The notes under the pieces are model-generated. The model saw only the letters and a list, made by a program, of their open reading frames with translations, had not been told where the DNA came from and did not search any database. Positions 1 to 64,000 of a stretch of 64,000 bases of DNA are shown here, in pieces; the stretch's first letter is position 1; each line of letters starts with the position of its first letter. This DNA is from a virus. The position numbers and the translations under genes are program-made. The stretch lies in IMG/VR virus record IMGVR_UViG_3300035053_000291. The stretch is one strand, 5' to 3'.

Positions 1-344
1 TATCTGGTCACTATCTCCCGGACATTTTCCTGATATTCATTGTTCTCCATCAGTTCTGATACGATGGTGCTGGTCATGGAATAATCCTTGATGTTTTCTG
101 CACTGGCGAACACCAATCCTTTGTATCCGATCAAATTCGTTAACTCGTCGATGAGGTCTTTTGCATCTTCCTGATATGCTGGTTCAGTGTTCTTGACCAC
201 ATGATCAAAATCTGCAGCGCCATGCTGACCGGTATGCTGATAGGATGAACAATTTCCGTTCAGGTCTGCTTTGATGTAGGGAAAAAGAGCGATGTGCTCT
301 CCCTTCGGCCATTTTCTTAATACGACAGTTGTCTGCTCTGCCAT
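1..344 (-). CDS. Hypothetical phage-type protein (runs off window edge), MAEQTTVVLRKWPKGEHIALFP...SYQHTGQHGAA
   Basis: Open frame read manually from ATG 344, GGAGG SD upstream; absent from ORF track. Confidence 0.7.
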   Translation of the reverse strand, partial: MAEQTTVVLRKWPKGEHIALFPYIKADLNGNCSSYQHTGQHGAADFDHVVKNTEPAYQEDAKDLIDELTNLIGYKGLVFASAENIKDYSMTSTIVSELMENNEYQENVREIVTR

Positions 345-346
345 GG

Positions 347-604
347 TTATTCCTCCCACGTTCCTTCATTGATTATGTTTTGTTCTTCCCATGCTTCTTG
401 AGCTTCCTCAAAACTTCGATATCCATTGTCCAGTTCTTCTCCGGTCTTTGCATCTACTATCATGAATATTGACTCTGGAGAAACGACCACTTCTGTGTCT
501 TCTCCTTGATATCCATTTAATTCAACAATTAAAACGTCTTTCATACTGACACTTACAGATAGTTTGCTCTCATTGTGCCAATCTTCCATTATATCTCCTC
601 CCAT
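347..604 (-). CDS. Hypothetical acidic protein
   Basis: ORF track, operon-like packing; true start probably ATG at 589. Confidence 0.65.
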   Translation of the reverse strand: MGGDIMEDWHNESKLSVSVSMKDVLIVELNGYQGEDTEVVVSPESIFMIVDAKTGEELDNGYRSFEEAQEAWEEQNIINEGTWEE

Positions 605-731
605 AAGTATTTCCTAAAAAGGGATCATGTGACGAAGTTAATGTGGCCTGAATGAATAGAAAAAATAATATCAATGCAATGCATAACATTATTGTTTTCA
701 AAAATTTCTTATCCATAATGGCTCTCCTCCA

Positions 732-980
732 TTATTCTTCTAATTCTCTTTTCTTTCGTTCTCTCAATGTCTTGGCAACCTGCATGAGTTTTCCAGCAAG
801 CATCTCTGCTTCTTCCGGAGTGAGTTCGCAATACTGGTTGCCTTCCTCATCCAATCTCAAACAGACGGCATGTAAGTCTGGGTCTGCTTCCACAATGTGG
901 TTAAGATACTTGGTCCAGGAAATAGTTGGTGTAATGCCTATTTCCCGGTCTACCTGTTTCAATCCTCGTATTGCCGTCAT
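732..980 (-). CDS. Hypothetical protein
   Basis: ORF directly downstream of dUTPase. Confidence 0.7.
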   Translation of the reverse strand: MTAIRGLKQVDREIGITPTISWTKYLNHIVEADPDLHAVCLRLDEEGNQYCELTPEEAEMLAGKLMQVAKTLRERKKRELEE

Positions 981-983
981 TTT

Positions 984-1433
984 TCATTCTCCGGTGCTTC
1001 CAATGCCGCCTTTCCTGACAGTTGTCGGTTTGTCATCAAAAGTATAGTATGGTATGATGAATCCTTGAGCAATGCGGTCTCCTCTTTTGATGGAGACTTT
1101 CTTGTGTCCTGTGTTCTTCAGGCAGATAGCGATGTTTCCGCCTGTTTTCTGGTTTGTCTCATCGCTGTAGTCCGGATCTATTTTGCCCTCAGTGTTCGCC
1201 AATTTGATATCTTTTTTTATTCCCATTGATGACCGTGGCACTATTTCCAAATGCAATCCTAACGGCATCACCACTTTGACATCTGTCCAGAAGATGTGTT
1301 TGGCACCTTGGTACAATGTCTTGTCTTCCATCGAGTGGAAATCATATCCTGCTGAACCTGCTGTTTGTCTTTGAGGGAGAATGACCTCTCCCTCGTGCTT
1401 TCTGAATTTTTGGTCCACTACTTCAAATGCCAT
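984..1433 (-). CDS. dut: dUTPase (trimeric)
   Basis: Motifs AGYDF, PRSSMG, GKIDPDY, RIAQG, RKGGIGSTG; start set at ATG 1433 because the upstream gene occupies 1439-1594. Confidence 0.95.
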   Translation of the reverse strand: MAFEVVDQKFRKHEGEVILPQRQTAGSAGYDFHSMEDKTLYQGAKHIFWTDVKVVMPLGLHLEIVPRSSMGIKKDIKLANTEGKIDPDYSDETNQKTGGNIAICLKNTGHKKVSIKRGDRIAQGFIIPYYTFDDKPTTVRKGGIGSTGE

Positions 1434-1438
1434 TGGTA

Positions 1439-1594
1439 TCACGTCCGCATTGGACACCATGTCGGGATGGTATCTTCATAGTATTCTTTCCGGTCTATTA
1501 TGCGATTGTTTGCCTTGCACCAGCACCTGTTTCCCACATCGCTGAAACTGGGGCAACAAGTGCAATTCCTTATGGTCATTGTTGGTTGTTGCAT
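1439..1594 (-). CDS. Small Cys-rich protein (51 aa; CTCCP...CWC...IPTWCP)
   Basis: Manual translation; start overlaps the end of the upstream ORF; below ORF-track cutoff. Confidence 0.65.
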   Translation of the reverse strand: MQQPTMTIRNCTCCPSFSDVGNRCWCKANNRIIDRKEYYEDTIPTWCPMRT

Positions 1595-1878
1595 TGTTCT
1601 TTTTCCTCCAAGAATTTAATCTGGTCTATCTTCTGCTGAGCAAAATACAGGTCTGCAAAGATGTGGTCTGATGCATCTAAGATGTCTTCGATGTTTTCTA
1701 CTTGTTTTCCATCTTCTTCCATGTCAAACCATTTGCCGTCTCGTTCTTCCAGGCCACTGTATTCTTCAAAATTCCTGATCTCGTCTTTCCAGTTATAATC
1801 AATGATTCTATTAACATGGAAATATAACTGGTCCAACAGATTGTTCTTGACGTTCTCTTCCATGATTATTCCTCCCAA
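1576..1878 (-). CDS. Hypothetical protein
   Basis: ORF track, GGAGG SD. Confidence 0.7.
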   Translation of the reverse strand: MGGIIMEENVKNNLLDQLYFHVNRIIDYNWKDEIRNFEEYSGLEERDGKWFDMEEDGKQVENIEDILDASDHIFADLYFAQQKIDQIKFLEEKEQCNNQQ

Positions 1879-1882
1879 AAAA

Positions 1883-2158
1883 TCAGATGAAGGGGAAGTG
1901 CATTCCTTCCTTCTTCATCACTTCTGCCAGTTTCCTACAGGCTTTTCCTGTTGCTTCGTTTCGCCCATCGAAATACTCCTTCTCCGCTTGGATGTGGATG
2001 TATTCGGCAACCAATCGCATGAACGATTGCTGCAAGGTCGGATGGGTGTTGGCCAGCTGTTCGGCGACAGCTGACTCATTAAATCCGTAATTGTTCAACA
2101 CTGATTCGATAGTGTTGAAATCTTTCTTGGCACGGTCTGAAAGTGCCATATGCATCAC
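1883..2158 (-). CDS. Hypothetical protein
   Basis: ORF track, GGTGA SD. Confidence 0.7.
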   Translation of the reverse strand: MMHMALSDRAKKDFNTIESVLNNYGFNESAVAEQLANTHPTLQQSFMRLVAEYIHIQAEKEYFDGRNEATGKACRKLAEVMKKEGMHFPFI

Positions 2159-2162
2159 CTCT

Positions 2163-2936
2163 TCAGTCGTTTCTGATCAGCGGTGCGATGATGTAATCGA
2201 CGGAAAGCTGCTCCTCTTCAAAACTATAGGATATCTTTATTGGATTATCCTTGGAGAATCCCACCGTCACCGTTCCGCTGCTGTCTGCTTCCTTCAATGC
2301 CGACTGGATGAATTCGATACTATACATGGAAATATCTTTTCCTGTGGTATCGTAATACGCCAGCTCATCGTCCTTTCTCATGGTTGCCAGAAAATCACTT
2401 GAATGCTCTTGAGATCTGAGCAACAGTTTCTCCGGTTTCGCCTCGAAGATGATCTTGTCATCCACTTGGTTAGCCGCTTTCAATCCCATGGTCAGCAGGC
2501 TTGCTTTGATGTCCAAGTTGGTGGCCAAAGCAAGTTTTGGCACCCTCGGAGATTTAAAGGATGCTAAATCCAACAGAGGTAATCTTCGTCTGATGATACC
2601 GAATTCGACCTTTAACAAATTCACTCCGTTTTCTTTTGACAAGGTGACGATGTCATCTGCATTCGCCAGTCTCAACACATCCTTCAATCCGTTCTTGACG
2701 GTTCCAAATGATTTCAGGTCCACACCGATCTCTGTCTTTCTGGCCTTGAACTCTTCACACAGTTCCGGCTTCAACACCACTGAAACCACGACATTGAGAC
2801 CGGGGTTGTTCATGTCTGTCTTCAATCCATCTTCGTCGATGATCAATTTCGCATCCTGTGATACTTCTACGATCGAATCGACGATCTTCTTCAAAATACT
2901 GGCTTTTACTTTTATTTCAAATTCGTTTTTGTTCAT
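2163..2936 (-). CDS. pcn: DNA polymerase sliding clamp (PCNA), Thermoplasmata-like, divergent
   Basis: PCNA pattern (KKIVDSI..DAKLIIDEDGL, EIGVDL, DNPIKISY, DYIIAP); ATG 2936 follows GGAGG. Confidence 0.9.
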   Translation of the reverse strand: MNKNEFEIKVKASILKKIVDSIVEVSQDAKLIIDEDGLKTDMNNPGLNVVVSVVLKPELCEEFKARKTEIGVDLKSFGTVKNGLKDVLRLANADDIVTLSKENGVNLLKVEFGIIRRRLPLLDLASFKSPRVPKLALATNLDIKASLLTMGLKAANQVDDKIIFEAKPEKLLLRSQEHSSDFLATMRKDDELAYYDTTGKDISMYSIEFIQSALKEADSSGTVTVGFSKDNPIKISYSFEEEQLSVDYIIAPLIRND

Positions 2937-2974
2937 TGCACATTTTCCTCCTTTTTTTTCTTGCTCTGCCATGC

Positions 2975-3520
2975 TCATGCCAAGAGTCGTTCCCATGAAC
3001 GCTTCTCCTGACTTGCCTTATCTATGTATTGGGTCCACTTCGGTTTGCCCAATTCCATCTCTAATGCCTTTGCCGCCCTCTCGCTGATATCAGCGGGTTG
3101 ACGTTTGAACAGGTTCTTCAATGACCGCTTGGCCTTCACCTGCTCCAATTGCTGTTCTGCGGATTTTAATGCTTCTCGCATCACGGCAACATCCTTCTCC
3201 GCAGCCTCTCTTTTCTCTTCCAGGTCCATTCTGACCCGTTCGACTTCCTCATCACCCTGACTGAATGTCTGAAGGAAATCTTCTACATTTATGTAGAAGT
3301 AATCGGGTAATTTAATGTTTGTGGTCTCAGACACTTTTTCGTAGAATATCTCACAGAACAATATCCCGACCAAAAACGAAACGGTGAACGGCCATGCCTG
3401 GATGAGGAACACCACGAGAGCCATGGCAAATGCGATAGCCGCCAGGATGAATATCAGTTTGAAGATGAAGGCCAAGATGCCTTCTCCCATGTTATTGAAT
3501 GCGTTGATGACGGCTCCCAT
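2975..3520 (-). CDS. Membrane protein with coiled coil
   Basis: Two N-terminal hydrophobic helices and a heptad-rich C-half. Confidence 0.75.
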   Translation of the reverse strand: MGAVINAFNNMGEGILAFIFKLIFILAAIAFAMALVVFLIQAWPFTVSFLVGILFCEIFYEKVSETTNIKLPDYFYINVEDFLQTFSQGDEEVERVRMDLEEKREAAEKDVAVMREALKSAEQQLEQVKAKRSLKNLFKRQPADISERAAKALEMELGKPKWTQYIDKASQEKRSWERLLA

Positions 3521-3765
3521 TATTCTCTAGCCTCCGCTTGCGACTTGTCTATGATCTTTTCTATCTTGATCAGTTTCCTGTTGAACTGCTTCCGATACTT
3601 CTCATGTTCCTTCCGCAGGGATTTGATAGAGTCATTATGCTCCTGCTTCATCTTCTGTATCTCTTGTATCTGCTTGCCTTCCCGGAACTTTAATACCAGA
3701 AGACCTGCAGCATACAGGAGTAAAGGGCCTCCGACGAGACCCAATAATATCCCTGCAATGATCAT
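3520..3765 (-). CDS. Small membrane-anchored coiled-coil protein
   Basis: N-terminal TM helix; coupled to neighbours. Confidence 0.75.
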   Translation of the reverse strand: MIIAGILLGLVGGPLLLYAAGLLVLKFREGKQIQEIQKMKQEHNDSIKSLRKEHEKYRKQFNRKLIKIEKIIDKSQAEARE

Positions 3766-3790
3766 TCCTATGATTTACATACCTCCTTTC

Positions 3791-5455
3791 TCACATCATT
3801 TCTTTTGCTTTCTGCAGACGGGAATCCTCACTGATGGATTGTGCTTCATCGAAGATATCCAATAACCGGTTATCATTGGACAGTTGTCGGGCTTGATTCT
3901 TGATGTGTTCCTGTAATTCAGCATTTGCTTCCTGGTCCACATTGAACGTGGCCAGTATCTCTTCGAAATCCTGCATGGTGATCGGTCTTACTCTCCCGTC
4001 TTTCTGAATGGAATCCTTCATCACATGCTTCGCGGTTCTGATGACCAATTGTTCGATGTCTGAACCACTCCACATGTATGTATGGCTGTTGTTGGCCAAT
4101 GTCTCAAAGGAGATATCGCCAGCCAGCGGCAGATTTCGTTTTATCCTGGTGTGAATCTTGAATATCTCCTTTCGTGCCTCTTCATTCGGATAGGGAACCG
4201 GGGCGATACTGTCGATTCTCCCTGTTCTTCTCATGGCTTCATCGATGTCCTCGATACGATTGGTGCAACCCACGAAGAACCATCTCCGATTCTCATCACC
4301 AAGTTTCTCCAAGAACATGCTGAAGATCTCCCGATGCACCTGTGCGCCACTGTCTCCACCGCCAGATGACCGTTTAGCCATCCGGTCCAGTTCATCTACA
4401 AACACGATTGCAGGAGCTAGACTGTCCGCTATCTTGAACGCTCGCTTCAATGACCGTTCACTTTCACCGACATATTTGCTCATGAAGTTCTCCTGCTTGA
4501 TGGTGAGCACGCTCATGTTCATCTCCCGGCTCATCGCCTTGGTCATGATGGTCTTTCCCGTTCCCGGAGGGCCGAACAGGATGACTCCTCTTGGCTGATC
4601 CATCCCATATTGTTTAGCGATGTCAGGATGCCTCAATGGAAGGATGATGTCATTTCTCAACCGGGTCTTCAATGCATCATAACCGCCAATGGCCTCAAAC
4701 CCGAACTTCGGGCGCTGGATGATGTCCAACACCGGGTCTTTCCCGATCAATTGTTCTTTGGTGTGAGATACTGCATCCAAATCGATCTTGTTGTATCTGA
4801 CCAATGATTCAATGAGTGTAGCATCGATCTGGTCCAGATTCATCCCGGACAGCAACCGCACTGCTGCTTTCTTCTGCTCTTCATCAAGCCGGTTTGCGGT
4901 TCCCATCACCTGTTCATCATCCTCGATCATCCGCTGCCGTTCATCCGGTAATGATTTGGGGACATCGACCACTTTCATCTTACTCCAGACTGATTGCGGA
5001 AGAATGCTGATGTCCTCTGTGAACACCAAAACCGTGGAATCAGCGAAACGCAAGGTATCACTGCTCGACCAGGAAAGCAATGCACTGTTGATGCTGTCAT
5101 TGGTCTTTAACAGGTTCTGGATGACCAAAACCGTGTCTCCTTTTTCTAATTCCTGACTGACTTTTGGAAGGAGTTTCTTGATGCCTCCACCATATTTCTT
5201 GGCATCAGCGATCGGTTCAACCTTCCATCCGTCTCCTGCTGCTTTCTTTACTTCCCTGAGTCCTTCCCAACTATCCAACAACAGCCAACGTTCTCTGGCA
5301 GCACTGCCATTCTTTTTGATGATGATCGGTTTTGGATGATTGGCCTTCATCACTGAAAGGATCTCACTTATCCGTTTGCAGTCATCTGTCTGCACGATGA
5401 TCCCATTGGAATATAGGGATCGCCGCTGAATGCTTACTTCTTCAATCCAATTCAT
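3791..5455 (-). CDS. AAA+ ATPase, Cdc48/Ycf46-like (degenerate N-terminal plus active C-terminal AAA)
   Basis: GPPGTGKT, pore loop KYVGESE, VFVDELD, SRH TNRIEDIDEAMRRTGRID. Confidence 0.9.
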   Translation of the reverse strand: MNWIEEVSIQRRSLYSNGIIVQTDDCKRISEILSVMKANHPKPIIIKKNGSAARERWLLLDSWEGLREVKKAAGDGWKVEPIADAKKYGGGIKKLLPKVSQELEKGDTVLVIQNLLKTNDSINSALLSWSSSDTLRFADSTVLVFTEDISILPQSVWSKMKVVDVPKSLPDERQRMIEDDEQVMGTANRLDEEQKKAAVRLLSGMNLDQIDATLIESLVRYNKIDLDAVSHTKEQLIGKDPVLDIIQRPKFGFEAIGGYDALKTRLRNDIILPLRHPDIAKQYGMDQPRGVILFGPPGTGKTIMTKAMSREMNMSVLTIKQENFMSKYVGESERSLKRAFKIADSLAPAIVFVDELDRMAKRSSGGGDSGAQVHREIFSMFLEKLGDENRRWFFVGCTNRIEDIDEAMRRTGRIDSIAPVPYPNEEARKEIFKIHTRIKRNLPLAGDISFETLANNSHTYMWSGSDIEQLVIRTAKHVMKDSIQKDGRVRPITMQDFEEILATFNVDQEANAELQEHIKNQARQLSNDNRLLDIFDEAQSISEDSRLQKAKEMM

Positions 5456-5458
5456 TGT

Positions 5459-5662
5459 TCATGCCTCCTTTTCATATATTGCTTCAAAGGTGAGACCAGA
5501 GGTTTCTAATCCCCAGACCCATCCTTTTTCCTTCAACTCTTCTTCGGTGAAGACGTCTTGCGGTACTTGACTTTCCATAAGAAAATCTATGATGTCGTCC
5601 TGGTCGCCAAACCATTCATAAGTATCATCATAGGGGTCAGTTATCTTGTAGACAATCACCAT
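5459..5662 (-). CDS. Hypothetical protein
   Basis: ORF track, SD. Confidence 0.65.
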   Translation of the reverse strand: MVIVYKITDPYDDTYEWFGDQDDIIDFLMESQVPQDVFTEEELKEKGWVWGLETSGLTFEAIYEKEA

Positions 5663-5675
5663 TGTCGTTCCTCCT

Positions 5676-6194
5676 CTATCCTAACAGTTTATACTTCTTC
5701 TTAGGATATTTTTGCTTGATGTATTGTTCAACTCGTTCTTTGGTTATCCCTGGTTTCTTCTTTATCACTTGATAATTGTCCGTTCCAATATCATCTCCTA
5801 TCTGGAAGAGATAATTCTTTTTTGTTAATTTTTGAAATTCATATTTGTCTATTAATTCCCCGACAAACATATCAACTGATACTTTCATCTCATGGTCTTT
5901 CCCTCCCAGATCTATTGTTTCTGATGGAAAGGTCTCAACCAATTCATAGAATTTTTTCTCTTCCGGTGTTCCTTTGAAGGTGTGCTTCTCCCCTTGTCGG
6001 GTAATAACATGAATGTCTACCTCTTCTTTATTGCGGTCATTCCATTCATATAAAAAGTCTCCTCCGCTGCCTTCATCGATTACAAAAGCGACTTTCTTGT
6101 TCTTTCTATATAGGCTGGCGTTGAATCCTTCTCCTTCCATTCCTTGGAAGGTTTTGACATTCTTCACGCTATAGTCTTCTTTTTTAACAGTCAT
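5676..6194 (-). CDS. Hypothetical phage-type protein
   Basis: ORF track, GGAGG SD. Confidence 0.75.
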   Translation of the reverse strand: MTVKKEDYSVKNVKTFQGMEGEGFNASLYRKNKKVAFVIDEGSGGDFLYEWNDRNKEEVDIHVITRQGEKHTFKGTPEEKKFYELVETFPSETIDLGGKDHEMKVSVDMFVGELIDKYEFQKLTKKNYLFQIGDDIGTDNYQVIKKKPGITKERVEQYIKQKYPKKKYKLLG

Positions 6195-6239
6195 TTTATT
6201 CCTCCTTAATGCTTCAAAAAATGCTACTGGACAGTTGTC

Positions 6240-6530
6240 CTATTTTTCTTTTTTATCCCATTCTTCTTCCATTCGTCTCACGCCACTTTCATTCCATAAT
6301 TTCCTGGCTTGTACCAACAAAGAATCTATTTTTTCTTTTTCTATCTCATTTAGATGTCTTCCTGCCGTACCGACTGCATCAAGAATGACAAACCATCTTG
6401 ATTCTGGTAAATTACCAGAATCAATTTCTTTGAATATTCTTTTTTTATCTGAGCCAAGTTCTTCATCGTCAATCCCGAAATCAATTGCTTTTTTCAAAAT
6501 TCTTCCCTGTTCCTCACTTATTTTTATCAT
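6240..6530 (-). CDS. Hypothetical protein (AT-rich)
   Basis: ORF track, SD; stop immediately followed by GACAACTGTC. Confidence 0.7.
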   Translation of the reverse strand: MIKISEEQGRILKKAIDFGIDDEELGSDKKRIFKEIDSGNLPESRWFVILDAVGTAGRHLNEIEKEKIDSLLVQARKLWNESGVRRMEEEWDKKEK

Positions 6531-6737
6531 GTTTTTTATACCTCCTATTTTTGGTTTCTTTGAATGTGAACTTATTCTTTGGTTCTCTTTCTTTCTTTCT
6601 TTTTTTCTATGATGATACTGGTGTATGTGCCTGTTTTTTCTTTCAAAAGATCTACTGCATCCCCAAGAATCTGTTCTACTTCCATCTGACTGTCTGTGAA
6701 GACTAATGCATTTACCTTGATCATTCTTTTTTTCATA

Positions 6738-7235
6738 TTATTTCACCTCCGGCAATCCAAATTCTTCGTAGAAGAACTCTAATGCTTCCCGTGCTTTGGC
6801 AAGATTTTCATCTTCCATGATGTTCTCCATGATGCCATCTACATGTTCATAGATATTCTGTCTAAAAGCATCAGTGGCATGGACGATGCCCTTTCTATCG
6901 ACGCAGAAGGGTATCGGTGCCTGGTCCTTCACATGTTGTTCTTGGACAGTTGTCCATATCTTTTTCCTGATGTCTTCTATCTGTTTGTAGAGAAAATCGA
7001 TGGCATCCTGGTATTCCTGGATGTCTTTATCATAGTCACGGTCCTGTTTTATGGACGCAGTGTATTCTTCACCGCATTCCGTGCACTTTCCATCTGCACC
7101 GATCTCTCCTTCTCCACAGACGGAACAGATAGGTGTCATACAGTTGGAACACACAGACCCTGTTGGTGATAATTCCGTGTCTTTCAATGATGCTCTGAGA
7201 TTTGCCCCGCAAACCGGGCATTCGACATATCCCAT
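6738..7235 (-). CDS. Zn-ribbon protein (four CxxC pairs)
   Basis: CPVC, CSNC, CSVC, CTEC. Confidence 0.75.
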   Translation of the reverse strand: MGYVECPVCGANLRASLKDTELSPTGSVCSNCMTPICSVCGEGEIGADGKCTECGEEYTASIKQDRDYDKDIQEYQDAIDFLYKQIEDIRKKIWTTVQEQHVKDQAPIPFCVDRKGIVHATDAFRQNIYEHVDGIMENIMEDENLAKAREALEFFYEEFGLPEVK

Positions 7236-7413
7236 AATTATTCCTCCCTGTACACATATTTCGGGATGGTGCCAGAAATCTTAAATGACACATTCTCTCC
7301 CTTGATCTTATCAATCAAGCGGAATCCTTTTTCCAATGCTTTCTCAAGATAATTCTTAGATCCCGTATGATATATTTCTCCATTTTTTTCTAAAAGATAA
7401 TACATCTTAGTCA

Positions 7414-7797
7414 TTATTCATCGCCTCTTTCTTGAATTTCTATGTCAACTATCTCATGGATATCATTCCATGATGCGCCACAATCCTCGCAGTTAACTGG
7501 CTGATACAGACCTTCCCCTTCATATGGTGAAGCAGAGATGTTCTGCGAACCGCAGAAGGGGCACCTGACGGCACGATGGTCGATGTATTCAAACGATCTT
7601 CGTTCATCGTCTGAAAGGGTATCCAACCATTCGTCACGGCAGAATTCTTTCCATTCATTGTCATAGTATTCGTTGAGGCAGACCGGTTTCCAGCCTTCCT
7701 CATAGCGATCTTCATCATTGGCATCTTGGATGTACTCGTCATAAGATTGGATCAATGCTTCAAATTCCATTCGTGGCAGGTCTTTTGGTATGGGCAT
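7414..7797 (-). CDS. Zn-ribbon protein
   Basis: CPFCGS...CEDCGASW. Confidence 0.75.
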   Translation of the reverse strand: MPIPKDLPRMEFEALIQSYDEYIQDANDEDRYEEGWKPVCLNEYYDNEWKEFCRDEWLDTLSDDERRSFEYIDHRAVRCPFCGSQNISASPYEGEGLYQPVNCEDCGASWNDIHEIVDIEIQERGDE

Positions 7798-7799
7798 GT

Positions 7800-8126
7800 T
7801 CAGTCCTCCGCTTCCTTTTCATCATCGAATTTTTTCATTGATATGTTCGTTTCCATGTGTTTTTTTTCCGTTGCAGATTTCATGAAAGAATCAGTGATCA
7901 ATTCTCTCACCGTTTTGATCCTTTTTTGTGCTTCTTGCGTGTCTAGTTCACTATGTTTTGTTTCTATGGTCCATGTTGTTCCTGCTTTGACTGTTTCAAC
8001 GGTTATCCGCCAATACTCTTCTTCGCATTGTATCTGGTGTATGGTTTCTAATATTTCTTTGAAAGCATAGTAGTTATCTCCGTCCTCATCATCCAATCTA
8101 ATTTTGTATTTTATCTCTGTAAACAT
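7800..8126 (-). CDS. Hypothetical protein
   Basis: ORF track, tight packing. Confidence 0.7.
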   Translation of the reverse strand: MFTEIKYKIRLDDEDGDNYYAFKEILETIHQIQCEEEYWRITVETVKAGTTWTIETKHSELDTQEAQKRIKTVRELITDSFMKSATEKKHMETNISMKKFDDEKEAED

Positions 8127-8128
8127 GT

Positions 8129-8431
8129 TTATCCCTCATATATCTCCCATTCTTTCTGACAGTTGTCGCAATGATAATATGGCGGGTCTTCCGTGTGGGT
8201 CTTTTCTCCACAAGCCGGGCAACACACCGTAGCTGGTGCCATCGCCGTTTCTGGCAATGGATCATCCAGTATCTTCCTGTATTCCATTTCTGTCAGGTTT
8301 CCTTCATTGAGATTGATCTTTGCTTTGATTATGCGGGATAATCGTTCAACCTCGTCTCCATTCAATGGTTCTTCAGTGCCGTCCTTGTATTCATCTATCA
8401 ACGGCTGAATGTGGTCCATCCAATCATTCAT
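8129..8431 (-). CDS. Zn-ribbon protein
   Basis: CPACG...CDNC at C-terminus. Confidence 0.7.
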   Translation of the reverse strand: MNDWMDHIQPLIDEYKDGTEEPLNGDEVERLSRIIKAKINLNEGNLTEMEYRKILDDPLPETAMAPATVCCPACGEKTHTEDPPYYHCDNCQKEWEIYEG

Positions 8432-8447
8432 TGTTTATTCCTCCTAA

Positions 8448-8654
8448 TCAATCATTTTTAATGATCCATTCTCTTTTCTTTCCATTTCTTTTCTGAACGC
8501 CGATGAATGACATCTCCTTCATCAGGCCCCCATACTTATCCAACGCTTGTTTTTTGTACTGATACCGTTTAAGCGCTTCCTCTTTCGGCAACTGTTGCTC
8601 TACCGGATTGCGAAATGCTAAGATCTCACAATAAAAATATGTTGATTCACTCAA
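8448..8654 (-). CDS. Hypothetical protein
   Basis: ORF track. Confidence 0.55.
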   Translation of the reverse strand: MSESTYFYCEILAFRNPVEQQLPKEEALKRYQYKKQALDKYGGLMKEMSFIGVQKRNGKKREWIIKND

Positions 8655-8658
8655 AAAA

Positions 8659-9036
8659 TCATCTCCTTCTTATTTCATTCTTCCAGTTCTTGCCGATTAT
8701 GAATTCAACAGAATCCCACTCTCTCACTGGATAGTTGTCATCAATCATCCTGAAGAATTCATCTTCTTCTTTTGTTGCTTCACTGAGACTATCGGTTGCT
8801 ATATGGTAAAGGAAAAAGGTGCGCTCGTAGGTGACTGGGGACATGTATTCTTCCATGATGAGGACATCTGTCCCCATATGGATTCCATGATATGTGAAGT
8901 AATATTCATCATCCACTTCTGAATCTTCTTTAATTCCTTCTTCCTCTCCTGCGATCAGTTCCGTGTCGAATCCTTCTCTGAATTCTTCCAATTGTTCGAT
9001 CTGTTTCTGTATCTTCTTTCTGAGTTCAGGTTCCAT
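8659..9036 (-). CDS. Hypothetical acidic protein
   Basis: ORF track, SD. Confidence 0.7.
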   Translation of the reverse strand: MEPELRKKIQKQIEQLEEFREGFDTELIAGEEEGIKEDSEVDDEYYFTYHGIHMGTDVLIMEEYMSPVTYERTFFLYHIATDSLSEATKEEDEFFRMIDDNYPVREWDSVEFIIGKNWKNEIRRR

Positions 9037-9046
9037 TTTTTCTCCC

Positions 9047-9229
9047 TCACTCGGTTCCCACTATTCTGACTTCTCCAAATAGATTATATCCGCTGTCCCC
9101 TTGGTTGCTCACTTCTATATGAGAGGCCCAGTAGTTCTCTTTACCATCATCCTTTTCTTGGATGACTCTGACGTCCAGTGTCTTGTCTTCTATTTTTTCT
9201 AATTCTGCTATCATTTCTTCGACATTCAT
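9047..9229 (-). CDS. Hypothetical protein
   Basis: ORF track, GGAGG SD. Confidence 0.7.
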   Translation of the reverse strand: MNVEEMIAELEKIEDKTLDVRVIQEKDDGKENYWASHIEVSNQGDSGYNLFGEVRIVGTE

Positions 9230-9231
9230 TT

Positions 9232-9558
9232 TTATTCCTCCAGATAGTTTTCTTCAAACAATTCTCTTAATGCCATCCAATCAGCATCAGACAGTTCACC
9301 CATCTTGAGTGAAAGATATTCCATCTCATCATCAGTGATGGAATCTAATCGTTCTTTCACTTTCACAAGAATAGGATCATCTCCCCCATATCCATCAATG
9401 AATGCCTGAAGGACATCTTCCTTGCTCCAAGCAATACAATGGTAGAATCCTTCATATCTTTCCAATACTTGCTGGATGAAATACTTCGCTCCTTCTGTAT
9501 CTCCTTTTTCGATTGAGGCTATGGCTGCCGCTAATCGCTTCTTATCTTCGTTATACAA
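9232..9558 (-). CDS. Hypothetical protein
   Basis: ORF track. Confidence 0.7.
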   Translation of the reverse strand: MYNEDKKRLAAAIASIEKGDTEGAKYFIQQVLERYEGFYHCIAWSKEDVLQAFIDGYGGDDPILVKVKERLDSITDDEMEYLSLKMGELSDADWMALRELFEENYLEE

Positions 9559-9573
9559 AAAATCACGCTCCTT

Positions 9574-10023
9574 TCAGTATTGTTCTTCTTTCCAATCCCA
9601 TTTGTCCAGGTCTTCTACGACTTGCTGTTCGATTTCTCTCCATTCTTTTTGGGAAATCCATGCTGGTCTTTCGGAAAGGATATCGCTTCCTTTCCCTCCA
9701 ACGCCATCTTCTTCAATAGAGACCTCATACTGGATGGACAGTGGAATCTTTATGATATAATCTATCTCAGCAATCACGGTTCCTTCCCATTTCTTGTGGA
9801 TACTTCTTCTTCCAAAATCTCGTTCCTCATGGTCGACTGTCATCTCCACATCCTTGTCGATGACGTCTGCAACCTCATGGAAGTCCATATCCTGAATCAT
9901 CTTCTTTTTCTGATACAGGTCTTTCTTCAATTCGACCAATTCCTGGTAGATGACGGCCTCGTCGCCACTTTCCATCAGGTCTTGTACTTCCTGGAGAATG
10001 GTTTTCTCTACTTCAGGTTCCAT
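9574..10023 (-). CDS. Hypothetical acidic protein
   Basis: ORF track, SD. Confidence 0.7.
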   Translation of the reverse strand: MEPEVEKTILQEVQDLMESGDEAVIYQELVELKKDLYQKKKMIQDMDFHEVADVIDKDVEMTVDHEERDFGRRSIHKKWEGTVIAEIDYIIKIPLSIQYEVSIEEDGVGGKGSDILSERPAWISQKEWREIEQQVVEDLDKWDWKEEQY

Positions 10024-10069
10024 TTCTATGCCTCCTAAATCAAGCCAAAATCTATGTTTATTTTAGGTT

Positions 10070-10561
10070 CTAGAAAAATTCTTCCTTGTATTCTTTTTCC
10101 AATTCCTCATCAGTCAACTGTTCATATGGTTTCCAGCCATTTCCACGGATGATATCATATAGAAATGATTCATCGTTGGCCATGATATTTTCTTTAACTA
10201 TCTCAATCGTCCTTTCTGATAATTTATGGATCATCTCTTCTCTTTTTTCTTGTCTCATATTCTTAAATTCCTCCTTGTTGTTTCCTTCTTTTTCTTGCTT
10301 TTTTATTTCTTCAATTTCGGCAATCTTTTCTTTTAAAAATTGGTTGAACTTTTCCAGATCGTTATTATCATATCTCAGCAATTCGTTGTCATTTTCTTCC
10401 ATCTTTCTTTGAATGAAGTCATGCATTGTTGTGTCTTCTGTTGGAAAGACATATGAATCATGATATGACAAGTTCAAGTATTCATTCACAATTTCCCGCA
10501 TTATCTTGTATATCTGGTAAAAATTCAATTTTTCTCCGTTGAATTCTATGTTCTCTTTCAT
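10070..10561 (-). CDS. Hypothetical protein (AT-rich)
   Basis: ORF track. Confidence 0.7.
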   Translation of the reverse strand: MKENIEFNGEKLNFYQIYKIMREIVNEYLNLSYHDSYVFPTEDTTMHDFIQRKMEENDNELLRYDNNDLEKFNQFLKEKIAEIEEIKKQEKEGNNKEEFKNMRQEKREEMIHKLSERTIEIVKENIMANDESFLYDIIRGNGWKPYEQLTDEELEKEYKEEFF

Positions 10562-10845
10562 TGTTTTGCCTCCTTTTTTTCAATGATATATGTTCCTTCT
10601 CCGTTCTCTTCCCATCGGAATTTTCTTTCTTCTTTTTCACTCTCACTCCTGATAGCTATCCATCCTTTTTTCCATGGGTCTTCGTAAGCATGTTCTATAT
10701 TTCGTTTACCAAAATTATATGCCCATTTCTTGTATCTGTCTACTCCAATTCTAACGAAATAATCTTTTTCTTCATCCAAATCAAATTTCTTCAGAATTTC
10801 AGCCAATAGGACTTGTTCTCCAAAATCTTCCAGGTCCCCAGACAT
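10558..10845 (-). CDS. Hypothetical protein (AT-rich)
   Basis: ORF track, ATGA overlap. Confidence 0.7.
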   Translation of the reverse strand: MSGDLEDFGEQVLLAEILKKFDLDEEKDYFVRIGVDRYKKWAYNFGKRNIEHAYEDPWKKGWIAIRSESEKEERKFRWEENGEGTYIIEKKEAKQ

Positions 10846-10847
10846 AT

Positions 10848-11321
10848 TTACTCCTCCTTCTTCCCATACATATTCAGGTAAAACAGGTGTTCTTGGATTT
10901 CTGATCTGTTATTGGTGTCCCAGTGGTCATCACAACAATCCCAGCGTATCTCGTCCTTCATGTCGTGTTCCTTGACAACTGTCTTGGGGAAGTGGACTGT
11001 GTATTCGATACTTCCAAAAATGGAATCATCTTCTTTTATTTCAGCCACTGGCATTTCTTTTTCTATTTTACCCATGAGATCTTCCTTTCGTCTCTTAATC
11101 TCTTCAAACGGAAGGCCACGGGTAAAAGTGTAATATTCTAGACCGTCTATTGTCTTGGTCGTCCCGTGGCTTTCAATGATTTCCAGGTCTTCCTTCAAAA
11201 ACTCCTTACGGTCATATTCTTTTAGATAGACTTGTCTTAGCCAAGGTCCTGACCCTCCTACGATCAAGTCAGAATCGTATTCTTCCTCGACCTCAAGAAA
11301 AATCTTACTTTTGTTCTCCAT
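10848..11321 (-). CDS. Hypothetical protein
   Basis: ORF track, GGAGG SD. Confidence 0.7.
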   Translation of the reverse strand: MENKSKIFLEVEEEYDSDLIVGGSGPWLRQVYLKEYDRKEFLKEDLEIIESHGTTKTIDGLEYYTFTRGLPFEEIKRRKEDLMGKIEKEMPVAEIKEDDSIFGSIEYTVHFPKTVVKEHDMKDEIRWDCCDDHWDTNNRSEIQEHLFYLNMYGKKEE

Positions 11322-11464
11322 TTTTATTCCTCCATCTAATACAAAAACAGATAGTCTTCTATGTACTCTCTTTTTGTTGTTGGTTTTTCTTCCATATTCT
11401 AATTCTCCTTTGTTTTCCCTAACAAGCCTTTATATGCTCTCCTTACGCTCCCTTTACTGATAAC

Positions 11465-11635
11465 ATGGCATACGAAAAAGATGGATACATCCTGTATCAA
11501 AACAAAAAGAATCCGAATCTTCGGTATTTTGCCAAGAAAGGAAATAAAAAAGGTAAACCAATCGACCTCCCAAAAGGATATAAGGTCAAAGTCAACAAAC
11601 GGACTGGTTTGCCTATCTTATCTAAAAAGAAATAA
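11465..11635 (+). CDS. Small basic 56-aa protein, candidate nucleic-acid-binding/chromatin protein
   Basis: MAYEKDGYILYQ...YFAKK...DLPKGYKVKVNKRTGLPILSKKK; TATA box 30 nt upstream (leaderless) and hairpin plus polyT downstream; missed by ORF track. Confidence 0.8.
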   Translation: MAYEKDGYILYQNKKNPNLRYFAKKGNKKGKPIDLPKGYKVKVNKRTGLPILSKKK

Positions 11636-11671
11636 GGAGAGAAAAGGCTTCTCTCATCTTTTTTTTATTTT

Positions 11672-12046
11672 TTAATATCTTTTTTGTTTCACTGCGTCCA
11701 TGATGTCTTGTTCTAATCCTGTGATATCGTATTCGTCTGTCGGGTCTTTCACTTGTTGTATCTTATCGATGATCCAGGCGCAGTTGATGTTCACGTTCTT
11801 GTTGTTGATGATGAAATCCATCAGTTCTTTCTGTTTCTTGATGGTTCGTACCCGTCGCTGGATCTCCTCGAGTTCATGGCTTGCCGCTTTCAGTTTCTCT
11901 TGATGTTCTCGGGCTTTTTCCTCAAGATAAGGGAACCTTTCGGGCAGGTGTCCGCTCTCTTTGTTTTCGATTTCTGTGTCTACGGGCTGATACTTCTTTT
12001 TTCCTATCCCTAATTTCAATGGCATGCTCTCTCCTCCATTATGCAA
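11672..12046 (-). CDS. Hypothetical coiled-coil protein
   Basis: ORF track. Confidence 0.7.
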   Translation of the reverse strand: MHNGGESMPLKLGIGKKKYQPVDTEIENKESGHLPERFPYLEEKAREHQEKLKAASHELEEIQRRVRTIKKQKELMDFIINNKNVNINCAWIIDKIQQVKDPTDEYDITGLEQDIMDAVKQKRY

Positions 12047-12431
12047 TCAGTTTGTTCACATTCTTTATCTGCTTTTTCATCTTCTTGAGTTCTTCTTCCT
12101 TTTCAGCAGTCTTTTCTTTGATGATCTTCTTGATGTTCTTTTTAATGCTATATATGTGAATCGGGCGCCCTTTTCCATTATCTGGTTGTTTTTGGTTCTT
12201 TCTTTTTACCCATCCTTTTTTGATCATCTTGTTCACTGCCGTGCTTACTTCTGGTTGTCTCAGGTCTGCACCAAATTCTATGTCTCTAGAGGTGCATGGT
12301 TGTTTCTTTTGAATGTATACTATTGCTCTTGCTTCTGCCTTTCCTACCCCTAATAGGATAAGAGAGTCTACCAGTTCCCACTCTTTTTCATTCAGTTCTT
12401 CTCTCATGGTTTCGTCACCTTTTTTATTCAA
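12039..12431 (-). CDS. TrmB-like winged-HTH transcription regulator
   Basis: LGVGKAEARAIVYI...SRDIEFGADLRQPEVSTAV...GKGRPIHIY. Confidence 0.85.
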   Translation of the reverse strand: MNKKGDETMREELNEKEWELVDSLILLGVGKAEARAIVYIQKKQPCTSRDIEFGADLRQPEVSTAVNKMIKKGWVKRKNQKQPDNGKGRPIHIYSIKKNIKKIIKEKTAEKEEELKKMKKQIKNVNKLIA

Positions 12432-12807
12432 ATCGTATTATCCAATCTTTTATATCTAAGTGCTTGTATGTTTCTTGTCCGATTAATGGTGGGAGTGGCA
12501 TCTCTCCCTTTAATGAATTCATGTTCTTTACTTGCTTGTTCATCACTACGATGCTTTCCTTATCTTCCCTGATGTAGATGTCAAACCGTGGTTTGACCGG
12601 GACTACTGCATTGCTGAACGGCAGAATGCTTTTTCTTGTGGTAAATACCCTGAACCGATGTGGGTCAGGGTTATACTTGTCTTCCTTGAACGTGAACACA
12701 TGCCATTCCTCATCAGTGTGACCGGTCTTCTGCTGTGTTACTTCAGAAATCTTCTTAGCAAGCCCGATACGGTTGACCGCATCATCAGTAAAATTATTAT
12801 TTCCCAT
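12424..12807 (-). CDS. Hypothetical protein
   Basis: ORF track, coupled. Confidence 0.7.
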   Translation of the reverse strand: MGNNNFTDDAVNRIGLAKKISEVTQQKTGHTDEEWHVFTFKEDKYNPDPHRFRVFTTRKSILPFSNAVVPVKPRFDIYIREDKESIVVMNKQVKNMNSLKGEMPLPPLIGQETYKHLDIKDWIIRFE

Positions 12808-12936
12808 CTTTTCTCACCTACAAATTCTTCATCTTCCCTAATTTTCCTCGTTGATATAATTCTCTTCTTTCCTTGTATTCTTGAAGTCTCTTGTAGAGAT
12901 GTCTGCCCCATTTTGAATTCCAATCAATAGATACGA

Positions 12937-13272
12937 TTACTGACCCTCCTTCTTGATGGTAACGGTCATGACATCCCCATGATGCCAGTTCCTGGCTTTG
13001 AACTCGATGGCATCCTCCAGATGGATGATGGTGCGTGGGACACGTTCATCTGGTTTCTTCATACCCATCTGTTCTGGTAACCCTTGGAACATCTGCATGA
13101 TGCCTTGTGGAGACATGGGCATTTCTTGTGCCATCAAAAGACCATCCTCATTGTGCTCGATCTGTTCTTTTTCTAATTCTTCCACTGGTTCCATGAAGAC
13201 TTCCACTTTTCCCTTTTCTTTTGGGCTGTCTCTGATGCCCGTTATCTGATATTTAATGTTCAATTCACTCAT
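12937..13272 (-). CDS. Hypothetical protein
   Basis: ORF track, SD. Confidence 0.7.
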   Translation of the reverse strand: MSELNIKYQITGIRDSPKEKGKVEVFMEPVEELEKEQIEHNEDGLLMAQEMPMSPQGIMQMFQGLPEQMGMKKPDERVPRTIIHLEDAIEFKARNWHHGDVMTVTIKKEGQ

Positions 13273-13275
13273 TTT

Positions 13276-14022
13276 TCATCTTTCCTCCTTTAATCCCACT
13301 TGTTTCTTCAGTTCCTTCACCCCTCCCCGGATGATCTTTTGGTTGAACTTGTATGTCTTTTTTCTTCCTTCATCCTTCCTTTCGAATATGCCGGATTCAG
13401 CTCCCATCCCAAGCATCTTTCTGACCTGCCCAAACTTCAATGGGATATCCTGAAATTTTCCTTTGTTGATGCCCGTTGCCGTTTGCTCGTTTCCTGCAAA
13501 ATAATCGATCTTATTGGCATCGTTCAACCCGCCACGGAACCGAAGATACCAATAGTAGACTATTGTTGCACCTTCGACTTTCACCCGTCTTTTCCCGGCA
13601 AGCCCATAAAAGTGTTCCTCTTTTATCTCTTCAAGGAACTCTTTCTGTCTTCGGGTCAACGATTTTATTTTCTGGTTTCGTTCATTGATGATGGTTGGTA
13701 TCTCATCTGCATCGAACATCTGCCGATACACATATCCTCGCTTCTTCTGTCCTGTTTTCAGGATAATGCCATAATTCGATAGATAATTCAGTGTTGATCG
13801 TGCCTCATAAGGATCCATATCCAAAGACAACTGTCGGAAAATGAACTCTTCTCTGGAAAAGTTGACGATATGGACCAAAAGAGGAATCATCGTCTCCTTA
13901 TTGGCGGTCATTGGAATGCGGAAATGTTCGTATTTTTTGTTGTATTTCATCTGTTCGATCCATCTGTTCTTCTGTTCTTCATTGTCGAATATAGGGGCGG
14001 TCGTTTGTCTGCTCAAAGCCAT
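13276..14022 (-). CDS. Hypothetical protein with probable wHTH
   Basis: YEARSTLNYLSNYGIILKTGQKKRGYVY helix-wing pattern. Confidence 0.65.
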   Translation of the reverse strand: MALSRQTTAPIFDNEEQKNRWIEQMKYNKKYEHFRIPMTANKETMIPLLVHIVNFSREEFIFRQLSLDMDPYEARSTLNYLSNYGIILKTGQKKRGYVYRQMFDADEIPTIINERNQKIKSLTRRQKEFLEEIKEEHFYGLAGKRRVKVEGATIVYYWYLRFRGGLNDANKIDYFAGNEQTATGINKGKFQDIPLKFGQVRKMLGMGAESGIFERKDEGRKKTYKFNQKIIRGGVKELKKQVGLKEER

Positions 14023-14201
14023 CCATTATCCTCCAATATCTGTTTCATCGCTTCGATTTCTGCATCTGGGAGGACAGGGAAATTTAATTCCCTGAGCCTC
14101 TCATTGAGTTCAACTGCTTCTTTGAGATCCTGTGGATCTCTGTGTTCTACTAATTCGGAAAATATTCCTTCCATGTTTCTTCCACTCCTTTCTGCTCTGC
14201 C

Positions 14202-14648
14202 TTAATGTCCACTTGTGCAGACACCAGTCATGGTCCCAAATTCATTGATGCGGTATCCAGAGAATACTGCATCTCCCTGGGCTATAATCTGATGGTTATT
14301 TCCAAGTGCTAAAATGTGTGTGCATCGGTCGTCGACTAAAGGAAACCGCACTGCGATTTCATATTGGCTGCAATCCATTGGTTCTACAGTCAATGTTTCG
14401 GCTACTTTTCTTGAAGGTTCTTGAAGGTCGTAATGTGTTGCGACCCAGATGAATCCTTTACTGACCAATACTCCATCGTTTCGCTCCCAATTCCGTCCTC
14501 CTTTCCCGGAAAAATGAGATTTTCCCAGAAAGAATTCAACTATTTCTTTGTCATATACCTTAGCTATTTTGCTTTGATATATCTCTTCAAAAGATTTGTC
14601 GAATTGTTTCTCCGCAATCCTTTTTTGTGAGAAAGAGGGGGACGGCAT
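14202..14648 (-). CDS. Hypothetical protein
   Basis: ORF track. Confidence 0.7.
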   Translation of the reverse strand: MPSPSFSQKRIAEKQFDKSFEEIYQSKIAKVYDKEIVEFFLGKSHFSGKGGRNWERNDGVLVSKGFIWVATHYDLQEPSRKVAETLTVEPMDCSQYEIAVRFPLVDDRCTHILALGNNHQIIAQGDAVFSGYRINEFGTMTGVCTSGH

Positions 14649-15976
14649 TAGAATGCCACCCTTCCATTCTTTTTGAGTTGGTCGAGTCGTTTGTCCACCT
14701 GGTTCATGTTCGGTTTGTATCTGCGTTGTCGTGGTTTAGATGCTTGTCGTGGTTTGCGGCGTCCTTCCTTCTTGTTTAAGGTAAGGCATTTGGTTGGTTT
14801 GCAGTATATGTTCCCGTTTCTCACATCCAAGACCTCTAATTTCCAGATGCCTTGCACATGACGGAATTTTCGTTGGAACTTGCTGGGAACAATAACATGC
14901 AGATTGGTGTCATTGGTCTTGATGTTATACCAGTCTTTGCCGGTTCCCTGTTCTTTCACAGGTGTCCCAGTGATGTGTTTTGGATGGTCCTTGATGAACT
15001 TCACTGGTTTGGCGACTACTTTCTCGTTGTCTTCCTTGAGTAATTTCATCTGCCAGACGCCGTCTTTCTTGAGGTCGTTCAAGAATGTTTTTGGAATCCA
15101 GACTTTCTTCTCCGTCCGGTCTGTATGAACCACTCGTTGACCGCCGATCTCTGCCTCAAAGTATGATTCTTCTGGGAGGTATCGGACTGGTGCGCATTTC
15201 ACCTTGTCAGTTGTCTCATCCAAAACTTTCATCTCCCAGACGCCTTCTTCGGTCATCGTATCCTTTCCCTTTACGACCCAGATGTCTTTCTGGGTGGCAT
15301 CAGTATAAATGCCTCGTCCATAGACGGCTTTGAATGTATCTTCTTTGATGGTTCTTCTGCGTTCTTTTTCAGCGAGGAATGCTTCCATGTCTGGTTCTCC
15401 GATGATGCGGTCATCGGTCACTTTGTAGACGTGGAATTTGGCATCGATGTCGTTCCAGTTCAAATCGGTGGTGTGTTTCATTGCATCTTTGACGATCCAG
15501 ACCTTCTTCCCATTGAATGTGGTGTTCATCCCTTGGAAATTGACTGGTATCACCGGATTCCATTCCTTGTCGATCCCTGCATCGGTGTAGTCAAGGTCCA
15601 GCTTGGAAAGTTTTTGATCTAACTGTTCTTTCGGGGACAATGGTTTGTTCTGCACGTTTCTGATGAATGATTGTAATTGATTGGTCATCTGGGTTTCTGG
15701 TTCTATGCGTGGTTCCGTTGTTGCTTTGATGTCGTGTTCGCTGACTTCCTTCCACCGGCGGACGATGTCAAACATCTCCCGTGCCCGTTGGGTCCGGGTG
15801 GCCAGTTGTCCTAAGCGATACAATGCGTTCTCCATGCCGTGAACTTCGACATATTTAGCTGCTTTCTTCTCCTGGAACGTGTTGACTTCGATGTTCATTG
15901 AACCAACCTCCAAGAGATTTTCATTTCCAATTCCTTCTTCATGTTTCCACTCTGCCAATTTTTCTGCTTTATTCAT
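14648..15976 (-). CDS. Protein with about four internal beta-rich repeats and a basic C-tail
   Basis: Repeats KKVWI..K...GVWxMKvLde.d.kv.a.P. Confidence 0.75.
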   Translation of the reverse strand: MNKAEKLAEWKHEEGIGNENLLEVGSMNIEVNTFQEKKAAKYVEVHGMENALYRLGQLATRTQRAREMFDIVRRWKEVSEHDIKATTEPRIEPETQMTNQLQSFIRNVQNKPLSPKEQLDQKLSKLDLDYTDAGIDKEWNPVIPVNFQGMNTTFNGKKVWIVKDAMKHTTDLNWNDIDAKFHVYKVTDDRIIGEPDMEAFLAEKERRRTIKEDTFKAVYGRGIYTDATQKDIWVVKGKDTMTEEGVWEMKVLDETTDKVKCAPVRYLPEESYFEAEIGGQRVVHTDRTEKKVWIPKTFLNDLKKDGVWQMKLLKEDNEKVVAKPVKFIKDHPKHITGTPVKEQGTGKDWYNIKTNDTNLHVIVPSKFQRKFRHVQGIWKLEVLDVRNGNIYCKPTKCLTLNKKEGRRKPRQASKPRQRRYKPNMNQVDKRLDQLKKNGRVAF

Positions 15977-16273
15977 TTAGAACAAGCCTCCTTTGATCAT
16001 TTCTGCCATGCTTACGGTCTTGTCTTCATAGCTAATTCCTGCCTTCTTGAAGGTGGCAAGAACGTCTATCTTTCCGTCTTCATCTCGGACTGGTTTGAAT
16101 CCTGCCACGCAGGCACCAACTGAACTGAATCGTTGGATGTCGTCATAATGCAGGGTGTCCTGCATCCTGCTGGCATATTCTTTGCCGAGGGCTTGTTCCA
16201 ATGCTTCTATTCCAGACTTACGTCCTTTTCTGCTGGCGTCTGGAGTGCCAGCTCTGTTCGTTGCATTTCGCAT
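15977..16273 (-). CDS. Hypothetical protein
   Basis: ORF track, GGAG SD. Confidence 0.65.
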   Translation of the reverse strand: MRNATNRAGTPDASRKGRKSGIEALEQALGKEYASRMQDTLHYDDIQRFSSVGACVAGFKPVRDEDGKIDVLATFKKAGISYEDKTVSMAEMIKGGLF

Positions 16274-16293
16274 ATGCTTTTTCTCCGTTTCTT

Positions 16294-16320
16294 TTCAGCC
16301 TTCGCTTGTTAGAAGGCTGA
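16294..16320 (-). terminator. Hairpin immediately 3' of mini-tRNA element
   Basis: TCAGCCTTC-N8-GAAGGCTGA, 9-bp inverted repeat. Confidence 0.55.
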
Positions 16321-16321
16321 T

Positions 16322-16370
16322 TCCTATGCCGGGGGTCGAACCCGGATCATGCTGCCAACTGGCCATAGGC
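16322..16370 (-). ncRNA. Anticodon-less tRNA-like element 1
   Basis: G-CCTATG...CATAGG-A acceptor-like stem, D-loop-like CAGTTGGC, T-arm CCGGG-TTCGACC-CCCGG; no anticodon arm. Confidence 0.65.
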
Positions 16371-16663
16371 TACGCTCAACAAACTGCGTTCCTCACCGCC
16401 CGTGTTGAGGGGCAAATTTATGGAAAAAGAGGTCTGGTTTTCATAATGAAATGAAAACCTGGAAGCCTCAGTTTTCTACTCTGCCATTCGTTACTCATAC
16501 CGAATAGGATAGATGTATATAATTGTTTTTATAGGCATTGAAAGTATAAAACAAAAGGGTTAAATATAGGAGACAGCATTAATATTCTTGTAAAGGCGAG
16601 GAAGTGTGTTCGTTGCATTTCCTCTGCTTTTTCTCCGTTTTTGAGTAGGGGGAAAAAATATTA

Positions 16664-16903
16664 ATGAATAATGCTATTGCGTCAACTGTCGGCGAGAAAA
16701 TGGCAGGGGACAACACGGAAAAGAAATGGGTTTCCATCTCATTGCATCGGGATCTTATCCATCAGATCGATTCATTTATCGATGATGATCGGTTCTACGG
16801 GTATACCAGCCGTACTGATTTCATCACCGAAGCGGTCAGACTGCGGTTAGAAGAATTGAAAAAACTGTATGATGATACCTTCCCCGAACGAAAAGAAGAC
16901 TAA
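16664..16903 (+). CDS. Ribbon-helix-helix (CopG-like) regulator
   Basis: WVSISLHRDLIHQID...YTSRTDFITEAVRLRL; divergent promoter. Confidence 0.85.
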   Translation: MNNAIASTVGEKMAGDNTEKKWVSISLHRDLIHQIDSFIDDDRFYGYTSRTDFITEAVRLRLEELKKLYDDTFPERKED

Positions 16904-17355
16904 GCAAGCATCTTCTCCAACACGTCTTTTATGTCTAATTTGGGGAATTGCAACAAATGGAAGACCAAGATGGTCACCGATTCATTGTTGAGTCGTTCCA
17001 TCTCCAGTAATGCGTTCTCCAGTTCATCCAGACTTTTTATCGATGTGCTTTGCTTTTTGAAGAACCGGTAATTCATGAGTGCTCCTTTCCGATAGGTGTC
17101 CAGTTCTTCTTCTGGGATGAGGGTCACTGGCTTCATCACGGTTTCTATATATTGGTAGAATGCTTCAATGGTCTGCCCTTCTTCCTTTGCTTTTCTTATA
17201 TGATTTATTAAGAATGCTGCAAAGTATACTGCCCCAGTGAGCCGTTCAATAGGGCATTCATCCTTGAGTGCAGACTTATAGATCCTTTTGGTGTTACTGA
17301 GGAAGTATTCCCTCAACTGTTCTTTCTTCATCATGTTCTGTCCCCTATTAAACAA
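16900..17355 (-). CDS. Hypothetical helical protein
   Basis: ORF track. Confidence 0.7.
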   Translation of the reverse strand: MFNRGQNMMKKEQLREYFLSNTKRIYKSALKDECPIERLTGAVYFAAFLINHIRKAKEEGQTIEAFYQYIETVMKPVTLIPEEELDTYRKGALMNYRFFKKQSTSIKSLDELENALLEMERLNNESVTILVFHLLQFPKLDIKDVLEKMLA

Positions 17356-17496
17356 TTATTTATATTTTGTTCTATATAAATATGTTTTGGCGAATATTTT
17401 TCACAGGCCTTTAAGTCTTGCAATGCCTTATAATTAAAAAGAAAGGAAGAGAAGGGAATTTTTTTGTTTTTTGCCCCCCTCTCCTCCTTGCCTCCC

Positions 17497-17649
17497 TTAT
17501 CTCGTGCGTTTGAGGTCTGTTCTGCCCTGTAGAACCAGTTCTCTTGCCTGATCCTCACCGACAAATACCTTATGCAGATGATCCGTCCAAAAATACCAGA
17601 TCGGTCGTTTGGCGGACCCTGCCTTTCTCACCGTTCCCTTAGTTGTCAT
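17497..17649 (-). CDS. Small hypothetical protein (MTTKGTVRK...)
   Basis: 3' part of the track ORF; start reassigned because the upstream Zn-finger gene overlaps. Confidence 0.55.
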   Translation of the reverse strand: MTTKGTVRKAGSAKRPIWYFWTDHLHKVFVGEDQARELVLQGRTDLKRTR

Positions 17650-17776
17650 GGGTACACGCTCCCATGGCATAAAAACAGCGCAGGCAGACCCAACGCATGG
17701 TTCCTTTGTCGTCCAGTTTCGTTCGCAACTGCTTGTGTGCCTCCCCACACGTACTACAGTGCTTTCTTTCGCTCAT
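17639..17776 (-). CDS. Small Zn-finger protein (45 aa, CSTC...CLRC)
   Basis: Manual translation, AGGAG SD. Confidence 0.65.
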   Translation of the reverse strand: MSERKHCSTCGEAHKQLRTKLDDKGTMRWVCLRCFYAMGACTHDN

Positions 17777-17998
17777 ATTGTTGTTTTCTCCTTTGTTCTT
17801 TTGTGGTCCTTTCCGGAACTGAACCGGTCTGGACCATGATGAAAAAAATGATGTTTTTATGAAAATTTAAATAGAAGAAAAAAGATTGAGGAGGTGTTGT
17901 TTTCTCCTTTGTTGGTCCTTTCCGGACCATCACTGGAGATTCGAATACTGAAAAGGGAAAGAAAGGACGTTTTAGTCCTTCTTTCCTACACCACCTAT

Positions 17999-18301
17999 CT
18001 ATTGGTAGATGTCCCGGATGTATGCCGGGTTTCCCCAACTTGTTTTTAGTTCCTTGAACTCCTCTTCTTTTGGTTGTTCTTCTGGTTCCTCTAGATCGAT
18101 GGTCTCCTGTATGTGGTCGAAATGCCCTTCTGCTGTAGTCTCTTCCCGGTCTTCCAACCGGATCGTTTCAGCTAGGTCTTTGTTTTCCTGCTCGAACTTG
18201 TCGAATTCCTGTTCCAACTCATCACAGAACGCATCAAATTCCCGTTCTAACTCATCGATTCGTTTGCCTTCTTCAACTTTTACTGTAAAATCTATATCCA
18301 T
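17999..18301 (-). CDS. Hypothetical acidic protein, C-terminus IYQ
   Basis: ORF track, GGAGG SD. Confidence 0.7.
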   Translation of the reverse strand: MDIDFTVKVEEGKRIDELEREFDAFCDELEQEFDKFEQENKDLAETIRLEDREETTAEGHFDHIQETIDLEEPEEQPKEEEFKELKTSWGNPAYIRDIYQ

Positions 18302-18357
18302 TGTTTATTCCTCCAAAAAATAAGTGGAAAATGGGACAGGTGTCCCATCCTTCCCTC

Positions 18358-18651
18358 TTAGTATGCTCGGGCTCCTCCATTGGCAATGGCATCTTCGATG
18401 AGTTGCTGGCGTCGGTAGATCTTTTCAGTCACATTTGCTGCCTTTTTCTGTTCGACCTCTTGCTGCCACATCCTGACAACTGTCTCTGGGACGGTCTTTT
18501 CGATCATTTCCAAGGCTTCTTCTTTCCTCATCAGGTCGTCAAAAGACATTGTTTCTGTCTTTGCTGCTGCCTGATAGATCTCTTTTGCCTCTTCGTATTT
18601 GATATGTTCGTCGTTTCCTGCGTTTCCTTTATATATCTCTTTTCTATTCAT
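18358..18651 (-). CDS. Hypothetical protein
   Basis: ORF track, AGGAG SD. Confidence 0.7.
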   Translation of the reverse strand: MNRKEIYKGNAGNDEHIKYEEAKEIYQAAAKTETMSFDDLMRKEEALEMIEKTVPETVVRMWQQEVEQKKAANVTEKIYRRQQLIEDAIANGGARAY

Positions 18652-18815
18652 GTTATGTCGCTCCTATTGTGCCCGGTTTTTCGCACCTCAATTTATTTTG
18701 CATTTGCCGGGCATGGTGGGGGTTGCTTCTCAAACCCCTTTTTCGCCCCATTCTGGATCTGAACCAGGCTGGGACATAGTGAAAAAATAGAAGAAAAAGG
18801 GAGAATGGTGTTGGT

Positions 18816-19118
18816 TTACTGCACCCTTCTTTCGATTGTTCTTTGGATTTCCCATCTGATCTTCATGCACATCTCAAAGACGAGGGCTATTCCATCCAGA
18901 TACGTTCCATATCTTTCTTTTATTGATTGGAAACAGAAGAAAAGCGCCACCAGATTCAGGGAAAAAAGCGCTATGAATCCTTGAAAATGCTGCTGTTGCC
19001 ATTTGAATATGAATCCAAAGGCGATTCCTGTTATCTGAAATGCAAGAGAGATGGATAACCAGCCATATACTCGAAATTTTTCTGCATCCTTCTGTTCTTT
19101 GTTTCCTAAATATCTCAT
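18816..19118 (-). CDS. Small membrane protein (2 TM)
   Basis: Two hydrophobic segments, SD. Confidence 0.7.
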   Translation of the reverse strand: MRYLGNKEQKDAEKFRVYGWLSISLAFQITGIAFGFIFKWQQQHFQGFIALFSLNLVALFFCFQSIKERYGTYLDGIALVFEMCMKIRWEIQRTIERRVQ

Positions 19119-19130
19119 GTTTCTTCCTCT

Positions 19131-19253
19131 TTATTGATGATGTTTCTGCTCCAATACCCTGATATATGCCTCTTCGAGCATACTGCAAGGGACGATTTCT
19201 TCTGCTGCTGCCACTTCTGCCTCAATTTGTTCTATTTCCTTTTCTGTATACAT
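19131..19253 (-). CDS. Small acidic protein (40 aa, MYTEKEIEQIEAEV...)
   Basis: Manual translation, AGGAG SD. Confidence 0.6.
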   Translation of the reverse strand: MYTEKEIEQIEAEVAAAEEIVPCSMLEEAYIRVLEQKHHQ

Positions 19254-19369
19254 GTTGTTTTTCTCCTATATCAGCCAGACAACCGCTTCTCAGGCTGTCA
19301 GCTGTCTTGTTTTTTTCAAAAAATGTGGTCCTTTCCGGAATTGAACCGGTCTGGACCATGGTGAAAAGG

Positions 19370-20239
19370 TGTAACGAGGGGGAATGCTTGGGTGTCAAAC
19401 CTCACATCCCCCCTTATAATAGGGCGTCATCGGCCTATTTTCAAATGGTTCGCAACTATCCTGGATGCTGCCAGGCTCATTTTACCCATGAGGATTTTCA
19501 GGTACACTAAGAACCACATGAAAACAGTTTTAAAAACCGAGTCTCAAGGGAAATGATCACATATGTGAAGGGCTAAAAGTCCCCCTGCAAAGCAAGGATC
19601 AAACCCATTGGGCCTATCACATCTGCTATTCCCCCAGTGTGCTTTAGACACTGGTTCGATGAACCATCACATCAGCCGCTATCAAGCGAGCCTTTTACCT
19701 CTCTTGGGTGTGATGGAAGTAGGATACCATACACGTCATTGTGTATGCACTTCAAACCGTTGCACAGTGCATTTCTCAGCCACTTTATCATAGGAACTCC
19801 ATTATTCTCAACCAACCATCTGGATGATATGTAAATAATGGGCGTTGGGTTACCAAAAGTTGTGAGGCGAACCTCTCATACGAGAGGAATCTGTCAACAC
19901 TTGTCTCCTTTCGGAGAATCGATTTTAGTCTCCTGTTGTGTCCTTTGCTGTTCCCGTAACTGATATCATCAAGGCGCCTTACGCCCCTATTACCAGGTGT
20001 CATCAGTCCCTTTCAGACATCTTCCCAGGTTGCCTCTCCCATCGGGAAGGGAGAGAAGAATAAGGGGAGTCAACCACCCTATGAGATATTCTCTCAAGGG
20101 GCAGATGTCTTACCGTATGGGTGTTTCTCAGGACCTCCGGCTTCTTTTTACTTTCAACCAGTCTTAGGAAACGCACCCGAAACAAAGGATGTGTTTGCCT
20201 ACCTGTGGTATTTTTTACGCCCCGTCCACTTAGGGCGAG
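19370..20239 (-). ncRNA. Candidate large structured ncRNA (~870 nt)
   Basis: No credible ORF; at least 12 perfect stems, GNRA and UGAGAA loops on the minus strand; preceded by mini-tRNA element. Confidence 0.65.
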
Positions 20240-20283
20240 TCCCAAGCAGAGGAATCGAACCTCTGGGAAGGCCATTCTTGGGC
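20240..20283 (-). ncRNA. Anticodon-less tRNA-like element 2
   Basis: G-CCCAAG-AATGGCCTTCC-CAGAGG-TTCGATT-CCTCTG-CTTGGG-A; 6+6 bp coaxial stack. Confidence 0.7.
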
Positions 20284-20810
20284 AGTTGTTTTTTTTCTTT
20301 TTTTTTCACAGGTGTTTTATTGCGTTCTTTTCCTGTGAGTTTTTTCTTTGTGTGGGGATTTTTTTTGTTTATGAAAATGTTTTTTGATTTAATTTTTTCA
20401 TGTTTTTTGCTTTTTTTTTCTCCTTATGTATCTCCACCCTATCCGTCCCATTTTTCACGAAAAAAAAAAATATTTTGAAAAAGAAAAAAAATTGGAACAA
20501 AAAAATAAATTGGAAAAAAAATTCGCAACAAAAAAAGAAAAAAAAGAAAAAATAAAAAAAGCAACAAAAGGAAAACAGGTCATCTAGGCATCTTGAGGCA
20601 GGAGGAGGAGGGGAGGGGCGGAGTGTGGGTTGCGGGGCAAAAATTTATTTTTGGCAGGGGTTCAGGGTGCCATAATGGGTCTCAAAATGTCTCTCAAAAA
20701 AGGTCTCATTCTCGGTCCCGAAATCTCTCTCAAATCGGGAACCTGTTTCTCCCTTAGAATGGACAGCTGTCCCCTTAGAAGAAAAAAAATTTAAAAAAAA
20801 TTTTTTTAGA
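20284..20810. other. Poly(T)/poly(A) tract region with G-rich run and short TCTCAAA repeats; possible origin or control region
   Basis: T-tracts 20284-20420 mirror A-tracts 20460-20580; G-runs 20601-20637; GGACAGCTGTCC flanked by CCCTTAGAA direct repeats. Confidence 0.4.
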
Positions 20811-20931
20811 GGTTTTTCTCTTTAGGTAGGTATGCCAGGATATTTTCCCCTCCTGGCTGGGTTGGATGCATCCCTTCCAGGTTATTTCTTTATTTTATAG
20901 GGGAATATGGCAGAAAAAGGCTTGTTTTGAA

Positions 20932-21006
20932 TAGCGGGAGATGGACTCGAACCACCGATCTGGAGGATATGGGCCTTCCGGGATGACCAGGCTTCCCCAT
21001 CCCGCT
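20932..21006 (-). tRNA. tRNA-Met(CAT), archaeal initiator-type, altered anticodon arm
   Basis: 75-nt cloverleaf AGCGGGA/TCCCGCT, A1:U72, D-stem GGGA/TCCC, TTCGAGT T-loop; CCA not encoded. Confidence 0.9.
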
Positions 21007-21329
21007 AAAAGGAGTATGGTTGCAGGAAAAAAAGCATTCATTTAGGGGACAAAAGCCATACGAAAGATCCTGCAACCATGGTTTACCTATGGCAAGCAAT
21101 ATCACAAATTGAATCTAGAGGTAAAAAGGCTTGTTTCGGGAGGGAGAAAAAGGGAGAAAGAAATGCAAAAAAAGCCCTTCTTCTCCCCGGTGATATGTAT
21201 GAATGGCAGAGATGAGGGGCATTTGAACAAAAAATCTCTATGTATTGGCAGATACGAGGAATAAATAATGCACTCTGCCCCTCATTACAATTCTACAGGA
21301 GTATATTGGGAGGTAAAAAGGCTTGTGTT

Positions 21330-21611
21330 CTACAAAGAATCGATGACTTTGAGTGCTTCCATGATCTTATCTTCAGGGATATGGTAAAAGGTGTGTTTCT
21401 TATTGTCTTTTTTCTTCTCTATTATTCCTATCTTTTTTAAGTGTATATGATAAATGTGTGACATCTCTATCGGTGGAAGGTTGGTTTTCTTACCCAGATC
21501 GCTCTGTTCTATCTTCCGTGGTGCGATCTGAATCAGAACATTGATGATCTTTCTCGTCTGACGGGGCTTATTTTCTTCCATCTCATCACATAAAACGATA
21601 TCTGTTGACAA
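21330..21611 (-). CDS. ArsR-like wHTH regulator
   Basis: IEQSDLGKKTNLPPIEMSHIYHIHLKKIGIIE...HTFY; probable leaderless start ATG 21581. Confidence 0.7.
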   Translation of the reverse strand: MSTDIVLCDEMEENKPRQTRKIINVLIQIAPRKIEQSDLGKKTNLPPIEMSHIYHIHLKKIGIIEKKKDNKKHTFYHIPEDKIMEALKVIDSL

Positions 21612-21656
21612 AAAGGCTTGTTCTCAAAAGAAAAAAAGAAAGGGTGTTGATTCCCT

Positions 21657-22559
21657 TTAGTTTGGCATTAACCAAGTTTGCATCGTATAGTCGCCTTCTG
21701 TTATCAACATATCAAATTCGTACTTGACTATCGTAGTATAGAAACTGTTTTCAGGTAAAATGAATTCAGTTCCTGGTGCAGGTTGAATACAAACATCAAA
21801 GAGACTTGATGAATCACCAGTTGATTTTCCTGGGATATATGCTTGTTGACCGTAACTTGTTTCGATATCGCCCATTACTTTGATTTTTTCTCCGAGTTTT
21901 TCGGCTGGAACAGTGATTGTATGTTGACCATCAAAACCAATACCATCATGGGTTATGGTGTAATCTGGTTCACTTCCAGTTTTGTATTCAAATTCATGAA
22001 TCCATCCAGAGCTGGTATAATACCATAAATCTGGAATTTCTGATGACATTACGTCCATTTGCCAATTATACCATCCATTACCATCGGTATCAATTGCGAG
22101 TAGATATGCTTGGGATGGGAATTCGAATCTGTACTCATCATTTTCACAATCATATACAATGTCGAATTTTCTGGTGTCATCCCCACCATAATAATCTTCT
22201 GTATCTTCACCTGCATCATACCATTCGATGTCATGCAAATCCATATTGGTTAAATGATATGACGTAGTTACACCATTTGGAATACTTTCCGATAAATACA
22301 CTGGTGCTTCCTGTGAAGCTCTGTTTTTAATGTAGAATGTTTTGCATACTGTGTCTCCACCAGTTACATCACCAATAGACATATCAACTACATCATCGTA
22401 TGGTTTCCATTCGCCACCAGCCTTTTTAATAACGACTGATTGTTTCACGTTTGCGGTTGTTTCAACTTTTCCATAGTATGTTAGCAATCCTGCTGATACA
22501 ACAACAGCTGATATTGCGAGAACTGCTAATATACCTAGTACTTTTCTTCCGATTTTCAT
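21657..22559 (-). CDS. Secreted/surface protein with TasA/camelysin-like (SipW-type) N-terminus
   Basis: Basic plus hydrophobic signal followed by AGLLTYYG..TANVKQSV. Confidence 0.65.
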   Translation of the reverse strand: MKIGRKVLGILAVLAISAVVVSAGLLTYYGKVETTANVKQSVVIKKAGGEWKPYDDVVDMSIGDVTGGDTVCKTFYIKNRASQEAPVYLSESIPNGVTTSYHLTNMDLHDIEWYDAGEDTEDYYGGDDTRKFDIVYDCENDEYRFEFPSQAYLLAIDTDGNGWYNWQMDVMSSEIPDLWYYTSSGWIHEFEYKTGSEPDYTITHDGIGFDGQHTITVPAEKLGEKIKVMGDIETSYGQQAYIPGKSTGDSSSLFDVCIQPAPGTEFILPENSFYTTIVKYEFDMLITEGDYTMQTWLMPN

Positions 22560-22575
22560 AGTTTTTGTTCTCCTT

Positions 22576-22598
22576 GACCCCTCTTTCTTTTTGGGGTC
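22576..22598 (-). terminator. Hairpin 3' of mini-tRNA element 3
   Basis: GACCCC-N-GGGGTC inverted repeat. Confidence 0.5.
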
Positions 22599-22600
22599 TA

Positions 22601-22656
22601 TACATCAGGACAGGACTCGAACCTGTTCTCTTTTATTGAGGGCCATTGCTGATGTC
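22601..22656 (-). ncRNA. tRNA-like element 3 (vestigial 3-bp central hairpin)
   Basis: G-ACATCAG-CAATGGCC-CTCAATAAAAGAG-A-ACAGG-TTCGAGT-CCTGT-C-CTGATGT-A. Confidence 0.65.
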
Positions 22657-23279
22657 TATTCTTCTTTCTTCTCTCTTCTTTTGAATATGACAATAATTAT
22701 GAATAAAAGTGAAAAGATGCTTATCCAGGCCAGTGTTCCAATGATATTATTCTCTTTTTTTGATGTTCCTGAAGAGAATGTGATTGTTCCTTGTTGTATT
22801 CGTGCCTCAGATGGTGGTTCTTCATCTGTGGGTTCTTCATCTGTGGGTTCTTCATCTGTGGTTTCTTCAGTGTCTTCTGTATCTTCGGGTGCTGATGGTG
22901 CTCTTGTTCTTGATCTATATGCTGGCCCATCGTCTTGTATTGGTGATTCTTCTTCTTTTATGATATATTTATAATCTATTTGTATGGTGTATTCTTCTGG
23001 CATCAGTGCAGGAGAGGTCTGTATTGTGGCTTCTACGGTCTTTGTTCCTTTGAAGGTGAATGATTCTTCTGAAAAAGAGATGGTCATTCCTTCGCCTGAT
23101 GGTTGTATATTATATGACATCCATACTGTGGTTTTTTCATCTGATCTGAATGTTATCTCTATTAGTTCATCGCATCCTGCTATCAGGTCCGGGGTTTCTT
23201 CTATTTCTGCAGTGAGTGTTGCTTGCGCTGCTGATGAGGTGCATATGATGAATAATATTCCTATTGCTTCCTTTTTCAT
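22656..23279 (-). CDS. Surface protein: signal peptide, Ig-like domain, acidic DEEPT repeats, C-terminal TM anchor
   Basis: 15-nt tandem repeat x3 at ~22815-22860; TM followed by KRREKK. Confidence 0.8.
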   Translation of the reverse strand: MKKEAIGILFIICTSSAAQATLTAEIEETPDLIAGCDELIEITFRSDEKTTVWMSYNIQPSGEGMTISFSEESFTFKGTKTVEATIQTSPALMPEEYTIQIDYKYIIKEEESPIQDDGPAYRSRTRAPSAPEDTEDTEETTDEEPTDEEPTDEEPPSEARIQQGTITFSSGTSKKENNIIGTLAWISIFSLLFIIIVIFKRREKKEE

Positions 23280-23526
23280 TTTTTATTCCCTTTTATCCCA
23301 AAAGGGAGGTTACTTCTCCCCCCCATACTTTCACAATTCACCTTTTTCGCTTAAAGGCGTGGTTGCAAAATCAGGTTTTTGTCATACAATTTTCTCATTT
23401 CGCCTCCCTTTTGGCGATAGTTTAATATACTTCAAAATATATAAATGTTATGTATCAAATACCTTTTTATTAGGTATCGGACAACTGTCCATGGAAAATT
23501 ACATATATAATTGGGAGGTATTCGTT

Positions 23527-23661
23527 ATGCCAATGTCATACGAAAAGATCACTATTTCTTTACCGCCAGATTTGAAAAGGAAGCTGGAAAAAACAGCAAA
23601 AAAAGAGAGAAGGAGCCAATCGAATTTGATCGCTTGGCTTATTGAACGGTATGATCCCTAG
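23527..23661 (+). CDS. Ribbon-helix-helix regulator (44 aa)
   Basis: EKITISLPPDLKRKLEKTAKKERRSQSNLIAWLIE; GGAGG SD; 3' end of track ORF 22984..23661. Confidence 0.85.
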   Translation: MPMSYEKITISLPPDLKRKLEKTAKKERRSQSNLIAWLIERYDP

Positions 23662-24211
23662 ATTCGCTCTCTCTGTTTTCTACAAGTCGCCAATTGAATG
23701 AGGTTGTGTACTGGCCATGTGATCCATATGCATAATCTATTTCTATCCAGATGTAATGTCTTTCGTTTTCATTGAACCGTATGGGTTTTTCCGATGGGTA
23801 GATTATCAATGCATCCTCATCTATTTGGGTATACCATCCCTCTTCTATTGCATCGTAGTATGGTCCTCGATCGATAGAAACCCGTATTGCATCAAAATCT
23901 TCTATGGTTAGGTATGGTTCAGATTTTATGATCAACTCAGGGTTTGCCCTGCATGCTCTTTTAGCAGTTCCTTCAACATGGAATTTTGCTGATCCGCCTG
24001 TCTTTATCTTCTCGAAATCGATGTGTTCATTGTTTTTTATTTCTATTCTTCTTCCATCTTTGAATATCTCTGTTCTGATCTGTTGTGGCATCACTACATT
24101 CATATCCGCTGTTACCTCATTGCTCACATAATGTGACACATATGCTGATGATAGGGTAGCAGATGCAATCACAACGAGCAAAAAGATAGGTGCTATCCTC
24201 TTTGCTTTCAT
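23639..24211 (-). CDS. Secreted/surface protein with TasA/camelysin-like signal
   Basis: MKAKRIAPIFLLVVIASATLSSAYVSHYVSNEV; start reassigned to ATG 24211. Confidence 0.65.
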   Translation of the reverse strand: MKAKRIAPIFLLVVIASATLSSAYVSHYVSNEVTADMNVVMPQQIRTEIFKDGRRIEIKNNEHIDFEKIKTGGSAKFHVEGTAKRACRANPELIIKSEPYLTIEDFDAIRVSIDRGPYYDAIEEGWYTQIDEDALIIYPSEKPIRFNENERHYIWIEIDYAYGSHGQYTTSFNWRLVENRESESRDHTVQ

Positions 24212-24236
24212 GGTATAATCCAATCTTTCTATTGTC

Positions 24237-24917
24237 TTAAGTCTGTGTCTCGATTTCCTGTCTGCAGATGTCCCGTGCTGCAGGCAACGCTCTGAACAAG
24301 TCGACATTGCAAGGCAAAGAACGGTATTCAAAACGATACAGGTCTCCAAATTTGCTTGTTTCCTTTGGTTCCCATTCACCAGGGAATCTTCCAGCGTACA
24401 TGATCTCACGATCGTATAGTGTGTCCATGCGTCTTATGATGTTTTTTATGGTCATCTCTGGGATGATGAGTTTGTCTTTTGTCTCCGGGTCATGTACAGA
24501 GAGATGGATATGCAATCCGCTATGGAGCATATATCCTCCATTGTGCTTTGAGAAACCGAGGTGTAAACTTTCATTTGTCCCATAGATGTTCTCTGTTTTA
24601 TCCTCAAAATCATAGACATGGTATTTCTCTGCCAAGGCATCTATCCAGTCTTTATGATAATAGATCCGGTCGTTCATCAACAGTTTCATCCCATTCTCAT
24701 GGGCTTGATTTTTCGCATCGATCAATTGCGCATAGATCGATTTGATAACTGTCGCAATGTCTGTACTTGGTGTACTTCTGAACTCGATAAGAAAACCCAT
24801 CTCATCATTGGGATATCCCAACGGTTTTGGTTCTACCAGTTCGATATCTTTACTCCCATTGTCTTTTGCTAAAAAAGCCTCAACTTCACATCCTACAACA
24901 ATCTCTTTTTCTTGCAT
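24237..24917 (-). CDS. COOH-NH2 ligase (glutamate-cysteine ligase fold, phiEco32-like amidoligase)
   Basis: VGCEVEAFL, LIEFRSTP, GLHIHLS, FEYRSLP. Confidence 0.75.
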   Translation of the reverse strand: MQEKEIVVGCEVEAFLAKDNGSKDIELVEPKPLGYPNDEMGFLIEFRSTPSTDIATVIKSIYAQLIDAKNQAHENGMKLLMNDRIYYHKDWIDALAEKYHVYDFEDKTENIYGTNESLHLGFSKHNGGYMLHSGLHIHLSVHDPETKDKLIIPEMTIKNIIRRMDTLYDREIMYAGRFPGEWEPKETSKFGDLYRFEYRSLPCNVDLFRALPAARDICRQEIETQT

Positions 24918-24941
24918 AGGATAAGAAGTCTTATTATCACC

Positions 24942-25178
24942 TTAAGGTTGTGTTCCGATTGGTCCCGTGATGCTTTCTACTTTTCTTATTTCCTTTGAGA
25001 GTTTTCTATTTTTTTCGTAAAGGCTCTTGAGATGTTCCAAGTCTTCGAACAATTCTACGACTAATGTTCCCTCTTCCACTTCTTCTATTTCCGCCCGATG
25101 GATCATATCTTGCAGTTTCTTTCGTTCTTCAATGAGTTGTTTTCCTCTTTCTATTGCTGCTTCTTTCATTGTATTCAT
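24942..25178 (-). CDS. Hypothetical coiled-coil protein
   Basis: ORF track. Confidence 0.65.
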   Translation of the reverse strand: MNTMKEAAIERGKQLIEERKKLQDMIHRAEIEEVEEGTLVVELFEDLEHLKSLYEKNRKLSKEIRKVESITGPIGTQP

Positions 25179-25609
25179 CTGATGTTCTCCTTGAAAATAC
25201 TATACTTGTCACAATTCCTAAGATGTCTTAAGAGCTTGTTCTCAAAAGAGTTCGTCGTATTGTTGGTTATCAGGATGATATCTATCTCCCCATTCGGGCC
25301 AAGGATGCGTTTTTCCATGAGATACTCTATGTTGTTCTTGTCTGCGACCTGTTTGATCTGCTCTGCCACATGGTCCTCATATTTCCTCCCGCCAAGGATA
25401 TGGAAATTACCGTTGTTGTTATCTCTTATCTCTGCAGTGAGAAGATAGTCGACTCTCAATTGCCCATTGAATGCATTCCGTATCTCCTCCACTTTATTCT
25501 TATGAATCTTATTAGAATTGATAAGGAGTGATCTGACCTGGACATTTCCTGTTGCTTCTTGTTTGATGTGTTCTACTTTGGGATTGAACTTGTTTATCTT
25601 TTCCATCAT
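25175..25609 (-). CDS. Hypothetical protein
   Basis: ORF track, ATGA overlap. Confidence 0.65.
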   Translation of the reverse strand: MMEKINKFNPKVEHIKQEATGNVQVRSLLINSNKIHKNKVEEIRNAFNGQLRVDYLLTAEIRDNNNGNFHILGGRKYEDHVAEQIKQVADKNNIEYLMEKRILGPNGEIDIILITNNTTNSFENKLLRHLRNCDKYSIFKENIR

Positions 25610-25738
25610 AAATTTATTATGCTTTGCGGTGGTCTCAAAGACAAACCATTTCGCCCCGCCATTGTTGCTCCAGCCTTTCTTCTTCTCTTCGGTGAAGAGA
25701 TTATTGATCCTGATGTGTTTCTTTTTGATAATATCACA

Positions 25739-25984
25739 TCATTTTTTCTTTTTCTGGCACTCAGTGCAAATGAATCTTCCCGTGGTGGTGTCAAGTGTTC
25801 CCTCTTCCTTGTTCTCCAGACAACTGTCGCAGACATATCTGATCTTCTTTTTTTTGGTCACTTTGATGTGTTCTCCTCGTTCTTTCATGGTAGTTGTTTC
25901 AATCTTCTTTTTCTTTCCCAGGTCTTTGAACAGCGAAAACGCATCTTCAAAATCCGGGACGATAGCGGTTATCAGATAACTCAT
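25739..25984 (-). CDS. Zn-finger protein
   Basis: CDSC...CTEC. Confidence 0.7.
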   Translation of the reverse strand: MSYLITAIVPDFEDAFSLFKDLGKKKKIETTTMKERGEHIKVTKKKKIRYVCDSCLENKEEGTLDTTTGRFICTECQKKKK

Positions 25985-28200
25985 TTTGTTTCCTCCTTTG
26001 GTTTTTGAAAAAAGAATTGGTTTGCCTGTGATGGTGAAAAGGTGAGTTTCGGCGGCATCTCCGCTGAGGTGTTGTAGGTGTAGATCACCATCATATGTGG
26101 TATCTTGATGTTCACGAACAAGACCATGATGCGGGATTTCTTTCCTTCTTCGGAGAGTTTATTATGATAAGCGATCTCCGGGCCGATCTCCTCTTTCTTC
26201 AAGGTCTCACTCCGTGGACTGATGTAACACTTGACAGATAAGACTGTGTATGATTCATCCTCATGTTGTAGGACGAAATCTGGTTTTCCATGGGTATCTG
26301 AGTAATCAGAATGCTGGATGTATTCCACCTTTTCCAGCACATTAGGAATGATGTATCCTTCCTCAAGGATGTTCTCTATCCAATCTTCGAACAATCCACC
26401 CAGTACATAACTCATGGTCCCCCGGAATTGTTTCTTCCGATACTTGACCGCTTCAATGCTGGTGTATTCTATGGGGATGTTCAATTTATTACGCTGGTCC
26501 TCACTCTGTGATATCTCATAGATCTGCCTGTTGGTGTAGATATCATAGTTTCCAATGCCTTCTCCCATCATGTAGACCACTGCACGTTCCTGTTGTGAGG
26601 GGTCACTTTCCAAGATGGTGTTGATGAGTTCCTCTTCAGATATCTGGAATTCGATGATATTGTCTGATGTATGGGTTGCCTTCTCCACCAGTTCCTTATC
26701 CTGTTCCTTGGTAGTTATCTTCTTTGTCGCTGTTTTCCCGGATTTCTGTTCCTCTGGATGCATCTGATGCCACAGGTAGAGCAGATGGTCGTAGATCTTC
26801 CTGAAATTAGCTGGTTTTTCTATCAATTGCCGATGAGAGGAGATCTTTCTTCGGGCAAGGTCTTTGATGATGTTTCTTCCTTTGGCCATGTGTGGTGATA
26901 TCTGTTCATCTTCACAGATCTGGATAAGTCGTTGTGCGACCCGTTCGATATTATCCCGTTCATCCATGTTGCTATAATGATATTTGATGATACGGTCATC
27001 CAATGATTTTATTTTATTATTCAATATCTTCTTGAAGAATGAGCGGACATGTGGTTTCAACGGTTCGAAATCCCGTGGGTCCTGGTCCTTTGCCAGGACA
27101 TCTGTCAGGAAATTGATCAGTGACCGTCTCCGGTCTTCTTGCTTGGCGAATGGATCATACGGGGGCATCAGCAGGTCTTTGTTGCTGTAGATGAACTGTG
27201 CCCACTGGTCCAGTGTCTCCGTGTCTGCCTTTATCTTCTTCTGAAATCCTTTTCCGCCGATGACATGTTTGACCACGTTCTTTGGTGCTGGAGGAGCATA
27301 CAACCAACCGATCTCTTTGGTGTACATGTCCTTGACCACAGACCATGATTTCGCATCCATGTCCTTTCCCCGTCTCCACTTGGCTTCCTTTTCCCCCAGT
27401 TTCTTCAGCCAGTATGAAGTGATCCGTTTACGGATGGTCTGTTCCCGTTTCTCATCCATGGCGCTGAGTCCTTTGTATATCTCAAATAACTTGTTCTGAT
27501 GGAATGTCTGGTCAATGGTCGGTAACTGCGGACCCCAGACGATGAAGAGTAATGCAGAAACAGTTGCGATGTTCTCCGGTAAGAATTGTTTCAGTGCATC
27601 CGGGTCTTTATGATGCCTGTCGATGAGTTCGATGATCTTATCCGGTATTGGTTTTCCATAGGTCTTTTCCGCCCGATGAAGTAATACTCTCTTTCGGTAG
27701 ATGTGACGGATAGCATTGTATTTCTCAATGGCCTCCATCATGGCATCAGATGTTCCCCTTCGGGCATGTTGGCTGCCATCTTCATCTCCTCCGCCCATCG
27801 GATCGTCGATGCTCATGTAGATGACATCACATTCTGGATCAATCTCACTTAATACATTGGGAAAAAATGAGGCTTCCAAACACTGACACCTGTCGCCATA
27901 GAATTCCTTAAGATGATAGCCGATAGCACGGCTGAGTGTCGACTTTCCGGTAGAAGGCCCCCCGTAGATGTGGATGCTCATCAGTTCGATCTTTGCATCC
28001 GGTATCGGCATCTCGATGGTCTTGAAAAATTTCTCCGTGAGGTTCTTCTCATGTTTCTTCCACTGCGGCAGTCCTGCTTTCGTGGAACGGAACATATCCG
28101 AATTGTGCCTGATCCCTGTCTCTTTCGACGTCCCGATGTTACACGGGTCGATCAGGCTGGAAAGGTCACCGTCGCATCCAAGGGAGTTTTGACTTCCCAC
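25981..28200 (-). CDS. P-loop ATPase fused to C-terminal PD-(D/E)xK-like nuclease
   Basis: IHIYGGPSTGKST, YMSIDD; C-terminal GLFE..GKPDFVL..SVKC. Confidence 0.7.
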   Translation of the reverse strand: MGSQNSLGCDGDLSSLIDPCNIGTSKETGIRHNSDMFRSTKAGLPQWKKHEKNLTEKFFKTIEMPIPDAKIELMSIHIYGGPSTGKSTLSRAIGYHLKEFYGDRCQCLEASFFPNVLSEIDPECDVIYMSIDDPMGGGDEDGSQHARRGTSDAMMEAIEKYNAIRHIYRKRVLLHRAEKTYGKPIPDKIIELIDRHHKDPDALKQFLPENIATVSALLFIVWGPQLPTIDQTFHQNKLFEIYKGLSAMDEKREQTIRKRITSYWLKKLGEKEAKWRRGKDMDAKSWSVVKDMYTKEIGWLYAPPAPKNVVKHVIGGKGFQKKIKADTETLDQWAQFIYSNKDLLMPPYDPFAKQEDRRRSLINFLTDVLAKDQDPRDFEPLKPHVRSFFKKILNNKIKSLDDRIIKYHYSNMDERDNIERVAQRLIQICEDEQISPHMAKGRNIIKDLARRKISSHRQLIEKPANFRKIYDHLLYLWHQMHPEEQKSGKTATKKITTKEQDKELVEKATHTSDNIIEFQISEEELINTILESDPSQQERAVVYMMGEGIGNYDIYTNRQIYEISQSEDQRNKLNIPIEYTSIEAVKYRKKQFRGTMSYVLGGLFEDWIENILEEGYIIPNVLEKVEYIQHSDYSDTHGKPDFVLQHEDESYTVLSVKCYISPRSETLKKEEIGPEIAYHNKLSEEGKKSRIMVLFVNIKIPHMMVIYTYNTSAEMPPKLTFSPSQANQFFFQKPKEETK

Positions 28201-28825
28201 GAGGTCTCCCTCCTGGATGTTTTTTTAATGGTGGTGGTGACGGTTCTTCTTTTAACGGTGGTGTCTCTTCACGACTTTCCTTTAACTTCTGATGCATGAA
28301 GGCTTCTTCGCCATCCATCTTGGATGGTTCTGATTCCTGTCCTGGGATCAATGGGTCGTTTCGCCGTTCTTCAAAATTATGGAATTCAGGGATGAGTTCC
28401 TTGGCCTGTTTGTTGTCTAATCCCAGCCGGTTCTTCCGAGTGATCTTCAGACTGCCGTCATCTGTCTCCTGGACCAATGCAATGGCTGATCCTGTGCCTA
28501 CTAACGAGTTGGGTGCCGACTGTCCTTGCAACAAGACATGGCCATACTGATGGGCAACACCTTGGTCTGCTACTTTCCTTGCATTGCTGTAGATAGCGTG
28601 GTCGCGGATGAACTTAGCCGTTTCCAGGTCCATGGCCCGTATCTCTCGGTCAATGCCCAGCCATGAGAGGCTTCGGGGAATGGTCAGACTGGCAAGATAT
28701 TCCAGTCGTTCCATCACCTGCTTCCCTGCTTTCTCGCCCGTCTGGACGAAAAACTTCTGCATGGGCTGCAGTTCGAAACTCTTGTAGAATATCTCTCTTC
28801 CTTCATCTAAGTCAAGGGTTTTCAT
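28166..28825 (-). CDS. Hypothetical protein with C-terminal AT-hook-like GGRPRG
   Basis: ORF track; KKHPGGRPRGKSK. Confidence 0.65.
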   Translation of the reverse strand: MKTLDLDEGREIFYKSFELQPMQKFFVQTGEKAGKQVMERLEYLASLTIPRSLSWLGIDREIRAMDLETAKFIRDHAIYSNARKVADQGVAHQYGHVLLQGQSAPNSLVGTGSAIALVQETDDGSLKITRKNRLGLDNKQAKELIPEFHNFEERRNDPLIPGQESEPSKMDGEEAFMHQKLKESREETPPLKEEPSPPPLKKHPGGRPRGKSKLPWMRR

Positions 28826-28885
28826 GGTTTGGTCGCCTTTTTTAAACTGTCCGGTGGACAGTTGTCAACATGATGTTTTTTTTAA

Positions 28886-29779
28886 TCAAACGATGATGTA
28901 TATTACTTGTTTTCCAGCATTCTCACGTTCCAATACTTGTTTTTTTATCTCTCCTTTTTTCTCAAGTCTCTTTATTGTTTCTTCGATCTCTCGTAGATTC
29001 GTATTGAGTGCATTGTCTAATTTTGCTGAGGTGAGAATGCCCATCGGTCTGATCTCGTTGTTGTGTTTCCTTCCCCAGTCCAGAATGTAGTCTTCGATTT
29101 CCTTTTCTGGTTCGTCTTCAGACACGATATTTTGTTTAGCATATGTTACTCCCTCTTTTGATTGGATCGGGGTCCTCTCATATATCAGATCTTGATCTGT
29201 GAAATATTCTTTGTATTTGGTCGCATAGACTCTGGCCGATTGTATAGAAAGTTTTCTTCCTTTTTCTTTGTATATCTTATGAATCTCATTGATCAGTTGT
29301 TCATAATTGAAGATGTCAGGTAATCGTTCGAATATCGTATCAGCTATTAAACCATAGATGGATACTGTTCCTTTTCTATCGACGATGTCTTCTCTATCGA
29401 ATGCATATTGTTTCACTGGTTGTTTCTTCGGTTGTTCTTCTTTCTTCTGTTCTGGTTCGCTTTGAATCGGTTTCTTTTCTTCTGTTGGAGGTCGTTCTTT
29501 CTTTTCCTTTGATTCTATGTCTACTCGATACCTTTCCTGTTCTTCGATGAAGCGGTCTATCTTTATCATAGCGGAAAGGACACCTATCAGGTCATCAGGT
29601 TCTTTGATCAGATTGCAGGTTTCTTCCAGCAGTATCTTGGTCTGTTCATGGATCCCTGGTTGTTCTCCCATCTTTTTTACTTCTTCGATGGCTCTCTCGA
29701 ATGCTTCTTCATCGTCGAATTCTTCTTCAAGTGATGAGGTGAGCATCTTTTCCAATATTCTGCGATAGTTGTCAAACAT
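28886..29779 (-). CDS. Hypothetical protein with wHTH-like C-terminal domains
   Basis: ORF track; LREIEETIKRLEKKGEI. Confidence 0.7.
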   Translation of the reverse strand: MFDNYRRILEKMLTSSLEEEFDDEEAFERAIEEVKKMGEQPGIHEQTKILLEETCNLIKEPDDLIGVLSAMIKIDRFIEEQERYRVDIESKEKKERPPTEEKKPIQSEPEQKKEEQPKKQPVKQYAFDREDIVDRKGTVSIYGLIADTIFERLPDIFNYEQLINEIHKIYKEKGRKLSIQSARVYATKYKEYFTDQDLIYERTPIQSKEGVTYAKQNIVSEDEPEKEIEDYILDWGRKHNNEIRPMGILTSAKLDNALNTNLREIEETIKRLEKKGEIKKQVLERENAGKQVIYIIV

Positions 29780-29831
29780 GTCTTCTGTTTCTCCATTATT
29801 TTTATTGATTATAGTGGTTTAAAGGCGTGTT

Positions 29832-30833
29832 CTAATGCCGTTTCTTCTGTTTTCTTATGGTGGGCAACCCGATGAGTTTATACAGTGTGTTATGGTCGTT
29901 TCTGATCTCTTCTGGCATCGGTCTGTTGATGGTCTGATAGATCCCTTTTGCTGCGATGAAATCAGCCAAGAGGAATATCGAGTTGGATATCTCCTGCAGT
30001 TTCTCACGGAGTTCAGGGATGGTCGCCTGTAGTTCAAAGAAGATATCTCTTCTTGTCTTGCTTGTCGGGCTCATCAATGCCCGTTGGCGTACCTTTATCG
30101 GCCTGAGCATCTTTGCTGCTGAATTTCCATCCAGTTCTCCCATGCTGTATGCTGCCTTGATGGTGCTTTCTGTTTCTTTATCCAGGAGGATCTGTTCTCC
30201 GACATCCTGCATCTTCTGGGCAACCATCGGATTCGCATTCGTTGGCAAGGCGATATTTGCCACATCCATATCTCGTGGCAGGACACAGGTCCGATTGATG
30301 CGGTCAAAGTAGTCCACGAATTTTACATGGTCTGAACCAGGCAACGCTGATGATCCTTGTTCTCCTGGTTGTTTGAACAGGCCGTGGGCGATAAGCGTAT
30401 TGGGGACCGCCCATACAGCAAATTGCTTGGTCACAGTGTAGAACGGTTCTGAATACGGGGAAAAATCTGATGGTTCGATGAGTTGGCCTGGTAACCGCAT
30501 CTCCACGTAGATGGTCATATCCTTTGACTGCGACCGTTTCTGCAGCCAATAGGAAATCCCTGCGATAAATGCGAATAAAATGACCGCTGACGCAACTGCA
30601 TCCCAACCGACAAAGAACCATAAGGCAGCCATGACACCGATCGAACCGATTATCTTCAACAAGGGTTTCAGTTCATACTGCATCAGGAAGGTGATGGTTC
30701 CCGGTATCTTGGTGATGACCTCACGCTGCACTACATCATGTTCAGTGAGCAACTGTTGGTCAGATACCATCCCATATTCTTCATCAGTGAGTTTCTCATC
30801 AACTGGTTTGTTCGTTTGGTTTCTCACCGCCAT
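29832..30833 (-). CDS. Membrane protein (2 TM) with large soluble domain
   Basis: Start reassigned to MAVRNQ (ATG 30833). Confidence 0.75.
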   Translation of the reverse strand: MAVRNQTNKPVDEKLTDEEYGMVSDQQLLTEHDVVQREVITKIPGTITFLMQYELKPLLKIIGSIGVMAALWFFVGWDAVASAVILFAFIAGISYWLQKRSQSKDMTIYVEMRLPGQLIEPSDFSPYSEPFYTVTKQFAVWAVPNTLIAHGLFKQPGEQGSSALPGSDHVKFVDYFDRINRTCVLPRDMDVANIALPTNANPMVAQKMQDVGEQILLDKETESTIKAAYSMGELDGNSAAKMLRPIKVRQRALMSPTSKTRRDIFFELQATIPELREKLQEISNSIFLLADFIAAKGIYQTINRPMPEEIRNDHNTLYKLIGLPTIRKQKKRH

Positions 30834-31114
30834 ATGACTGGAATCACCCCTGGAAAGAGAATGGGCATCACAACTTTTGCACACCACATGATCACAAAAT
30901 AGATCCCTATCGCACAGACAACAAACGCACCAATCCAGAACAGGGCATAGACAAGAAGGACATCCCATCTTCCCTTTCTGATTACCTCTAATTGCCAGGG
31001 CATCCTGGTCTTCTGATACTGTCGATTGAATGGTTGGCTTGGGTCATGCGGAGGAGTGAATTCTTCCTCTCGCTGTTTCTTCACCCGTTTGAAGGTTTTC
31101 CCTGGTTTCTCCAT
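30824..31114 (-). CDS. Small membrane protein
   Basis: C-terminal hydrophobic hairpin. Confidence 0.7.
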   Translation of the reverse strand: MEKPGKTFKRVKKQREEEFTPPHDPSQPFNRQYQKTRMPWQLEVIRKGRWDVLLVYALFWIGAFVVCAIGIYFVIMWCAKVVMPILFPGVIPVIWR

Positions 31115-31821
31115 TATATAATCCTCTGAATTCCCATTGCATCAGCTGCCATTGCAGCCATCGATGTTCCAACAACGACTCCTAAAAAGACAAAAACGAC
31201 ATCCACGATGATCCGGGTGGCGATGAATATGTTGAACTCCCCACGACTCATCCGAATCCATTCATCGACACTTGTCTCCTCTTCTTCTTCGCCGCCTCCT
31301 TCTTTTTCCCATGGCGAGTCTAACAAGTGAAGGTTGTCAAAAGTAAAGGCAGGAAGGGTGACATTGGTCTCATTGACCAGCGTGACCTCCACATCCATCC
31401 GTGAATAATCCGATGTTGCTTTCACGGTGCTCTTCCATTCGTTGAACCCTCTGCTATGGACCTGGTCATCTATCTTCACTTCATAATAACAGGGTTGATT
31501 GCTGAAGATATAGATCTTGATGTCCCGGTAGACGTTTGCCTGCTGGTCAGGGAGGGCGAACAAATGCAGTTTATGGCTCTTGACTTCCGTTGCCGATCCG
31601 ATGACCACGAATCCTTCGAACTTCTCAAAATACTCTGAGTAGTTGCTCCGGTTCCCATCGATAGATCCATTCTCCTCAAATGGGTTGGTGTATTCAGCGG
31701 ACAGTTGGTCGGTAAATACCAGTTGAGGGTTGTCAATGTAGACTGCCGATAGAAACAGCATGATGAACATGTATACTGGAATACAAATGGCAAGTATCCG
31801 GAAGAACGATGTTTTTTTCAC
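31114..31821 (-). CDS. Membrane protein, N- and C-terminal TM, beta-rich ectodomain
   Basis: ORF track. Confidence 0.75.
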   Translation of the reverse strand: MKKTSFFRILAICIPVYMFIMLFLSAVYIDNPQLVFTDQLSAEYTNPFEENGSIDGNRSNYSEYFEKFEGFVVIGSATEVKSHKLHLFALPDQQANVYRDIKIYIFSNQPCYYEVKIDDQVHSRGFNEWKSTVKATSDYSRMDVEVTLVNETNVTLPAFTFDNLHLLDSPWEKEGGGEEEEETSVDEWIRMSRGEFNIFIATRIIVDVVFVFLGVVVGTSMAAMAADAMGIQRII

Positions 31822-31853
31822 GGTCGCTTTTCACCTTTTTCTGCTCTGCCGAT

Positions 31854-32573
31854 TTAATCTTTGATTTCTGATCGTTTCTTCATCTGCCGGTATTCGATCA
31901 TCTTATTTCCTGATGAATTGTCCGTTATCTTGATAGCCTCTGTTGGTTCTCCATCCAGGAACTTATCGATCTCATCGGATAATTCCGGGTGTTTCTTTCG
32001 GAGTTTTTCATCAAGGAACTTTGAAATGTTCTCTTCTTTGACATTTCGTAAGTATTTCATCCATCCGCCATGAGGGATGAGTTCATCAGGGTCTTCTGAT
32101 GATTCTTTAGATTCTTTTTCATCGTCATCATCATTCTCATGGAAGGTATAGTTTATCTTTGGTTTCTTCACTTTTTTCACGGGTGCATCGATGTCTTCTG
32201 ATTCTTTGAATATCTGCACTTTTTTCTGGCTTTCGATCAATTGCTTGAGCATGTCTTGGGTGTCTTCGATCTTGTCTTCTAAGTGTTTCATACGTTTTTC
32301 TTGTTCTTGTCTCTCTTTCTCACGGATGACATCTCTTGCTCTTTCCTCGATCTGTGCTTTGCATTTTTCTGCTTCCGGCTTTAATTGAGAGAACAGTTGT
32401 CTTTTTTCAAATCCGAATTTTTCAATGTCCAGGCCATATTCCTTTTTGAAATAGGCAAGTGTTTCATTGATCTCCTTGACTACTTGATATGGACATTTGT
32501 TTATTTGAAAGTCTGTTCCATAACATTCCGCGCAGTTTTCCGGTATGGCTATTGTATCAGTCATTTTTACCAC
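31854..32573 (-). CDS. Coiled-coil protein with N-terminal Cys cluster
   Basis: CAEC..CP...C. Confidence 0.7.
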   Translation of the reverse strand: MVKMTDTIAIPENCAECYGTDFQINKCPYQVVKEINETLAYFKKEYGLDIEKFGFEKRQLFSQLKPEAEKCKAQIEERARDVIREKERQEQEKRMKHLEDKIEDTQDMLKQLIESQKKVQIFKESEDIDAPVKKVKKPKINYTFHENDDDDEKESKESSEDPDELIPHGGWMKYLRNVKEENISKFLDEKLRKKHPELSDEIDKFLDGEPTEAIKITDNSSGNKMIEYRQMKKRSEIKD

Positions 32574-33835
32574 CTCTCGATATCTTCGATATCCTCATTT
32601 TCTGGTTCTGGCTCTGCTTCGATCTGGTCCATCATGGATTGTTGTTCTTGTGCGTCTCTGGATATTTTCGCCTGAGCGCATTCGTCCTTATAGGGGCAGG
32701 CTGCACAGTTTGGATTGTTCATGATATCATAGGTTGTCCCGTCTTTGTAACACGGCGGTTTTCCTTGTCCTTTCTTCATGCCGCCAAGGATGTTTCGTTC
32801 CGGTCCTGCCTGCTGTGGTGGTTCTTCATAGTATTCCTCTTGCATCGGTGATGGGCGTGGTCCTGGTGTTGGTTGTGCATTAGGAAAAATATTCGGTAAA
32901 AAGCCTGGTTTCAACCAGAGGATAAGAATATACAGTACGAACAAGATCAAAATAAGAGCCGCAATAAGTGCCCACGGGCCTCCGACCGCATCGACGACAG
33001 CTGTCGCTTCTGATGATATTCTGCTCATGATGTCATCTGATTCTTCACGCACCAGATTACGTGTGGCATTTGCCTGGTTCACTGTGGTATTGAGTAATGT
33101 CTGCTGATTCTGTGACGTATCATCAAATGCACTGATCAAAAAGTTAGACAGGATAACGAAACTAGAGGTGCCTTCACTATCTTTTAAAATCGGGTTGTTA
33201 TTGTTGTCGTAGAGTGCATTGACCACATATCCCATATCTGTATATATTGATGAATCATTATCGTAGCCAAGCATGTCCTCGATGGTGTTTAATTTTCCCA
33301 ATATTGTTGATTCGTTCAATCCGGTCATGTCGATATCGTCAACTGAGACAGACAGGTTCATCTCTGACACATTGAACATCTCTTCAAGTTCAGAAGATAA
33401 TGATGTGTTGTCGCTGATGTTTGTCGTGCCGAAAATTAACATTGAGGTATTGTCATTTATTGAGACTACTGCTGCATCTATTCTTTCTGCTAATTCATTA
33501 TATGATTGATTGAAGTCTTCGCTGAGCTGGGTCTGATTCTCAAGTATCGCTGATTGATTCGCTAAAATCTCATTGAGCAGGTCGTCGAAGTCATCTGCAC
33601 CGTTTTCGATATCATCAAGTGATGTTTCAATGTCACTCATATGATTGCTGATATAATCGATCCAGAACCATTCGAAAATGTCTTTGAGATCTCCCACTGT
33701 GATGTTGCCGACTCCTTCGCTGTCATCAGGTATTTCTGCTTTCAGTGCTAATGTCTGCGTCTCGTCTATTGTAATTAAAGTAATGTTTGCTGATAGCAAC
33801 AGCATCATTACTATGAAAATTTTCCATGTCCGCAT
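32567..33835 (-). CDS. Type I membrane protein: signal peptide, long acidic helical ectodomain, TM, Cys4 tail
   Basis: Many N-x-S/T sequons; tail CYK...CAAC...C. Confidence 0.8.
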   Translation of the reverse strand: MRTWKIFIVMMLLLSANITLITIDETQTLALKAEIPDDSEGVGNITVGDLKDIFEWFWIDYISNHMSDIETSLDDIENGADDFDDLLNEILANQSAILENQTQLSEDFNQSYNELAERIDAAVVSINDNTSMLIFGTTNISDNTSLSSELEEMFNVSEMNLSVSVDDIDMTGLNESTILGKLNTIEDMLGYDNDSSIYTDMGYVVNALYDNNNNPILKDSEGTSSFVILSNFLISAFDDTSQNQQTLLNTTVNQANATRNLVREESDDIMSRISSEATAVVDAVGGPWALIAALILILFVLYILILWLKPGFLPNIFPNAQPTPGPRPSPMQEEYYEEPPQQAGPERNILGGMKKGQGKPPCYKDGTTYDIMNNPNCAACPYKDECAQAKISRDAQEQQSMMDQIEAEPEPENEDIEDIERW

Positions 33836-33915
33836 GTTTAAGTTTATTTGTTTTAATGCACTTAAATGCGTGTTTGAAAAAAAGAGAAAGAGGACAGTTA
33901 TCTGCCTTCAATACC

Positions 33916-34284
33916 TCACATGTTCGTTTTCTGTTTCAACTGTCTTTCTGGGATCAACTTCATCTTGAAGTCTTTGATCTGATTCTTGAGTTTTACCGCT
34001 CGCTTATGCAGTTCAACATGACTGGGATAGTTGTCATTGACCTTCCAGCCATCGGTCATGATCCTGACGATGTATTCGTTGTCAGAAAAGACGACTGCTT
34101 GTTCTGCTCGTTCAGTTGTCAACACGCTTAATGCCTGTATGAGTGCATTGAACTTTGCCTGCACTTCCGTTGCCTTACCGATCTTCTTTGTTGATTTCAT
34201 GGTCATATACTCTTCGAAGACCACACAGATCTCGGCGTTTTCTCCCTCTTTGCCATCTATCCAGATAGCTGTCATCAGTAGCAC
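33916..34284 (-). CDS. RNase HI-fold protein, probably inactive
   Basis: WIDG, QAKFNALIQAL (Glu replaced by Lys), FSDNEYIV, GWKV. Confidence 0.7.
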   Translation of the reverse strand: MLLMTAIWIDGKEGENAEICVVFEEYMTMKSTKKIGKATEVQAKFNALIQALSVLTTERAEQAVVFSDNEYIVRIMTDGWKVNDNYPSHVELHKRAVKLKNQIKDFKMKLIPERQLKQKTNM

Positions 34285-34571
34285 CTCTTGAAATGTTTGT
34301 CAACCATGTTGTCAACCTCATCGAATATCTCTTCTCTCAACTTGAACCGTTGATTGCGCAGTATTTCCAATTCCCTTTGAAAATCCATCACTGCAGTTCT
34401 CATCTGCTCTTCTTTTGCTTCTATGATGTAATGCAATATATCCGCAAAACGGGGGTTGATGTGAAACTCATGCAGTGCTTCCTCCACCATCTTCTTTTTT
34501 CTGATGATGTTCTTCTGTTCTTCTATTTCCTTCTTTTCTTTTTCTGCCTCTTCGATTGCGTTCACGGCCAT
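34275..34571 (-). CDS. Hypothetical coiled-coil protein
   Basis: ORF track. Confidence 0.7.
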   Translation of the reverse strand: MAVNAIEEAEKEKKEIEEQKNIIRKKKMVEEALHEFHINPRFADILHYIIEAKEEQMRTAVMDFQRELEILRNQRFKLREEIFDEVDNMVDKHFKRCY

Positions 34572-35068
34572 TCGTCAACCACCTTCCAACTTCTCTCATG
34601 TCCTAACACCGATTCAATAGTGAATGATTCTTCCGTTCCTACTGTTTCCCCTTCGTTGTTCTGATAGATCAAATAAAAAAAGATTTTATGATATCCATCT
34701 GGTATTTTTGTGATGTTCTCCAATATAATCTCTCCATCCGTCACATTTACTCTATTCGTCTCTAATGAGATGTTTGTCCAATTCCCCCGATATAATTCAG
34801 ATACCATCGCATAACAACGTAATCCTAGTTTCTCTGAATCGTCCTGATTAACATCCAGCTTCACTGAAAGGTTGTGGTCTTCTAGATGGTATTTGTTCAC
34901 TGAAAAAGTGATGTTCTCTGTAGGAATATACTCCGGCGTTGCTATCTCTTCTGTTTCTTGTGGATTTGAATTTATTATGTTGTATGCCATTGCACCGGCT
35001 AATGTTATACCGGTTATTGCTATCAAAACGATAGCAGCATTTGTTGCTTTATCGTTCATTTTTATCAC
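34562..35068 (-). CDS. Membrane-anchored beta-sandwich protein
   Basis: N-terminal TM helix. Confidence 0.7.
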   Translation of the reverse strand: MIKMNDKATNAAIVLIAITGITLAGAMAYNIINSNPQETEEIATPEYIPTENITFSVNKYHLEDHNLSVKLDVNQDDSEKLGLRCYAMVSELYRGNWTNISLETNRVNVTDGEIILENITKIPDGYHKIFFYLIYQNNEGETVGTEESFTIESVLGHERSWKVVDEWP

Positions 35069-35859
35069 CTGTGCATGGGGACTTTCAAAAATTTGTGCCC
35101 GATGTATCTTTTTTCACCTTTCTCCACCTTCACAATACGTGGTTTTATCCTGAAATGCCATCTTTTTGTTCCCTCTATCCGTTCTTTTTCTACAATATAA
35201 TGTAACTTATTTTCTATGTAGTGCATATATTCGTTCCGTAGTGCACCGATCGTACTGTCCTTGACATCATAATATCGTTTCAAAATGTTTTCAAAAGATG
35301 ACGTGGTCGCCCAATGTCCATTTGCAAACTTCTCGAGAAGTTCATTCAGAGGGTTCTCATATATTGCATGATGGAATTTTCCCTTCCCCACCCTATTTCC
35401 TTTTTCTTTTTTCTCGCTTGTCTCTTCTTTCGTTGGTTTGTTCTCATATCTCCTTGGTTCCGGTTCTTCTCTGTTTGCTTTCTTTTTTTCTTTTTTAAGC
35501 TTTCTTATCGTACCTAACTGCTTTTCAATCGTTGTCTCTTTTTCTTTATTGTCTTCTACTTTTTCTCTGATTATCTCATGCTGTTTACTGATTATCTTTG
35601 CATCTTCTCTTGACCGCTTGATCTTTTCTAGATTGTCCTCTTTTATGATTACGAGTTCGTTTTTTAGTTCGTCAATGATCTTTTCTTTTTCCTCTAACTG
35701 TTGAATCAATCCCTCGATCTTTTCGCTTTCTTTTTGATTCAAATAAAATACTTTATCTAATGATTTGTTTTTGAATGCGGTGGGCTCCCCATCCTTCTTT
35801 TCCCACACTATCCATTCACTGTTTCCAAAAATACTCATGTTACTCTTCCTCCTTTTCAA
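35065..35859 (-). CDS. Coiled-coil protein with C-terminal wHTH-like domain
   Basis: ORF track; similar to 36295 ORF. Confidence 0.7.
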   Translation of the reverse strand: MKRRKSNMSIFGNSEWIVWEKKDGEPTAFKNKSLDKVFYLNQKESEKIEGLIQQLEEKEKIIDELKNELVIIKEDNLEKIKRSREDAKIISKQHEIIREKVEDNKEKETTIEKQLGTIRKLKKEKKKANREEPEPRRYENKPTKEETSEKKEKGNRVGKGKFHHAIYENPLNELLEKFANGHWATTSSFENILKRYYDVKDSTIGALRNEYMHYIENKLHYIVEKERIEGTKRWHFRIKPRIVKVEKGEKRYIGHKFLKVPMHR

Positions 35860-36295
35860 AAATATAGACTTCCGGTAACCGTCTCACCATGGTCTTGGTC
35901 ACCAGTCGTGATTCTATCATGTAATGGTCAGCTGTCGGGACGATGTTCTCAAAGGTCACCGACAGGTTCTCTTGTCCCTTGTCAACTTCTATGTCAACCA
36001 TGTCAACTGAATTCACTGTCTGGTTGACAACCGTCCTGTTCTCTACGCTTAGGATGAAGCCTTGCGCTTCGATATGGCCCTCAATATCAGCGGTGACATT
36101 GCTAAAAAGATAATTGACATGAAGGTCTGCATCGATGAGATCATATGACTCTACCTCCGCCTGTAAATGCTGTACTGCTTGCTGTTCTTCAACTACTGCA
36201 TTTATCTGCATTCCTATAGCTAATGCAAAGATAACTGTGGTTATTCCAAGAGCTATCACTAATTTAGGAGAGGGGAATTTCTCTTCCCTCTGCAT
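35840..36295 (-). CDS. Membrane-anchored beta-sandwich protein
   Basis: N-terminal TM helix. Confidence 0.7.
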   Translation of the reverse strand: MQREEKFPSPKLVIALGITTVIFALAIGMQINAVVEEQQAVQHLQAEVESYDLIDADLHVNYLFSNVTADIEGHIEAQGFILSVENRTVVNQTVNSVDMVDIEVDKGQENLSVTFENIVPTADHYMIESRLVTKTMVRRLPEVYIFEKEEE

Positions 36296-37110
36296 CAGTC
36301 ATCACGTCGGGTCTCGATGGTGACAAACACCTGTCCTTTGTCTTTGTCTCCAGAGGTATAGATCTTATACCCCAGTTCATAGAAATAACTGCGGTATGCT
36401 TTTTCAATTCGTTTCAACCGTTCTGAATTTACTTTGTAATACTGGCGGAGGAAGTTTAATATCCGGATATATTCCACGGGTCCCTTGTCCAGATATTTTC
36501 GGTTCATCTCCTTGAATGGATTGTCATGGATCTCAGTGCCCTTGATAGTTGTCAGGATTTCTCCGACTGGCTGGGCTGGTTCTTCCTTTTCAATGATCCA
36601 GTAATAGGTGTGTTGTTTCCTTTTCTTGCGTTTTATGGTCTTATAGAGAGCATGATTGTTTTCTATGTATTGTAGATAATAGGTCAGATATGAATTGATG
36701 GTGGTGTCCTTGTATTGTTTCTTTGGCATCAGACCTTGTTTCAATTCCCAGATAAGGTCTTGTCTTTCCTGCGGCATGGAACCATCTTTCTTGATAAGGG
36801 CATCCACGAGGTCGTTGTAAGGGTGTTCGTAGATCTCTACATTATTGATGATGTCGACGACGGGGCCTACGGTCTGCACTGGGACCAATTCTTGTGATTC
36901 TTCCTCTTCTGTCTCCTCTTCATCTTCTTCATCGTTGTACTGTTCCTTCTCTTGTGTTTCCTTTTGTTCTTCATGCTGGACAACTGTCGAGTGTATCCAG
37001 TCGATGATTCCTTTCTTATCGTGAAATTCCGGTTTCCTTCCTTCTTCCTGTGCAAGAAATCCATATCCTTCTATCTTAACGATCTCGAATTTTTGTGCAT
37101 TCATATTCAT
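36295..37110 (-). CDS. Protein with two wHTH-like repeats
   Basis: YEHPYNDL... and HDNPFKEM... repeats. Confidence 0.7.
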   Translation of the reverse strand: MNMNAQKFEIVKIEGYGFLAQEEGRKPEFHDKKGIIDWIHSTVVQHEEQKETQEKEQYNDEEDEEETEEEESQELVPVQTVGPVVDIINNVEIYEHPYNDLVDALIKKDGSMPQERQDLIWELKQGLMPKKQYKDTTINSYLTYYLQYIENNHALYKTIKRKKRKQHTYYWIIEKEEPAQPVGEILTTIKGTEIHDNPFKEMNRKYLDKGPVEYIRILNFLRQYYKVNSERLKRIEKAYRSYFYELGYKIYTSGDKDKGQVFVTIETRRDD

Positions 37111-37124
37111 GTTTTATCAAATCC

Positions 37125-38012
37125 TTATTTTGCTCTGCCAATTTCTTCGAGACAGAAATCTGTCTCATCGAATTCTTTTTTTGTTCTCTTCCAGCGGTTC
37201 CCGAATGATCTGATGTATCCTTTTCTTTTTAGTTCACGGGTCGCTGATGCTCTTCTTCCTACTCTTAATTCACTGAGGACTCTGGTCTTGAAAAACTTGT
37301 TTGAGGTGTTCGGCTTATCAAGATATTCATCTATCTGGTTGAGTGCTGCCAGTGTGATCAACTGGGATGGAAGGATGATGCGTTTCTTCTTATTGAGTGC
37401 GTTTTCTGTTCTTTTAAGGATCAGTTCCAATTGTTTGTTGGTGAGATTGTGTTTTCCGAATGGATATTTTAACGAATCTAAAATGTTCTTGGGGCGTTTG
37501 TTCTCCTCCCGTAGCTGTTTTTCCAGCTTGAATACCATCTTCTCTGGTGGTTCATACAGCTTTAGATATCCTCCTTTGTTCAGCATCTCCTCTCTGATCT
37601 CAAAAATGTCTATTACTTTTCGTTCTACGCTTCCTTTTTTAAAGGATTTTTCGTTCATCAGGACGAGTCTTGTCTCTTCTTCTTTCTCCTGTTGATCCCT
37701 GCGTTCTAAATATCCTTTTTTGTAGAACGATTCGTTCATCACGACTAATTCTTTAGTTTGTGATGGTTTCTTTTCTTCGGGGATCTGCAATTCAAGTGTT
37801 TGTTGTGTGAGAGAGATGGTCTTTCCTTTGTTGTTTCTTGCTGTTGTTTTTGCTTTTGGTCTTTCCTCTTCTCTGAATTCAACGCCAAGTTTTTCTTGTT
37901 TCAACTCGATTATCTTCATCTCACAGCTTTCCAATCGACCTTGTGTTGCAACTCTCTTATTCTGGGTGATTCTACCCTCCATCTTTTCATCCACTCTGCC
38001 AATTCTTAACAA
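37125..38012 (-). CDS. Hypothetical basic protein, possible wHTH DNA-binding
   Basis: ASATRELKRKGYIRSFG. Confidence 0.65.
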   Translation of the reverse strand: MLRIGRVDEKMEGRITQNKRVATQGRLESCEMKIIELKQEKLGVEFREEERPKAKTTARNNKGKTISLTQQTLELQIPEEKKPSQTKELVVMNESFYKKGYLERRDQQEKEEETRLVLMNEKSFKKGSVERKVIDIFEIREEMLNKGGYLKLYEPPEKMVFKLEKQLREENKRPKNILDSLKYPFGKHNLTNKQLELILKRTENALNKKKRIILPSQLITLAALNQIDEYLDKPNTSNKFFKTRVLSELRVGRRASATRELKRKGYIRSFGNRWKRTKKEFDETDFCLEEIGRAK

Positions 38013-38051
38013 GATATAATAGGTATTAAGTATATAACATTAACGTATTCT

Positions 38052-38381
38052 TTACTTTATTTCTCCTTTTTCTACTTCAAACCGTTTCATGTCGTTCTTT
38101 TCCGGGTCCGGGATCTTCAGGTCCTCTTTTCTGGTTATCCTGATGAGGTCTCCTGGTTCATGCAGTTCCATCCATTTGTTGAGATTGCTGCTCCCATTCA
38201 ACTTGATGATCTCTCCATCTAATCTCTCAATAACATAATAGAGACCGAAAAGTCCGTTGTTCTTTGCAGCCAATGTCCCTGCGATCGATTCTCCTACCTT
38301 AAGATCAATGAATGATTCATCTCTCTCCAATTCTTCCTTCTTCCAAACAATATTCTCTTCTTTCACTTTTGGTATCGGCAT
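38052..38381 (-). CDS. OB-fold ssDNA-binding protein candidate
   Basis: W...GESIAG...YVI...G...L...M...GDLIRI...MKRFEV pattern of viral SSBs. Confidence 0.55.
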   Translation of the reverse strand: MPIPKVKEENIVWKKEELERDESFIDLKVGESIAGTLAAKNNGLFGLYYVIERLDGEIIKLNGSSNLNKWMELHEPGDLIRITRKEDLKIPDPEKNDMKRFEVEKGEIK

Positions 38382-38393
38382 TCTTTTTTCCTC

Positions 38394-38576
38394 CTACAAT
38401 GTAGATTGTTTGTTCTTTTTCTTTTTCGTGATGATCACCGTATCTTTGTTTACGACAACTGTCACGTTGTCCTTGTCCTCAAAAGGGAATGCTGAATCTC
38501 TCCATACCTTTGCCTGAATGGATAACACTCCCTTACTGCCATAGATGTGGAAGGTGCCTTTTCCTTCACTGGTCAC
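38394..38576 (-). CDS. AbrB/SpoVT-like DNA-binding protein
   Basis: GSKGVLSIQAKVW...FEDKDNVTVVVNKDTVIITK. Confidence 0.6.
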   Translation of the reverse strand: MTSEGKGTFHIYGSKGVLSIQAKVWRDSAFPFEDKDNVTVVVNKDTVIITKKKKNKQSTL

Positions 38577-38652
38577 TTCAGCACCCTCCGATTGTCCGCA
38601 CTGCTTTAAACATCATAACTTCTACTGGGAAAAGACATATAAAGGCTTGTTA

Positions 38653-38691
38653 GAAAGGTTCTCGTTTTGAGACTCGTTTCGAGAACCTTTC
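38653..38691. promoter_or_regulatory. 12-bp inverted repeat upstream of promoter (operator or terminator)
   Basis: GAAAGGTTCTCG-N15-CGAGAACCTTTC. Confidence 0.45.
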
Positions 38692-38886
38692 AGTTTTAGC
38701 CAGGCTGAAAGAAAAGTTGCTGTTCTTGCTTCTTCTAAAAAAAGATGTTGGTTGTTCTTGCGCTGGGAATGTTTCAGTTTTGTTGCAGGCTATTTTTTGG
38801 ACAATGCCTCTAACAATCTCCAATTCCTCTTGAGAAACTTTGCGAGCGGTCGTCCCAAATCAAAAGATTTTTCTTTCATGATTATG

Positions 38887-39108
38887 CTATTTCAACAATT
38901 CTTCAAATTCAGTTATAATTCTATCTATTGGACTTACTAACCAAGTATCTCTCCAAAGTTCTGTTGCTTCTTTAATAAAATAATCAGGTATCTCTCTACC
39001 AAAATACACATTATTGCTAAAATCAGCATGTTTCATGGTAGCAGTATCTTTTACTTCATTAAGCATACTGACATATTCTTCCAATTTCTTTTTACCCACA
39101 TATGGCAT
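38887..39108 (-). CDS. Cassette ORF, 73 aa
   Basis: ORF track; stop TAG is part of the motif. Confidence 0.7.
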   Translation of the reverse strand: MPYVGKKKLEEYVSMLNEVKDTATMKHADFSNNVYFGREIPDYFIKEATELWRDTWLVSPIDRIITEFEELLK

Positions 39109-39111
39109 TTT

Positions 39112-39261
39112 TCATTCACCTCGGTAGTTTCCTTTTTTATCAACTGGTGCACCACACTTATCACAAAAAAGAAAATCATCTAAATCAAATGTAATCTCAA
39201 TTTTTCTTCTTTTAGAATAGCCTCTTTTCCTTGCTTCCTTCTCAAACTCATCATCATTCAT
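39112..39261 (-). CDS. Cassette ORF, 49 aa with CDKC
   Basis: Manual translation, GGTGA SD. Confidence 0.7.
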   Translation of the reverse strand: MNDDEFEKEARKRGYSKRRKIEITFDLDDFLFCDKCGAPVDKKGNYRGE

Positions 39262-39278
39262 AATCTTGTCACCTTATG

Positions 39279-39440
39279 CTATAACTTATCCAATAAATGT
39301 TGAAAATGATGATATAGAAAATTCAAAGACTCCATCTCGAACTTTAATTTATCAATTTCTTTCTGTTTTTCATCAATCAAATTTTTAATCTCAATTTGAC
39401 GTTGAATCATATCATCTTCATCATTCACAATCCATTGCAT
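39279..39440 (-). CDS. Cassette ORF, 53 aa coiled coil
   Basis: Manual translation. Confidence 0.7.
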   Translation of the reverse strand: MQWIVNDEDDMIQRQIEIKNLIDEKQKEIDKLKFEMESLNFLYHHFQHLLDKL

Positions 39441-39457
39441 AATCTTGTCACCTTATG

Positions 39458-39586
39458 CTAGATTGTGAATCTCTCGTAGTAATCCTCTGGTTTCAATGTA
39501 CCTGCCCTCTTGTATAATTCCCATGAGCGTCTTATTGCTTCCGGGTCATTGAATGCCTCTTCAATATTCACTCTTTTCTTCTTCAT
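39458..39586 (-). CDS. Cassette ORF, 42 aa
   Basis: Manual translation. Confidence 0.7.
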   Translation of the reverse strand: MKKKRVNIEEAFNDPEAIRRSWELYKRAGTLKPEDYYERFTI

Positions 39587-39598
39587 AATCTTGTCACC

Positions 39599-39799
39599 TT
39601 ATGCTAATTTTTCAACTACATTTTCTAATAACTTTTTCAATTCATCAAAAGACAAACGCACCATATCAACGCTATCCTCATTATCTGAATGATGCCTTTC
39701 CCAAATATCAACATATTTCTTATCTACAAAAACAGTAGCCATCTTAAAAGACTCTGATGACTTCCCAAGTTCAATTGTTTCCCTATTATTCTTATCCAT
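39599..39799 (-). CDS. Cassette ORF, 66 aa
   Basis: ORF track; start reassigned to the ATG after GGTGA. Confidence 0.7.
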   Translation of the reverse strand: MDKNNRETIELGKSSESFKMATVFVDKKYVDIWERHHSDNEDSVDMVRLSFDELKKLLENVVEKLA

Positions 39800-39824
39800 T
39801 ATATTCACCAATTATGCTATCTTA

Positions 39825-40040
39825 TCAACTTGCTCGTTTCATCTCAGTTGAAAAATGGTCACTATATTCAAAACATTTAATCAATAATGTATCTGGAAAA
39901 AATGCTACTGCTTTCTCGACATAATCATCAAAATCTTTGAATGATGACTTATCATCTGTTTTCCAAATACCATCTCTCAACTTTTTAGTAAAATCATCAG
40001 CATCAGTATTTTGACCTTTCAACCAATCTGTTTTTTTCAC
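39825..40040 (-). CDS. Cassette ORF, 71 aa
   Basis: ORF track, GGAGG SD, GTG start. Confidence 0.7.
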   Translation of the reverse strand: MKKTDWLKGQNTDADDFTKKLRDGIWKTDDKSSFKDFDDYVEKAVAFFPDTLLIKCFEYSDHFSTEMKRAS

Positions 40041-40061
40041 CTGAAATCCTCCATTTTTATG

Positions 40062-40214
40062 CTATAACTTATTCCTACAATCCTCACAAATTCTTCTAAA
40101 TGAACCATCTTCTTTTTGTTCATCTGCAAGAAATTGAGCAAAACAGATAGGATTATTACAGAGAAATATCGGATAGGTTTCGTATTTCTTTCCACAAATT
40201 TCACAAACACTCAT
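40062..40214 (-). CDS. Cassette ORF, 50 aa Zn finger (CEIC, C-x4-C, CEDC)
   Basis: Manual translation. Confidence 0.7.
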   Translation of the reverse strand: MSVCEICGKKYETYPIFLCNNPICFAQFLADEQKEDGSFRRICEDCRNKL

Positions 40215-40239
40215 TCAATCACCTTTTCAAATTATGCTA

Positions 40240-40311
40240 TTATTGAGTTCTTGATATTAAATATTCAATGAAACTCTTCCATTCTTCTTTTTCTTTTTTA
40301 GTAAATTCCAT
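40240..40311 (-). CDS. Cassette ORF, 23 aa
   Basis: Manual translation between two motifs. Confidence 0.5.
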   Translation of the reverse strand: MEFTKKEKEEWKSFIEYLISRTQ

Positions 40312-40325
40312 ATTTCATCACTATG

Positions 40326-40496
40326 CTAAGATTGTGTTTTTTCCTTTATGGGTTCATACCCAAAATTCATAGACTCCAAATCTTCTTCAATCCTTGAACA
40401 ATCATCAACAAAAGGCAACGCAAATTTTTTACAAAGTCTCAATCCACGAAGTAACTCTCTCTTCTCACTTGCTGTTCTAATTTCTAAATATGGCAT
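40326..40496 (-). CDS. Cassette ORF, 56 aa (MPYLEIR...)
   Basis: Manual translation; shares a 23-nt start context with the 39108 ORF. Confidence 0.7.
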   Translation of the reverse strand: MPYLEIRTASEKRELLRGLRLCKKFALPFVDDCSRIEEDLESMNFGYEPIKEKTQS

Positions 40497-40514
40497 TTTT
40501 CATTCACCTCTATG

Positions 40515-40670
40515 CTATCCAATAAACGGATTGTGTTCTCTTCCTTCTCTCTGTGACTGTTTGAAACTTCTACTATGACAATCGGCACAAAGACCAAGAT
40601 AGATCGGAACATTCTTCGCACCACATCCCTTGCACTTTCCAATTTTATAATCTACTTTATGTCTCATCAT
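40515..40670 (-). CDS. Cassette ORF, 51 aa Zn finger (CKGC, CADC)
   Basis: Manual translation. Confidence 0.7.
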   Translation of the reverse strand: MMRHKVDYKIGKCKGCGAKNVPIYLGLCADCHSRSFKQSQREGREHNPFIG

Positions 40671-40772
40671 TATCACTAGATTTTATGATATTACTGAACT
40701 CGTAGTCCAATAGAATCTTACCTGCTTTTTATTTGGTTGACACAAATCACAATTGCACATTTTTATCTGCCT

Positions 40773-41105
40773 TCAATTTTCCATGTGTATCGTGTACATC
40801 TCATACTTCTGGAGGCTTTTCAATAGTGGTTCAAATCTTTCTGCCATCTCTTCGTCCTGCATCTCTTCTAGATGGTCTTTGACCCCTTCGACGAATCTTT
40901 TTACTTCAAAGAAGGCCAGACCCCAATCGAAATCCACGGCGATACCAAACTTGAAATACGCTTCCTCCGGGTCGTCAAGGATGTCGCAATACTCTACTGT
41001 TTCCTGCAACAACGATTCGTCAATATCCTGGACAGGTATCACATGGTTTTTGATGATCTCAAATTCCCGTTCCCTCCTGACACTGATGTTCTTTTTGGCA
41101 AACAT
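40773..41105 (-). CDS. Hypothetical protein
   Basis: ORF track, GAGG SD. Confidence 0.7.
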   Translation of the reverse strand: MFAKKNISVRREREFEIIKNHVIPVQDIDESLLQETVEYCDILDDPEEAYFKFGIAVDFDWGLAFFEVKRFVEGVKDHLEEMQDEEMAERFEPLLKSLQKYEMYTIHMEN

Positions 41106-41114
41106 GTTTTGACC

Positions 41115-41345
41115 TCACGCATACATCGGATTGAATTCTTTTGAAGGCTTGTTGAACTTCTCTGGGTCGGTGACCACGTCCAGAAACTGGGATTCGATGA
41201 TCTCCAACTGTTTTTTATTCAATCCTTTCTCGTTCATCCTGATGTTGCCGTGTTTGTCTTTTGCGACAACTGTCCCGTTTTCCCGGTCCACGATGACCGT
41301 CAAATATGATCCATCGGTCTGTTCCCACTTGTATTCTTTACTCAT
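41115..41345 (-). CDS. Hypothetical protein, C-terminus MYA
   Basis: Start reassigned to MSKEYK after GGAGG. Confidence 0.7.
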   Translation of the reverse strand: MSKEYKWEQTDGSYLTVIVDRENGTVVAKDKHGNIRMNEKGLNKKQLEIIESQFLDVVTDPEKFNKPSKEFNPMYA

Positions 41346-41844
41346 TTTGTTTCCTCCCATGTTCTTTATGGTATTCTTCCACACGTTCCTCTTCCATGGC
41401 TCTAAAATATGCTTCTAATCTGTTTGATTTTCTTTTTTCCATTTCTTTCCCTCATTTTCTGCTCTGCCGAATAGATTGGGGATGGGCTGAAGATGGATTC
41501 TTTTGGGATGGTGAGGAAAGATAGATAAAATATAGTCAGCCCATCCAATCCGTACAAGCACTTAAACCATCTTAAACGCTTGTTCATCTATGGAACTTAA
41601 TCGCCGTTTTTATGGCACCTTCATCCACTATGTGCTGTTGCCTGTTCTTTTGGTCGGCTCTGATCTTCTCATCGGTTTTCTGGGTCATTATATCGGGAGT
41701 ACCGAACAGTGGCTTTCTCCTGACACGCTTCTTGATTATATTGTTCATGTCAATCTCTCTGAACTCGCTCTTGTCCTTTTAATCTCTTTTGTGGTCGTGA
41801 TCATTGTTGAGATGGTCGTCCGATTGAAACGCTAATTTGGGTGC

Positions 41845-42069
41845 TCATGATTCTCTTTTGAAAAGGGTTTTTCTGTTTGTCAAGGATCTGTTATCAATCA
41901 TCTCAAAATATTGGACAGGTTTTAAAATTTCGATGACTAACCCACTTTCTTTTGCTATTTTTAAAATTTGTCTATTTGCTCTTTTCTTTTCCTTTTTTGA
42001 ATATGGCATTTCTAGATCCTCCTGACTAAAAACATGGAGATCACTGCAAATATGAGTGCTCCCCACCAT
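41845..42069 (-). CDS. Hypothetical small protein (probable start MPYSKK)
   Basis: ORF track; AT-rich. Confidence 0.5.
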   Translation of the reverse strand: MVGSTHICSDLHVFSQEDLEMPYSKKEKKRANRQILKIAKESGLVIEILKPVQYFEMIDNRSLTNRKTLFKRES

Positions 42070-42300
42070 AATACTAATAGCACGACAACTGTCCGTGCGA
42101 ATAATCTTTTCCAGCTGATATTTTTTCTAATGATCTCTTTGATCATTCAAGAAACCTAGCCTATACAACAAAACGAATGTTCGTTTTCTCATTCTGTCAC
42201 CTCTTTTTTTCTTCAAAGGAATCGGTAGGGAGCAGCAGACAAACGACGACAGGGAAAAGCCATTACTGCCCCCTTGTTTTTTGTAAAATCCCTTCTACCA

Positions 42301-42684
42301 TCAATCTAATTTCTTCTGGACGTTTAAACCCGTGTCTAACAGATTCGCTAACCGGTCCAGTTTCTCTTCCTTCTTCTTTTCCACTCTGCCTTTTATTTTG
42401 TGCATGGTCTTCATCTGTTCCAGCATGATCTCGACGTCCGCAATCTCTTCCACCAGATTGTCAGAAACGGTGTATGACAGGTTCCGCAGATCATTTGACA
42501 CGTATCCATTTCTTATTGATTTGCACTGCTCAAACTGCTTTTCTGCCACTCTGTGCATTAACGGCATCTTGAGGATGCGGGTCAGTTCCATGGACAGTTC
42601 TGCAGTCTCTTCCAAGACCATCAACGACTGGAAGAACATCCCCCATTTCTGCTCTGCCCTTCTGTATAATCGTTCCTTTTCCAT
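42301..42684 (-). CDS. mazG: MazG-like NTP pyrophosphohydrolase
   Basis: VLEETAEL...LVEEIADVEIMLEQM...KKEEKLDRL. Confidence 0.85.
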   Translation of the reverse strand: MEKERLYRRAEQKWGMFFQSLMVLEETAELSMELTRILKMPLMHRVAEKQFEQCKSIRNGYVSNDLRNLSYTVSDNLVEEIADVEIMLEQMKTMHKIKGRVEKKKEEKLDRLANLLDTGLNVQKKLD

Positions 42685-42687
42685 GTC

Positions 42688-43086
42688 TTAGTTTCCCCGG
42701 TCTTCTTCATCAGTCACTCCTCGTGCATCCAGGTATGTCTGATAGTCGTCATATCTGGTGATGCTATACTGATACTCTGAAATCTTTGGATAATACGGAA
42801 GAAGATACACGCTGTCGATCGTTATCCCATTGATCTCCACCCACATATGTCCTGAACGGTTGTCTCCATGGGTCTGATTCACTGGTTCAGGTCTGTCTTT
42901 CCCTACAACGCATACAACATCAAACCCAATTGGTTCAAGAATGTCCTCAATATCCCGGGCCATATGTCTGCATACATATTTTTCATTGCTGTATTGTATG
43001 GATCGTGTCGTAAGAACAATAAGGATAATGAGACAAACAGTAAACAACATCTTTCCTATCTTTCTGCTGATCTTCAGCTGATACAT
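42688..43086 (-). CDS. Membrane-anchored transglutaminase/papain-like protein
   Basis: TM followed by VCRHMA...GHMWVEI..IDS (Cys-His-Asp/Glu). Confidence 0.65.
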   Translation of the reverse strand: MYQLKISRKIGKMLFTVCLIILIVLTTRSIQYSNEKYVCRHMARDIEDILEPIGFDVVCVVGKDRPEPVNQTHGDNRSGHMWVEINGITIDSVYLLPYYPKISEYQYSITRYDDYQTYLDARGVTDEEDRGN

Positions 43087-43126
43087 GATTTATCCCGTTG
43101 TTCATATTCCCCAGCAGCCGACGTAT

Positions 43127-43549
43127 CTATCGTACAGCAACTGGCTTACTTTGTCTTTTTTTTCTTTGATTTCTTTGACGTGTTGTGAACCCATCCGTCT
43201 TTCCTCCTTTCACCACGAACAATGGTGTTGGCACCTTGTGCTGCTCAACATCTAATTCCACCAATTCCCCTTTCTTGTATGGACAGCTGTCCAGTGCAAC
43301 ACGGTAAAATACTCCTTCTTCTCGTGCTTTCTTCCGATGAGTGAAGTTTGCATAAATAAAACGGCGCAGGCTCCCAAACGGGACACCTGGCTTTACGATG
43401 GTCACATGCCACTTTCCCGGTATGAATCCAAACCAGGGTTCTACATACCACTGTAATCGTTTCGGCGGTATCTTCTGGATGATGCGGCCACGAATGGTTA
43501 CACTCATAGCATTTACCCATACATCAATTCGTTTTGCTGTGCTTCCCAA
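43127..43549 (-). CDS. Hypothetical protein
   Basis: ORF track. Confidence 0.6.
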   Translation of the reverse strand: MGSTAKRIDVWVNAMSVTIRGRIIQKIPPKRLQWYVEPWFGFIPGKWHVTIVKPGVPFGSLRRFIYANFTHRKKAREEGVFYRVALDSCPYKKGELVELDVEQHKVPTPLFVVKGGKTDGFTTRQRNQRKKRQSKPVAVR

Positions 43550-43788
43550 CGGTCTTGGTTAAGGTCCACTTCGATGGTTCCTTTTGGCCCAAGTGTCTTC
43601 TCTAACCGTTCAGTGATGTCTGCTTTGACGCTCTCCGGGATCTGTTTTCCGGTAACGATCTGGAAGAATTCAGTTACCTGATACAAAGCGATGATCGCTT
43701 CGTTCTTACTGTCAACATAGCGGCTGGCTATCATTTTGATTATGCTGTCCGCTATCTCTTTTCGTTTTTTGTCATCGTATGACTTCAT
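43513..43788 (-). CDS. Hypothetical protein, C-terminus MYG
   Basis: ORF track, GGAGG SD. Confidence 0.7.
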   Translation of the reverse strand: MKSYDDKKRKEIADSIIKMIASRYVDSKNEAIIALYQVTEFFQIVTGKQIPESVKADITERLEKTLGPKGTIEVDLNQDRWEAQQNELMYG

Positions 43789-43953
43789 AAAAACACGCCT
43801 CCGTTCTGGTGCTTCTTTCTACTCTGCCGTTCTTTGCGCTTTTTCTTGCGCTTCTTTTCTTCCTTTTATCATATGTCTTAAACCCTATTTAATAATTTCG
43901 GCTAATTGAGACAATTATATCATTTGGACAGTTGTCTGCTTGATTATTATTGA

Positions 43954-44226
43954 CTATTGATACATTATTTGTTGTGATTCAGACAGTTGTCGCAAATTCT
44001 GTATCTCTTCTTCAATCTTTTCTCTGACTATTTCCCTCATCTCTTTGATGTCTTCATCTGGAATGTAAACTCTGATGATTTCCTGAATGGCTATTGATGA
44101 TTTCTGCAACGCCATAGCTACTTCTTCCGGGTTCTTTGGGAATTTTTCCTTTATCGTCTTCATAATGATCTCTTCGACTTCCAAGACGAGTTCCTCGTCA
44201 ATATCTATTTCAGGATCTTCTTCCAT
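43954..44226 (-). CDS. Hypothetical protein, C-terminus MYQ
   Basis: ORF track, GGAGG SD. Confidence 0.7.
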   Translation of the reverse strand: MEEDPEIDIDEELVLEVEEIIMKTIKEKFPKNPEEVAMALQKSSIAIQEIIRVYIPDEDIKEMREIVREKIEEEIQNLRQLSESQQIMYQ

Positions 44227-44801
44227 GAGATTCCTCCACTTGTTTCCTTATTCATTCGATATGCATATGCTAATACCAAAAACCCGACCGCAAAGAATAT
44301 AACGGTTTCAGCCAAGGCGACACCTGTCACAAACATGAACAAAAAGACCGAACTCAATCCAATTGCCAGCACTAACCCAGACAGGTTTGCATACTGCCAA
44401 TCATCATAACGCAAGGACAACGTGATCAATGCAATAGCAACAGCCAGCAGCATGAAACAGACAAAAAAGATATGAGGAAACCCATGAGGAAAAACCCCAA
44501 TACCTATCATGCCAATGCCCGCTAAGATGAACCCTTTTGCGGCAATGACTGCTTTCTTCTTCAGATATGATTCCAATCCGATGCCGAATCCTGCCATGAA
44601 GATACCAGTCAATACGACACCTATCCGGAAGACATAGGTATGATCCCCAAAAATTCCAAGATCCGATAAGGCCATGTCGGTCCAGACGAACCAAGGATTC
44701 AGCAGGATGGCTAAACCGACTGAAATGAAAAACGTGGCAAAGGCCAGTGCACCACAGGTTGCTCCGGCTGCTATGCGACTGTTGTCGGGTTTCTTAATCA
44801 T
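44205..44801 (-). CDS. DUF998-like multi-pass membrane protein
   Basis: NPWFVWTDMALSDLG..., GIGMIGIGVFP..HIFF. Confidence 0.75.
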   Translation of the reverse strand: MIKKPDNSRIAAGATCGALAFATFFISVGLAILLNPWFVWTDMALSDLGIFGDHTYVFRIGVVLTGIFMAGFGIGLESYLKKKAVIAAKGFILAGIGMIGIGVFPHGFPHIFFVCFMLLAVAIALITLSLRYDDWQYANLSGLVLAIGLSSVFLFMFVTGVALAETVIFFAVGFLVLAYAYRMNKETSGGISWKKILK

Positions 44802-44908
44802 CAGCCCTATTTATATTATTCTCAGGGCTTGAAGGCTTGTTCTGTTTTTCGTTATTCTATTTTCCTTTTTAGCGAATCGAACGTCTACCTGATTGCAAGC
44901 CAACGACT

Positions 44909-45610
44909 TCAGTCGTTGGTAGTTGACGAGATCACCTCAAAATAGTCTTCCATGAATCTGTCAACCACATTTCTTGCCCACCAGAGAAGGCACTGATGTT
45001 GCCATCTAATCTGTTGTGTGTATTCTCTGGGATCTAATTCCCACAGGTCGTACAGATCACAGTTATGCTCAAGGTCTTGGATTGTTTGGTAATACTCATG
45101 TTCGTTTTCAAGAGAAGAATATTGTGCCTGGTCCATTATTGAATCTATCTTTTCAAATTTTTCTTCTGGATAACTGTCTGGATGGCAATCCTCGCAGATG
45201 GCTAGGTTCTCACGGAGTTCTTCCGGATCATAGTCCCATCCTGCAAGAGTCTCTTTGAACCATTCTTTCATGGTGTCGTCAAGATCAAAGCGCATGCATA
45301 TATCAGAGGCAATCTCCTCTCTTGCTTTCTCTTCATCATATTCTTTTATCTGGTGATTCTGATTACCAAGAGATACTTTCTCTGTGAAATACGATAAGGA
45401 TGTTGCTCCTGCCATCCAGTTAATGGTTTGTAGATTGCCCTTGGTATATGGCATGACGATACAGCCGTCATAATCTCCAGACATGCATAACCCTCCAGGA
45501 ATCAATGTCACGAAGAAGGATTCCATCGAACTGTCCTTCTCTTTCTGGACATACCAGGTCTTTGCGTCAATCTTGGTGAAATATTTTAATTCTTTAACCA
45601 TTTCTTTCAT
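44909..45610 (-). CDS. Conserved phage-type hypothetical protein
   Basis: TLIPGGLCMSGDYDG...YFTEKV. Confidence 0.7.
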   Translation of the reverse strand: MKEMVKELKYFTKIDAKTWYVQKEKDSSMESFFVTLIPGGLCMSGDYDGCIVMPYTKGNLQTINWMAGATSLSYFTEKVSLGNQNHQIKEYDEEKAREEIASDICMRFDLDDTMKEWFKETLAGWDYDPEELRENLAICEDCHPDSYPEEKFEKIDSIMDQAQYSSLENEHEYYQTIQDLEHNCDLYDLWELDPREYTQQIRWQHQCLLWWARNVVDRFMEDYFEVISSTTND

Positions 45611-46086
45611 AGCCTTCTCTCCTCTTCTCCTGTCTTCATTTCTTTTTTAGAATTCCATCTAATCACTTGAAAGAATTTGTGGTCAAACGGGTCGTTAAAC
45701 GGGCCGTTAAACACATCTCCATACATCTTCACGAATTGCTGATACATGTCTGGAAAGTCTTTGAAGCCGTCCATTTTTGCTATAGCCTCTGCAAGTTCAT
45801 CGTCAAGATAATGTTCCGGTTCCGGTATGACAATGCCATCTGGTTTAATGCAGATGTCAAATACCTCTGTTATCTTCCAATATAGTGTTCTCCAACTCCA
45901 TTTTGATTGGTATGGTTCTTCCTCCCATCCATGGAACATGATCCAATCTCCAGGTTCTTTCTGTTTTGATGGGTTAAGCGTTCGTATTGTTTGTGTGCAT
46001 CGGTCAGATCTTACTGCGTCTATCTTTGGTTCGTAGGTTAAGGCCAGGATATGTTTCTTAATGATTTTATTGTCTTTTGTTATCAT
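45607..46086 (-). CDS. ASCH-domain protein
   Basis: CTQTIR...PGD...AIAKMDGF. Confidence 0.75.
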   Translation of the reverse strand: MITKDNKIIKKHILALTYEPKIDAVRSDRCTQTIRTLNPSKQKEPGDWIMFHGWEEEPYQSKWSWRTLYWKITEVFDICIKPDGIVIPEPEHYLDDELAEAIAKMDGFKDFPDMYQQFVKMYGDVFNGPFNDPFDHKFFQVIRWNSKKEMKTGEEERRL

Positions 46087-46104
46087 TTTTTCTCCTCCTT
46101 CTGC

Positions 46105-46575
46105 TCAAAATGATTTGATCTTCACTTCTTTTTTCTTATATATCGGTGGCAGTTCTTCCATCTTATCCGCAAATTCCTGGACTGTCTCTTCTGGAACATC
46201 ATGTGTTTGCCTTTCTACTGCAATCTCGACAGGTGTCACCATGTGTACGAAAAAAACCTCGTATTGTTTTTCCATTGCTTCCTCAATGTAAAAAGACATG
46301 GCACGCATGGACAGATTGGTATTGTCCACAACGATAAGTTGGTCCCCGTAGGCAAGTGCCTCTTCAAACTGGTCCCGGCAGTATTGATGTGCTTCACCAA
46401 TCAAATCGATGTCGAACTCATAGTTTCCTTCCCCATCAACAAAATAATGGTCTGCTGAACAAACCGTGGCATGACTATAGTTCTGGCGGACAAATGTTGA
46501 CTTCCCCGATCCAGGAATACCTCGCATGATGATCACTGCTCCGTTCAATTTTTTCAAGAGAGACACCTCAATCAT
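46105..46575 (-). CDS. AAA_33/N4BP2-like polynucleotide kinase
   Basis: MRGIPGSGKST, SADHYF, IVVDNTN, HDVPEE. Confidence 0.85.
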   Translation of the reverse strand: MIEVSLLKKLNGAVIIMRGIPGSGKSTFVRQNYSHATVCSADHYFVDGEGNYEFDIDLIGEAHQYCRDQFEEALAYGDQLIVVDNTNLSMRAMSFYIEEAMEKQYEVFFVHMVTPVEIAVERQTHDVPEETVQEFADKMEELPPIYKKKEVKIKSF

Positions 46576-46753
46576 CTAAACTTCTTTTTTTCTTGGCCAG
46601 CACAGGTCGTGGGCCTCCCCGTTCTTTGATGACGTTCTGGGCCATCTTTCCATCTGGACAGGTATGCCAGCAGATCTCTCGACCGTTGATCTCCCATATT
46701 CTGTTTGGGGTGAACGTTTCGCTGCATCGGTAGCAACGGAATTCTTTTTTCAT
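46568..46753 (-). CDS. Small Zn-finger protein
   Basis: CYRC...CWHTC. Confidence 0.6.
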   Translation of the reverse strand: MKKEFRCYRCSETFTPNRIWEINGREICWHTCPDGKMAQNVIKERGGPRPVLAKKKRSLDD

Positions 46754-47022
46754 CGTATGAACTCTCTCAGTTCTTCTTCGTTCGTGGGCTTTCCAATCAA
46801 CTTGCTGGCGTGAATGGACAATTTCTTGTGCTTCTTTTTATGGTGCTCATCGAACGGATAGTTGTCCGTATACAAGTCCACAACAAGAGTGAGGTCATTG
46901 ATGGTGTTTGACAATTCGTACAGTAGATCTGCAAGAATCCCACAATCTTTATGGTCTAATTCGGGGAGGTGGTTCTCTTCCATTTTTCCCAGTTTTCGAA
47001 TCCATTTTTCAATTTCGCTCAT
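46750..47022 (-). CDS. Hypothetical protein
   Basis: ORF track. Confidence 0.65.
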   Translation of the reverse strand: MSEIEKWIRKLGKMEENHLPELDHKDCGILADLLYELSNTINDLTLVVDLYTDNYPFDEHHKKKHKKLSIHASKLIGKPTNEEELREFIR

Positions 47023-47027
47023 GGTAT

Positions 47028-47189
47028 CTACTCGTCAGCTGTCTGCATTATTTCTTTTAGGCAATATTTCTCAAAAATAATGATATCCAATATTGTATAC
47101 CAATCGATATGTGGCTTGAATTTTCTTATGACAAACAAGGGATATCCTATCATGTCTTTTATCACGCATTTTTTATAATATCTCGACAT
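47028..47189 (-). CDS. 53-aa AT-rich ORF flanked by 27-nt direct repeats
   Basis: Manual translation MSRYYKK...QTADE. Confidence 0.6.
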   Translation of the reverse strand: MSRYYKKCVIKDMIGYPLFVIRKFKPHIDWYTILDIIIFEKYCLKEIMQTADE

Positions 47190-47194
47190 GGTAT

Positions 47195-47494
47195 CTACTC
47201 GACAGTTGTCTGCTGTATTTCTTCTCTTGTTTTCCTGTCAAACTGTTTGAAGTAGTCATCTATTTCCTGGTCTACTTTCTCTTTGACAGTTGTCGGGATT
47301 TCAGTATCCAAGATGTTCTTCAAATATTCCTCATGGTATCTATTTATGATGTAATATGCGATGGTGGCCCGTGCTAATTCTCCCGGGTATCTTTTATCGA
47401 TCATCGTGGTGATATCGTCAACCATCTGCTTCACATCTGCCTTGTTCTTCTCTAATTCATATCTTAATTTTTGTTCCATTTCTATTTCCTCCAT
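47195..47494 (-). CDS. Hypothetical helical protein
   Basis: ORF track, GGAGG SD. Confidence 0.7.
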   Translation of the reverse strand: MEEIEMEQKLRYELEKNKADVKQMVDDITTMIDKRYPGELARATIAYYIINRYHEEYLKNILDTEIPTTVKEKVDQEIDDYFKQFDRKTREEIQQTTVE

Positions 47495-47511
47495 TTTTCT
47501 GCTCTGCCATT

Positions 47512-48597
47512 CTATTGATACATAATTCTATCATATTCATCAATCTTCTTTGTTTTTCCTTCTTTCTTCTTGACAGTTGTCGGAATCTCTTCCAACATGG
47601 TCTTGACCTTTGATATATTATCTTCTATGATGTTGATATGTTTCAACAACCCTTTCTGTTTCTTTTCCAATTGTGCTACTCGATCTTCTATGTTTTCGTC
47701 AACTGTCGGCTGTTTTCTGAATTCGTTGATTTCTTTTCTGACCTGTTTGAATTCATTTTCCACATAACCCATCAAATCCCATGATTCCAATGCATCCACT
47801 GCATCATAGAGATCATTATCCAGTAGTGTCTGTTCAAAGTCTGCATTTCCTGAAGACATGTCCAGCATCTTTCCATCGATGTTTAATGAGAATCCTGCCG
47901 CCACTCGCTTTGCTTTTGGCGATAATGCTTTTTTTGTGACGTGTGGTTTCTGGATGCAGTGTAGGTCTTTCCATGATATCCTGATGTGTGCTTTTTTCTG
48001 GAACCATTTGAGCGCTTCGTAGACAATAGAGAATATGGCTACTCTTGCCGAGTCTAATGATTCTTTTGCAAATGGCATTTCTGGAATTATAATAATCAGA
48101 TTATCTTTACCGTGTTTTTCGAACGTCCATGCATCGAATTCATCGAAGATTTTGACCTTGTATTTGCGGACTGCACAATTTCCTCTATCATATTTGTTAC
48201 ATTTCTCGAAGAAACTACTGTACTCTCTCTCAATCTTGGTTTGATACCTCGCCTTCTGTAGAACGATTTCACGTCTAGGTCGTGGTTTGGTTGACAACTT
48301 TTTTTGGTCGTCTTCATCGTCTTTTTTCAGTTTGTAGACATCGTCAAACTCAATATATGTTGCTTCGTAGAATTTGATTCTTTCTTCAGGATTGATACAT
48401 TTGATTAAGTTATTTTTTTGGAATTCTTTAATTGTTTTTGAAACATATTGTCTACTAATACCGACGTATTTGGCAACTTTTGACTGTGTTAGCTGGTATC
48501 CTTTTCCATCCTTATGTTGCCCGGTTAACAGTTCATAGATCTCTTTTTTCTTATTGTTAGCCGATTTCACACCATCCCTCGTTTCTGCTCTGCCCAT
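47512..48597 (-). CDS. N-terminal wHTH protein, possible replication or regulatory protein; C-terminus MYQ
   Basis: LTQSKVAKYVGISRQYVSKTIKEFQKNNLI; probable GTG start near 48571. Confidence 0.7.
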   Translation of the reverse strand: MGRAETRDGVKSANNKKKEIYELLTGQHKDGKGYQLTQSKVAKYVGISRQYVSKTIKEFQKNNLIKCINPEERIKFYEATYIEFDDVYKLKKDDEDDQKKLSTKPRPRREIVLQKARYQTKIEREYSSFFEKCNKYDRGNCAVRKYKVKIFDEFDAWTFEKHGKDNLIIIIPEMPFAKESLDSARVAIFSIVYEALKWFQKKAHIRISWKDLHCIQKPHVTKKALSPKAKRVAAGFSLNIDGKMLDMSSGNADFEQTLLDNDLYDAVDALESWDLMGYVENEFKQVRKEINEFRKQPTVDENIEDRVAQLEKKQKGLLKHINIIEDNISKVKTMLEEIPTTVKKKEGKTKKIDEYDRIMYQ

Positions 48598-50224
48598 TTG
48601 TTTTTAATCCACTAAACCACCCTATTGTCAACCAAGTTGTCAACCAAGCTGACAAGGCGGTTTTCATTGCGTCTTTCCTCACCATTTTGCTAGTCCCATC
48701 CAGCAGAAACTTTGGTGAGATTCTAAAATAATATAATTGCTTTGATAAAAATATATTCGTTGTTGGTTTACCACCTCCAAAAAAAAGAAAGAAAAAGGGG
48801 ATCACAATGCATTCAAAACTGGGCCGAAATCGAAAAGTTTCGAACAGAATCTCTCCCGTTGGCCATTCCTGGGCCTCGGCGGGCCCATACTCGCTTCTCG
48901 AAGGGATTCCATTCGAAACAGGGGTTTTTGGCCCTTGTTTCGATTTTAGCGTACTTTCCTCTCTCCATTTTTTTGGAAATTTGAGGGCACGCTTGACCCA
49001 GTCAAAATGATGTCGATAATAATATTCTTCAGCATGTTGAAGATACCGTTCTTCAGTTGTTTTGATGGTATCGTGTCCTAAGAATGTGCTTACCCATCGT
49101 ATCGGATCTGGGTGTTTTTCTTCCCATTTATGTGTGATCCACATGATTGCTGCTGTATGCCGCATACAATATGGGTGATATCTCTCATCAACCAATTTCC
49201 CTTTCAGCCTGAGATTTTTTCCAAATGTTTTCAGAGTCCATGGTTTTCCAGTATATGGTGAAATAAACAGTCTGTCCCCTTTGTAATTTGGCGACACGAA
49301 CTTCGGTCTGATTCGGTAGTAGAAATTAGAGAAACTTTTTCTTGTCTTTGCATGCAACAATGAGTCAATAAGATACAACGGTCTTGTGGAATAGTGCTTT
49401 TTCTTTTCCACAACTCGGATATATGGTCTTTTCAGATCGTAAAGGTGGTTTGTCCGCATCATCCAGAGTTCGCTTGGCGGTCTAACACCCAACATAAATC
49501 CAAAGAAGAAAATGTATTGCCAGTACCTGTTTATTTCACGATCGTCATCGTATCCATCAAAGTGAAAAAACTTCGTGAATGTTTTAGGTTCCAACACCAA
49601 TACTTCTTTTCTTTCTGGTTTTGGCGGTAGACGATACTTATTCCATGGGTGATCTGGTAGGCCATATGCTTGTCTAAATGCTTCAGTTACATCTTTCCGA
49701 TGTTTGAGTCCGTAAAAGTTTTTTCCTGTTTCAGCGTCATAATAGTTTTGCTTATACCATTTCATGTGGTACCTGAATTGAGCGTAGTTTAGATTGAAAA
49801 AATCTATTGGAAAGGGATTCTCCTTTTCTGATGTTGCCATCAATCTTGCATATCGGCGGTAATGATTTATTGTTTCTTCTGACCGGTATAATTCTTCATC
49901 TGCATATTGTAAAACTGCATTGAGTAGTTCTTCAAATGTCTCATACGCTGAAGGATCTATAGCAAAAGGGTCTGCATTGTGATTGTTAATTATCTTGCTT
50001 ACATTTTTATGTTCCACCTGCCCCCCAACCTTTGTGGTTGATCTTCGGTCGACAAGTGGGCGTCCAAAATTGTTTTCTTTGCATTCTTCTTTTGTACCTC
50101 CCCCGTCTGCTTCTCGAGACGGTGGGAGTATATTGTTCTCTTTCTCTTTATTATTTTCCCTATTATCTAAATTAAATGAAAACGAAATGTTTTGGTTTGA
50201 TTCGTGTTCTTTTTCCCATCTCAT
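48557..50224 (-). CDS. int: Tyrosine recombinase/integrase
   Basis: GVRPPSEL (Arg), HPYCMRHT, FLGHDTIKTTEERY; low-complexity C-terminal extension after YGPAE. Confidence 0.9.
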   Translation of the reverse strand: MRWEKEHESNQNISFSFNLDNRENNKEKENNILPPSREADGGGTKEECKENNFGRPLVDRRSTTKVGGQVEHKNVSKIINNHNADPFAIDPSAYETFEELLNAVLQYADEELYRSEETINHYRRYARLMATSEKENPFPIDFFNLNYAQFRYHMKWYKQNYYDAETGKNFYGLKHRKDVTEAFRQAYGLPDHPWNKYRLPPKPERKEVLVLEPKTFTKFFHFDGYDDDREINRYWQYIFFFGFMLGVRPPSELWMMRTNHLYDLKRPYIRVVEKKKHYSTRPLYLIDSLLHAKTRKSFSNFYYRIRPKFVSPNYKGDRLFISPYTGKPWTLKTFGKNLRLKGKLVDERYHPYCMRHTAAIMWITHKWEEKHPDPIRWVSTFLGHDTIKTTEERYLQHAEEYYYRHHFDWVKRALKFPKKWREESTLKSKQGPKTPVSNGIPSRSEYGPAEAQEWPTGEILFETFRFRPSFECIVIPFFFLFFGGGKPTTNIFLSKQLYYFRISPKFLLDGTSKMVRKDAMKTALSAWLTTWLTIGWFSGLKTNGQSRNEGWCEIG

Positions 50225-50610
50225 CCGCTATTTCCTACACGGAAGTGCGGGAGCAATTGAGAGCAAATACTCTCACCAAATAGTTGTGCAAATGCAAAAT
50301 GCACATCTTTCCTACTTCTGCTCTGCCCGCACCATCAAGGTGCAAACCCCTATAATGGAATAAGATGTATATTAATGTGTTTTTATTTTTACAGGATAGC
50401 GACAGGTGTCAGCTGAAAAAAAGAGAGGAAATAATGGCGCCAACGACGATGCCACACATAGTACAAACAGTGTAGAACATCAGTTTGACTGCCAACATTC
50501 TTCGTTCCCATGGATTGAGATTCACGTCAGCACCACCGTCAAAATTATCAGGACAATTCCATAGGCAGAAACACCAGAGGACACAAGCAACGCTTCCTTC
50601 TGTTCTTTGT

Positions 50611-50700
50611 TCATGGTCTGACCTTCCCGCAGTGGATGCAGGTCATGGCCCTTCCCGAATTTCGTTTGTTGCAGCCGGGGCACACCCATTTTTCCATCAT
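50611..50700 (-). CDS. RanBP2-type Zn-finger micro-protein (29 aa)
   Basis: WVCPGCNKRNSGRAMTCIHCG; ATGA overlaps on both sides. Confidence 0.7.
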   Translation of the reverse strand: MMEKWVCPGCNKRNSGRAMTCIHCGKVRP

Positions 50701-50963
50701 ATTTTCGCCTCCTCTATATTCTCCACAATCTGGTACCTGTCCTGACTGATCTTCTTGAGGATTCCTTTTTGACTAAGGATTCTGGTTCCCTGCGCCAGTT
50801 TTCTGGGTGAGAGATCAAGGCCGTACATGCGGTTGAGTTTCTGGACGTCCCATTTCGACTTGAAGAATCTCAACCCTTTCTTCTCCTTGAGATATTGCAG
50901 GAGGAGTTCTGCTGTCTCTTGTTGGTTCACTATTCCACCCGGATCCCGCGTTTCTTCCCGCAA
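50697..50963 (-). CDS. wHTH-like hypothetical protein
   Basis: LSPRKLAQGTRILSQKGIL. Confidence 0.6.
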   Translation of the reverse strand: MREETRDPGGIVNQQETAELLLQYLKEKKGLRFFKSKWDVQKLNRMYGLDLSPRKLAQGTRILSQKGILKKISQDRYQIVENIEEAKI

Positions 50964-51265
50964 AAGGGGCAGACCATCTTCCGGCTCTTGTCACTACTTG
51001 CCACTACAAAAGACCTGCCGCATTCATCACAGGCAACAATACGGTTTCGTTCCGGTAATCTGAATGAATTCACTTTGATCAGATGTTTGTCCTGCAGGGT
51101 TTTCATGCCCTGTCCCTTAGCTACTTGTTCTGATTCTGCTAACAGTTCATCCAATACGGCTTCTATCGTGCTCTTTGCCTCCTCAACAAATGAAGGGCTT
51201 ACCTTCAACTCAGTATTCTTTCTGATAAAATTACCAATATTATAGACATTTGATACTTTGCTCAA
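50930..51265 (-). CDS. Histone-fold protein fused to a Zn ribbon
   Basis: IGNFIRK..KVSPSFVEE...AESEQVAKGQGMKTLQDKHL, then CDEC...CPFC. Confidence 0.75.
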   Translation of the reverse strand: MSKVSNVYNIGNFIRKNTELKVSPSFVEEAKSTIEAVLDELLAESEQVAKGQGMKTLQDKHLIKVNSFRLPERNRIVACDECGRSFVVASSDKSRKMVCPFCGKKRGIRVE

Positions 51266-51267
51266 TC

Positions 51268-51807
51268 TTATTCCTCCTCGATCTGTTCTTTAATAAACTC
51301 TAATCGTTCTTCCGTGGTCGTCATTCGTTTGACGTCCAGATTCATCTTGTGAATATAATCATAAATAATAACGTCGATGTGATGCTGAAATGTCCTGTTC
51401 GTGCTTCTCCTGCCATCATCAACCAGATATTCTGGCTCCCCCATCGGTGAAAGATAAAAAACGACGTCGTAAGTCATTTTGATGTATCCCCGAATGAAAT
51501 TTTGCAGTGTTTCTGATACGATTTTGTCCAATCTTTTGGTATATGCCAACACATCCAGCAACGTGCGGTCACTGATCGTTATCTGTGAGGTGGATTCTAT
51601 TTCTTCTTTCATCATCGTTGCAAGAATCCATAATTGCGATCTGACCGTTGATTTCTCATTGATGGGAAGCGGACATCTTCTGGCAACATTGGATTTGATC
51701 GAAACATCGTATCCTTCTTTTTTCAAGGCCGTTGCCAGCTCAAATACTGCGGTCGTCTTCCCGGTTCCATGTGTTCCGGTGAATCCGATGTGCATCAAAT
51801 CACCCAA
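51268..51807 (-). CDS. AAA_28/NadR-Ttd14-like nucleotide kinase
   Basis: IGFTGTHGTGKTT, ISDRTLLDVLAY, YDVVFYL. Confidence 0.8.
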   Translation of the reverse strand: MGDLMHIGFTGTHGTGKTTAVFELATALKKEGYDVSIKSNVARRCPLPINEKSTVRSQLWILATMMKEEIESTSQITISDRTLLDVLAYTKRLDKIVSETLQNFIRGYIKMTYDVVFYLSPMGEPEYLVDDGRRSTNRTFQHHIDVIIYDYIHKMNLDVKRMTTTEERLEFIKEQIEEE

Positions 51808-51972
51808 ACATTTCTAAAATGGTCTGTTCTTCTGGCTGTTCTTTGTCTCCCGGTCGTTTTCCTTTGTAGAATTCTTTGATGAGATCCTCTGATGTGTCCC
51901 ATTCTAGTTCCCGTTTTTCCATGTCGTTCCAGACAGGTGTCTTGCCGGGAAGGTTAAGAAATACTTTCGATT

Positions 51973-52158
51973 TCATTTTTTCCTCACCACTGCTAACGCT
52001 TTGTTGACTTCTTCCAGTCTTGCTTCGATTAACTGGTTAGCCTTGTACACAAGTTCTTCTGGGACTCCTTTGGTATTTTTGTTTGCCTCTTCTCTCATCT
52101 CTTCTAATTCTCTCTTTCTTTTCTGCAAGTATGCATTTAGAAAAAAATCACTTGGCAT
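51973..52158 (-). CDS. Hypothetical coiled-coil protein
   Basis: ORF track, GGAGG SD. Confidence 0.65.
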   Translation of the reverse strand: MPSDFFLNAYLQKRKRELEEMREEANKNTKGVPEELVYKANQLIEARLEEVNKALAVVRKK

Positions 52159-52161
52159 TTT

Positions 52162-52674
52162 CTATTCCTCCTTTTTTCTGCTCTGCCTTTTTTCCGTCAG
52201 CAAACGGATCAGGTCGTCACCTGTCCGCTCGTTGAGTTCTTGAATTCCCGTAAGATGGATGTAGGTTTCTGCCAGTGCTTTCCCATGGCTTCCCTCGCCG
52301 GAATAATCTGTTGCTCCTCCGCAGATGATGTGATGGATCTGCTGAGTCTGGTCACCTTCTTTCAGCATCTCCGCACCAAAATAGATGTGGTTCTGATTGT
52401 CACCCATAGGAATCTTCCACTGCTCGAATCCGATGATATAATATCCTTCTCTCCTTAATTCCTGCACCTTTCTGATCCACTGGCCGATACTTGACGTGTA
52501 GCCATCCATGCCGATCCAGAGAACGGTATCGCTGATGGGAATCAGTTCAATCTCTATGGTGCCGTAGACCGGATATTTACCCGATAAAATCTTGGTGACA
52601 TCCTCCATCAGATCTCCTTTATTGTATTGTTGCATGGTGGGTCCTCCCTTTCTGCTTTGCCAGATCGAATGCAT
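52162..52674 (-). CDS. Hypothetical protein
   Basis: ORF track; probable start MQQYNK. Confidence 0.65.
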   Translation of the reverse strand: MHSIWQSRKGGPTMQQYNKGDLMEDVTKILSGKYPVYGTIEIELIPISDTVLWIGMDGYTSSIGQWIRKVQELRREGYYIIGFEQWKIPMGDNQNHIYFGAEMLKEGDQTQQIHHIICGGATDYSGEGSHGKALAETYIHLTGIQELNERTGDDLIRLLTEKRQSRKKEE

Positions 52675-53149
52675 CTTTCATCTTCTTGAAGAACGGGTCT
52701 TTGAATACTTTTCCCACAGCCCATTCTGTGAATTCCTCTCCTTCCTCTTCGATCATCTTCTTTCGGAGTCTTAATGCCTCATAGGGATTGCTTTTTATGA
52801 GGTCATATAATTCCTTTCTCAACCATCTAACCTGATTATAGAGATAATACCGTTCAATGTCCTTTTTGCTGTATTTGCGGGGTTTTTTCTGGTATGCTTT
52901 CTGTTTGCACGAATCTTTGCAATAAATCTGAGTGGGGGTGTTCTTGGTGAATCTTTTCTTGCATATGGGGCATACTGCCATTCCGAATTTTTCTCTCAGT
53001 TCGATATTGTTTTCTCTTAGTTGTGTTCTGATAAGATATGGTGAAACATTGAACAATCTACTGATCTTTCTCACGGACCATTTCTTCTGCTGATAAAGAT
53101 ATCTGATCAGTTCTATTTCCTCACTTTTGAATGTTTTTTTTCTCGCCAT
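52619..53149 (-). CDS. HTH plus Zn-finger DNA-binding protein
   Basis: WSVRKISRLFNVSPYLI; CPIC...YCKDSC. Confidence 0.75.
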   Translation of the reverse strand: MARKKTFKSEEIELIRYLYQQKKWSVRKISRLFNVSPYLIRTQLRENNIELREKFGMAVCPICKKRFTKNTPTQIYCKDSCKQKAYQKKPRKYSKKDIERYYLYNQVRWLRKELYDLIKSNPYEALRLRKKMIEEEGEEFTEWAVGKVFKDPFFKKMKDAFDLAKQKGRTHHATIQ

Positions 53150-53313
53150 CTTTCCTCACTTTTTTCTGCTCTGCCATTATTATGCGATGCTTCCTTCTGA
53201 AAACACCTCAAGAACCTTAAAAATTGTTTTTTCATATTTTTTATTGATCAGGTAGGTGGTTTCAGTGTTTCCTTCTTTTATGATTACTTCCATTTATTTT
53301 TCCTCCAGTTTTT

Positions 53314-53634
53314 TTATCTCTCTGCTTTTTTCACTAATTCAACAAACTCCTCAGCATCCATGATAGCTATCCATTTCTTGTTGTTCCTTCGGTGGACAAC
53401 AACCGGGGTTTGGTCTTTTCTTGCATCTTCTTCTGCTTGCTCTAGCGATTGATATAGTCGTAATTGTTCCACTCGTTTCACTTCAAAATGAATCTTGTCA
53501 AAATCTGAAATAATGTCAGGACTATCGGGAGTTCCTTTGAATTGTTGCCCTCTTCTTGCATTAATATCATGTTCTTTCAGGAAATGGACAAATTCCAGTT
53601 CGCCCTTTTTCCCTTTTCTGCAACTGTTTACCAT
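53314..53634 (-). CDS. Holliday junction resolvase-like PD-(D/E)xK nuclease
   Basis: KGKKGELE...PDII...HFEVKR. Confidence 0.8.
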   Translation of the reverse strand: MVNSCRKGKKGELEFVHFLKEHDINARRGQQFKGTPDSPDIISDFDKIHFEVKRVEQLRLYQSLEQAEEDARKDQTPVVVHRRNNKKWIAIMDAEEFVELVKKAER

Positions 53635-53742
53635 GTCATTTCTCTCCTCTTTGGAGGGAGGGAAGGCGAGGAAAAATGGTTATATACGAAAAACAGGAAA
53701 CATGATCCCTCGCCTATGATATTACTAATTCTCTTCTTGGTC

Positions 53743-53952
53743 TTAAACTCCTGTTTTGATTCTTCTCAATTTCTTCGTCGAAACCGTTATCTCTTGGTTC
53801 TTTCCCATAATCCTTACTACTGATTTTACTCCGTTCACTCGCTTTATTAACATTGCTTTCTGAATCTTTCCATCGACAAAAACACCGCAGGTGTCTCCGA
53901 TGGTCAACTGGTCTTTGTACATTTTTTCCTCCTTTTTTTCTTGCTCTGCCAT
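53743..53952 (-). CDS. Small beta (SH3-like) protein
   Basis: ORF track; probable start MYKDQ. Confidence 0.55.
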   Translation of the reverse strand: MAEQEKKEEKMYKDQLTIGDTCGVFVDGKIQKAMLIKRVNGVKSVVRIMGKNQEITVSTKKLRRIKTGV

Positions 53953-53954
53953 TT

Positions 53955-56642
53955 TCAGTTTTCAAGCAATTCCTGTTGGAATGCTTTACTGAATGTTTCT
54001 TCCGTCTCTTTGTTGTAGAATGGAAGACCAATAATCCTTATTTTTTTGTCCGTGTAGACAGGAATTGCTTTTTCTTTGATTTCATTTAGAAAGTGTTGCT
54101 TCCATGCTTCTTTTCCCTCCTCGAATGTTTCATCATCTCCTTTCCATTGGTCGCCCTTTGGTTCGATGAAGAGCTGATACAACACCTGTTTCTTTTTGTT
54201 TTTGTCTGATAGAGTGAGGATGAAATCTGGCTGGAATGTTCTTCCATCTTTGAAACTATATATGTTTACTTTCTGTTCATTTCTAATCAGGTAGATATTG
54301 TCATAATGTTCTCTCAATCGTTGTTGCATTCTATCAAAATATCTGAGGAAGTGTTTTTCTTCTGATGTCCCATGATTCTCTTCAAATATATACCAGTCTT
54401 TCTTCTCCAAATCCATTCTAAGCTCCCTATTTGTCTCTCTGCTCATGGGAATGCCGTGCCCCGTCTGTTTGATCAATTTCACCTTGTAAACCAGGTCGTT
54501 GAAGATGTCTTTAATGCTAACTGCATAGAATTCTTCAGTTCCCTTGTATACTGTTGAGTTTGCCAAGGTCTTTTCCTGGATTTTAGAGAGAACGTGGTAA
54601 GCGACCTGTAGTTTTTCCTGTTGGTTAATCTGTTGCATCTGCTGGTAGGTTCCCGCAATAGTAATCTTCATATCTCCAAGATAATCTGATGAGGTGATGA
54701 ATTCCTGTTTTGACTTGATGTGCGGATAGTATCTTTTCAACCATTCAAATTTGAAGAAGCGCATCTTCTGCATAGCATAACGGATGACGTGTTCATCTAC
54801 ATCTTTTAGTTTGATTTCTTTTGTCTGTGTGCCGTTTTCCTGTTTGAATTCTCCGTTTTCCATGATTTTTATATCTTCCTGTTTCCCTGTTGGTAATTGC
54901 ACTGTGATGTTTACCTCTTTAATTCCCTCTCGCAATGAATGGATCTCTGTTCTAGGATGTGGGATTCTTTTATTGACCATGATCTTTCCTCGTTTGTACA
55001 TGGCAGTCCGTTTGAATGATGGTTTCATCTTTTCAATTATTTTTGTTGGTTTTTCCTCATCCAAAATACCTGTCCTGATCAATTCAGATCGAAGTGCTTT
55101 GATGTATGTTGGAATTCTTTTGCAGTGAAAATGCAAAGTTTCCAAGCAGCGTAACTCATTGGCTTGATCACCATCATATTTTCGTTTATTCATTGGTTGT
55201 TCTTCTGATATCCGATACGGGTAATTCCTGGCACCACGTCCAATGAGCTGTGCTTCCTTGACCGTGGTCTTTCCTGGTTTATCTTCCGATTCTGCCTTAG
55301 TATCATACAATCGGACGATGTCATATAGATTCAAAACATCCCATCCCTCGTTCAGTTTGTCCACAACAAATATTGCTCTGATCTCATTAGATGGTTCCTC
55401 CAGGTTGTTCACCAACACCTGATTTTCTTCTGTTTCTTCTTTGGAATTGACTGCGATACAACGCTCTGGTGAAAAATCAACCTGCAATTCCTTGATCAAT
55501 GAATCATATGATATCCCTTTTCTTTTGAAATAATTGAATGCATCAGCAACGATGTGTCTTGCATGTTGTTCAATGTTCTGCAACTCTTCTTTGGACAATT
55601 GTCGCAATTTTTCGTGGAATTCTTCTTCTATCTCTTCTGATACCACGGCATTTTTATGACGGTTCTTCGGCGGATTCACATAATTTGATTTGAATAGAAC
55701 CACTGGTTTTACATACAAATCATGATCGATGGCTACCTTCTTCCGATATTGACTGACAATAATGGCCTGAAGTATACGTTCCCATGCATCTGTATCGGAA
55801 TCATGGACCATGACATCTTTTGAATATTTGTCTTTTCTGAATTGGCGAAGATCATACTGATAGATTAGTTTGTCATGATATTTTTCTCTTACATTCTTGT
55901 TGTTCAATTTCGCTGTTGCAGTGAATTCCATCAATATGTTTTCCTTATTAGCAAAAAGAATGTTTGCAATGGTGTCCTCCCAAGTCTTTTCCTCTCTTTT
56001 TTCTGCTATTGTGGTAGCATTGGTATGATGTGCCTCATCAGATAACATGACGATCTTCAAATCTTCAAAATCAGCATAGGTGATCATATTCTCCTTTGGC
56101 GTGTTCATCCGTGAGTGTAGTCCTTGGATAGTGGTAAATAAAATGTTGATGTCGTTTTCATTTGCCTCCTCAAAAGATTGCACTTCATTGACTTCGACGA
56201 CTTGGCCATCAATAAGGATCTCATCAGCAAACAGATATTTCTTCTTGGTCTTATCCGTGAAATTGATACGGGTTTTATCGATGACTGTGGTGCTATTCAC
56301 GAAAAACAGGAAGTTTCGATAGCCTTGTTTGTACAGATAGATCATCAATTCTGCCATCAAGGGAGTTTTTCCTGAACCTGTGGCCATTTCATACAACACA
56401 TGAACGGGTTTTTTGTTGGCCATCTCATACTCTTCGATGAACAATCTGGTGATGTTGAATGCTTCTGTTTGATAATATCGTTCTTCGAACCTGCGAGACA
56501 TGTTCTCCATTACATAGGTTGGCAATAGCATCTCCCGAATGGTCTTTGCACCAAATTCATTGATGACCCAGTCCTGCAGGAAATCCTCACTGGTCGTTCC
56601 ACCGCCAAAAGTCGTCTGGCGTAATGCAGTCACCTTACTCAC
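53955..56642 (-). CDS. res: Type III restriction enzyme Res subunit
   Basis: MATGSGKT, SDEAHH, LNEGWDV, QLIGRGAR, PDF...FIEPKG. Confidence 0.93.
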   Translation of the reverse strand: MSKVTALRQTTFGGGTTSEDFLQDWVINEFGAKTIREMLLPTYVMENMSRRFEERYYQTEAFNITRLFIEEYEMANKKPVHVLYEMATGSGKTPLMAELMIYLYKQGYRNFLFFVNSTTVIDKTRINFTDKTKKKYLFADEILIDGQVVEVNEVQSFEEANENDINILFTTIQGLHSRMNTPKENMITYADFEDLKIVMLSDEAHHTNATTIAEKREEKTWEDTIANILFANKENILMEFTATAKLNNKNVREKYHDKLIYQYDLRQFRKDKYSKDVMVHDSDTDAWERILQAIIVSQYRKKVAIDHDLYVKPVVLFKSNYVNPPKNRHKNAVVSEEIEEEFHEKLRQLSKEELQNIEQHARHIVADAFNYFKRKGISYDSLIKELQVDFSPERCIAVNSKEETEENQVLVNNLEEPSNEIRAIFVVDKLNEGWDVLNLYDIVRLYDTKAESEDKPGKTTVKEAQLIGRGARNYPYRISEEQPMNKRKYDGDQANELRCLETLHFHCKRIPTYIKALRSELIRTGILDEEKPTKIIEKMKPSFKRTAMYKRGKIMVNKRIPHPRTEIHSLREGIKEVNITVQLPTGKQEDIKIMENGEFKQENGTQTKEIKLKDVDEHVIRYAMQKMRFFKFEWLKRYYPHIKSKQEFITSSDYLGDMKITIAGTYQQMQQINQQEKLQVAYHVLSKIQEKTLANSTVYKGTEEFYAVSIKDIFNDLVYKVKLIKQTGHGIPMSRETNRELRMDLEKKDWYIFEENHGTSEEKHFLRYFDRMQQRLREHYDNIYLIRNEQKVNIYSFKDGRTFQPDFILTLSDKNKKKQVLYQLFIEPKGDQWKGDDETFEEGKEAWKQHFLNEIKEKAIPVYTDKKIRIIGLPFYNKETEETFSKAFQQELLEN

Positions 56643-58599
56643 CCCAGAATAGTCTATTCAGTTTCTTTTCCTCATCACTTATGTTGTATGTTTCATCATC
56701 TATTTCTGATGCATTAACATACAATTGATTCATATCAAGTGTCTCAAGAAGGAAGGTCTTTTGTTCTTCAATGGACAACTGTCGGAAATCATCAATGTGT
56801 TCGTTGACCTTTTTGATGTCGACTTTGTAATTGAGGAAAGCGTTTTCCTGAAGATTGTTCCACAAGTCTAACAGTTCTTCACTGGTTTCTGCGGATTCTA
56901 TCTTTTCCACCCATTTCTGATTCCATTTTGCGAGTTCACAGTAAACCAAGTCTCCTCCACCTTGCCAGTTTACTTTTTTTGATATCCCTGTTGTGTAACC
57001 ATTAACAACGTTCTTCAGGCGGGCGACGCTGTCGTTTTTACCATAGTCTAATTGTTCAATACCAATATATTGTCTCCCCAGCTTATGTGCTACCGCTGCA
57101 GTTGTTCCAGAACCTAAAAAGAAATCTAAGACAATATCCTCTTTCTTTGTATTCATCTCGATTATTCGACGCAAGAGTTTTTCTGGTTTTTTACCATTCT
57201 TTAATTTTACTCCTCCTTCAGGAGCGATTCCCTGCCATGATATATCCGTCCACAGTGAACCCAATTCTGTTCCAATTATTTTGTTGCCATCTATGTCTTT
57301 TTTAAGGTTCTTTGAATAGAATCTAACCATCTCTCCTTTATAGCAAATGATGTCTTCTTTCTCTTCTCTTTCGTATACGGCCCATGTATCTTCTTTAGAC
57401 TTGTTCATTGCTTGTTTTAACCCTGCGCCAGCCCCTTTTGGAGAAATAGTTCGAAATATTCTGTTCAAGTTCTTAAAAACAAAATCATAAAGTAGTTTTT
57501 CATTTTTCTTATTCTCTTCTCCTTTTTCTGCAACAAATTCATCTAATACTCTCCCAATTTCCCATTTTCTAAAATCTTTTTCTTCAGGATTCAAAATTAT
57601 TTTATTATATGCTTTGTCAACATCTGACTTCACCCAAAGAGGTTTGTACTCTCTCATATCATAATTTTTTGCATATATCAATCCATATTCACAATTTTTT
57701 GGCATAAATGGATTTTGGTATTCATTTGCCGCTCCGACATTTGCTTTTATTTCAACATACTGAACAAAATTATCTTTTCCTTTTGGAGATTTTTTGAATA
57801 CCTCATCCGCTAATATTTTTAGATAAGATAATTCATTATCATCACAATGAATAAATATTGTTCCTTTTTCATCCAATAACTCTTTTGCTATCTCCAATCT
57901 ATTTTTCATAAATGTTAGCCATGTTGAATGATTAAAACGATCGTTGTAAAATGCCTCCGCATCTATATTGAATGGAACATCAATGTAGATGAGTTTTACT
58001 CTTCCAAGATATTTTTTCTTTAGAGTGTGTAATGCTAACAGGTTGTTTCCTTTTATGATGAGATTATCTTCATCGTTCAAATCCTTGACCTTATGCTCTC
58101 CATGCTGATCTATCCGTTTGAAATTGGTCAGTACCTTTGGTTCCAATAATGTCAGCACTTCATCTGGCGCTAATGTTTTATTGTAGAATATCTCATCCCG
58201 TTTCTGATCTTCCTTGGTCATTCCCCCAGCCAATACGCAATCTTTGTACGGCCAGACCAGAGAAACTTCTTTGTTCTTCCGTAAGAGTTCTCCACCAATA
58301 GAGAGTCCTATCTTCTGACCAAATGCAGTATAGGAATCCTGCAGGAATTCCTTATTCTTCATGAAATTGATGAATTTGTCTTTATCAAAGACAACTGTCT
58401 GCCCATCCTTTGTTGGTATGTCACTAAAAAAGTGTTTTTTCAGTGCTTCCTCTTCTAATAATAATTTCAATAAGGTCTGATCGTTCTTCAAGGCCAACTC
58501 CACGGCCTTTTCTTTCAATATTCTTTTCTCAGAATCTGACAGATCCTGATGTGAACGTAAAACTGATACTAAGTCTTCCTCAAAATGTTTTTGATTCAT
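56635..58599 (-). CDS. mod: Type III DNA methyltransferase Mod subunit
   Basis: IKGNNL, IYIDVPFN (motif IV variant), GKKPEKLL, LDFFLGSGTT; adjacent to Res. Confidence 0.93.
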   Translation of the reverse strand: MNQKHFEEDLVSVLRSHQDLSDSEKRILKEKAVELALKNDQTLLKLLLEEEALKKHFFSDIPTKDGQTVVFDKDKFINFMKNKEFLQDSYTAFGQKIGLSIGGELLRKNKEVSLVWPYKDCVLAGGMTKEDQKRDEIFYNKTLAPDEVLTLLEPKVLTNFKRIDQHGEHKVKDLNDEDNLIIKGNNLLALHTLKKKYLGRVKLIYIDVPFNIDAEAFYNDRFNHSTWLTFMKNRLEIAKELLDEKGTIFIHCDDNELSYLKILADEVFKKSPKGKDNFVQYVEIKANVGAANEYQNPFMPKNCEYGLIYAKNYDMREYKPLWVKSDVDKAYNKIILNPEEKDFRKWEIGRVLDEFVAEKGEENKKNEKLLYDFVFKNLNRIFRTISPKGAGAGLKQAMNKSKEDTWAVYEREEKEDIICYKGEMVRFYSKNLKKDIDGNKIIGTELGSLWTDISWQGIAPEGGVKLKNGKKPEKLLRRIIEMNTKKEDIVLDFFLGSGTTAAVAHKLGRQYIGIEQLDYGKNDSVARLKNVVNGYTTGISKKVNWQGGGDLVYCELAKWNQKWVEKIESAETSEELLDLWNNLQENAFLNYKVDIKKVNEHIDDFRQLSIEEQKTFLLETLDMNQLYVNASEIDDETYNISDEEKKLNRLFWGE

Positions 58600-58615
58600 G
58601 CTATTTCCTCCTTTC

Positions 58616-59200
58616 TTAATGCAACTCTACTTCAATCATTCGTTCCTTTTTTACCTTGCACATGCTACACACACGGCAATTACCCGGGCACTTGTATTCT
58701 GCGTCCTCTGAATATGAGTCAACAGTCATAAACATGTTGTCCAACATGAATCCAGAACCAGTGACCACCATGTTCTTTGGTCTGTTGCTGAAGTCCAGGT
58801 CATGTCTTGCGGTGTAGCCGTAGACGATCACATCCGTGTTGTCAACTAACATGGTTGAGATGTCAACCATTTTGTCAACATCCTCTTGTGCTTCGAAGTC
58901 ACCTGACTCGCTGAACCGGAGATATTTGATATCTGCAGGTACCAGCCGCATCTGTGCCATTAAGTCCTGTGCGATGTTCTCTGCATCAGTTGCTTTCCAG
59001 TATGCCTCCTGTTTCCTCCGATAGGGCAACACCTGTGGATATAAGCGTTCCGCTTTCAGTGCATAACATCGTTTCGGGTTTTCCAACGGACACAATCCCC
59101 GTTTCCTGGACGGGCAATCCATTGCTGCATTCATGTTCAGGATCAGTGTGTCCTCACCGATCTTTCTGTTCCCATTCGACACTTTAAGTGTCGGATGCAT
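58616..59200 (-). CDS. Phage Gp88-like protein
   Basis: GNRKIG...CPS...C..CYA...RFSESGDF...YGYT. Confidence 0.75.
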   Translation of the reverse strand: MHPTLKVSNGNRKIGEDTLILNMNAAMDCPSRKRGLCPLENPKRCYALKAERLYPQVLPYRRKQEAYWKATDAENIAQDLMAQMRLVPADIKYLRFSESGDFEAQEDVDKMVDISTMLVDNTDVIVYGYTARHDLDFSNRPKNMVVTGSGFMLDNMFMTVDSYSEDAEYKCPGNCRVCSMCKVKKERMIEVELH

Positions 59201-59241
59201 CTCTGCACCTGTCCGTTGTTCTGCTCTGCCGTTCTAAGATT

Positions 59242-59733
59242 TCAGGATATTCTGCTTACATTAATCCGTTCTTCTTCAACTCCCTTATTGATTAATACTT
59301 TTTTAACTCTTTGCCTGATCTCTTTTTTCATGGTGTTTCTTGTCACATTAACCACCTCTGGTTCTCCTTCTATTCCATGTCGTTTTCTCATGTGTCTTTT
59401 GCCATGATAAATGGCTTTGCTTCTTCGCATGGGCTTGTTCCCATGTCCCTTACATCCTTCCACCGGGCAGACCCAGATGGCTTTTCTAAACGAAGTCGAT
59501 ACTTGCAGTACCTTGTCCTTCTTGACGACGATGGGTTTGATGCCATCAGTGGATAAGATGCCATGCTGTGCCCGCAAGTGGTCTTTCCCGTTTTCCATTG
59601 CTCTCCCTTTGGTCGTTGCTTTTCCTCCTCTGGAGAGACAGTTGTCCATCGGGCATTGCCAAATCCATTCTTTTTTGTTCTTTTTGTCACTCATTTCTTT
59701 ATTCCTCCTCAAAAAACTACGTTTACGCAACAA
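59242..59733 (-). CDS. Tandem C2H2-type Zn-finger protein
   Basis: WQCPMDNC...HLRAQH and WVCPVEGC...HMRKRH. Confidence 0.75.
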   Translation of the reverse strand: MLRKRSFLRRNKEMSDKKNKKEWIWQCPMDNCLSRGGKATTKGRAMENGKDHLRAQHGILSTDGIKPIVVKKDKVLQVSTSFRKAIWVCPVEGCKGHGNKPMRRSKAIYHGKRHMRKRHGIEGEPEVVNVTRNTMKKEIRQRVKKVLINKGVEEERINVSRIS

Positions 59734-59989
59734 TCTTTTCTGTTACTTTCAATATCTTTTACTATGTAATTTATATAAAAACAAATATATTCGATACATT
59801 TTTATACTACTTACTGATTAACGATTGACTAGGCAGATACAGGGTCTGTCTCCATGTTTTTTAATAACCTGGAACCTCCTTGTTTCTGCTCTGCCAATTA
59901 AGGTGGGGGTGCAATTCCCCTGCCTTTTCTTATCACTTTTCTAAAAGACTTTTTATCTCTTAAAGGCTTGTCAGGCGTTATTGAAAGTA

Positions 59990-60484
59990 TTACAATTTTC
60001 CGATGATCCACTCTGGTAGATCCCATAATCCTATTGCTTTGAAGAAACCGGCTAAGGTGCTCACATCTAAAATATTATGCACAAGCAATGCCTCGATCGT
60101 GAAATAGATCAGCCCTACAATAGCGCCATACCAGATCAACCAATAGTAGATCCCTTTTCTATCCATACAATAGAGATACAGTAATATCCCTGTTATCTTC
60201 AGTGGAGCAGCAAGGGGATGCCAACTTTCCATGATCTCATTGCTTTCAAAATGGGAAAAACGAATGATGTATATGATCCGGATATAAACAGATATGAACG
60301 CAGAAAGTAATGCTGCAATAGAAACATATAATGCTTCCTTCCTTGTCATCTCTTTTTTGTATTCTCCATGTGTTGCTTCATACATGGTCTTTCGTTCTTC
60401 TTTTTCAAGTAACCGTAATGGGCTATATTTTGCGTGTTTTATCTTGTATTTGAGTTTGTTTAGTGTTTTTCCCATCTTTTCCAC
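59990..60484 (-). CDS. Multi-pass membrane protein
   Basis: Three hydrophobic helices. Confidence 0.7.
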   Translation of the reverse strand: MEKMGKTLNKLKYKIKHAKYSPLRLLEKEERKTMYEATHGEYKKEMTRKEALYVSIAALLSAFISVYIRIIYIIRFSHFESNEIMESWHPLAAPLKITGILLYLYCMDRKGIYYWLIWYGAIVGLIYFTIEALLVHNILDVSTLAGFFKAIGLWDLPEWIIGKL

Positions 60485-60485
60485 C

Positions 60486-61472
60486 TCAGTATCGTTTGAT
60501 GACCAGGTCTCCTGGCCGGTATTTCTTTTTCTTCTTGCTCCAGAAGTTCAACAACGACTTCTTTCCTTCTTTCTTCCGTTTCAACAACCAGATATTGATA
60601 ACTATCAGCAGGATGATCAACCCCAGCCAGACAACTAACGGAACGCCTGCCACGGTGTTTCTCAGCATGTTCTCGAACGTGGAGAACACCGGGTTAGTCG
60701 ACTGATATAATGGATTGTTGCTGATGATGCCTTGCACTTCATTCTCCAGGTCGTAATACCATTGACCGATGTCTCCCATGACCCCTGACGGAATCGTGTA
60801 TGAAACCAGGTTGTTCGCCTTGTTGGCATATTCTGATTCCATTCCTTCGCTTCTCAGTTCGATGATGTTCTTAATATCTGGATCTATCTCTACCACATAG
60901 ACGAGTTCATTGGTGAGGTAATCATAATGCTTGACTTCCTTGACCACATCGTTCACATATAAGGTACAGGTCCAATCCAGGTTCACTGCATCCTGACAAC
61001 TGGTCGGTGTGGCAATGATCTTTATTTGACTGTCGGTCAGCCATTTCACGCCGACATCTGACACGCCGACATCCGGTTGATAGGGATTGAACCGCATGCT
61101 GTCCATCGGTTCGTAGATATCAGCGACATAATCCTCGTCAGCGTCATGGTCATAACTGTTCTTGATGCCATCATAATCAAAATCGTCATCCGGTCCAGTG
61201 CCTCCCCATGATTCTTTGATATATGGGCTGTATCCACCTTGATTCCATCCCAAGAGGATGGCTAAGGTCGCTTCATTCTGCTCCCCAGTCATCATCGCGA
61301 TCTCACGAGTCTTAGCATCCACATACAAAAAAGAGGCCGAGAGGACGATGATCATAGCCAACAGTACCGCTAGATACTTCTTGGTCTTATCTTCATCATA
61401 ATCCTTCTTGTAAATATAATAGATGCCTGCAATAGACAAGATGCCGATGAACAACAGGAACAGTCCACTCAT
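60486..61472 (-). CDS. Membrane protein with Ca-binding (TSP3-like) acidic repeat and beta ectodomain
   Basis: DDDFDYDGIKNSYDHDADED; TMs at both ends. Confidence 0.75.
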   Translation of the reverse strand: MSGLFLLFIGILSIAGIYYIYKKDYDEDKTKKYLAVLLAMIIVLSASFLYVDAKTREIAMMTGEQNEATLAILLGWNQGGYSPYIKESWGGTGPDDDFDYDGIKNSYDHDADEDYVADIYEPMDSMRFNPYQPDVGVSDVGVKWLTDSQIKIIATPTSCQDAVNLDWTCTLYVNDVVKEVKHYDYLTNELVYVVEIDPDIKNIIELRSEGMESEYANKANNLVSYTIPSGVMGDIGQWYYDLENEVQGIISNNPLYQSTNPVFSTFENMLRNTVAGVPLVVWLGLIILLIVINIWLLKRKKEGKKSLLNFWSKKKKKYRPGDLVIKRY

Positions 61473-61477
61473 AGATA

Positions 61478-62194
61478 TTACCTGAATTCATTTCGATAGT
61501 TCACATGATTCTGATAGCCTTTTCTTGCATAATTATATGGAACGTATGCTGTTCGGTACGCTGCTTTCTTTCCCAGTTTCCCTTTCTTTCGTAGCCGAAG
61601 GATAAGCAGGATCACAATGATAATGAACACGATGATAGCGATCCAATAAGCCAATGGGAGTTCATCTAGGAAGGCGAACATGCCGTCCATCGTATTCCTG
61701 GTCGACTGCGTCCAGAAGTATTGAATAGACCCATACATCTCGATCAGGTCAGCGAATTTTGCATCCTGTGTCCCGAAGACCAGACTGAGTTCATTGTCTG
61801 CTTTGTTATCATGTGATACTTCATCTAACGTATCTTCATCGAAGACAACGATCAAGGTATGCATTCCTTCAGGATAAGTCTCGATCGGCCAGGTGATGGT
61901 CTTTTCTGTTTTAGTGCCATAAATAGTGATGTTGGTCAATTCATGGGATGCGTCCTTCTTATCGACCCATACATCCGCAACGATGCCGCCTTCGTTCTCA
62001 GCAGCATTATCATTCACATAGATGGTTATCGTCGCTAAAGTTTCTTCACCCTCACCGGTGAATTCAATAGATAAGCCAGTGATGGCTTCATTGGTTGCAT
62101 CATCTGCCAGTGCTGTCGTCGGGGCAAGCATGGCGAATAAAACCAGCGTCATTAACATCATAGTTGTTCTTTTCATTTTGTTCTCGACCTCCAA
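61478..62194 (-). CDS. Surface protein with CARDB-like domain and C-terminal TM
   Basis: Signal peptide; GMHTLIVVFD...DNKADN. Confidence 0.7.
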   Translation of the reverse strand: MEVENKMKRTTMMLMTLVLFAMLAPTTALADDATNEAITGLSIEFTGEGEETLATITIYVNDNAAENEGGIVADVWVDKKDASHELTNITIYGTKTEKTITWPIETYPEGMHTLIVVFDEDTLDEVSHDNKADNELSLVFGTQDAKFADLIEMYGSIQYFWTQSTRNTMDGMFAFLDELPLAYWIAIIVFIIIVILLILRLRKKGKLGKKAAYRTAYVPYNYARKGYQNHVNYRNEFR

Positions 62195-62493
62195 ATATGG
62201 AAATATAAGACCAGCAACACAAGTGCTGGAATGACAATCACGGTAATGCCTGGTCCACGACCGAACAGTCGGGCTACACAGGCATATAAGAGTAAGAGTT
62301 TGGCGATACCGCCAACCAATAATTCATTTCTGGTCAACTGTCTGCCTTTGTTCATGATCAGATAACTCATGGTCAGCATGAAGAACAATGGTTCCCAGAA
62401 TAGATTGAACAAGTAAATAGTGGCAAGCATGACTCCGAGATTTATCATCATCAGGTTCATCTGCATGTCCTTAGTGAGTTTGATGGCTACCAT
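62173..62493 (-). CDS. Small multi-pass membrane protein
   Basis: Hydrophobic throughout. Confidence 0.7.
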   Translation of the reverse strand: MVAIKLTKDMQMNLMMINLGVMLATIYLFNLFWEPLFFMLTMSYLIMNKGRQLTRNELLVGGIAKLLLLYACVARLFGRGPGITVIVIPALVLLVLYFHIWRSRTK

Positions 62494-62996
62494 TTCCGAT
62501 CACCCTCCAGCATCTTCTCATAGGTGACCTCATCCACCGCTGGTCGGTCATGTCCCGGTTGTGCTCTGAACGTTGAGAACTTTAACAATAGGACACCTAC
62601 TGCCGTCATCCCGCTGGTGAACAATCTGGTTCCTATCCCGCCTTCCAGTCCGGTATCCGTGCCAAAATCAAAGGTGGTTTCCAATCCGGATACATTGGCT
62701 AACCATAAGGGAAGACCGGTGAACCATGCTAATGAGATCACTATGACTCCAGCGATGATGAGGGCTGGTCTGAATCTGAGTTTGCCTTCCTTCTTCTTCT
62801 TTTCTTCTCCACGTTTCTTGAAGAACCCCCAGACAAAACCCATCCCGCAAAGCAACGTGAGAAAACCGATGGTCGCTTTGATCACATAGATGTTATCCAT
62901 GCCGTAATGATGAAGCATCACCGGGACGATAGGGGTGAAGGCAACAATAGCGAAGCTGACCAATGAGATGACCGCGATGATATTTCGTTCATCCAT
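62487..62996 (-). CDS. Multi-pass membrane protein
   Basis: Four hydrophobic segments. Confidence 0.7.
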   Translation of the reverse strand: MDERNIIAVISLVSFAIVAFTPIVPVMLHHYGMDNIYVIKATIGFLTLLCGMGFVWGFFKKRGEEKKKKEGKLRFRPALIIAGVIVISLAWFTGLPLWLANVSGLETTFDFGTDTGLEGGIGTRLFTSGMTAVGVLLLKFSTFRAQPGHDRPAVDEVTYEKMLEGDRKW

Positions 62997-62999
62997 TCC

Positions 63000-63404
63000 T
63001 TAGTCATTCCCCCTGATCACGATCTCTACTTCCGCATCACTCTTCGATACACCTGACAGTTCATTGACTGATTTGTTAGCGACTTCTTCAAGTTTCTTTA
63101 TGCGTCGTTTCTCAAGATATTTGTAGAGGTAGAATGCTCCTATCATGGCAAATATGGTGAATAAAAACCACGAAGTCAATGTAAATATAGATATGCCTAT
63201 TATGAATGAAAAAACTCCCCATGGTGTGTAGTGGTAGAAAATAGCTATTGCTATAAGAGCTGTTGCTACCAAATCCATTATTGCTATTCCAAAAATAAAT
63301 TTGAATATGAAGAATCCTATGAGGATATATGTGTTCCGTCTCATCCCTCCATCACTATTGACTCGTATCCACCATTCATTTACTATATCGAATTTGTTCA
63401 TCAT
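63000..63404 (-). CDS. Membrane protein
   Basis: Hydrophobic core, charged C-tail. Confidence 0.7.
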   Translation of the reverse strand: MMNKFDIVNEWWIRVNSDGGMRRNTYILIGFFIFKFIFGIAIMDLVATALIAIAIFYHYTPWGVFSFIIGISIFTLTSWFLFTIFAMIGAFYLYKYLEKRRIKKLEEVANKSVNELSGVSKSDAEVEIVIRGND

Positions 63405-63934
63405 TTACCCCACATCTCCCAGAATATTTTTGCACCAGGTGTCGGTGTCCAGACTTGCACGGGTTCTCCAGATTCCGGATTGGTTATCGTTGTTGAAAAA
63501 CTGGAACCTAATCCTTGTGTGAAGAAACCTGCTATCTCTTCCCCTATAAATGTAAAGAAATCTTTGGTGTCTATCAATACATCTGTTATTGATTTGATAT
63601 GTTCAACATAGCTTCCAGCTGTATATCTGACGAATGATCCAGAATTGTCTATATTGGAGATCCATCCATCCGGTGCGATTGCTGCTTGATTGTATGTCGG
63701 TGCCCATACACTTGCACCATTATGGACTCCTGCCAATACATACGTTGTATCTCCAACTTCTGCTCCCTCTAGAATTGCTTGCATTTGCGCCGCAGTTACA
63801 ATGTTTTCCACGCTCTCAATTAATCCTGGTGGCAGGTTGACGATCGGATGGGAATTTATAGTATCTAATGTGGAGACTATCCATGGTGTATTATATACAT
63901 CGAATCCAGGCTTAACCCAAATGTATGTTGTCAT
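63401..63934 (-). CDS. Hypothetical protein, possibly structural
   Basis: ORF track, ATGA coupling. Confidence 0.65.
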   Translation of the reverse strand: MTTYIWVKPGFDVYNTPWIVSTLDTINSHPIVNLPPGLIESVENIVTAAQMQAILEGAEVGDTTYVLAGVHNGASVWAPTYNQAAIAPDGWISNIDNSGSFVRYTAGSYVEHIKSITDVLIDTKDFFTFIGEEIAGFFTQGLGSSFSTTITNPESGEPVQVWTPTPGAKIFWEMWGK

Positions 63935-64000
63935 TGAATTCCAATCTCCCCAGAACGCTGGTTTAGGGTAAACATAAGATAATGCTGAAGAGGGGATGGC

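Follow-up and report, generated by a model that had tools for sequence, protein, structure and literature searches.

The small genes in one region of an uncultured virus- or plasmid-like element are preceded by a hairpin, referred to here as hairpin 1, which our comparison shows to be a selected RNA structure, strand-specific and tRNA-like, standing at conserved sites before gene starts. Its fold is the top half of a tRNA, that is, an acceptor-like stem stacked on a T-arm, without the D-arm and the anticodon arm. The whole stretch of DNA that was analysed (64 kb, hereafter the window) is called virus- or plasmid-like, with a probably archaeal host, because of its gene content, which includes an archaeal-type tRNA-Met and no recognisable virion genes among the window ORFs scanned with Pfam and PHROGs. 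The element encodes PCNA, a dUTPase, an RNase H-like protein and AAA ATPases, as well as a type III restriction-modification pair and an integrase-like protein; the Pfam and PHROGs scans, covering about 60 ORFs, revealed no RNase P, tRNase Z or CCA enzyme. Nearly all ORFs of the window are encoded on the minus strand, which is also the functional strand of the hairpins, a point on which the preliminary description is corrected.

Hairpin 1 and its conservation

The hairpin modules sit within a run of small minus-strand genes coding for 40, 100, 97, 100 and 45 aa. The copy T4 (19326-19358, minus strand; loop UUCAAUU) lies between a gene-free stretch at 19.4-20.2 kb and the 40-aa ORF that its module serves (19131-19267 with its AGGAG, minus strand; AGGAG at 19267-19263, ATG at 19253-19251). 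T5 (18744-18776, minus strand; loop UUCAGAU) has two U.G pairs that pair on the minus strand only, and its module serves the 97-aa ORF (18358-18651, minus strand; AGGAG at 18665-18661). T7 (17804-17836, minus strand; loop UUCAGUU) stands, with a ribosome-binding site, directly upstream of a 45-aa Zn-ribbon gene (minus strand, ATG at 17776). In the relic copy T6 (17913-17929, minus strand) the outer stem alone is left, the T-arm having been deleted, and behind it the ribosome-binding stretch, ACAAAGGAGAAAACAACA, is repeated without a start codon. All four coordinates and the folds given for them in the preliminary description hold on re-examination; the deletion in T6, which had been placed between CCGG repeats, actually runs between two TCC repeats and created a CCGG.

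On the minus strand T4 and T7 read A-UGGUCC-AGA-CCGG-UUCA(A/G)UU-CCGG-AAA-GGACCA-C, with a 6-bp outer stem, a 3x3 purine internal loop and a 4-bp T-stem; they have 44 nt in common at 95% identity within one element. The T5 sequence, UGUCCCA-GC-CUGG-UUCAGAU-CCAG-AA-UGGGGCG, differs from them in both stems and keeps the pairing. Each copy folds with about -16 kcal/mol (z about -3.2). The preliminary description had suggested a covariance-model search, and a model built from five copies recovers the three window copies at 56-62 bits (61.9 for T4, 62.5 for T7) with E values of 1e-17 to 1e-19, and nothing else convincing in the 64 kb. The next-best match, at 14 bits (18718-18667), is hairpin 3 of the T5 module, which has only the flanks in common with hairpin 1 and no T-arm; the rest of the window scores at most 13 bits, always with E > 0.05. 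One match within a gene (26131-26095, E 0.12) was taken as chance. None of the hairpins matches an Rfam family at gathering scores, nor at E up to 10. With three copies and a relic in 1.6 kb and none elsewhere in the 64 kb, hairpin 1 is not distributed as a dispersed palindromic repeat of the REP or MITE kind, and, unlike such repeats, its orthologs have diverged by compensatory change at fixed sites.

The ten contigs that carry the 97-aa protein represent the same element (99-100% identity) and add no new information, and a word search returned no relatives of this protein. Relatives were reached instead through other proteins: L011, L012 and L017 via the 442-aa and 98-aa proteins, and L019, L020 and L021 by a profile of the acidic 100-aa protein; L013 is a 6.2-kb contig with proteins 44-70% identical. 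In all, seven distinct sequences were compared for hairpin 1 and seven for hairpin 2. The contigs derive from JGI samples 3300043113, 3300035043 and 3300035545, and from SRR11802653 and related runs. Protein-guided scans of viral, metagenome and genome collections returned nothing, and exact-pattern scans for hairpin 1 gave 0 matches in viral contigs and 0 in metagenome contigs. The same scan of genome contigs gave a single match, inside a Nocardiopsis transposase ORF, which is about the number expected by chance. The module is not universal: in the distant relative L020 the gene for the acidic protein has no tRNA-like element behind it.

Three diverged relatives, reached through the neighbouring small proteins, have the hairpin at the same two gene fronts. 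The one before the Zn-ribbon gene is present in three elements, the window, L013 (420-457) and L021 (947-982), the proteins being 44-70% identical and the stems rewritten. In the window the outer stem is UGGUCC/GGACCA and the T-stem CCGG/CCGG, separated by the 3x3 internal loop; in L013 the structure is a plain 6+5-bp minihelix (CUCUGG/CCAGAG and GUCAG/CUGAU, loop UUCGAUU); and in L021 a 9-bp outer stem, UGGUUCUUC/GAAGGAUCA, with one bulged A, is joined to a 4-bp T-stem, CCAG/CUGG. What stays constant across the three elements is the flank UUUUUUCAUCAUG, the UUCRR loop and the closing G-C pair. As for T5, L019 carries an identical copy and L021 a near-identical one. The preliminary description had made its claim depend on pairing being conserved in additional homologs, and this is what they display: stems are rewritten and still paired. 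In the five-copy alignment 96% of the cells are paired and four pairs are changed on both sides, compared with 32-58% paired when the registers are slid as a control. Furthermore, the coding-strand stems contain seven G.U pairs, and at the sites of these pairs the fold of the opposite strand is 2-5 kcal/mol less stable or lacks the hairpin altogether, which points to an RNA structure of the coding strand rather than to a DNA palindrome. A small ORF starting with the conserved ATG at the base of hairpin 1 was considered and rejected: frames and peptides differ between orthologs, L013 is the only element in which the ORF shares the frame of the Zn-ribbon gene, and the changes are compensatory, not synonymous.

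A cluster of tRNA-like elements

Hairpin 1 belongs to a cluster of eight tRNA-like elements at 16.3-22.7 kb, composed of one real tRNA-Met, three anticodon-less elements, the three minihelices and the deletion relic. T-arm-like hairpins on the minus strand (n=7) all fall in this interval and none in the other 57 kb. A ribosome-binding site lies downstream of six of the eight elements, the exceptions being the tRNA-Met and the element at 20241-20282. The tRNA-Met (20931-21007, minus strand) is genuine and of archaeal type, scoring 45.5 bits with the Rfam tRNA model and being found by ARAGORN as well. T1 (22576-22655, minus strand; 22655-22602 in the count of T-arm-like hairpins) begins directly after the stop codon of a 207-aa gene, and behind it come a hairpin with the stem ACCCC/GGGGU, GGAG and an ATG at 22559. 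T3 (20241-20282, minus strand; acceptor CCCAAG/CUUGGG, T-arm AGAGG-UUCGAUU-CCUCU) marks the upstream edge of the gene-free stretch. The anticodon-less T8 (16323-16369, minus strand; acceptor CCUAUG/CAUAGG, T-arm CCGGG-UUCGACC-CCCGG) has its discriminator A at 16322 and orthologs in L012, L013 and L017, the first of which retains an anticodon-arm-like hairpin. In each of T1, T3 and T8 an acceptor stem of 6-7 bp is combined with a discriminator A and a canonical UUCGA loop, and remnants of the tRNA middle survive; hairpin 1 is the most reduced form in this series.

In the folds of all copies and orthologs, hairpin 1 has outer stems of 6-9 bp and T-stems of 4-5 bp, as expected of the acceptor stem and T-arm of a t-element, the T-stem being closed by a G-C pair over loops such as UUCAAUU, UUCGAUU and UUCAGUU. 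The T-arm motif GGTTCRANYCC is fitted in full by T4 (GGTTCAATTCC), and T1, T3 and T8 fit it too, whereas T5 and T7 have a G at the position of A58 and L013 has AGTTCGATTCT. This G (UUCAG), which replaces the near-invariant A58 in half of the hairpin-1 loops, counts against a t-element, as does the 3x3 or 2x2 internal loop of the window copies at a place where the tRNA stack is continuous. From the T-loop to the helix end the stack has 13 layers in the window copies, if the 3x3 or 2x2 purine loop is counted as stacked, 11-12 in L013 and 13-14 in L021, compared with 12 in tRNA. Hairpin 1 is not a tRNA gene in the usual sense: Rfam RF00005 and ARAGORN detect the tRNA-Met alone and no hairpin-1 copy even at E up to 10, and hairpin 1 has only the T-loop in common with this tRNA-Met. 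An att site or tRNA-fragment scar, judged against the element's own tRNA-Met and by the pattern scans of viral, metagenome and genome collections, was also rejected, given that hairpin 1 possesses its own 5' acceptor strand, which is absent from a 3'-fragment scar.

In regard to transcription, the 96 nt that separate a stop codon from the following start are filled by T1, which leaves a promoter no room, and a TATA box (TTATATA) that is conserved in relatives precedes T8 by about 115 nt; by geometry, therefore, at least T1 and T8 would be internal to longer RNAs, and we infer that the tRNA-like elements are transcribed within such RNAs. However, T-runs stand directly upstream of every hairpin-1 copy and both the window and L021 have a TATA-like word 30-45 nt before T7, so that some copies may be a primary 5' end or be reached by read-through only. 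At T5 the same word is only about 10 nt upstream, and as a promoter it would make the start fall inside the hairpin. No TATA-like word precedes the T7 ortholog of L013. We also looked at contig ends as possible transcript ends: three contigs (L008, L009 and L021) begin 10-12 nt upstream of T5 and one stops 3 nt past T8. The remaining ends are scattered, and contigs that form pairs share about 20 nt, in the manner of assembly breaks, so the ends give no evidence either way.

Hairpin 2 and hairpin 3

A second hairpin follows several of the tRNA-like elements. The preliminary description had reported one loop, identical on unrelated stems at two places, with an AGGAG...AAC-ATG ribosome-binding site behind each, and both features are found as stated: in the T4 module (19278-19299, minus strand) the loop UGAGAAGC sits on the stem GACAGCC/GGUUGUC, and in the T5 module (18719-18738, minus strand) on GGGGUU/AACCCC. 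In the T8 module a 9-bp stem (16295-16320, minus strand) carries the loop UAACAAGC and is followed by GGAG and the ATG at 16273 of a 98-aa minus-strand gene. The T5 module further contains hairpin 3, UGCCCGG...CCGGGCA (18670-18713, minus strand), between hairpin 2 and the AGGAG, which is conserved in L019 and L021 and there has a URRNAAGC loop at its tip.

Hairpins of at least 5 bp with the loop UGAGAAGC number three on the minus strand of the window, against 0.15 expected from shuffles. In its general form, C-URRNAAGC-G, the loop motif is present on seven different stems, all inside modules with a tRNA-like element (T4, T5 and T8 of the window, the T8 orthologs of L012/L017 and of L013, and the hairpin-3 tips of L019 and L021); it occurs on the coding strand only and nowhere else in the loci compared. 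All seven pairs of the hairpin-2 stem are altered on both sides across six copies, and U1 and A5 are invariant in the seven loops. The loop persists although the proteins of these elements share only about 50% identity, which points to an RNA-binding partner. The T-loop motif of RNA structures is defined by a reverse-Hoogsteen pair of positions 1 and 5 together with a gap in the stacking from position 4 to position 5. As a side observation, the U-R-R-N-A of the hairpin-2 loop may be a T-loop-like U...A pentad.

The spacing between the two hairpins differs among the modules. T1, T3 and T8 are each followed by a hairpin that begins 1-3 nt after the discriminator, where tRNase Z would leave a new 5' end, and the gap from hairpin 1 to hairpin 2 is 5 nt at T5 and 26 nt at T4. 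At T7 hairpin 2 is absent, in the window and in every relative, and hairpin 1 can therefore do without it. Both the absence at T7 and the distance at T4 count against a t-element coupled to a cap.

Candidate processing signals and competing readings

The reading that we favour, and hold with about even confidence, is that the tRNA-like elements are t-elements that recruit the host's RNase P and tRNase Z, hairpin 2 capping or marking the 5' end of the new message. Host RNase P would cut at the 5' edge of the t-element and tRNase Z just past its 3' edge, after the discriminator, so that a long transcript or a long leader would be divided into separate messages. The downstream message would then begin at or close to hairpin 2, which shortly precedes the ribosome-binding site and in this place could stop 5' exonucleases or be bound by a factor; that hairpin 2 has a stabilising role is plausible. 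We infer the cleavage, the identity of the cutting enzymes and the role of hairpin 2 from the structures and their placement. RNase P measures only the stack of T-arm and acceptor stem, 12 bp (PMC4919913), and both plant mitochondria (PMC1920247) and Haloferax (PMC4326828) have t-elements that RNase P and RNase Z (tRNase Z) cleave.

The preliminary description had instead proposed a new cis-regulatory leader RNA, possibly with a tertiary contact between two T-loops. A structured, covarying and cis-acting module before small genes, absent from Rfam, is indeed present; however, hairpin 1 is not a new fold but the acceptor/T-arm minihelix of tRNA, and because this minihelix is found among eight clustered tRNA-like elements, the t-element class fits better than a free-standing regulatory leader. 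Such a leader would not be cleaved, both hairpins staying on the mRNA, where they would protect the 5' end or control translation through a tRNA-binding protein or another factor. We regard it as unlikely, although several observations are in its favour: the TATA-like word before T7 would put hairpin 1 at a primary 5' end with nothing for RNase P to remove, the fixed hairpin-2 loop on varying stems suggests recognition by a factor, and the 5' flank UUUUCAYYAUG is conserved beyond the needs of a bare cleavage site. Against it are the geometry that places T1 and T8 within longer RNAs, the L013 ortholog of T7 that has no TATA-like word before it, and the company of a real tRNA and of fuller tRNA-like elements, which favours the tRNA-processing machinery. 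The one concrete regulatory pairing that we tried, in which the 5' flank (UUUUCAYY) would sequester the ribosome-binding site as whole-leader folds suggest, yields weak duplexes (-2 to -7 kcal/mol) that are not better than those with shuffled or random partners, and it was rejected.

It could also be argued that the elements act as DNA, either as recombination or insertion sites at cassette borders, comparable to integron attC sites or repeated palindromes, or as palindromic operators, the RNA structure being a by-product. Several observations agree with this: the window and L019 do not differ in the T5 module or in the 26 nt upstream of it, and the gene upstream of the module is a membrane-protein gene in the former and another gene in the latter; T4 and T7 are nearly the same sequence, T6 duplicates the hairpin in part and has a microhomology deletion, there are pseudo-copies of gene starts in the vicinity, and there is an integrase-like gene on the element. 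We nevertheless find a role in DNA improbable. The one-strand G.U pairs make the double-stranded palindrome imperfect, the tRNA T-loop sequence that is kept is not required by a recombinase site or an operator, and stems that vary between copies of one element could not be read by one dimeric protein. The compensatory evolution of orthologous copies at fixed positions, the match to the element's tRNA-Met in the T-loop only, and the lack of copies in the viral, metagenome and genome collections, apart from the chance match in a transposase ORF, likewise speak against it. Transcription terminators or attenuators of the upstream genes are a far weaker contender, which we consider very improbable. 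T4 is immediately followed by AUUUUUUG, T-runs are numerous around the modules, and the acidic-protein gene ends in a separate 12-bp hairpin with a U-run; however, T4 is the only copy in which the hairpin leads directly into a T-run as in an intrinsic terminator, A-rich sequence rather than T-runs being found after T5, T7 and the orthologs, with the T-runs upstream instead. To our knowledge archaeal termination requires no hairpin, and the T-loop sequence would be left unexplained. Finally, the hairpin-2 loop C-URRNAAGC-G might be a specific recognition module that forms, together with the minihelix, a two-part mimic of tRNA and rRNA, an undescribed device controlling the processing or translation of small genes; we think this slightly less probable still than a role in DNA. 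In such a mimic the hairpin-2 loop may dock on the T-loop, which has no D-loop partner, and rebuild the tRNA elbow, or hairpin 2 may bind a ribosomal protein or a translation factor.

Returning to the t-elements, the principle of tRNA-like processing signals is already known. The t-elements of plant mitochondria consist of a T-arm of the GGTTCRANYCC type and an acceptor-like stem and adjoin the 5' or 3' ends of mRNAs, and simple acceptor-like stem-loops have also been proposed as signals there (Forner et al. 2007, PMC1920247). The structures described here, known from sequence, are alike in their tRNA-like build and acceptor-like stem. Unlike the plant ones, they are carried by a probably archaeal mobile element, include a bare minihelix of 33 nt that has a purine internal loop and, in half of the copies, a G58, and are joined to a fixed-loop second hairpin and a ribosome-binding site. 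In Haloferax volcanii a t-element upstream of the 5S rRNA, also put to engineered use, releases the neighbouring RNA by tRNase Z and RNase P processing (Maier et al. 2015, PMC4326828). It comes from an rRNA operon and synthetic constructs, whereas the window elements are repeated before the protein genes of a mobile element; the sequences are unrelated, and hairpin 2 has no counterpart in Haloferax.

Neither the bare minihelix form, nor its recurrence in front of small genes in an archaeal mobile element, nor the coupled fixed-loop hairpin was found in Rfam or in the literature searched. If the cleavage is true, a mobile element cuts its own messages with the host's universal tRNA-trimming enzymes, the principle known from mitochondrial and haloarchaeal t-elements extends to archaeal viruses or plasmids, and a 33-nt minihelix with an internal loop becomes a minimal natural substrate. 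The minihelix, the fixed-loop hairpin and the ribosome-binding site form a compact, portable cassette, which could possibly serve as a gene-separating part for archaeal genetics.

In animal mitochondria, tRNA units between genes set the cleavage points of polycistronic RNA, known as tRNA punctuation (for a review see PMC3790967). The arrangement in the window is similar in having tRNA-shaped units between genes, although those are functional tRNAs and these are mostly non-decoding mimics. Bacterial mRNAs can carry stabilising stem-loops at their 5' ends, and hairpin 2 resembles them in its position at or near a putative processed 5' end just before the ribosome-binding site; its 8-nt loop, however, is conserved, which is not known to be a feature of the bacterial ones and suggests that it is specifically recognised. 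As a resemblance only, with no function implied, the letters AGAAGC on a C-G-closed stem in the loop of 23S rRNA helix 43, which has one base fewer and acts as part of a folded domain of 58 nt, recall the hairpin-2 loops UAAGAAGC and UGAGAAGC; the helix 43 loop, GGCU-UAGAAGC-AGCC, was confirmed in a bacterial LSU rRNA.

Gene-end hairpins and putative termination signals

Directly 3′ of the acidic-protein gene lies the hairpin GGAAAGAAGGAC...GUCCUUUCUUUCC (window 17985-17945, minus strand), a perfect 12-bp stem followed by CUUUUC, which is kept beside the same gene in the diverged relatives L019 (905-935) and L021 (783-808) and is present in a less exact form in L013. This hairpin looks like a terminator. 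A different hairpin, AUGGGACA-NN-UGUCCCAU, lies between the 97-aa gene and the acidic-protein gene in each of three elements (window 18345-18310, minus strand; L013 35-70; L021 445-480). It is built on an iterated palindrome, GACARYTGTC, with a U-run on its 3′ side, and a similar hairpin is carried at the end of the related contig L020.

The word ACAAGCCTTTTT occurs four times in the window (21621, 21326, 21134 and 20925), on the minus strand only, and three of the copies (21621, 21326 and 20925) are located directly 3′ of either a gene or the tRNA-Met. It resembles a termination signal, unlike its kin AACAAGCCTTTATATG at 38651, which has the look of a BRE/TATA promoter.

The surroundings of T8 and the 98-aa gene

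A hairpin immediately 5′ of T8, the tRNA-like element (a putative processing signal, or t-element) ahead of the 98-aa gene, was found at window 16410-16375 (minus strand), at about 425-478 in L012 and at about 1890-1935 in L013. Its stem is CUCAAC/GUUGAG in the window and CUCUAC/GUAGAG in the relatives, a compensatory change from A-U to U-A, and if RNase P cuts at T8, the leader set free would carry this hairpin at its 3′ end. Some hundreds of bases upstream of the 98-aa gene, duplicates of its ribosome-binding site and first codons form degenerate pseudo-starts: once in the window (16640-16607 against 16290-16255; 36 nt, 92%) and twice in L013 (820-850 and 1655-1690 against 2025-2060).

Within the 98-aa gene itself, a T-arm-like hairpin of 4-7 bp is found in L011 (480-500), L012 (724-744) and L017 (664-678), where it codes for QRFSSVG; in L011 and L012 it reads CCAACGGTTCAGTTCCGTTGG, and the window has GATTC at this position. 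The hairpin probably owes its presence to a coincidence of the coding sequence, an example of how T-arm-like motifs can arise by chance.

Further observations on the modules and the element

The fixed loop of hairpin 2, U(A/G)AGAAGC, is similar to that of helix 43 of 23S rRNA, and the helix sequence, GGCU-UAGAAGC-AGCC, was found in an LSU rRNA fragment (L030 and L031, bacterial 23S rRNA). The contigs L008, L009 and L021, which belong to two different elements, all have their first base 10-12 nt upstream of the hairpin of T5, the tRNA-like module ahead of the 97-aa gene (window 18788; L021 position 1); this shared start may reflect either a genuine end or a variable junction at which the assembly broke off. 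Finally, the minus-strand ORF at 46105-46575 has a match to AAA_33 (E 1e-12); polynucleotide-kinase-like proteins are among the members of this family, and the ORF product could relate to the chemistry of RNA ends in an element apparently dependent on RNA cutting.

Follow-up and report, generated by a model that had tools for sequence, protein, structure and literature searches.

To our knowledge, nearly all large structured RNAs of unknown function that have been described come from bacteria and their phages. GOLLD and ROOL are large non-coding RNAs (ncRNAs) of about 600-900 nt, which are found on phages and prophages and often lie beside tRNAs (PMC5737381; PMC12286853). The 3' region of GOLLD is conserved while its 5' region varies, and GOLLD env-38 is located downstream of a Met-tRNA (PMC12286853). 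The RNA described here resembles both by analogy only: it is large, belongs to a mobile element and has a tRNA or tRNA mimics beside it; as in GOLLD, its 3' part is conserved and its 5' part is variable. It differs from them in its archaeal host, in the presence of tRNA mimics instead of tRNA islands, in the tiny size of its family and in the lack of an Rfam match. GOLLD and ROOL are further marked by a homo-oligomeric, RNA-only nanocage and a pseudoknot-rich 'ornate' architecture; the present RNA is known from its sequence and predicted fold.

A second set of related systems concerns RNA ends that are set by tRNA mimics. In vertebrate MALAT1/mascRNA and MEN-beta and in the TMERs of MHV68, a tRNA-like element within a longer transcript recruits RNase P and/or tRNase Z and thereby sets the end of a long non-coding or viral RNA. 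These systems are eukaryotic and nuclear, have one tRNA-like element at the 3' side, and are unrelated by descent to the locus studied here. Among phages, the regulatory RNAs C4 (P1 and P7) and CI (P4) are matured from longer transcripts by the RNase P of the host. These are small antisense RNAs (~80 nt) with known targets; in contrast, the RNA described here has no antisense target beyond chance, with 16 antisense matches found within the window (the whole 64-kb stretch of DNA that was analysed) vs 13 expected.

In archaea, we know of a layout of this type, in which tRNA mimics punctuate a transcript, so far from two cases, the leader of the 5S rRNA and an engineered cassette. For Haloferax volcanii, Maier et al. 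(2015; PMC4326828) describe a t-element upstream of 5S rRNA that is cut by tRNase Z, and the in vivo excision, by RNase P and tRNase Z, of an RNA placed between two t-elements; the 5' end of the downstream RNA is made by tRNase Z and the 3' end of the upstream RNA by RNase P. Both the tRNA-like structure at the 5S rRNA and the engineered 'icrRNA' with two t-elements are credited there to Hoelzle et al. (2008, 2012). The locus in the window shares with these cases a predicted stable non-tRNA RNA that is bracketed, in an archaeon, by tRNA mimics without an anticodon, and its order of t-element, RNA and t-element is the natural counterpart of the engineered cassette. The differences are that the cargo is a mobile-element RNA of 0.55-0.9 kb rather than 5S rRNA or a crRNA, that the 3' element consists of an acceptor/T minihelix alone, and that cleavage is predicted here.

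In this work, we analyse a gene-free stretch that probably encodes a new structured ncRNA of 0.55-0.9 kb (881 nt in the window) on the minus strand, which would be excised by means of tRNA-like signals and would serve an accessory function.

A Gene-Free Stretch between Two tRNA-Like Elements

The minus strand carries almost all genes of the window, and the candidate RNA has the same orientation (Table 1). An earlier note on this DNA had singled out the stretch as the only long one without a credible gene. The stretch is indeed free of genes, but it is not alone in being poor in ORFs, as the segments at 20283-20930 and ~38.4-40.75 kb also score as non-coding. It has, however, the lowest codon-usage score of the window: its best frame reaches -0.118, compared with 0.14 for the window as a whole and 0.15-0.37 for the neighbouring genes. 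No credible ORF was found within 19359-20239. A 90-aa ORF inside it, searched among 5.8 billion proteins, matches itself alone, as does the neighbouring 300-aa product when searched as a protein.

The same note had placed a mini-tRNA at the 5' end of the stretch and a U-tract at its 3' end, and both are there, the former confirmed by folding. A second tRNA-like element, the T-loop minihelix between the RNA and the U-tract, had been overlooked. The U6 tract is kept in one relative, L026, and is absent from two others, L005 and L011, in which a ribosome-binding site and an ATG lie directly 3' of the minihelix. In the window, the tract is followed by a leader that contains a hairpin and then by a 40-aa gene.

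Table 1. Features of the RNA locus, in the order of transcription of the minus strand.
Feature	Position	Strand	Remarks
tRNA-Met, initiator-like	21007-20931	-	ARAGORN and Rfam tRNA model; ~650 nt upstream of the RNA stretch
Origin-like region	20285-20760	-	Repeat families D1-D3, inverted repeats and sequence reading; origin function inferred
12-nt iterons	20745-20654	-	First part of the origin-like region
C-rich box	~20625-20596	-	In the origin-like region
T-rich tract, ~115 nt	20570-20455	-	In the origin-like region
G-rich box	~20449-20428	-	In part complementary to the C-rich box
A-rich tract, ~140 nt	20425-20285	-	Reaches the mini-tRNA; presumed promoter
5' mini-tRNA ('t-element')	20240-20282	-	6-bp acceptor-like stem 20282-20277/20246-20241
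T-arm of the mini-tRNA	20265-20260/20252-20247	-	6 bp, 7-nt loop UUCGAUU
Gene-free stretch (881 nt)	19359-20239	-	Between mini-tRNA 20282-20240 and T-loop minihelix 19358-19326
P1, 5'-terminal hairpin	20218-20237	-	CGCCC/GGGGCG stem; aligned in four loci by nhmmer and BLAST
A/U-rich single strand	20217-20204	-	3' of P1, ends in AUACC; conserved
Variable 5' domain, ~440 nt	19760-20203	-	Holds five of the nine stems listed in the earlier note
Stems of the variable domain	20015-22/20103-10; 20034-40/20049-55; 20119-27/20168-78	-	
Further stems of the variable domain	19904-08/19913-17; 19872-77/19882-87	-	The former with a GAAA loop
Conserved core, 236 nt	19524-19759	-	74% identity to L026 16570-16807
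H1	19748-41/19734-26	-	Core helix
H2	19716-09/19671-64	-	Core helix
H3	19692-85/19680-74	-	Core helix
H4	19654-48/19640-34	-	Core helix, covarying
H5	19626-17/19595-87	-	Core helix, covarying
H7	19539-34/19530-25	-	Core helix
3' junction domain	19415-19523	-	Long closing stem around hairpins including 19475-71/19464-60; MFE folds
Pf, 3'-terminal hairpin	19377-19414	-	11-bp stem, GA/AA internal loop, 3-bp tip, 6-nt loop
3' T-loop minihelix	19326-19358	-	6 bp, 3x3 internal loop, 4 bp, loop UUCAAUU; z -3.15
U6 tract	19323-19318	-	3' of the minihelix; possible archaeal terminator or pause site

Relatives in a Family of Archaeal Virus-Like Elements

Direct searches did not lead to relatives. Phage and plasmid records gave no blastn match to the region, and no hit came from IMG/VR, scanned with five exact RNA or minihelix patterns, or from JGI metagenome contigs and GTDB genomes, also scanned with exact patterns. 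Queries of IMG/VR with the 300-aa protein and with an alignment of 19 sequences of the 739-aa family described below were equally fruitless. The DNA of the window itself is present in a series of oil-field metagenomes.

Relatives were reached via homologs of a gene for a 739-aa protein (25981-28200), located 6 kb upstream of the RNA. This protein has 25 homologs with 31-83% identity, some of which carry inteins. Its predicted fold is that of an ATPase like the B204 packaging ATPase of STIV, joined to an Hjc-like nuclease (Foldseek E-values were weak, with probabilities of 0.9-1.0). Because of this fold, and because the PCNA of the element is nearest to the clamps of Archaeoglobus and Haloferax, the element is assigned to archaeal virus-like elements. 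The tRNA-Met is uninformative on the host: its 3' half has matches in two Bacteroidales MAGs only. For nearly all proteins of this element family that were tested against Pfam and PHROGs, a recognisable family is absent. The element family is a rare, archaeal, virus-like one of saline, anoxic habitats.

Three relatives contain the complete RNA slot: L026, from Mono Lake sediment (559 nt; 739-aa homolog 74% identical), L005, which is identical to L006 (807 nt; 51%), and L011 (614 nt; 48%). In all three, the slot is free of ORFs and lies between an origin-like region with a tRNA-like element or hairpin on one side and a T-loop minihelix, followed by a ribosome-binding site, on the other. No tRNA genes were found in these three loci, and the tRNA-Met is thus peculiar to the window. 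The order of the origin-like elements 5' of the slot is the same in L026, L005, L011 and L013. In the L013 clade (35% identity), the origin-like region, the mini-tRNA and a hairpin lead directly to a gene and the RNA is absent; the RNA is therefore an accessory of one clade. A partial fourth relative, X17, was found in short contigs of a salt-lake run; it is ~90% identical to the window, and its iteron array is shorter by exactly one 12-nt unit. Among the other contigs, L004 and L022 end just short of the slot, L008, L009, L012, L015-L019 and L023-L025 end too early, and L020 has a different gene order. The comparison is therefore based on four full copies (window, L026, L005 and L011) and one partial copy (X17), a number that precludes statistics of R-scape grade.

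No reading frame is conserved across the homologs. The longest stop-free stretch on the sense strand amounts to 78 aa in the window, 39 aa in L026 and 49 aa in L005, and in all four copies the three sense frames are repeatedly closed, at places that are not homologous. Two of the frames are interrupted by stops even in the most conserved blocks, where the remaining one stays open for no more than ~12 codons. The stretch does take the place of the ORF in other cassettes of mini-tRNA, hairpin and gene, which would suit a decayed protein gene, or one read with an unusual code or by frameshifting. With frames closed in the four homologs, a codon score that is the lowest of the window and a conservation that follows helices instead of codons, such a gene is highly improbable.

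Folding Compared with Shuffled and Neighbouring Sequences

Over the whole length of the 870-nt region, the folding z-score of the minus strand lies between -3.4 and -4.4 (-4.4 with 20 shuffles) and that of the plus strand is -2.3. The earlier note had placed its loop motifs on the minus strand; this strand is the better folder, and it also surpasses dinucleotide-shuffled controls, though not impressively. Pieces of 870 nt from the same strand have a mean z of -1.3 (sd 1.75), and three of the 29 are equally low. At the scale of 200-nt windows, the z-scores within the region are unremarkable and do not single it out.

A similar picture emerges from the stems. Eight of the nine that had been listed as perfect are perfect Watson-Crick helices; the remaining one, 20119-27/20168-78, contains a bulge of 2 nt. 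The stretch contains 6 perfect local hairpins vs 2.0 +/- 1.4 in dinucleotide shuffles, 2% of which reach 6; at least as many occur in 6 of the 72 tiles of 881 nt. The description of the stretch as packed with stems holds to the extent that their density is moderately above chance. In folding z, the stretch is moderately, not exceptionally, better than the neighbouring coding sequence.

The four full copies behave alike. Their folding z-scores range from -3.1 to -4.4, each RNA has the most negative MFE in its own locus, and the MFE of the sense strand is lower than that of the antisense strand in every copy (4/4). The antisense z-scores are likewise negative. As thermodynamics gives only a moderate answer, the case for an RNA rests on the comparison with relatives.

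Conserved Ends, Core and Variable Domain

At the two ends, conservation extends to all four full copies. A pattern search for the P1 block found matches in the four RNA loci alone. In the four-sequence alignment of Pf (A8), 14 pairs are predicted, 96% of the cells are paired, and compensatory double changes occur in 8 of the 14; none of 500 shuffles reaches this value, and slid controls give at most 2. The sequence of the Pf stem is different in every copy while its pairing is retained, and the GA/AA internal loop is conserved. Family-wide conservation is proven only for two end segments, of ~45 nt (5') and ~75 nt (3'), because the core shared by the window and L026 has no alignable counterpart in the interior of L005 or L011, and a covariance model of this core (R1) detects nothing in either of them. 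In the interior, MAFFT alignments that include all copies cannot be relied on.

The core is shared between the window and L026, and includes two blocks that are identical in both, 19694-19653 (42 nt) and 19551-19524 (28 nt); coding parts of these two elements are 66-77% identical. Across ~10 kb of aligned window and L026 sequence, the core and the 5' module are above the 95th percentile of identity; for 19750-19661, identity in 90-nt windows is 0.82, against a percentile value of 0.811. RNAalifold predicts 58 pairs in the core, all of them paired in both sequences, with double changes in 10, concentrated in H4 and H5. Shuffles yield 4.9 +/- 1.5 double changes, with none of 500 at 10 or above, and slid controls yield no more than 2; the pairs were counted on the two sequences from which the structure itself had been predicted. 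In X17, 5 of 189 core positions differ (19563-19751); for the neighbouring gene and leader the count is 28 of 253, and the identities are thus 97 and 89%, respectively.

The remainder of the interior is more changeable. In pairwise alignment, the variable 5' domain has no counterpart in L026, which holds ~140 unrelated nt in its place. X17 keeps a 5' domain like that of the window, with 14% differences in 20016-20115, and has 20116-20179 swapped for 69 unrelated letters. The 3' junction domain corresponds to a simple hairpin in L026 and to a comparable closing stem with a hairpin in L005 and L011, a correspondence between subfamilies that was drawn by eye and from a two-sequence consensus of L005 and L011, without a statistical test. 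From the sequences, the body of the RNA appears to consist of a conserved core and 3' part and of a fast-evolving, expandable 5' domain.

Some of the loop motifs to which the earlier note had drawn attention did not withstand this comparison. GGUUUGA, regarded as T-loop-like, occurs three times in the window copy and UGAGA six times; the GGUUUGA sites are not kept in L026 and most UGAGA sites are missing there, and both motifs are rejected as conserved features. UGAUGA/CUGA motifs were inspected by eye as a possible K-turn or C/D box; H2 lacks the bulge-GA geometry that this would require, and the reading was abandoned.

The end modules alone might be functional, in a processed spacer or a long leader whose interior is tolerated filler. 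This would agree with an interior that varies in sequence and length among subfamilies (559-881 nt), with the failure of R1 on L005 and L011, and with a folding z just moderately below the local background; units of mini-tRNA plus hairpin, or of the minihelix, also precede ordinary genes, and the unit of L013 leads straight to one. Filler is harder to reconcile with compact genomes in which genes abut or overlap and four diverged elements nevertheless retain 0.55-0.9 kb at this place. The identical blocks and two covarying helices of the interior, set against the lower identity of coding DNA, speak against it as well, as do the contrast between core and flank in X17 and a G+C content that is raised in 4/4 copies (44-47% in the RNAs vs 36-42% in their loci). 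Since the sequences are few, we continue to take this explanation seriously as the main rival while regarding it as unlikely.

Strand Specificity of the Structure

Several observations tie the structure to one strand. The consensus energy of the core is -54.65 kcal/mol on the minus strand and -37.9 kcal/mol on the plus strand, and the reverse complement of the core yields 42 pairs with 5 double changes. In addition, a number of G-C to G-U changes keep pairing on the minus strand: these are found at 20237 (X17 and L026), and at 20051 and 19328 (X17). At 20237, the C of the window is a U in X17 and L026, and the resulting G-U pair is preserved on the minus strand only; at 19328, in the minihelix, a G-U pair is likewise kept on the minus strand. 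One further G-C to G-U change lies in the T-stem of the L026 mini-tRNA. On this comparative evidence, the structure appears to act at the RNA level and to be specific to the minus strand.

The position of the locus could also suggest a cis element that works as double- or single-stranded DNA, in replication, packaging or recombination, and is tied to the origin-like region: the stretch directly adjoins origin-like iterons, C/G boxes and T/A tracts, the arrangement is conserved in all relatives, and the antisense folding z is negative too. Against such an element, the changes that preserve pairing are of the G-C/G-U type, which pair only in a minus-strand RNA; the consensus fold of the plus strand is much weaker, the flanks are tRNA mimics, that is, RNA-processing signals, oriented like all genes, and L013 keeps the origin-like region without the RNA stretch. 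An element acting as DNA is thus very unlikely.

Overall, as judged from the alignments, the stretch shows the general features of a structured ncRNA gene, namely compensatory changes, no conserved frame and a strand-specific fold, with four sequences behind this statement at the ends and two in the core. The proposal of an ncRNA on an archaeal mobile element, made in the earlier note from the window alone, is borne out by syntenic homologs and by covarying helices, since double changes were found in Pf, in the core and, as described below, in the minihelix.

tRNA-Like Flanks and a Proposed Model of Biogenesis

Both flanks have the shape of a t-element, with an acceptor-like stem stacked on a T-arm that carries a 7-nt UUCRANN loop. 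In the fold of the 5' mini-tRNA, an AAUGGCC linker and a discriminator A at 20240 can be recognised, and there is no anticodon arm. Equivalents are present in L026 and L013; L005 and L011 have in its place a hairpin of 11-12 bp, which is the length of the acceptor/T stack of a tRNA. Neither flank qualifies as a tRNA, as the anticodon arm is absent from the folds, and ARAGORN and the Rfam tRNA model called neither, reporting the tRNA-Met at 20931-21007 alone. In the 3' minihelix, 4 of 9 pairs show double changes among six copies. With a covariance model of it (R2), seven strong copies were detected (E <= 8.5e-07). The window has three of these, L026 two, and L005 and L011 one each, and every one lies on the coding strand.

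Units of mini-tRNA plus hairpin, or of the minihelix, also occur 5' of ordinary genes (16370-16322, 22656-22601, 17839-17801 and 18779-18741). Because the same signals precede ordinary genes, the element seems to punctuate a long leftward transcript with tRNA mimics.

These observations lead to a proposed model of biogenesis. Transcription would start from the A-rich flank of the origin-like region, and the RNA would form part of the leftward transcript. A cut by tRNase Z after the discriminator A20240 would create the 5' end of the RNA, and a cut by RNase P before U19358 would create both its 3' end and the 5' end of the mRNA of the next gene. The 881-nt RNA would thus be released, with P1 and Pf guarding its ends against exonucleases. 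We infer the two cuts because the flanks have the t-element shape and because of the Haloferax precedent; transcription and the stability of the RNA are likewise presumed in the model. In X18, a sediment metatranscriptome run, 16% of the sampled core words were present, a weak hint of transcription that could also reflect carry-over of DNA.

Relation to Known RNA Families

At the gathering thresholds of Rfam 15, cmscan found no RNA family in the whole window. With relaxed filters and E <= 10, the segment 19100-21200 gave only the tRNA-Met and matches at chance level, and Rfam 15 returned nothing for L026, L005, L011 and L013. The search at E <= 10 included RNase P RNA, SRP RNA, group I and II introns and known ribozymes, none of which matched. 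The earlier note had proposed an archaeal member or analogue of the GOLLD/ROOL class, or a new class. Membership finds no backing in Rfam 15 at E <= 10; a new class agrees with the fact that no Rfam family matches the window or its homologs, and the RNA probably represents a previously undescribed family.

A divergent GOLLD, ROOL, OLE, HEARO or RNase P RNA, or a group I or II intron without its ORF, might be suspected from the size, the mobile-element context, the tRNA neighbourhood and the conserved 3' and variable 5' parts, all of which recall GOLLD/ROOL (PMC12286853). Given that no Rfam 15 model matched the window or the three homologous loci even at E <= 10 with relaxed filters, the RNA is not assigned to any of these, and descent from one of them is extremely improbable. 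Even when taken together, a DNA-level element, a decayed gene and a known family make up a quite unlikely set of explanations.

Possible Functions and Significance

For the new structured ncRNA favoured here, our best guess is that it serves as a scaffold or decoy to which proteins bind while the element replicates or takes over its host. No adjacent partner gene is conserved together with the RNA. In a bolder version, a giant stable RNA, freed from the transcript by the tRNA-processing enzymes of the host, would act as a free-standing machine, either a self-assembling RNA or RNP scaffold or an origin-linked decoy of a nucleic-acid-binding protein of the host or the virus; we consider this rather unlikely. 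If it held true, archaeal viruses would have their first large RNA family of the 'ornate' type, and paired t-elements would be seen to serve in nature for the excision of a long RNA; a scaffold would, in addition, be an archaeal counterpart of GOLLD and ROOL.

The locus provides a concrete candidate for a large RNA from archaeal mobile elements. As its predicted ends are defined, in vitro synthesis of the RNA is possible straight away. The locus further offers an apparent natural example of 'tRNA punctuation' in an archaeal element, in which mini-tRNAs and minihelices precede genes and bracket a long RNA. If confirmed, this would widen the known range of substrates of archaeal RNase P and tRNase Z, and would give a handle on an uncultivated family of elements whose proteins are mostly unrecognisable.

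The Origin-Like Module and Its Surroundings

The origin-like module is conserved in the window, in three related loci with a counterpart RNA (L026, from Mono Lake sediment, L005, and L011) and in L013, from a sister clade without the RNA. Its order is the same throughout: short iterons come first, followed by a C-rich and a G-rich box on either side of a T-rich tract of 100–150 nt, and lastly a long A-rich tract. The G-rich box is partly complementary to the C-rich box. In X17, a salt-lake run with a partial relative of the window, the iteron array is shorter at 20690 by exactly one 12-nt unit.

Only in the window element is a tRNA-Met found upstream of this region; no tRNA of any kind is present in L026, L005, L011, or L008 (another contig with a homolog of the 739-aa protein). 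Exact matches to its 3′ half occur only in two Bacteroidales MAGs, which are uninformative on the host. Between the window and L026, the most conserved 90-nt stretch of all (89%) is the leader that follows the minihelix, which contains a hairpin on a GACAGCTG-type palindrome.

Coordinates of features in the window and related loci
Feature	Locus	Coordinates	Strand	Remark
tRNA-Met	window	20931-21007	-	initiator-like (A1:U72)
Origin-like module	window	20285-20760		
Origin-like module	L026	15860-16340		
Origin-like module	L005	17400-17920		
Origin-like module	L011	9500-10010		
Origin-like module	L013	14830-15375		
Leader	window	19308-19220	-	between minihelix and 40-aa gene
Ribbon-helix-helix (RHH) gene	window	16700-16903	+	small; weak Pfam RHH_8 match
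Putative zinc-ribbon gene	window	50930-51265	-	
Second ORF-poor zone	window	38381-40753		AT-rich
739-aa protein	window	25981-28200	-	orphan
IS200/IS605-type insertion	L008	3261-5281		
IS200/IS605-type insertion	L022	9319-10362		
Mini-tRNAs	window	16370-16322, 22656-22601		anticodon-less
Minihelices	window	17839-17801, 18779-18741		anticodon-less

The 739-aa Protein and Other Genes

The 739-aa protein is predicted to consist of an ATPase resembling the genome-packaging ATPase STIV B204 and a C-terminal Hjc-like (PD-(D/E)xK) nuclease. Five homologs contain inteins (P0003, P0010, P0011, P0022, and P0027), and the element family marked by this protein comes from oil-field, soda-lake, and salt-lake samples. 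In L008 and L022, which belong to related elements, the insertions encode a Y1 transposase and a TnpB/Cas12f-like protein, and one lies immediately after the 739-aa gene.

For the proposed histone fused to a zinc ribbon, Pfam matched the ribbon weakly and the histone fold not at all. The second ORF-poor zone, previously read from sequence as micro-protein cassettes, has strong GC skew and a best-frame codon score of about 0.

tRNA Mimics Ahead of Genes

Ahead of the mini-tRNA at 16370 lies a TATA-rich intergenic region, from which the RHH gene diverges on the strand opposite to its neighbors. Divergent promoters and a role in local regulation are probable for this gene. Each of the four mimics is followed by a hairpin or ribosome-binding site and then by a gene, and their stems covary from copy to copy. 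This arrangement suggests a long minus-strand transcript punctuated in tRNA style by mimics ahead of genes.

What the first reader, a model, noticed from the sequence alone, without database searches (positions are those of the whole stretch)
20932..21006. Initiator-type tRNA-Met with changes confined to the anticodon arm
Seen: the body is archaeal-initiator-like (A1:U72, AGCGGG start), but the anticodon arm has A29:U41 in place of the third G:C pair, an A28-C42 mismatch, C33 in place of U33, and U38. Known: some VapC toxins cleave initiator tRNA in the anticodon stem-loop, and phage tRNAs can carry nuclease-evading substitutions. Inference: a nuclease-resistant replacement initiator tRNA, or alternatively a decaying tRNA.
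Basis: partly seen in the sequence, partly recalled or inferred. Interest (0 to 1): 0.6.

Follow-up and report, generated by a model that had tools for sequence, protein, structure and literature searches.

The report
Virus-type variant start-codon tRNA gene
An uncultured archaeal virus-like DNA element carries its own start-codon (initiator) tRNA gene with an unusual anticodon arm; parts of that arm also occur in some archaeal cells, but one change (U38) was found only in virus-encoded initiator tRNAs, so it is a new example of a little-described viral habit and not a one-off.

Summary
A complete 75-nt tRNA-Met(CAU) lies on the minus strand at 20932-21006 (ARAGORN; Rfam tRNA 45.5 bits). It has A1:U72, an A28·C42 mismatch, A29:U41, C33 and U38.

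- **Carrier:** an uncultured archaeal virus- or plasmid-like element. The tRNA sits in a ~0.52-kb accessory insertion that the closest relative lacks.
- **Shared with cells:** C33 is native in cellular initiators of Thermoplasmatota and DPANN archaea (26 of 86 distinct sequences). A29:U41 occurs in a DPANN sub-lineage (6 of 86), usually together with C33.
- **Not seen in cells:** U38 (0 of 86) and the 28:42 mismatch (0 of 86).
- **Recurs in viruses:** U38, C33 and A29:U41 appear in many virus-encoded initiator-type tRNAs. Bacterial-type phage initiators have the near-identical arm CAAGG-CCCATAT-CCTTG. The archaeal virus ANMV-1 has TCAGG-CCCATGA-CCTGA.
- **Published link:** U38 lies at the VapC cut site (A38|C39) and replaces a base that KEOPS needs to make t6A37.

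My reading is a probably functional accessory initiator tRNA of a recurrent viral design. Nuclease evasion is plausible but untested. The host is unknown, I found no expression data, and the anticodon stem is weak, so drift or a processing-signal role remain possible. Earlier scan notes reported C33 in viral tRNAs on other DNA.

The parts
20932..21006 (-). Initiator-type tRNA-Met(CAU) gene, 75 nt, no encoded CCA. It has A1:U72, G11:C24, an A28·C42 mismatch, A29:U41, G30:C40, G31:C39, C33, U38 and A73.
   Evidence: ARAGORN; Rfam RF00005 at 45.5 bits over the full model; sequence parsed.
20962..20978 (-). Anticodon arm GAAGG-CCCATAT-CCTCC, the part that differs from canonical archaeal initiators (xxGGG-CTCATAA-CCCxx).
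   Evidence: As an isolated hairpin it folds at -0.1 kcal/mol, against -5.3 to -6.0 for cellular initiators.
21016..21079 (-). Perfect 12-bp hairpin (ATGGTTGCAGGA / TCCTGCAACCAT, loop of about 40 nt) that ends 9 nt upstream of the tRNA 5' end. It may be a leader structure of the tRNA transcript. Its function is unknown.
   Evidence: Sequence; present in both the MFE and the centroid fold of the unit.
20914..20925 (-). Motif ACAAGCCTTTTT, 7 nt after the tRNA 3' end. It is one of four exact copies that bound three short units. The T5 run is a plausible archaeal terminator, or part of a promoter for the next unit.
   Evidence: four exact copies, all on the minus strand and all within 20914-21621; 0.44 matches expected by chance at one mismatch..
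21123..21134 (-). Motif ACAAGCCTTTTT at the start of the hairpin + tRNA unit.
20810..21329 (-). About 0.52 kb of accessory DNA that the closest related element (L012) lacks. It holds a hairpin unit, the hairpin + tRNA unit and a ~110-nt tail.
   Evidence: L012 is collinear up to the 93-aa gene (tblastn). It then runs straight into the A/T tract, palindrome and GAGAATGAGACC region, which in the window begins near 20810.
21330..21611 (-). 93-aa HTH-like gene immediately upstream of the insertion. It is the last collinear gene shared with L012.
   Evidence: weak HTH_micro match; 49% identity to L012:15430-15672.

Best explanation
This is a real, structurally intact initiator-type tRNA-Met gene that an uncultured archaeal virus-like element acquired as a small accessory cassette.

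Inferred mechanism: it is transcribed with its own short flanking signals. Host RNase P and RNase Z trim it, and the host CCA-adding enzyme completes the 3' end. Host MetRS charges it (CAU anticodon, A73). aIF2 delivers it (A1:U72) to the ribosomal P site, where the two retained G:C pairs 30:40 and 31:39 and the R:Y pair A29:U41 would act.

Its anticodon arm belongs to a design that recurs in virus-encoded initiator tRNAs of bacteria and archaea (A29:U41, C33, U38). The most likely benefit is that the arm no longer presents the surface that host factors aimed at the initiator anticodon stem-loop recognise. Those factors are, first, PIN/VapC-type nucleases that cut at A38|C39, and second, the KEOPS t6A37 machinery, which needs A38. 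The element would then keep a supply of usable initiator tRNA during infection.

Shown here: the gene, its features, its accessory status, and the recurrence of the features in viruses but not (for U38) in cells. Inferred: expression, charging, use in initiation, and nuclease insensitivity.
For: (1) It is a full-length tRNA at 45.5 bits, with all four stems and the tertiary-interaction bases in place. 20 of 21 stem pairs are standard, and the differences from cellular initiators in the acceptor and D stems are compensated.
(2) Initiator identity is retained: A1:U72, G11:C24, CAU, A73, G30:C40 and G31:C39. The role of A1:U72 is described in PMC5393177. The au/GC/GC stem is a natural, functional initiator variant (PMC5389676).
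(3) It lies in a ~0.52-kb insertion absent from the closest relative. No tRNA was found in 12 related loci, two of which extend 10 kb downstream. This points to gain rather than an old remnant.
(4) It is framed by the same 12-nt motif as its neighbouring units, with a T5 run right after the 3' end.
(5) U38 is absent from all 86 distinct cellular archaeal initiators sampled, from about 285 genomes. These include the near-identical arm CAAGG-CCCATAT-CCTTG on bacterial-type initiators.
(6) The archaeal virus ANMV-1 carries an initiator-type tRNA with A29:U41 + C33 and the same variable loop and T stem.
(7) VapC cuts initiator tRNA between A38 and C39 (PMC4105405). A38 is essential for t6A37 formation by KEOPS, and A38U abolishes it (PMC8887486). 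The phage-tRNA nuclease-evasion hypothesis is PMC10264068.
Against: The host is unknown, so I could make no host-versus-element comparison. C33 and A29:U41 may simply be inherited from a DPANN- or Thermoplasmatota-like donor.

The A28·C42 mismatch leaves the isolated anticodon hairpin at -0.1 kcal/mol, against about -5.5 in cells. The cloverleaf is 5-9 kcal/mol weaker than in cellular initiators, and the Rfam score is about 10 bits lower than theirs. This is what relaxed selection on the arm would also produce.

No VapC or PIN nuclease that targets initiator tRNA is documented for archaea in what I read. The evasion hypothesis itself is computational (PMC10264068). No tRNA-repair or nuclease gene lies nearby.
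Confidence: 0.45

Rival explanations
1. A donor-type arm with no evasion role. The tRNA was copied from a host or donor lineage whose initiator already has C33 and A29:U41, as in some DPANN archaea. It simply raises the initiator supply or compensates for host shut-off. U38 and A28·C42 are neutral or slightly harmful later changes.
For: The arms CGAGG-CCCATAA-CCTCG and CAAGG-CCCATAA-CCTTG are native in small DPANN genomes (G001, G378, G089, G337, G036, G192, G345). C33 is native in Thermoplasmatota and DPANN initiators, 26 of 86 distinct sequences. L154 shares the window's exact acceptor and T stems. The insertion looks recent relative to L012, which leaves little time for many adaptive changes.
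Against: No sampled cellular initiator is closer than about 80% overall or 51 of 58 in the body, so no donor is identified. U38 is absent from all sampled cells yet recurs in many unrelated viral initiators, which argues for selection over drift. I found no host link to DPANN: the core protein was found in 0 of 401 genomes and the element's palindrome is not enriched.
Confidence: 0.22
2. A tRNA-shaped RNA-processing signal. The gene serves mainly as an RNase P / RNase Z cleavage site, a full-size 't-element', in the element's transcripts. Only the acceptor/T 'top half' is under selection and the anticodon arm drifts.
For: The element carries several mini-tRNAs that have an acceptor stem and T arm but no anticodon arm, at about 16322-16370, 19315-19360, 20240-20283 and 22601-22656 on the same strand (earlier notes e1-5351298 and e1-5351300). 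The tRNA's weak point is exactly the anticodon stem, while the acceptor, D and T stems are perfect.
Against: The exact CAU anticodon, the 7-nt loop, C32, A37, G30:C40, G31:C39, A73 and A1:U72 are all retained, although a pure processing signal needs none of them. The element's other t-elements dispense with the anticodon arm altogether. The arm's divergence (about 2 unique changes in 17 nt) is no greater than that of the body. The same arm variants recur on viral tRNAs that sit in ordinary phage tRNA arrays.
Confidence: 0.15
3. A decaying pseudo-tRNA: a captured initiator gene that is losing function, with damage so far visible in the anticodon arm.
For: There is an uncompensated A28·C42 mismatch. 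U38 replaces an otherwise invariant A38. The Rfam score is about 10 bits below cellular initiators and the anticodon hairpin is marginal. Relatives of the element do without the tRNA.
Against: All the other stems and the conserved tertiary bases are intact, and the differences there are compensated. The gene is identical in every copy of the element recovered from seven samples. It is neatly framed by the unit motif. U38, and even A28·C42, recur in diverged viral tRNA families, which decay would not predict.
Confidence: 0.12
4. An attachment site: the tRNA is, or contains, the att site used by the element's tyrosine integrase.
For: The element encodes a tyrosine recombinase at 48557-50224. tRNA genes are common integration targets (general knowledge).
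Against: It is a whole tRNA rather than a 3' fragment. It lies about 28 kb from the integrase and is internal to element DNA on both sides. No partial second copy of 15 nt or more exists in the window. The closest relative lacks it.
Confidence: 0.03

Closest known systems
Canonical archaeal initiator tRNA-Met (e.g. the 86 distinct cellular sequences sampled here; A1:U72 role in PMC5393177)
   Same: A1:U72, AGCGGG/CCCGCU acceptor stem, R11:Y24, CAU anticodon, A73, G30:C40 and G31:C39, 75-nt cloverleaf with a 5-nt variable loop.
   Different: A28·C42 mismatch and U38, each 0 of 86 in cells. A29:U41 in place of G29:C41 (6 of 86 in cells) and C33 in place of U33 (26 of 86 in cells). T-loop G59. 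Carried on a mobile element.
Cellular initiators of a DPANN sub-lineage (L077/G001, G378, G089, G337, G036, G192: CGAGG-CCCATAA-CCTCG; G345: CAAGG-CCCATAA-CCTTG)
   Same: A29:U41 together with C33; G345 also has A28. L154 has the same acceptor stem and T stem.
   Different: They keep A38 and a fully paired 28:42. Their D arms and T loops differ, and overall identity is about 80% or less. No independent link between the element and these genomes was found.
Phage-encoded bacterial-type initiator tRNAs with variant arms (IMG/VR L176-L185: CAAGG-CCCATAT-CCTTG; Pseudomonas phage D3 and BUCT566: C33; Phaeobacter phage MD18: U38; huge phages LR756504 and LR745206: CAAGG-CTCATAA-CCTTG)
   Same: The same combination of A28, A29:U41, C33 and U38 on an initiator-type tRNA carried by a virus.
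   Different: These have the bacterial 1:72 mismatch (C1·A72) and a bacterial-type D arm, 28:42 is paired, and they usually sit in phage tRNA arrays. The window's tRNA is archaeal-type and solitary.
ANMV-1 virus of ANME-1 archaea, unannotated tRNA at KP703175.1 25877-25952
   Same: Archaeal-type initiator-like tRNA on an archaeal virus; A29:U41 + C33; identical variable loop (AGATC) and T stem (GGTGG/CCATC); 76% identity.
   Different: Loop CCCATGA (G37, A38) instead of CCCATAT; different D arm; imperfect acceptor stem. Its genome is otherwise unrelated: the core protein of the window's element has no match in the phage collection.
Nuclease-insensitive phage tRNAs (hypothesis of van den Berg et al. 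2023, PMC10264068) and VapC cleavage of initiator tRNA at A38|C39 (Winther & Gerdes 2011, cited in PMC4105405)
   Same: A virus-encoded tRNA with substitutions in the anticodon loop at or next to a known cleavage site.
   Different: That work concerns bacteria and their phages, and it reports that phages mostly avoid encoding tRNA-fMet where VapC targets it. No archaeal nuclease or target is known here, and nothing was tested.

Membership tests
tRNA (Rfam RF00005) | Cloverleaf that matches the covariance model above the gathering score | tested here: met
   45.5 bits against a cut-off of 29, model positions 1-71 of 71; ARAGORN call.
Archaeal/eukaryotic-type initiator tRNA-Met | [quoted passage not shown] | tested here: met
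   A1 and U72 read directly; the role of this pair is described in PMC5393177.
Archaeal/eukaryotic-type initiator tRNA-Met | CAU anticodon and A73 discriminator (MetRS identity) | tested here: met
   Sequence. Aminoacylation itself cannot be tested here.
Archaeal/eukaryotic-type initiator tRNA-Met | Three consecutive G:C pairs 29:41, 30:40 and 31:39 | tested here: not met
   Only 30:40 and 31:39 are G:C; 29:41 is A:U. The au/GC/GC variant is a known natural, functional form in bacteria (PMC5389676) and occurs in 6 of 86 cellular archaeal initiators sampled, so this is a variant state and does not exclude membership.
Archaeal/eukaryotic-type initiator tRNA-Met | Purine 11 : pyrimidine 24 in the D stem (own knowledge: Marck & Grosjean 2002) | tested here: met
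   G11:C24; all sampled cellular initiators have G or A at position 11.
Archaeal/eukaryotic-type initiator tRNA-Met | Anticodon loop C32-(U/C)33-CAU-A37-A38 | tested here: not met
   The loop is CCCAUAU. A38 is invariant in 86 of 86 cellular sequences, and the window has U38.
Archaeal/eukaryotic-type initiator tRNA-Met | Charged with Met, bound by aIF2, used at the P site | not testable with these tools
   Needs biochemistry or tRNA sequencing.
Virus-encoded nuclease-insensitive tRNA (PMC10264068) | Encoded by a virus or mobile element | tested here: met
   The element has an integrase, PCNA, a Type III R-M pair and mostly orphan genes. The tRNA lies in an accessory insertion. Whether the carrier is a virus or a plasmid is not settled.
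Virus-encoded nuclease-insensitive tRNA (PMC10264068) | Anticodon-loop substitutions relative to the host's tRNA at the recognition or cleavage site | tested here: inconclusive
   U38 is at the bacterial VapC site (PMC4105405) and is absent from all sampled archaeal cells. The host is unknown, and C33 is native in some lineages.
Virus-encoded nuclease-insensitive tRNA (PMC10264068) | The host has a nuclease that cuts its own tRNA but not the viral one | not testable with these tools
   No host genome is available, and no archaeal initiator-targeting nuclease appears in the papers I read.
t-element / tRNA-like processing signal | Acceptor + T-arm mimic that lacks a functional anticodon arm | tested here: not met
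   A complete anticodon arm with CAU and a 7-nt loop is present, unlike the element's own mini-tRNAs.

The most novel reading that the evidence does not exclude
Viruses of both bacteria and archaea have converged on a 'stealth initiator' design. An initiator tRNA keeps everything needed for charging and factor delivery but changes positions 33 and 38, and weakens 28:42 and 29:41. Host enzymes that disable or mark the cell's initiator at the anticodon stem-loop (VapC-like PIN nucleases cutting at 38|39, or the KEOPS t6A37 machinery) then no longer act on it. The window's gene would be the first archaeal-type example with the full set of changes, and would point to an undescribed initiator-targeting defence in archaea.
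Probability: 0.25. Interest if true: 0.75.

Novelty: new member of a known kind. Interest (0 to 1): 0.5.

Why it matters
Initiator tRNA is a single point of failure for translation, and bacteria are known to attack it with VapC. If viral initiator genes with U38/C33/A29:U41 arms are insensitive substitutes, they mark a counter-defence that spans both prokaryotic domains. They would also predict initiator-targeting nucleases in archaea, where abundant PIN/VapC toxins mostly lack known targets.

On the practical side, the survey shows that C33 and A29:U41 are normal in the initiators of whole archaeal lineages (Thermoplasmatota, DPANN). Those two features alone should not be read as viral adaptations. 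U38 is the feature that separates viral from cellular initiators in this sample.

Tried and rejected
- **Miscounted patterns:** two collection scans were wasted on patterns with miscounted N runs. Later patterns were built by script and tested on the window first.
- **Exact-arm and body patterns:** the exact-arm pattern and the corrected body pattern each gave nothing in IMG/VR. The body pattern in JGI metagenomes gave only four canonical initiators.
- **Neighbouring 300-aa protein:** it is an orphan and led only to copies of the same element at 99.9-100% identity.
- **Host search, all without result:**
  - No whole genome is held for the window.
  - The 739-aa core protein was not found in 401 DPANN genomes (the phylum of G002 returned the same genome set as G001), in 301 genomes of the phylum of G804, in five further handles, or in the phage collection.
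  - One distant hit in Thermoplasmatota lies in an unrelated locus.
  - The element's over-represented palindrome GACARYTGTC is not enriched in 10 candidate genomes.
  - Sample accessions are not mentioned in the paper library.
  - The NCBI record behind L017 is not held.
- **att-site idea:** rejected; there is no partial tRNA copy in the window.
- **Nearby genes:** no tRNA-repair, CCA-adding, nuclease or toxin genes were found near the tRNA.
- **Mini-tRNAs:** they are not derived from the tRNA, because their acceptor stems are unrelated.

Full report
**What is there.** ARAGORN finds one tRNA in the 64-kb window, tRNA-Met(CAT) at 20931-21007 on the minus strand. Rfam's tRNA model matches 20932-21006 end to end at 45.5 bits (gathering score 29, E = 2.2e-8) when the region is scanned. 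A first whole-window pass at gathering threshold had listed nothing.

In addition it has G11:C24, G30:C40, G31:C39, C32, A37 and A73, and no encoded CCA. The acceptor stem (7 pairs), D stem (4 pairs) and T stem (4 Watson-Crick pairs plus one G·U) are intact.

**What carries it.** No whole genome is held for the window.
- The window is dominated by small and orphan genes on one strand. Recognisable genes are a PCNA, an AAA ATPase, a tyrosine integrase, a Type III restriction-modification pair, a DUF998 protein and RHH/HTH regulators. Together with the archaeal-type tRNA, this points to an archaeal virus- or plasmid-like element, as earlier notes of this scan also concluded.
- The same element occurs at 99.9-100% identity in seven metagenome assemblies, and the tRNA is identical in each.
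- A 739-aa core protein (25981-28200) defines a family of related elements at 31-83% identity, some with inteins. Twelve related loci were fetched, and none has a tRNA. Two of them extend 10 kb downstream of the core gene.
- The closest relative, L012, is collinear up to the 93-aa gene at 21330-21611. It then runs directly into the A/T tract, palindrome and GAGAATGAGACC region, which in the window begins near 20810.
- So about 0.52 kb (roughly 21329-20810) is accessory DNA in this element: a hairpin unit, the tRNA unit with a perfect 12-bp leader hairpin, and a short tail. It is punctuated by four exact copies of ACAAGCCTTTTT that occur nowhere else in the window in exact form.
- No partial copy of the tRNA exists in the window, so it is not an att duplication.

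**Is the arm unusual for cells?** I sampled cellular archaeal initiators in two ways.
- A pattern search of 401 genomes of the DPANN phylum of G001 left positions 29, 33, 38 and 41 free; 154 genomes had a match.
- Together these gave 86 distinct sequences from about 285 genomes.

| Feature | Cellular archaeal initiators (86 distinct sequences) |
|---|---|
| Position 33 | U in 60, C in 26 |
| Pair 29:41 | G:C in 80, A:U in 6 |
| Position 38 | A in all 86 |
| Pair 28:42 | paired in all 86 |

C33 is the native state in MAGs labelled Thermoplasmata or Thermoplasmatota and in Woesearchaeota/Nanoarchaeota. L054 carries an NCBI label of Methanosarcinales, but the tool places it in the same phylum as G001. 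A group of small DPANN genomes has CGAGG-CCCATAA-CCTCG, and G345 has CAAGG-CCCATAA-CCTTG. The window's arm is GAAGG-CCCATAT-CCTCC.

So two of the four 'odd' features (C33 and A29:U41) are ordinary in some archaeal lineages. A29:U41 is also a documented natural and functional variant in bacteria (PMC5389676), and C33 is native in metazoan and plant initiators (PMC8887486). Only U38 and the A28·C42 mismatch were not found in any cell.

The claim that changes are confined to the arm is also too strong. Outside the arm, no sampled cellular initiator matches better than 51 of 58 positions. The body differences are in loops or are compensated pairs, so no donor can be named.

**Is the arm unusual for viruses?** No, and this is the most informative result.
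- An IMG/VR scan for the loop GGCCCATATCC plus a T loop found 10 viral contigs. Eight of them sit in phage tRNA arrays and encode a bacterial-type initiator (C1·A72) with the arm CAAGG-CCCATAT-CCTTG. That arm has A28, A29:U41, C33 and U38. It differs from the window's only at 27:43 and in having U42 where the window has C42.
- Counts under strict criteria (1:72 mismatch or A:U/U:A, R29:Y41, A73) are in the table below.
- Named viruses show the same positions varying:
  - Pseudomonas phages D3 and BUCT566 have C33.
  - Phaeobacter phage MD18 has U38.
  - Two huge phages have CAAGG-CTCATAA-CCTTG.
  - The archaeal virus ANMV-1 carries an unannotated archaeal-type initiator with TCAGG-CCCATGA-CCTGA and the same variable loop and T stem as the window's tRNA.
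- A separate viral family of short-D-arm tRNAs keeps an A28·C42 mismatch across five diverged copies.

| Loop variant in viral initiator-type tRNAs | Contigs | Distinct sequences | With A29:U41 (contigs) |
|---|---|---|---|
| U33 + U38 | 57 | 37 | 33 |
| C33 + U38 | 9 | 2 | 9 |
| C33 + A38 | 77 | 66 | 32 |

**What the changes would do.**
- VapC of enteric bacteria inactivates initiator tRNA by one cut between A38 and C39 (PMC4105405, citing Winther & Gerdes 2011). U38 changes the base at that bond.
- A38, with C32 and U36, is required for t6A37 formation by KEOPS, and A38U abolishes it. C33 is an anti-determinant for some t6A machineries (PMC8887486). Applying this to archaeal KEOPS is my inference.
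- In E. coli initiator tRNA, C32·A38 and an A37-(G29:C41) triple shape the initiator-specific loop conformation (PMC2528185). Both are altered here.
- The hypothesis that phage tRNAs escape anticodon nucleases through loop substitutions is published, but it is computational (PMC10264068). I found no paper that treats viral initiator tRNAs with this arm, or any archaeal case.

**Against function.** The mismatch leaves the isolated anticodon hairpin at -0.1 kcal/mol, against -5.3 to -6.0 for cellular initiators. The cloverleaf is at -21.5 against -26 to -30. The Rfam score is about 10 bits below cellular initiators of the compared lineages, which score 55-58 bits.

The element also uses anticodon-less mini-tRNAs, presumably as processing signals. 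A full tRNA kept only for RNase P/Z cleavage, with a drifting arm, is therefore a fair rival. Against that rival, the anticodon, loop size, C32, A37, the two G:C pairs, A73 and A1:U72 are all retained, and the arm has diverged no more than the body.

**What could not be settled.** Every attempt to name the host failed, and no expression data could be obtained.

**Verdict.** This is a real, intact, initiator-type tRNA gene gained as an accessory cassette by an archaeal virus-like element.
- Its arm combines two features that some archaeal cells also have with two that, in this sample, are seen only in viruses.
- The same design recurs in viral initiators of both domains.
- The nuclease-evasion reading is plausible and fits a published hypothesis, but it is untested.
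- Inheritance from the donor, a processing-signal role and early decay all remain open.
- I class it as a new member of a known kind (virus-encoded variant tRNAs), with moderate interest because of the cross-domain recurrence of U38.

No claim here rests on the two unpublished genomes flagged (G246, G336). G246 contributed one canonical row and is not used in any count that matters.

Noticed in passing
window 20914-21621 (minus strand): Four exact copies of ACAAGCCTTTTT at 20914, 21123, 21315 and 21610 bound three short units: the 93-aa gene, a ~190-nt hairpin unit, and the hairpin + tRNA unit. Only the 12-nt core is shared between the junctions. It could be a local promoter/terminator or a cassette junction.
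   Followed up: partly
window 21140-21320 (minus strand): The gene-free ~190-nt unit between two motif copies holds a ~10-bp inverted repeat (ATGAGGGGCA ... TGCCCCTCAT). It may be another small RNA in the same insertion.
   Followed up: no
L189 = KP703175.1 25877-25952 (ANMV-1 virus): An archaeal-type initiator-like tRNA-Met (A29:U41, C33, G37) is not annotated in the GenBank record. It is overlapped by a CDS named 'anaerobic ribonucleoside triphosphate reductase'.
   Followed up: partly
L234, L243, L295, L297, L309, L226, L250 (IMG/VR contigs): A family of viral CAU tRNAs has a very short D region (22 nt before the anticodon stem) and the arm GATGG-CTCATAT-CCGCC. The A28·C42 mismatch and a U29·G41 pair are kept across diverged copies.
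   Followed up: no
L026, L046, L067 and others; L077, L094, L101, L109, L110, L136, L054: C33 is the native state of the cellular initiator tRNA in many Thermoplasmatota and DPANN genomes. A DPANN sub-lineage also has A29:U41. I did not find this described in the papers I searched.
   Followed up: partly
P0002, P0009, P0010, P0021, P0026 (relatives of window 25981-28200): Some members of the element's 739-aa core protein family (weak nSTAND3 match) carry inteins (Intein_splicing, LAGLIDADG_3), which suggests an essential NTPase.
   Followed up: no
L054 (CAYHXI010000106.1), L061 (QNBN01000197.1), L072 (JAIWAT010000042.1): Labelling oddities. The MAG labelled 'Methanosarcinales' (L054) falls in the same phylum set as the Woesearchaeote G001. 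MAGs labelled Spirochaetes and Anaerolineales carry contigs with archaeal-type initiator tRNAs, so those contigs are probably mis-binned.
   Followed up: no
window 1-64000: The whole-window Rfam scan at gathering threshold missed the tRNA, although it scores 45.5 bits in a local scan. Negative whole-window Rfam results should be read with care.
   Followed up: yes
window 16322-16370, 19315-19360, 20240-20283, 22601-22656 (minus strand): All four mini-tRNAs have ATGG (ATGGCC in three, ATGGTC in one) just after the 5' acceptor strand.
   Followed up: no
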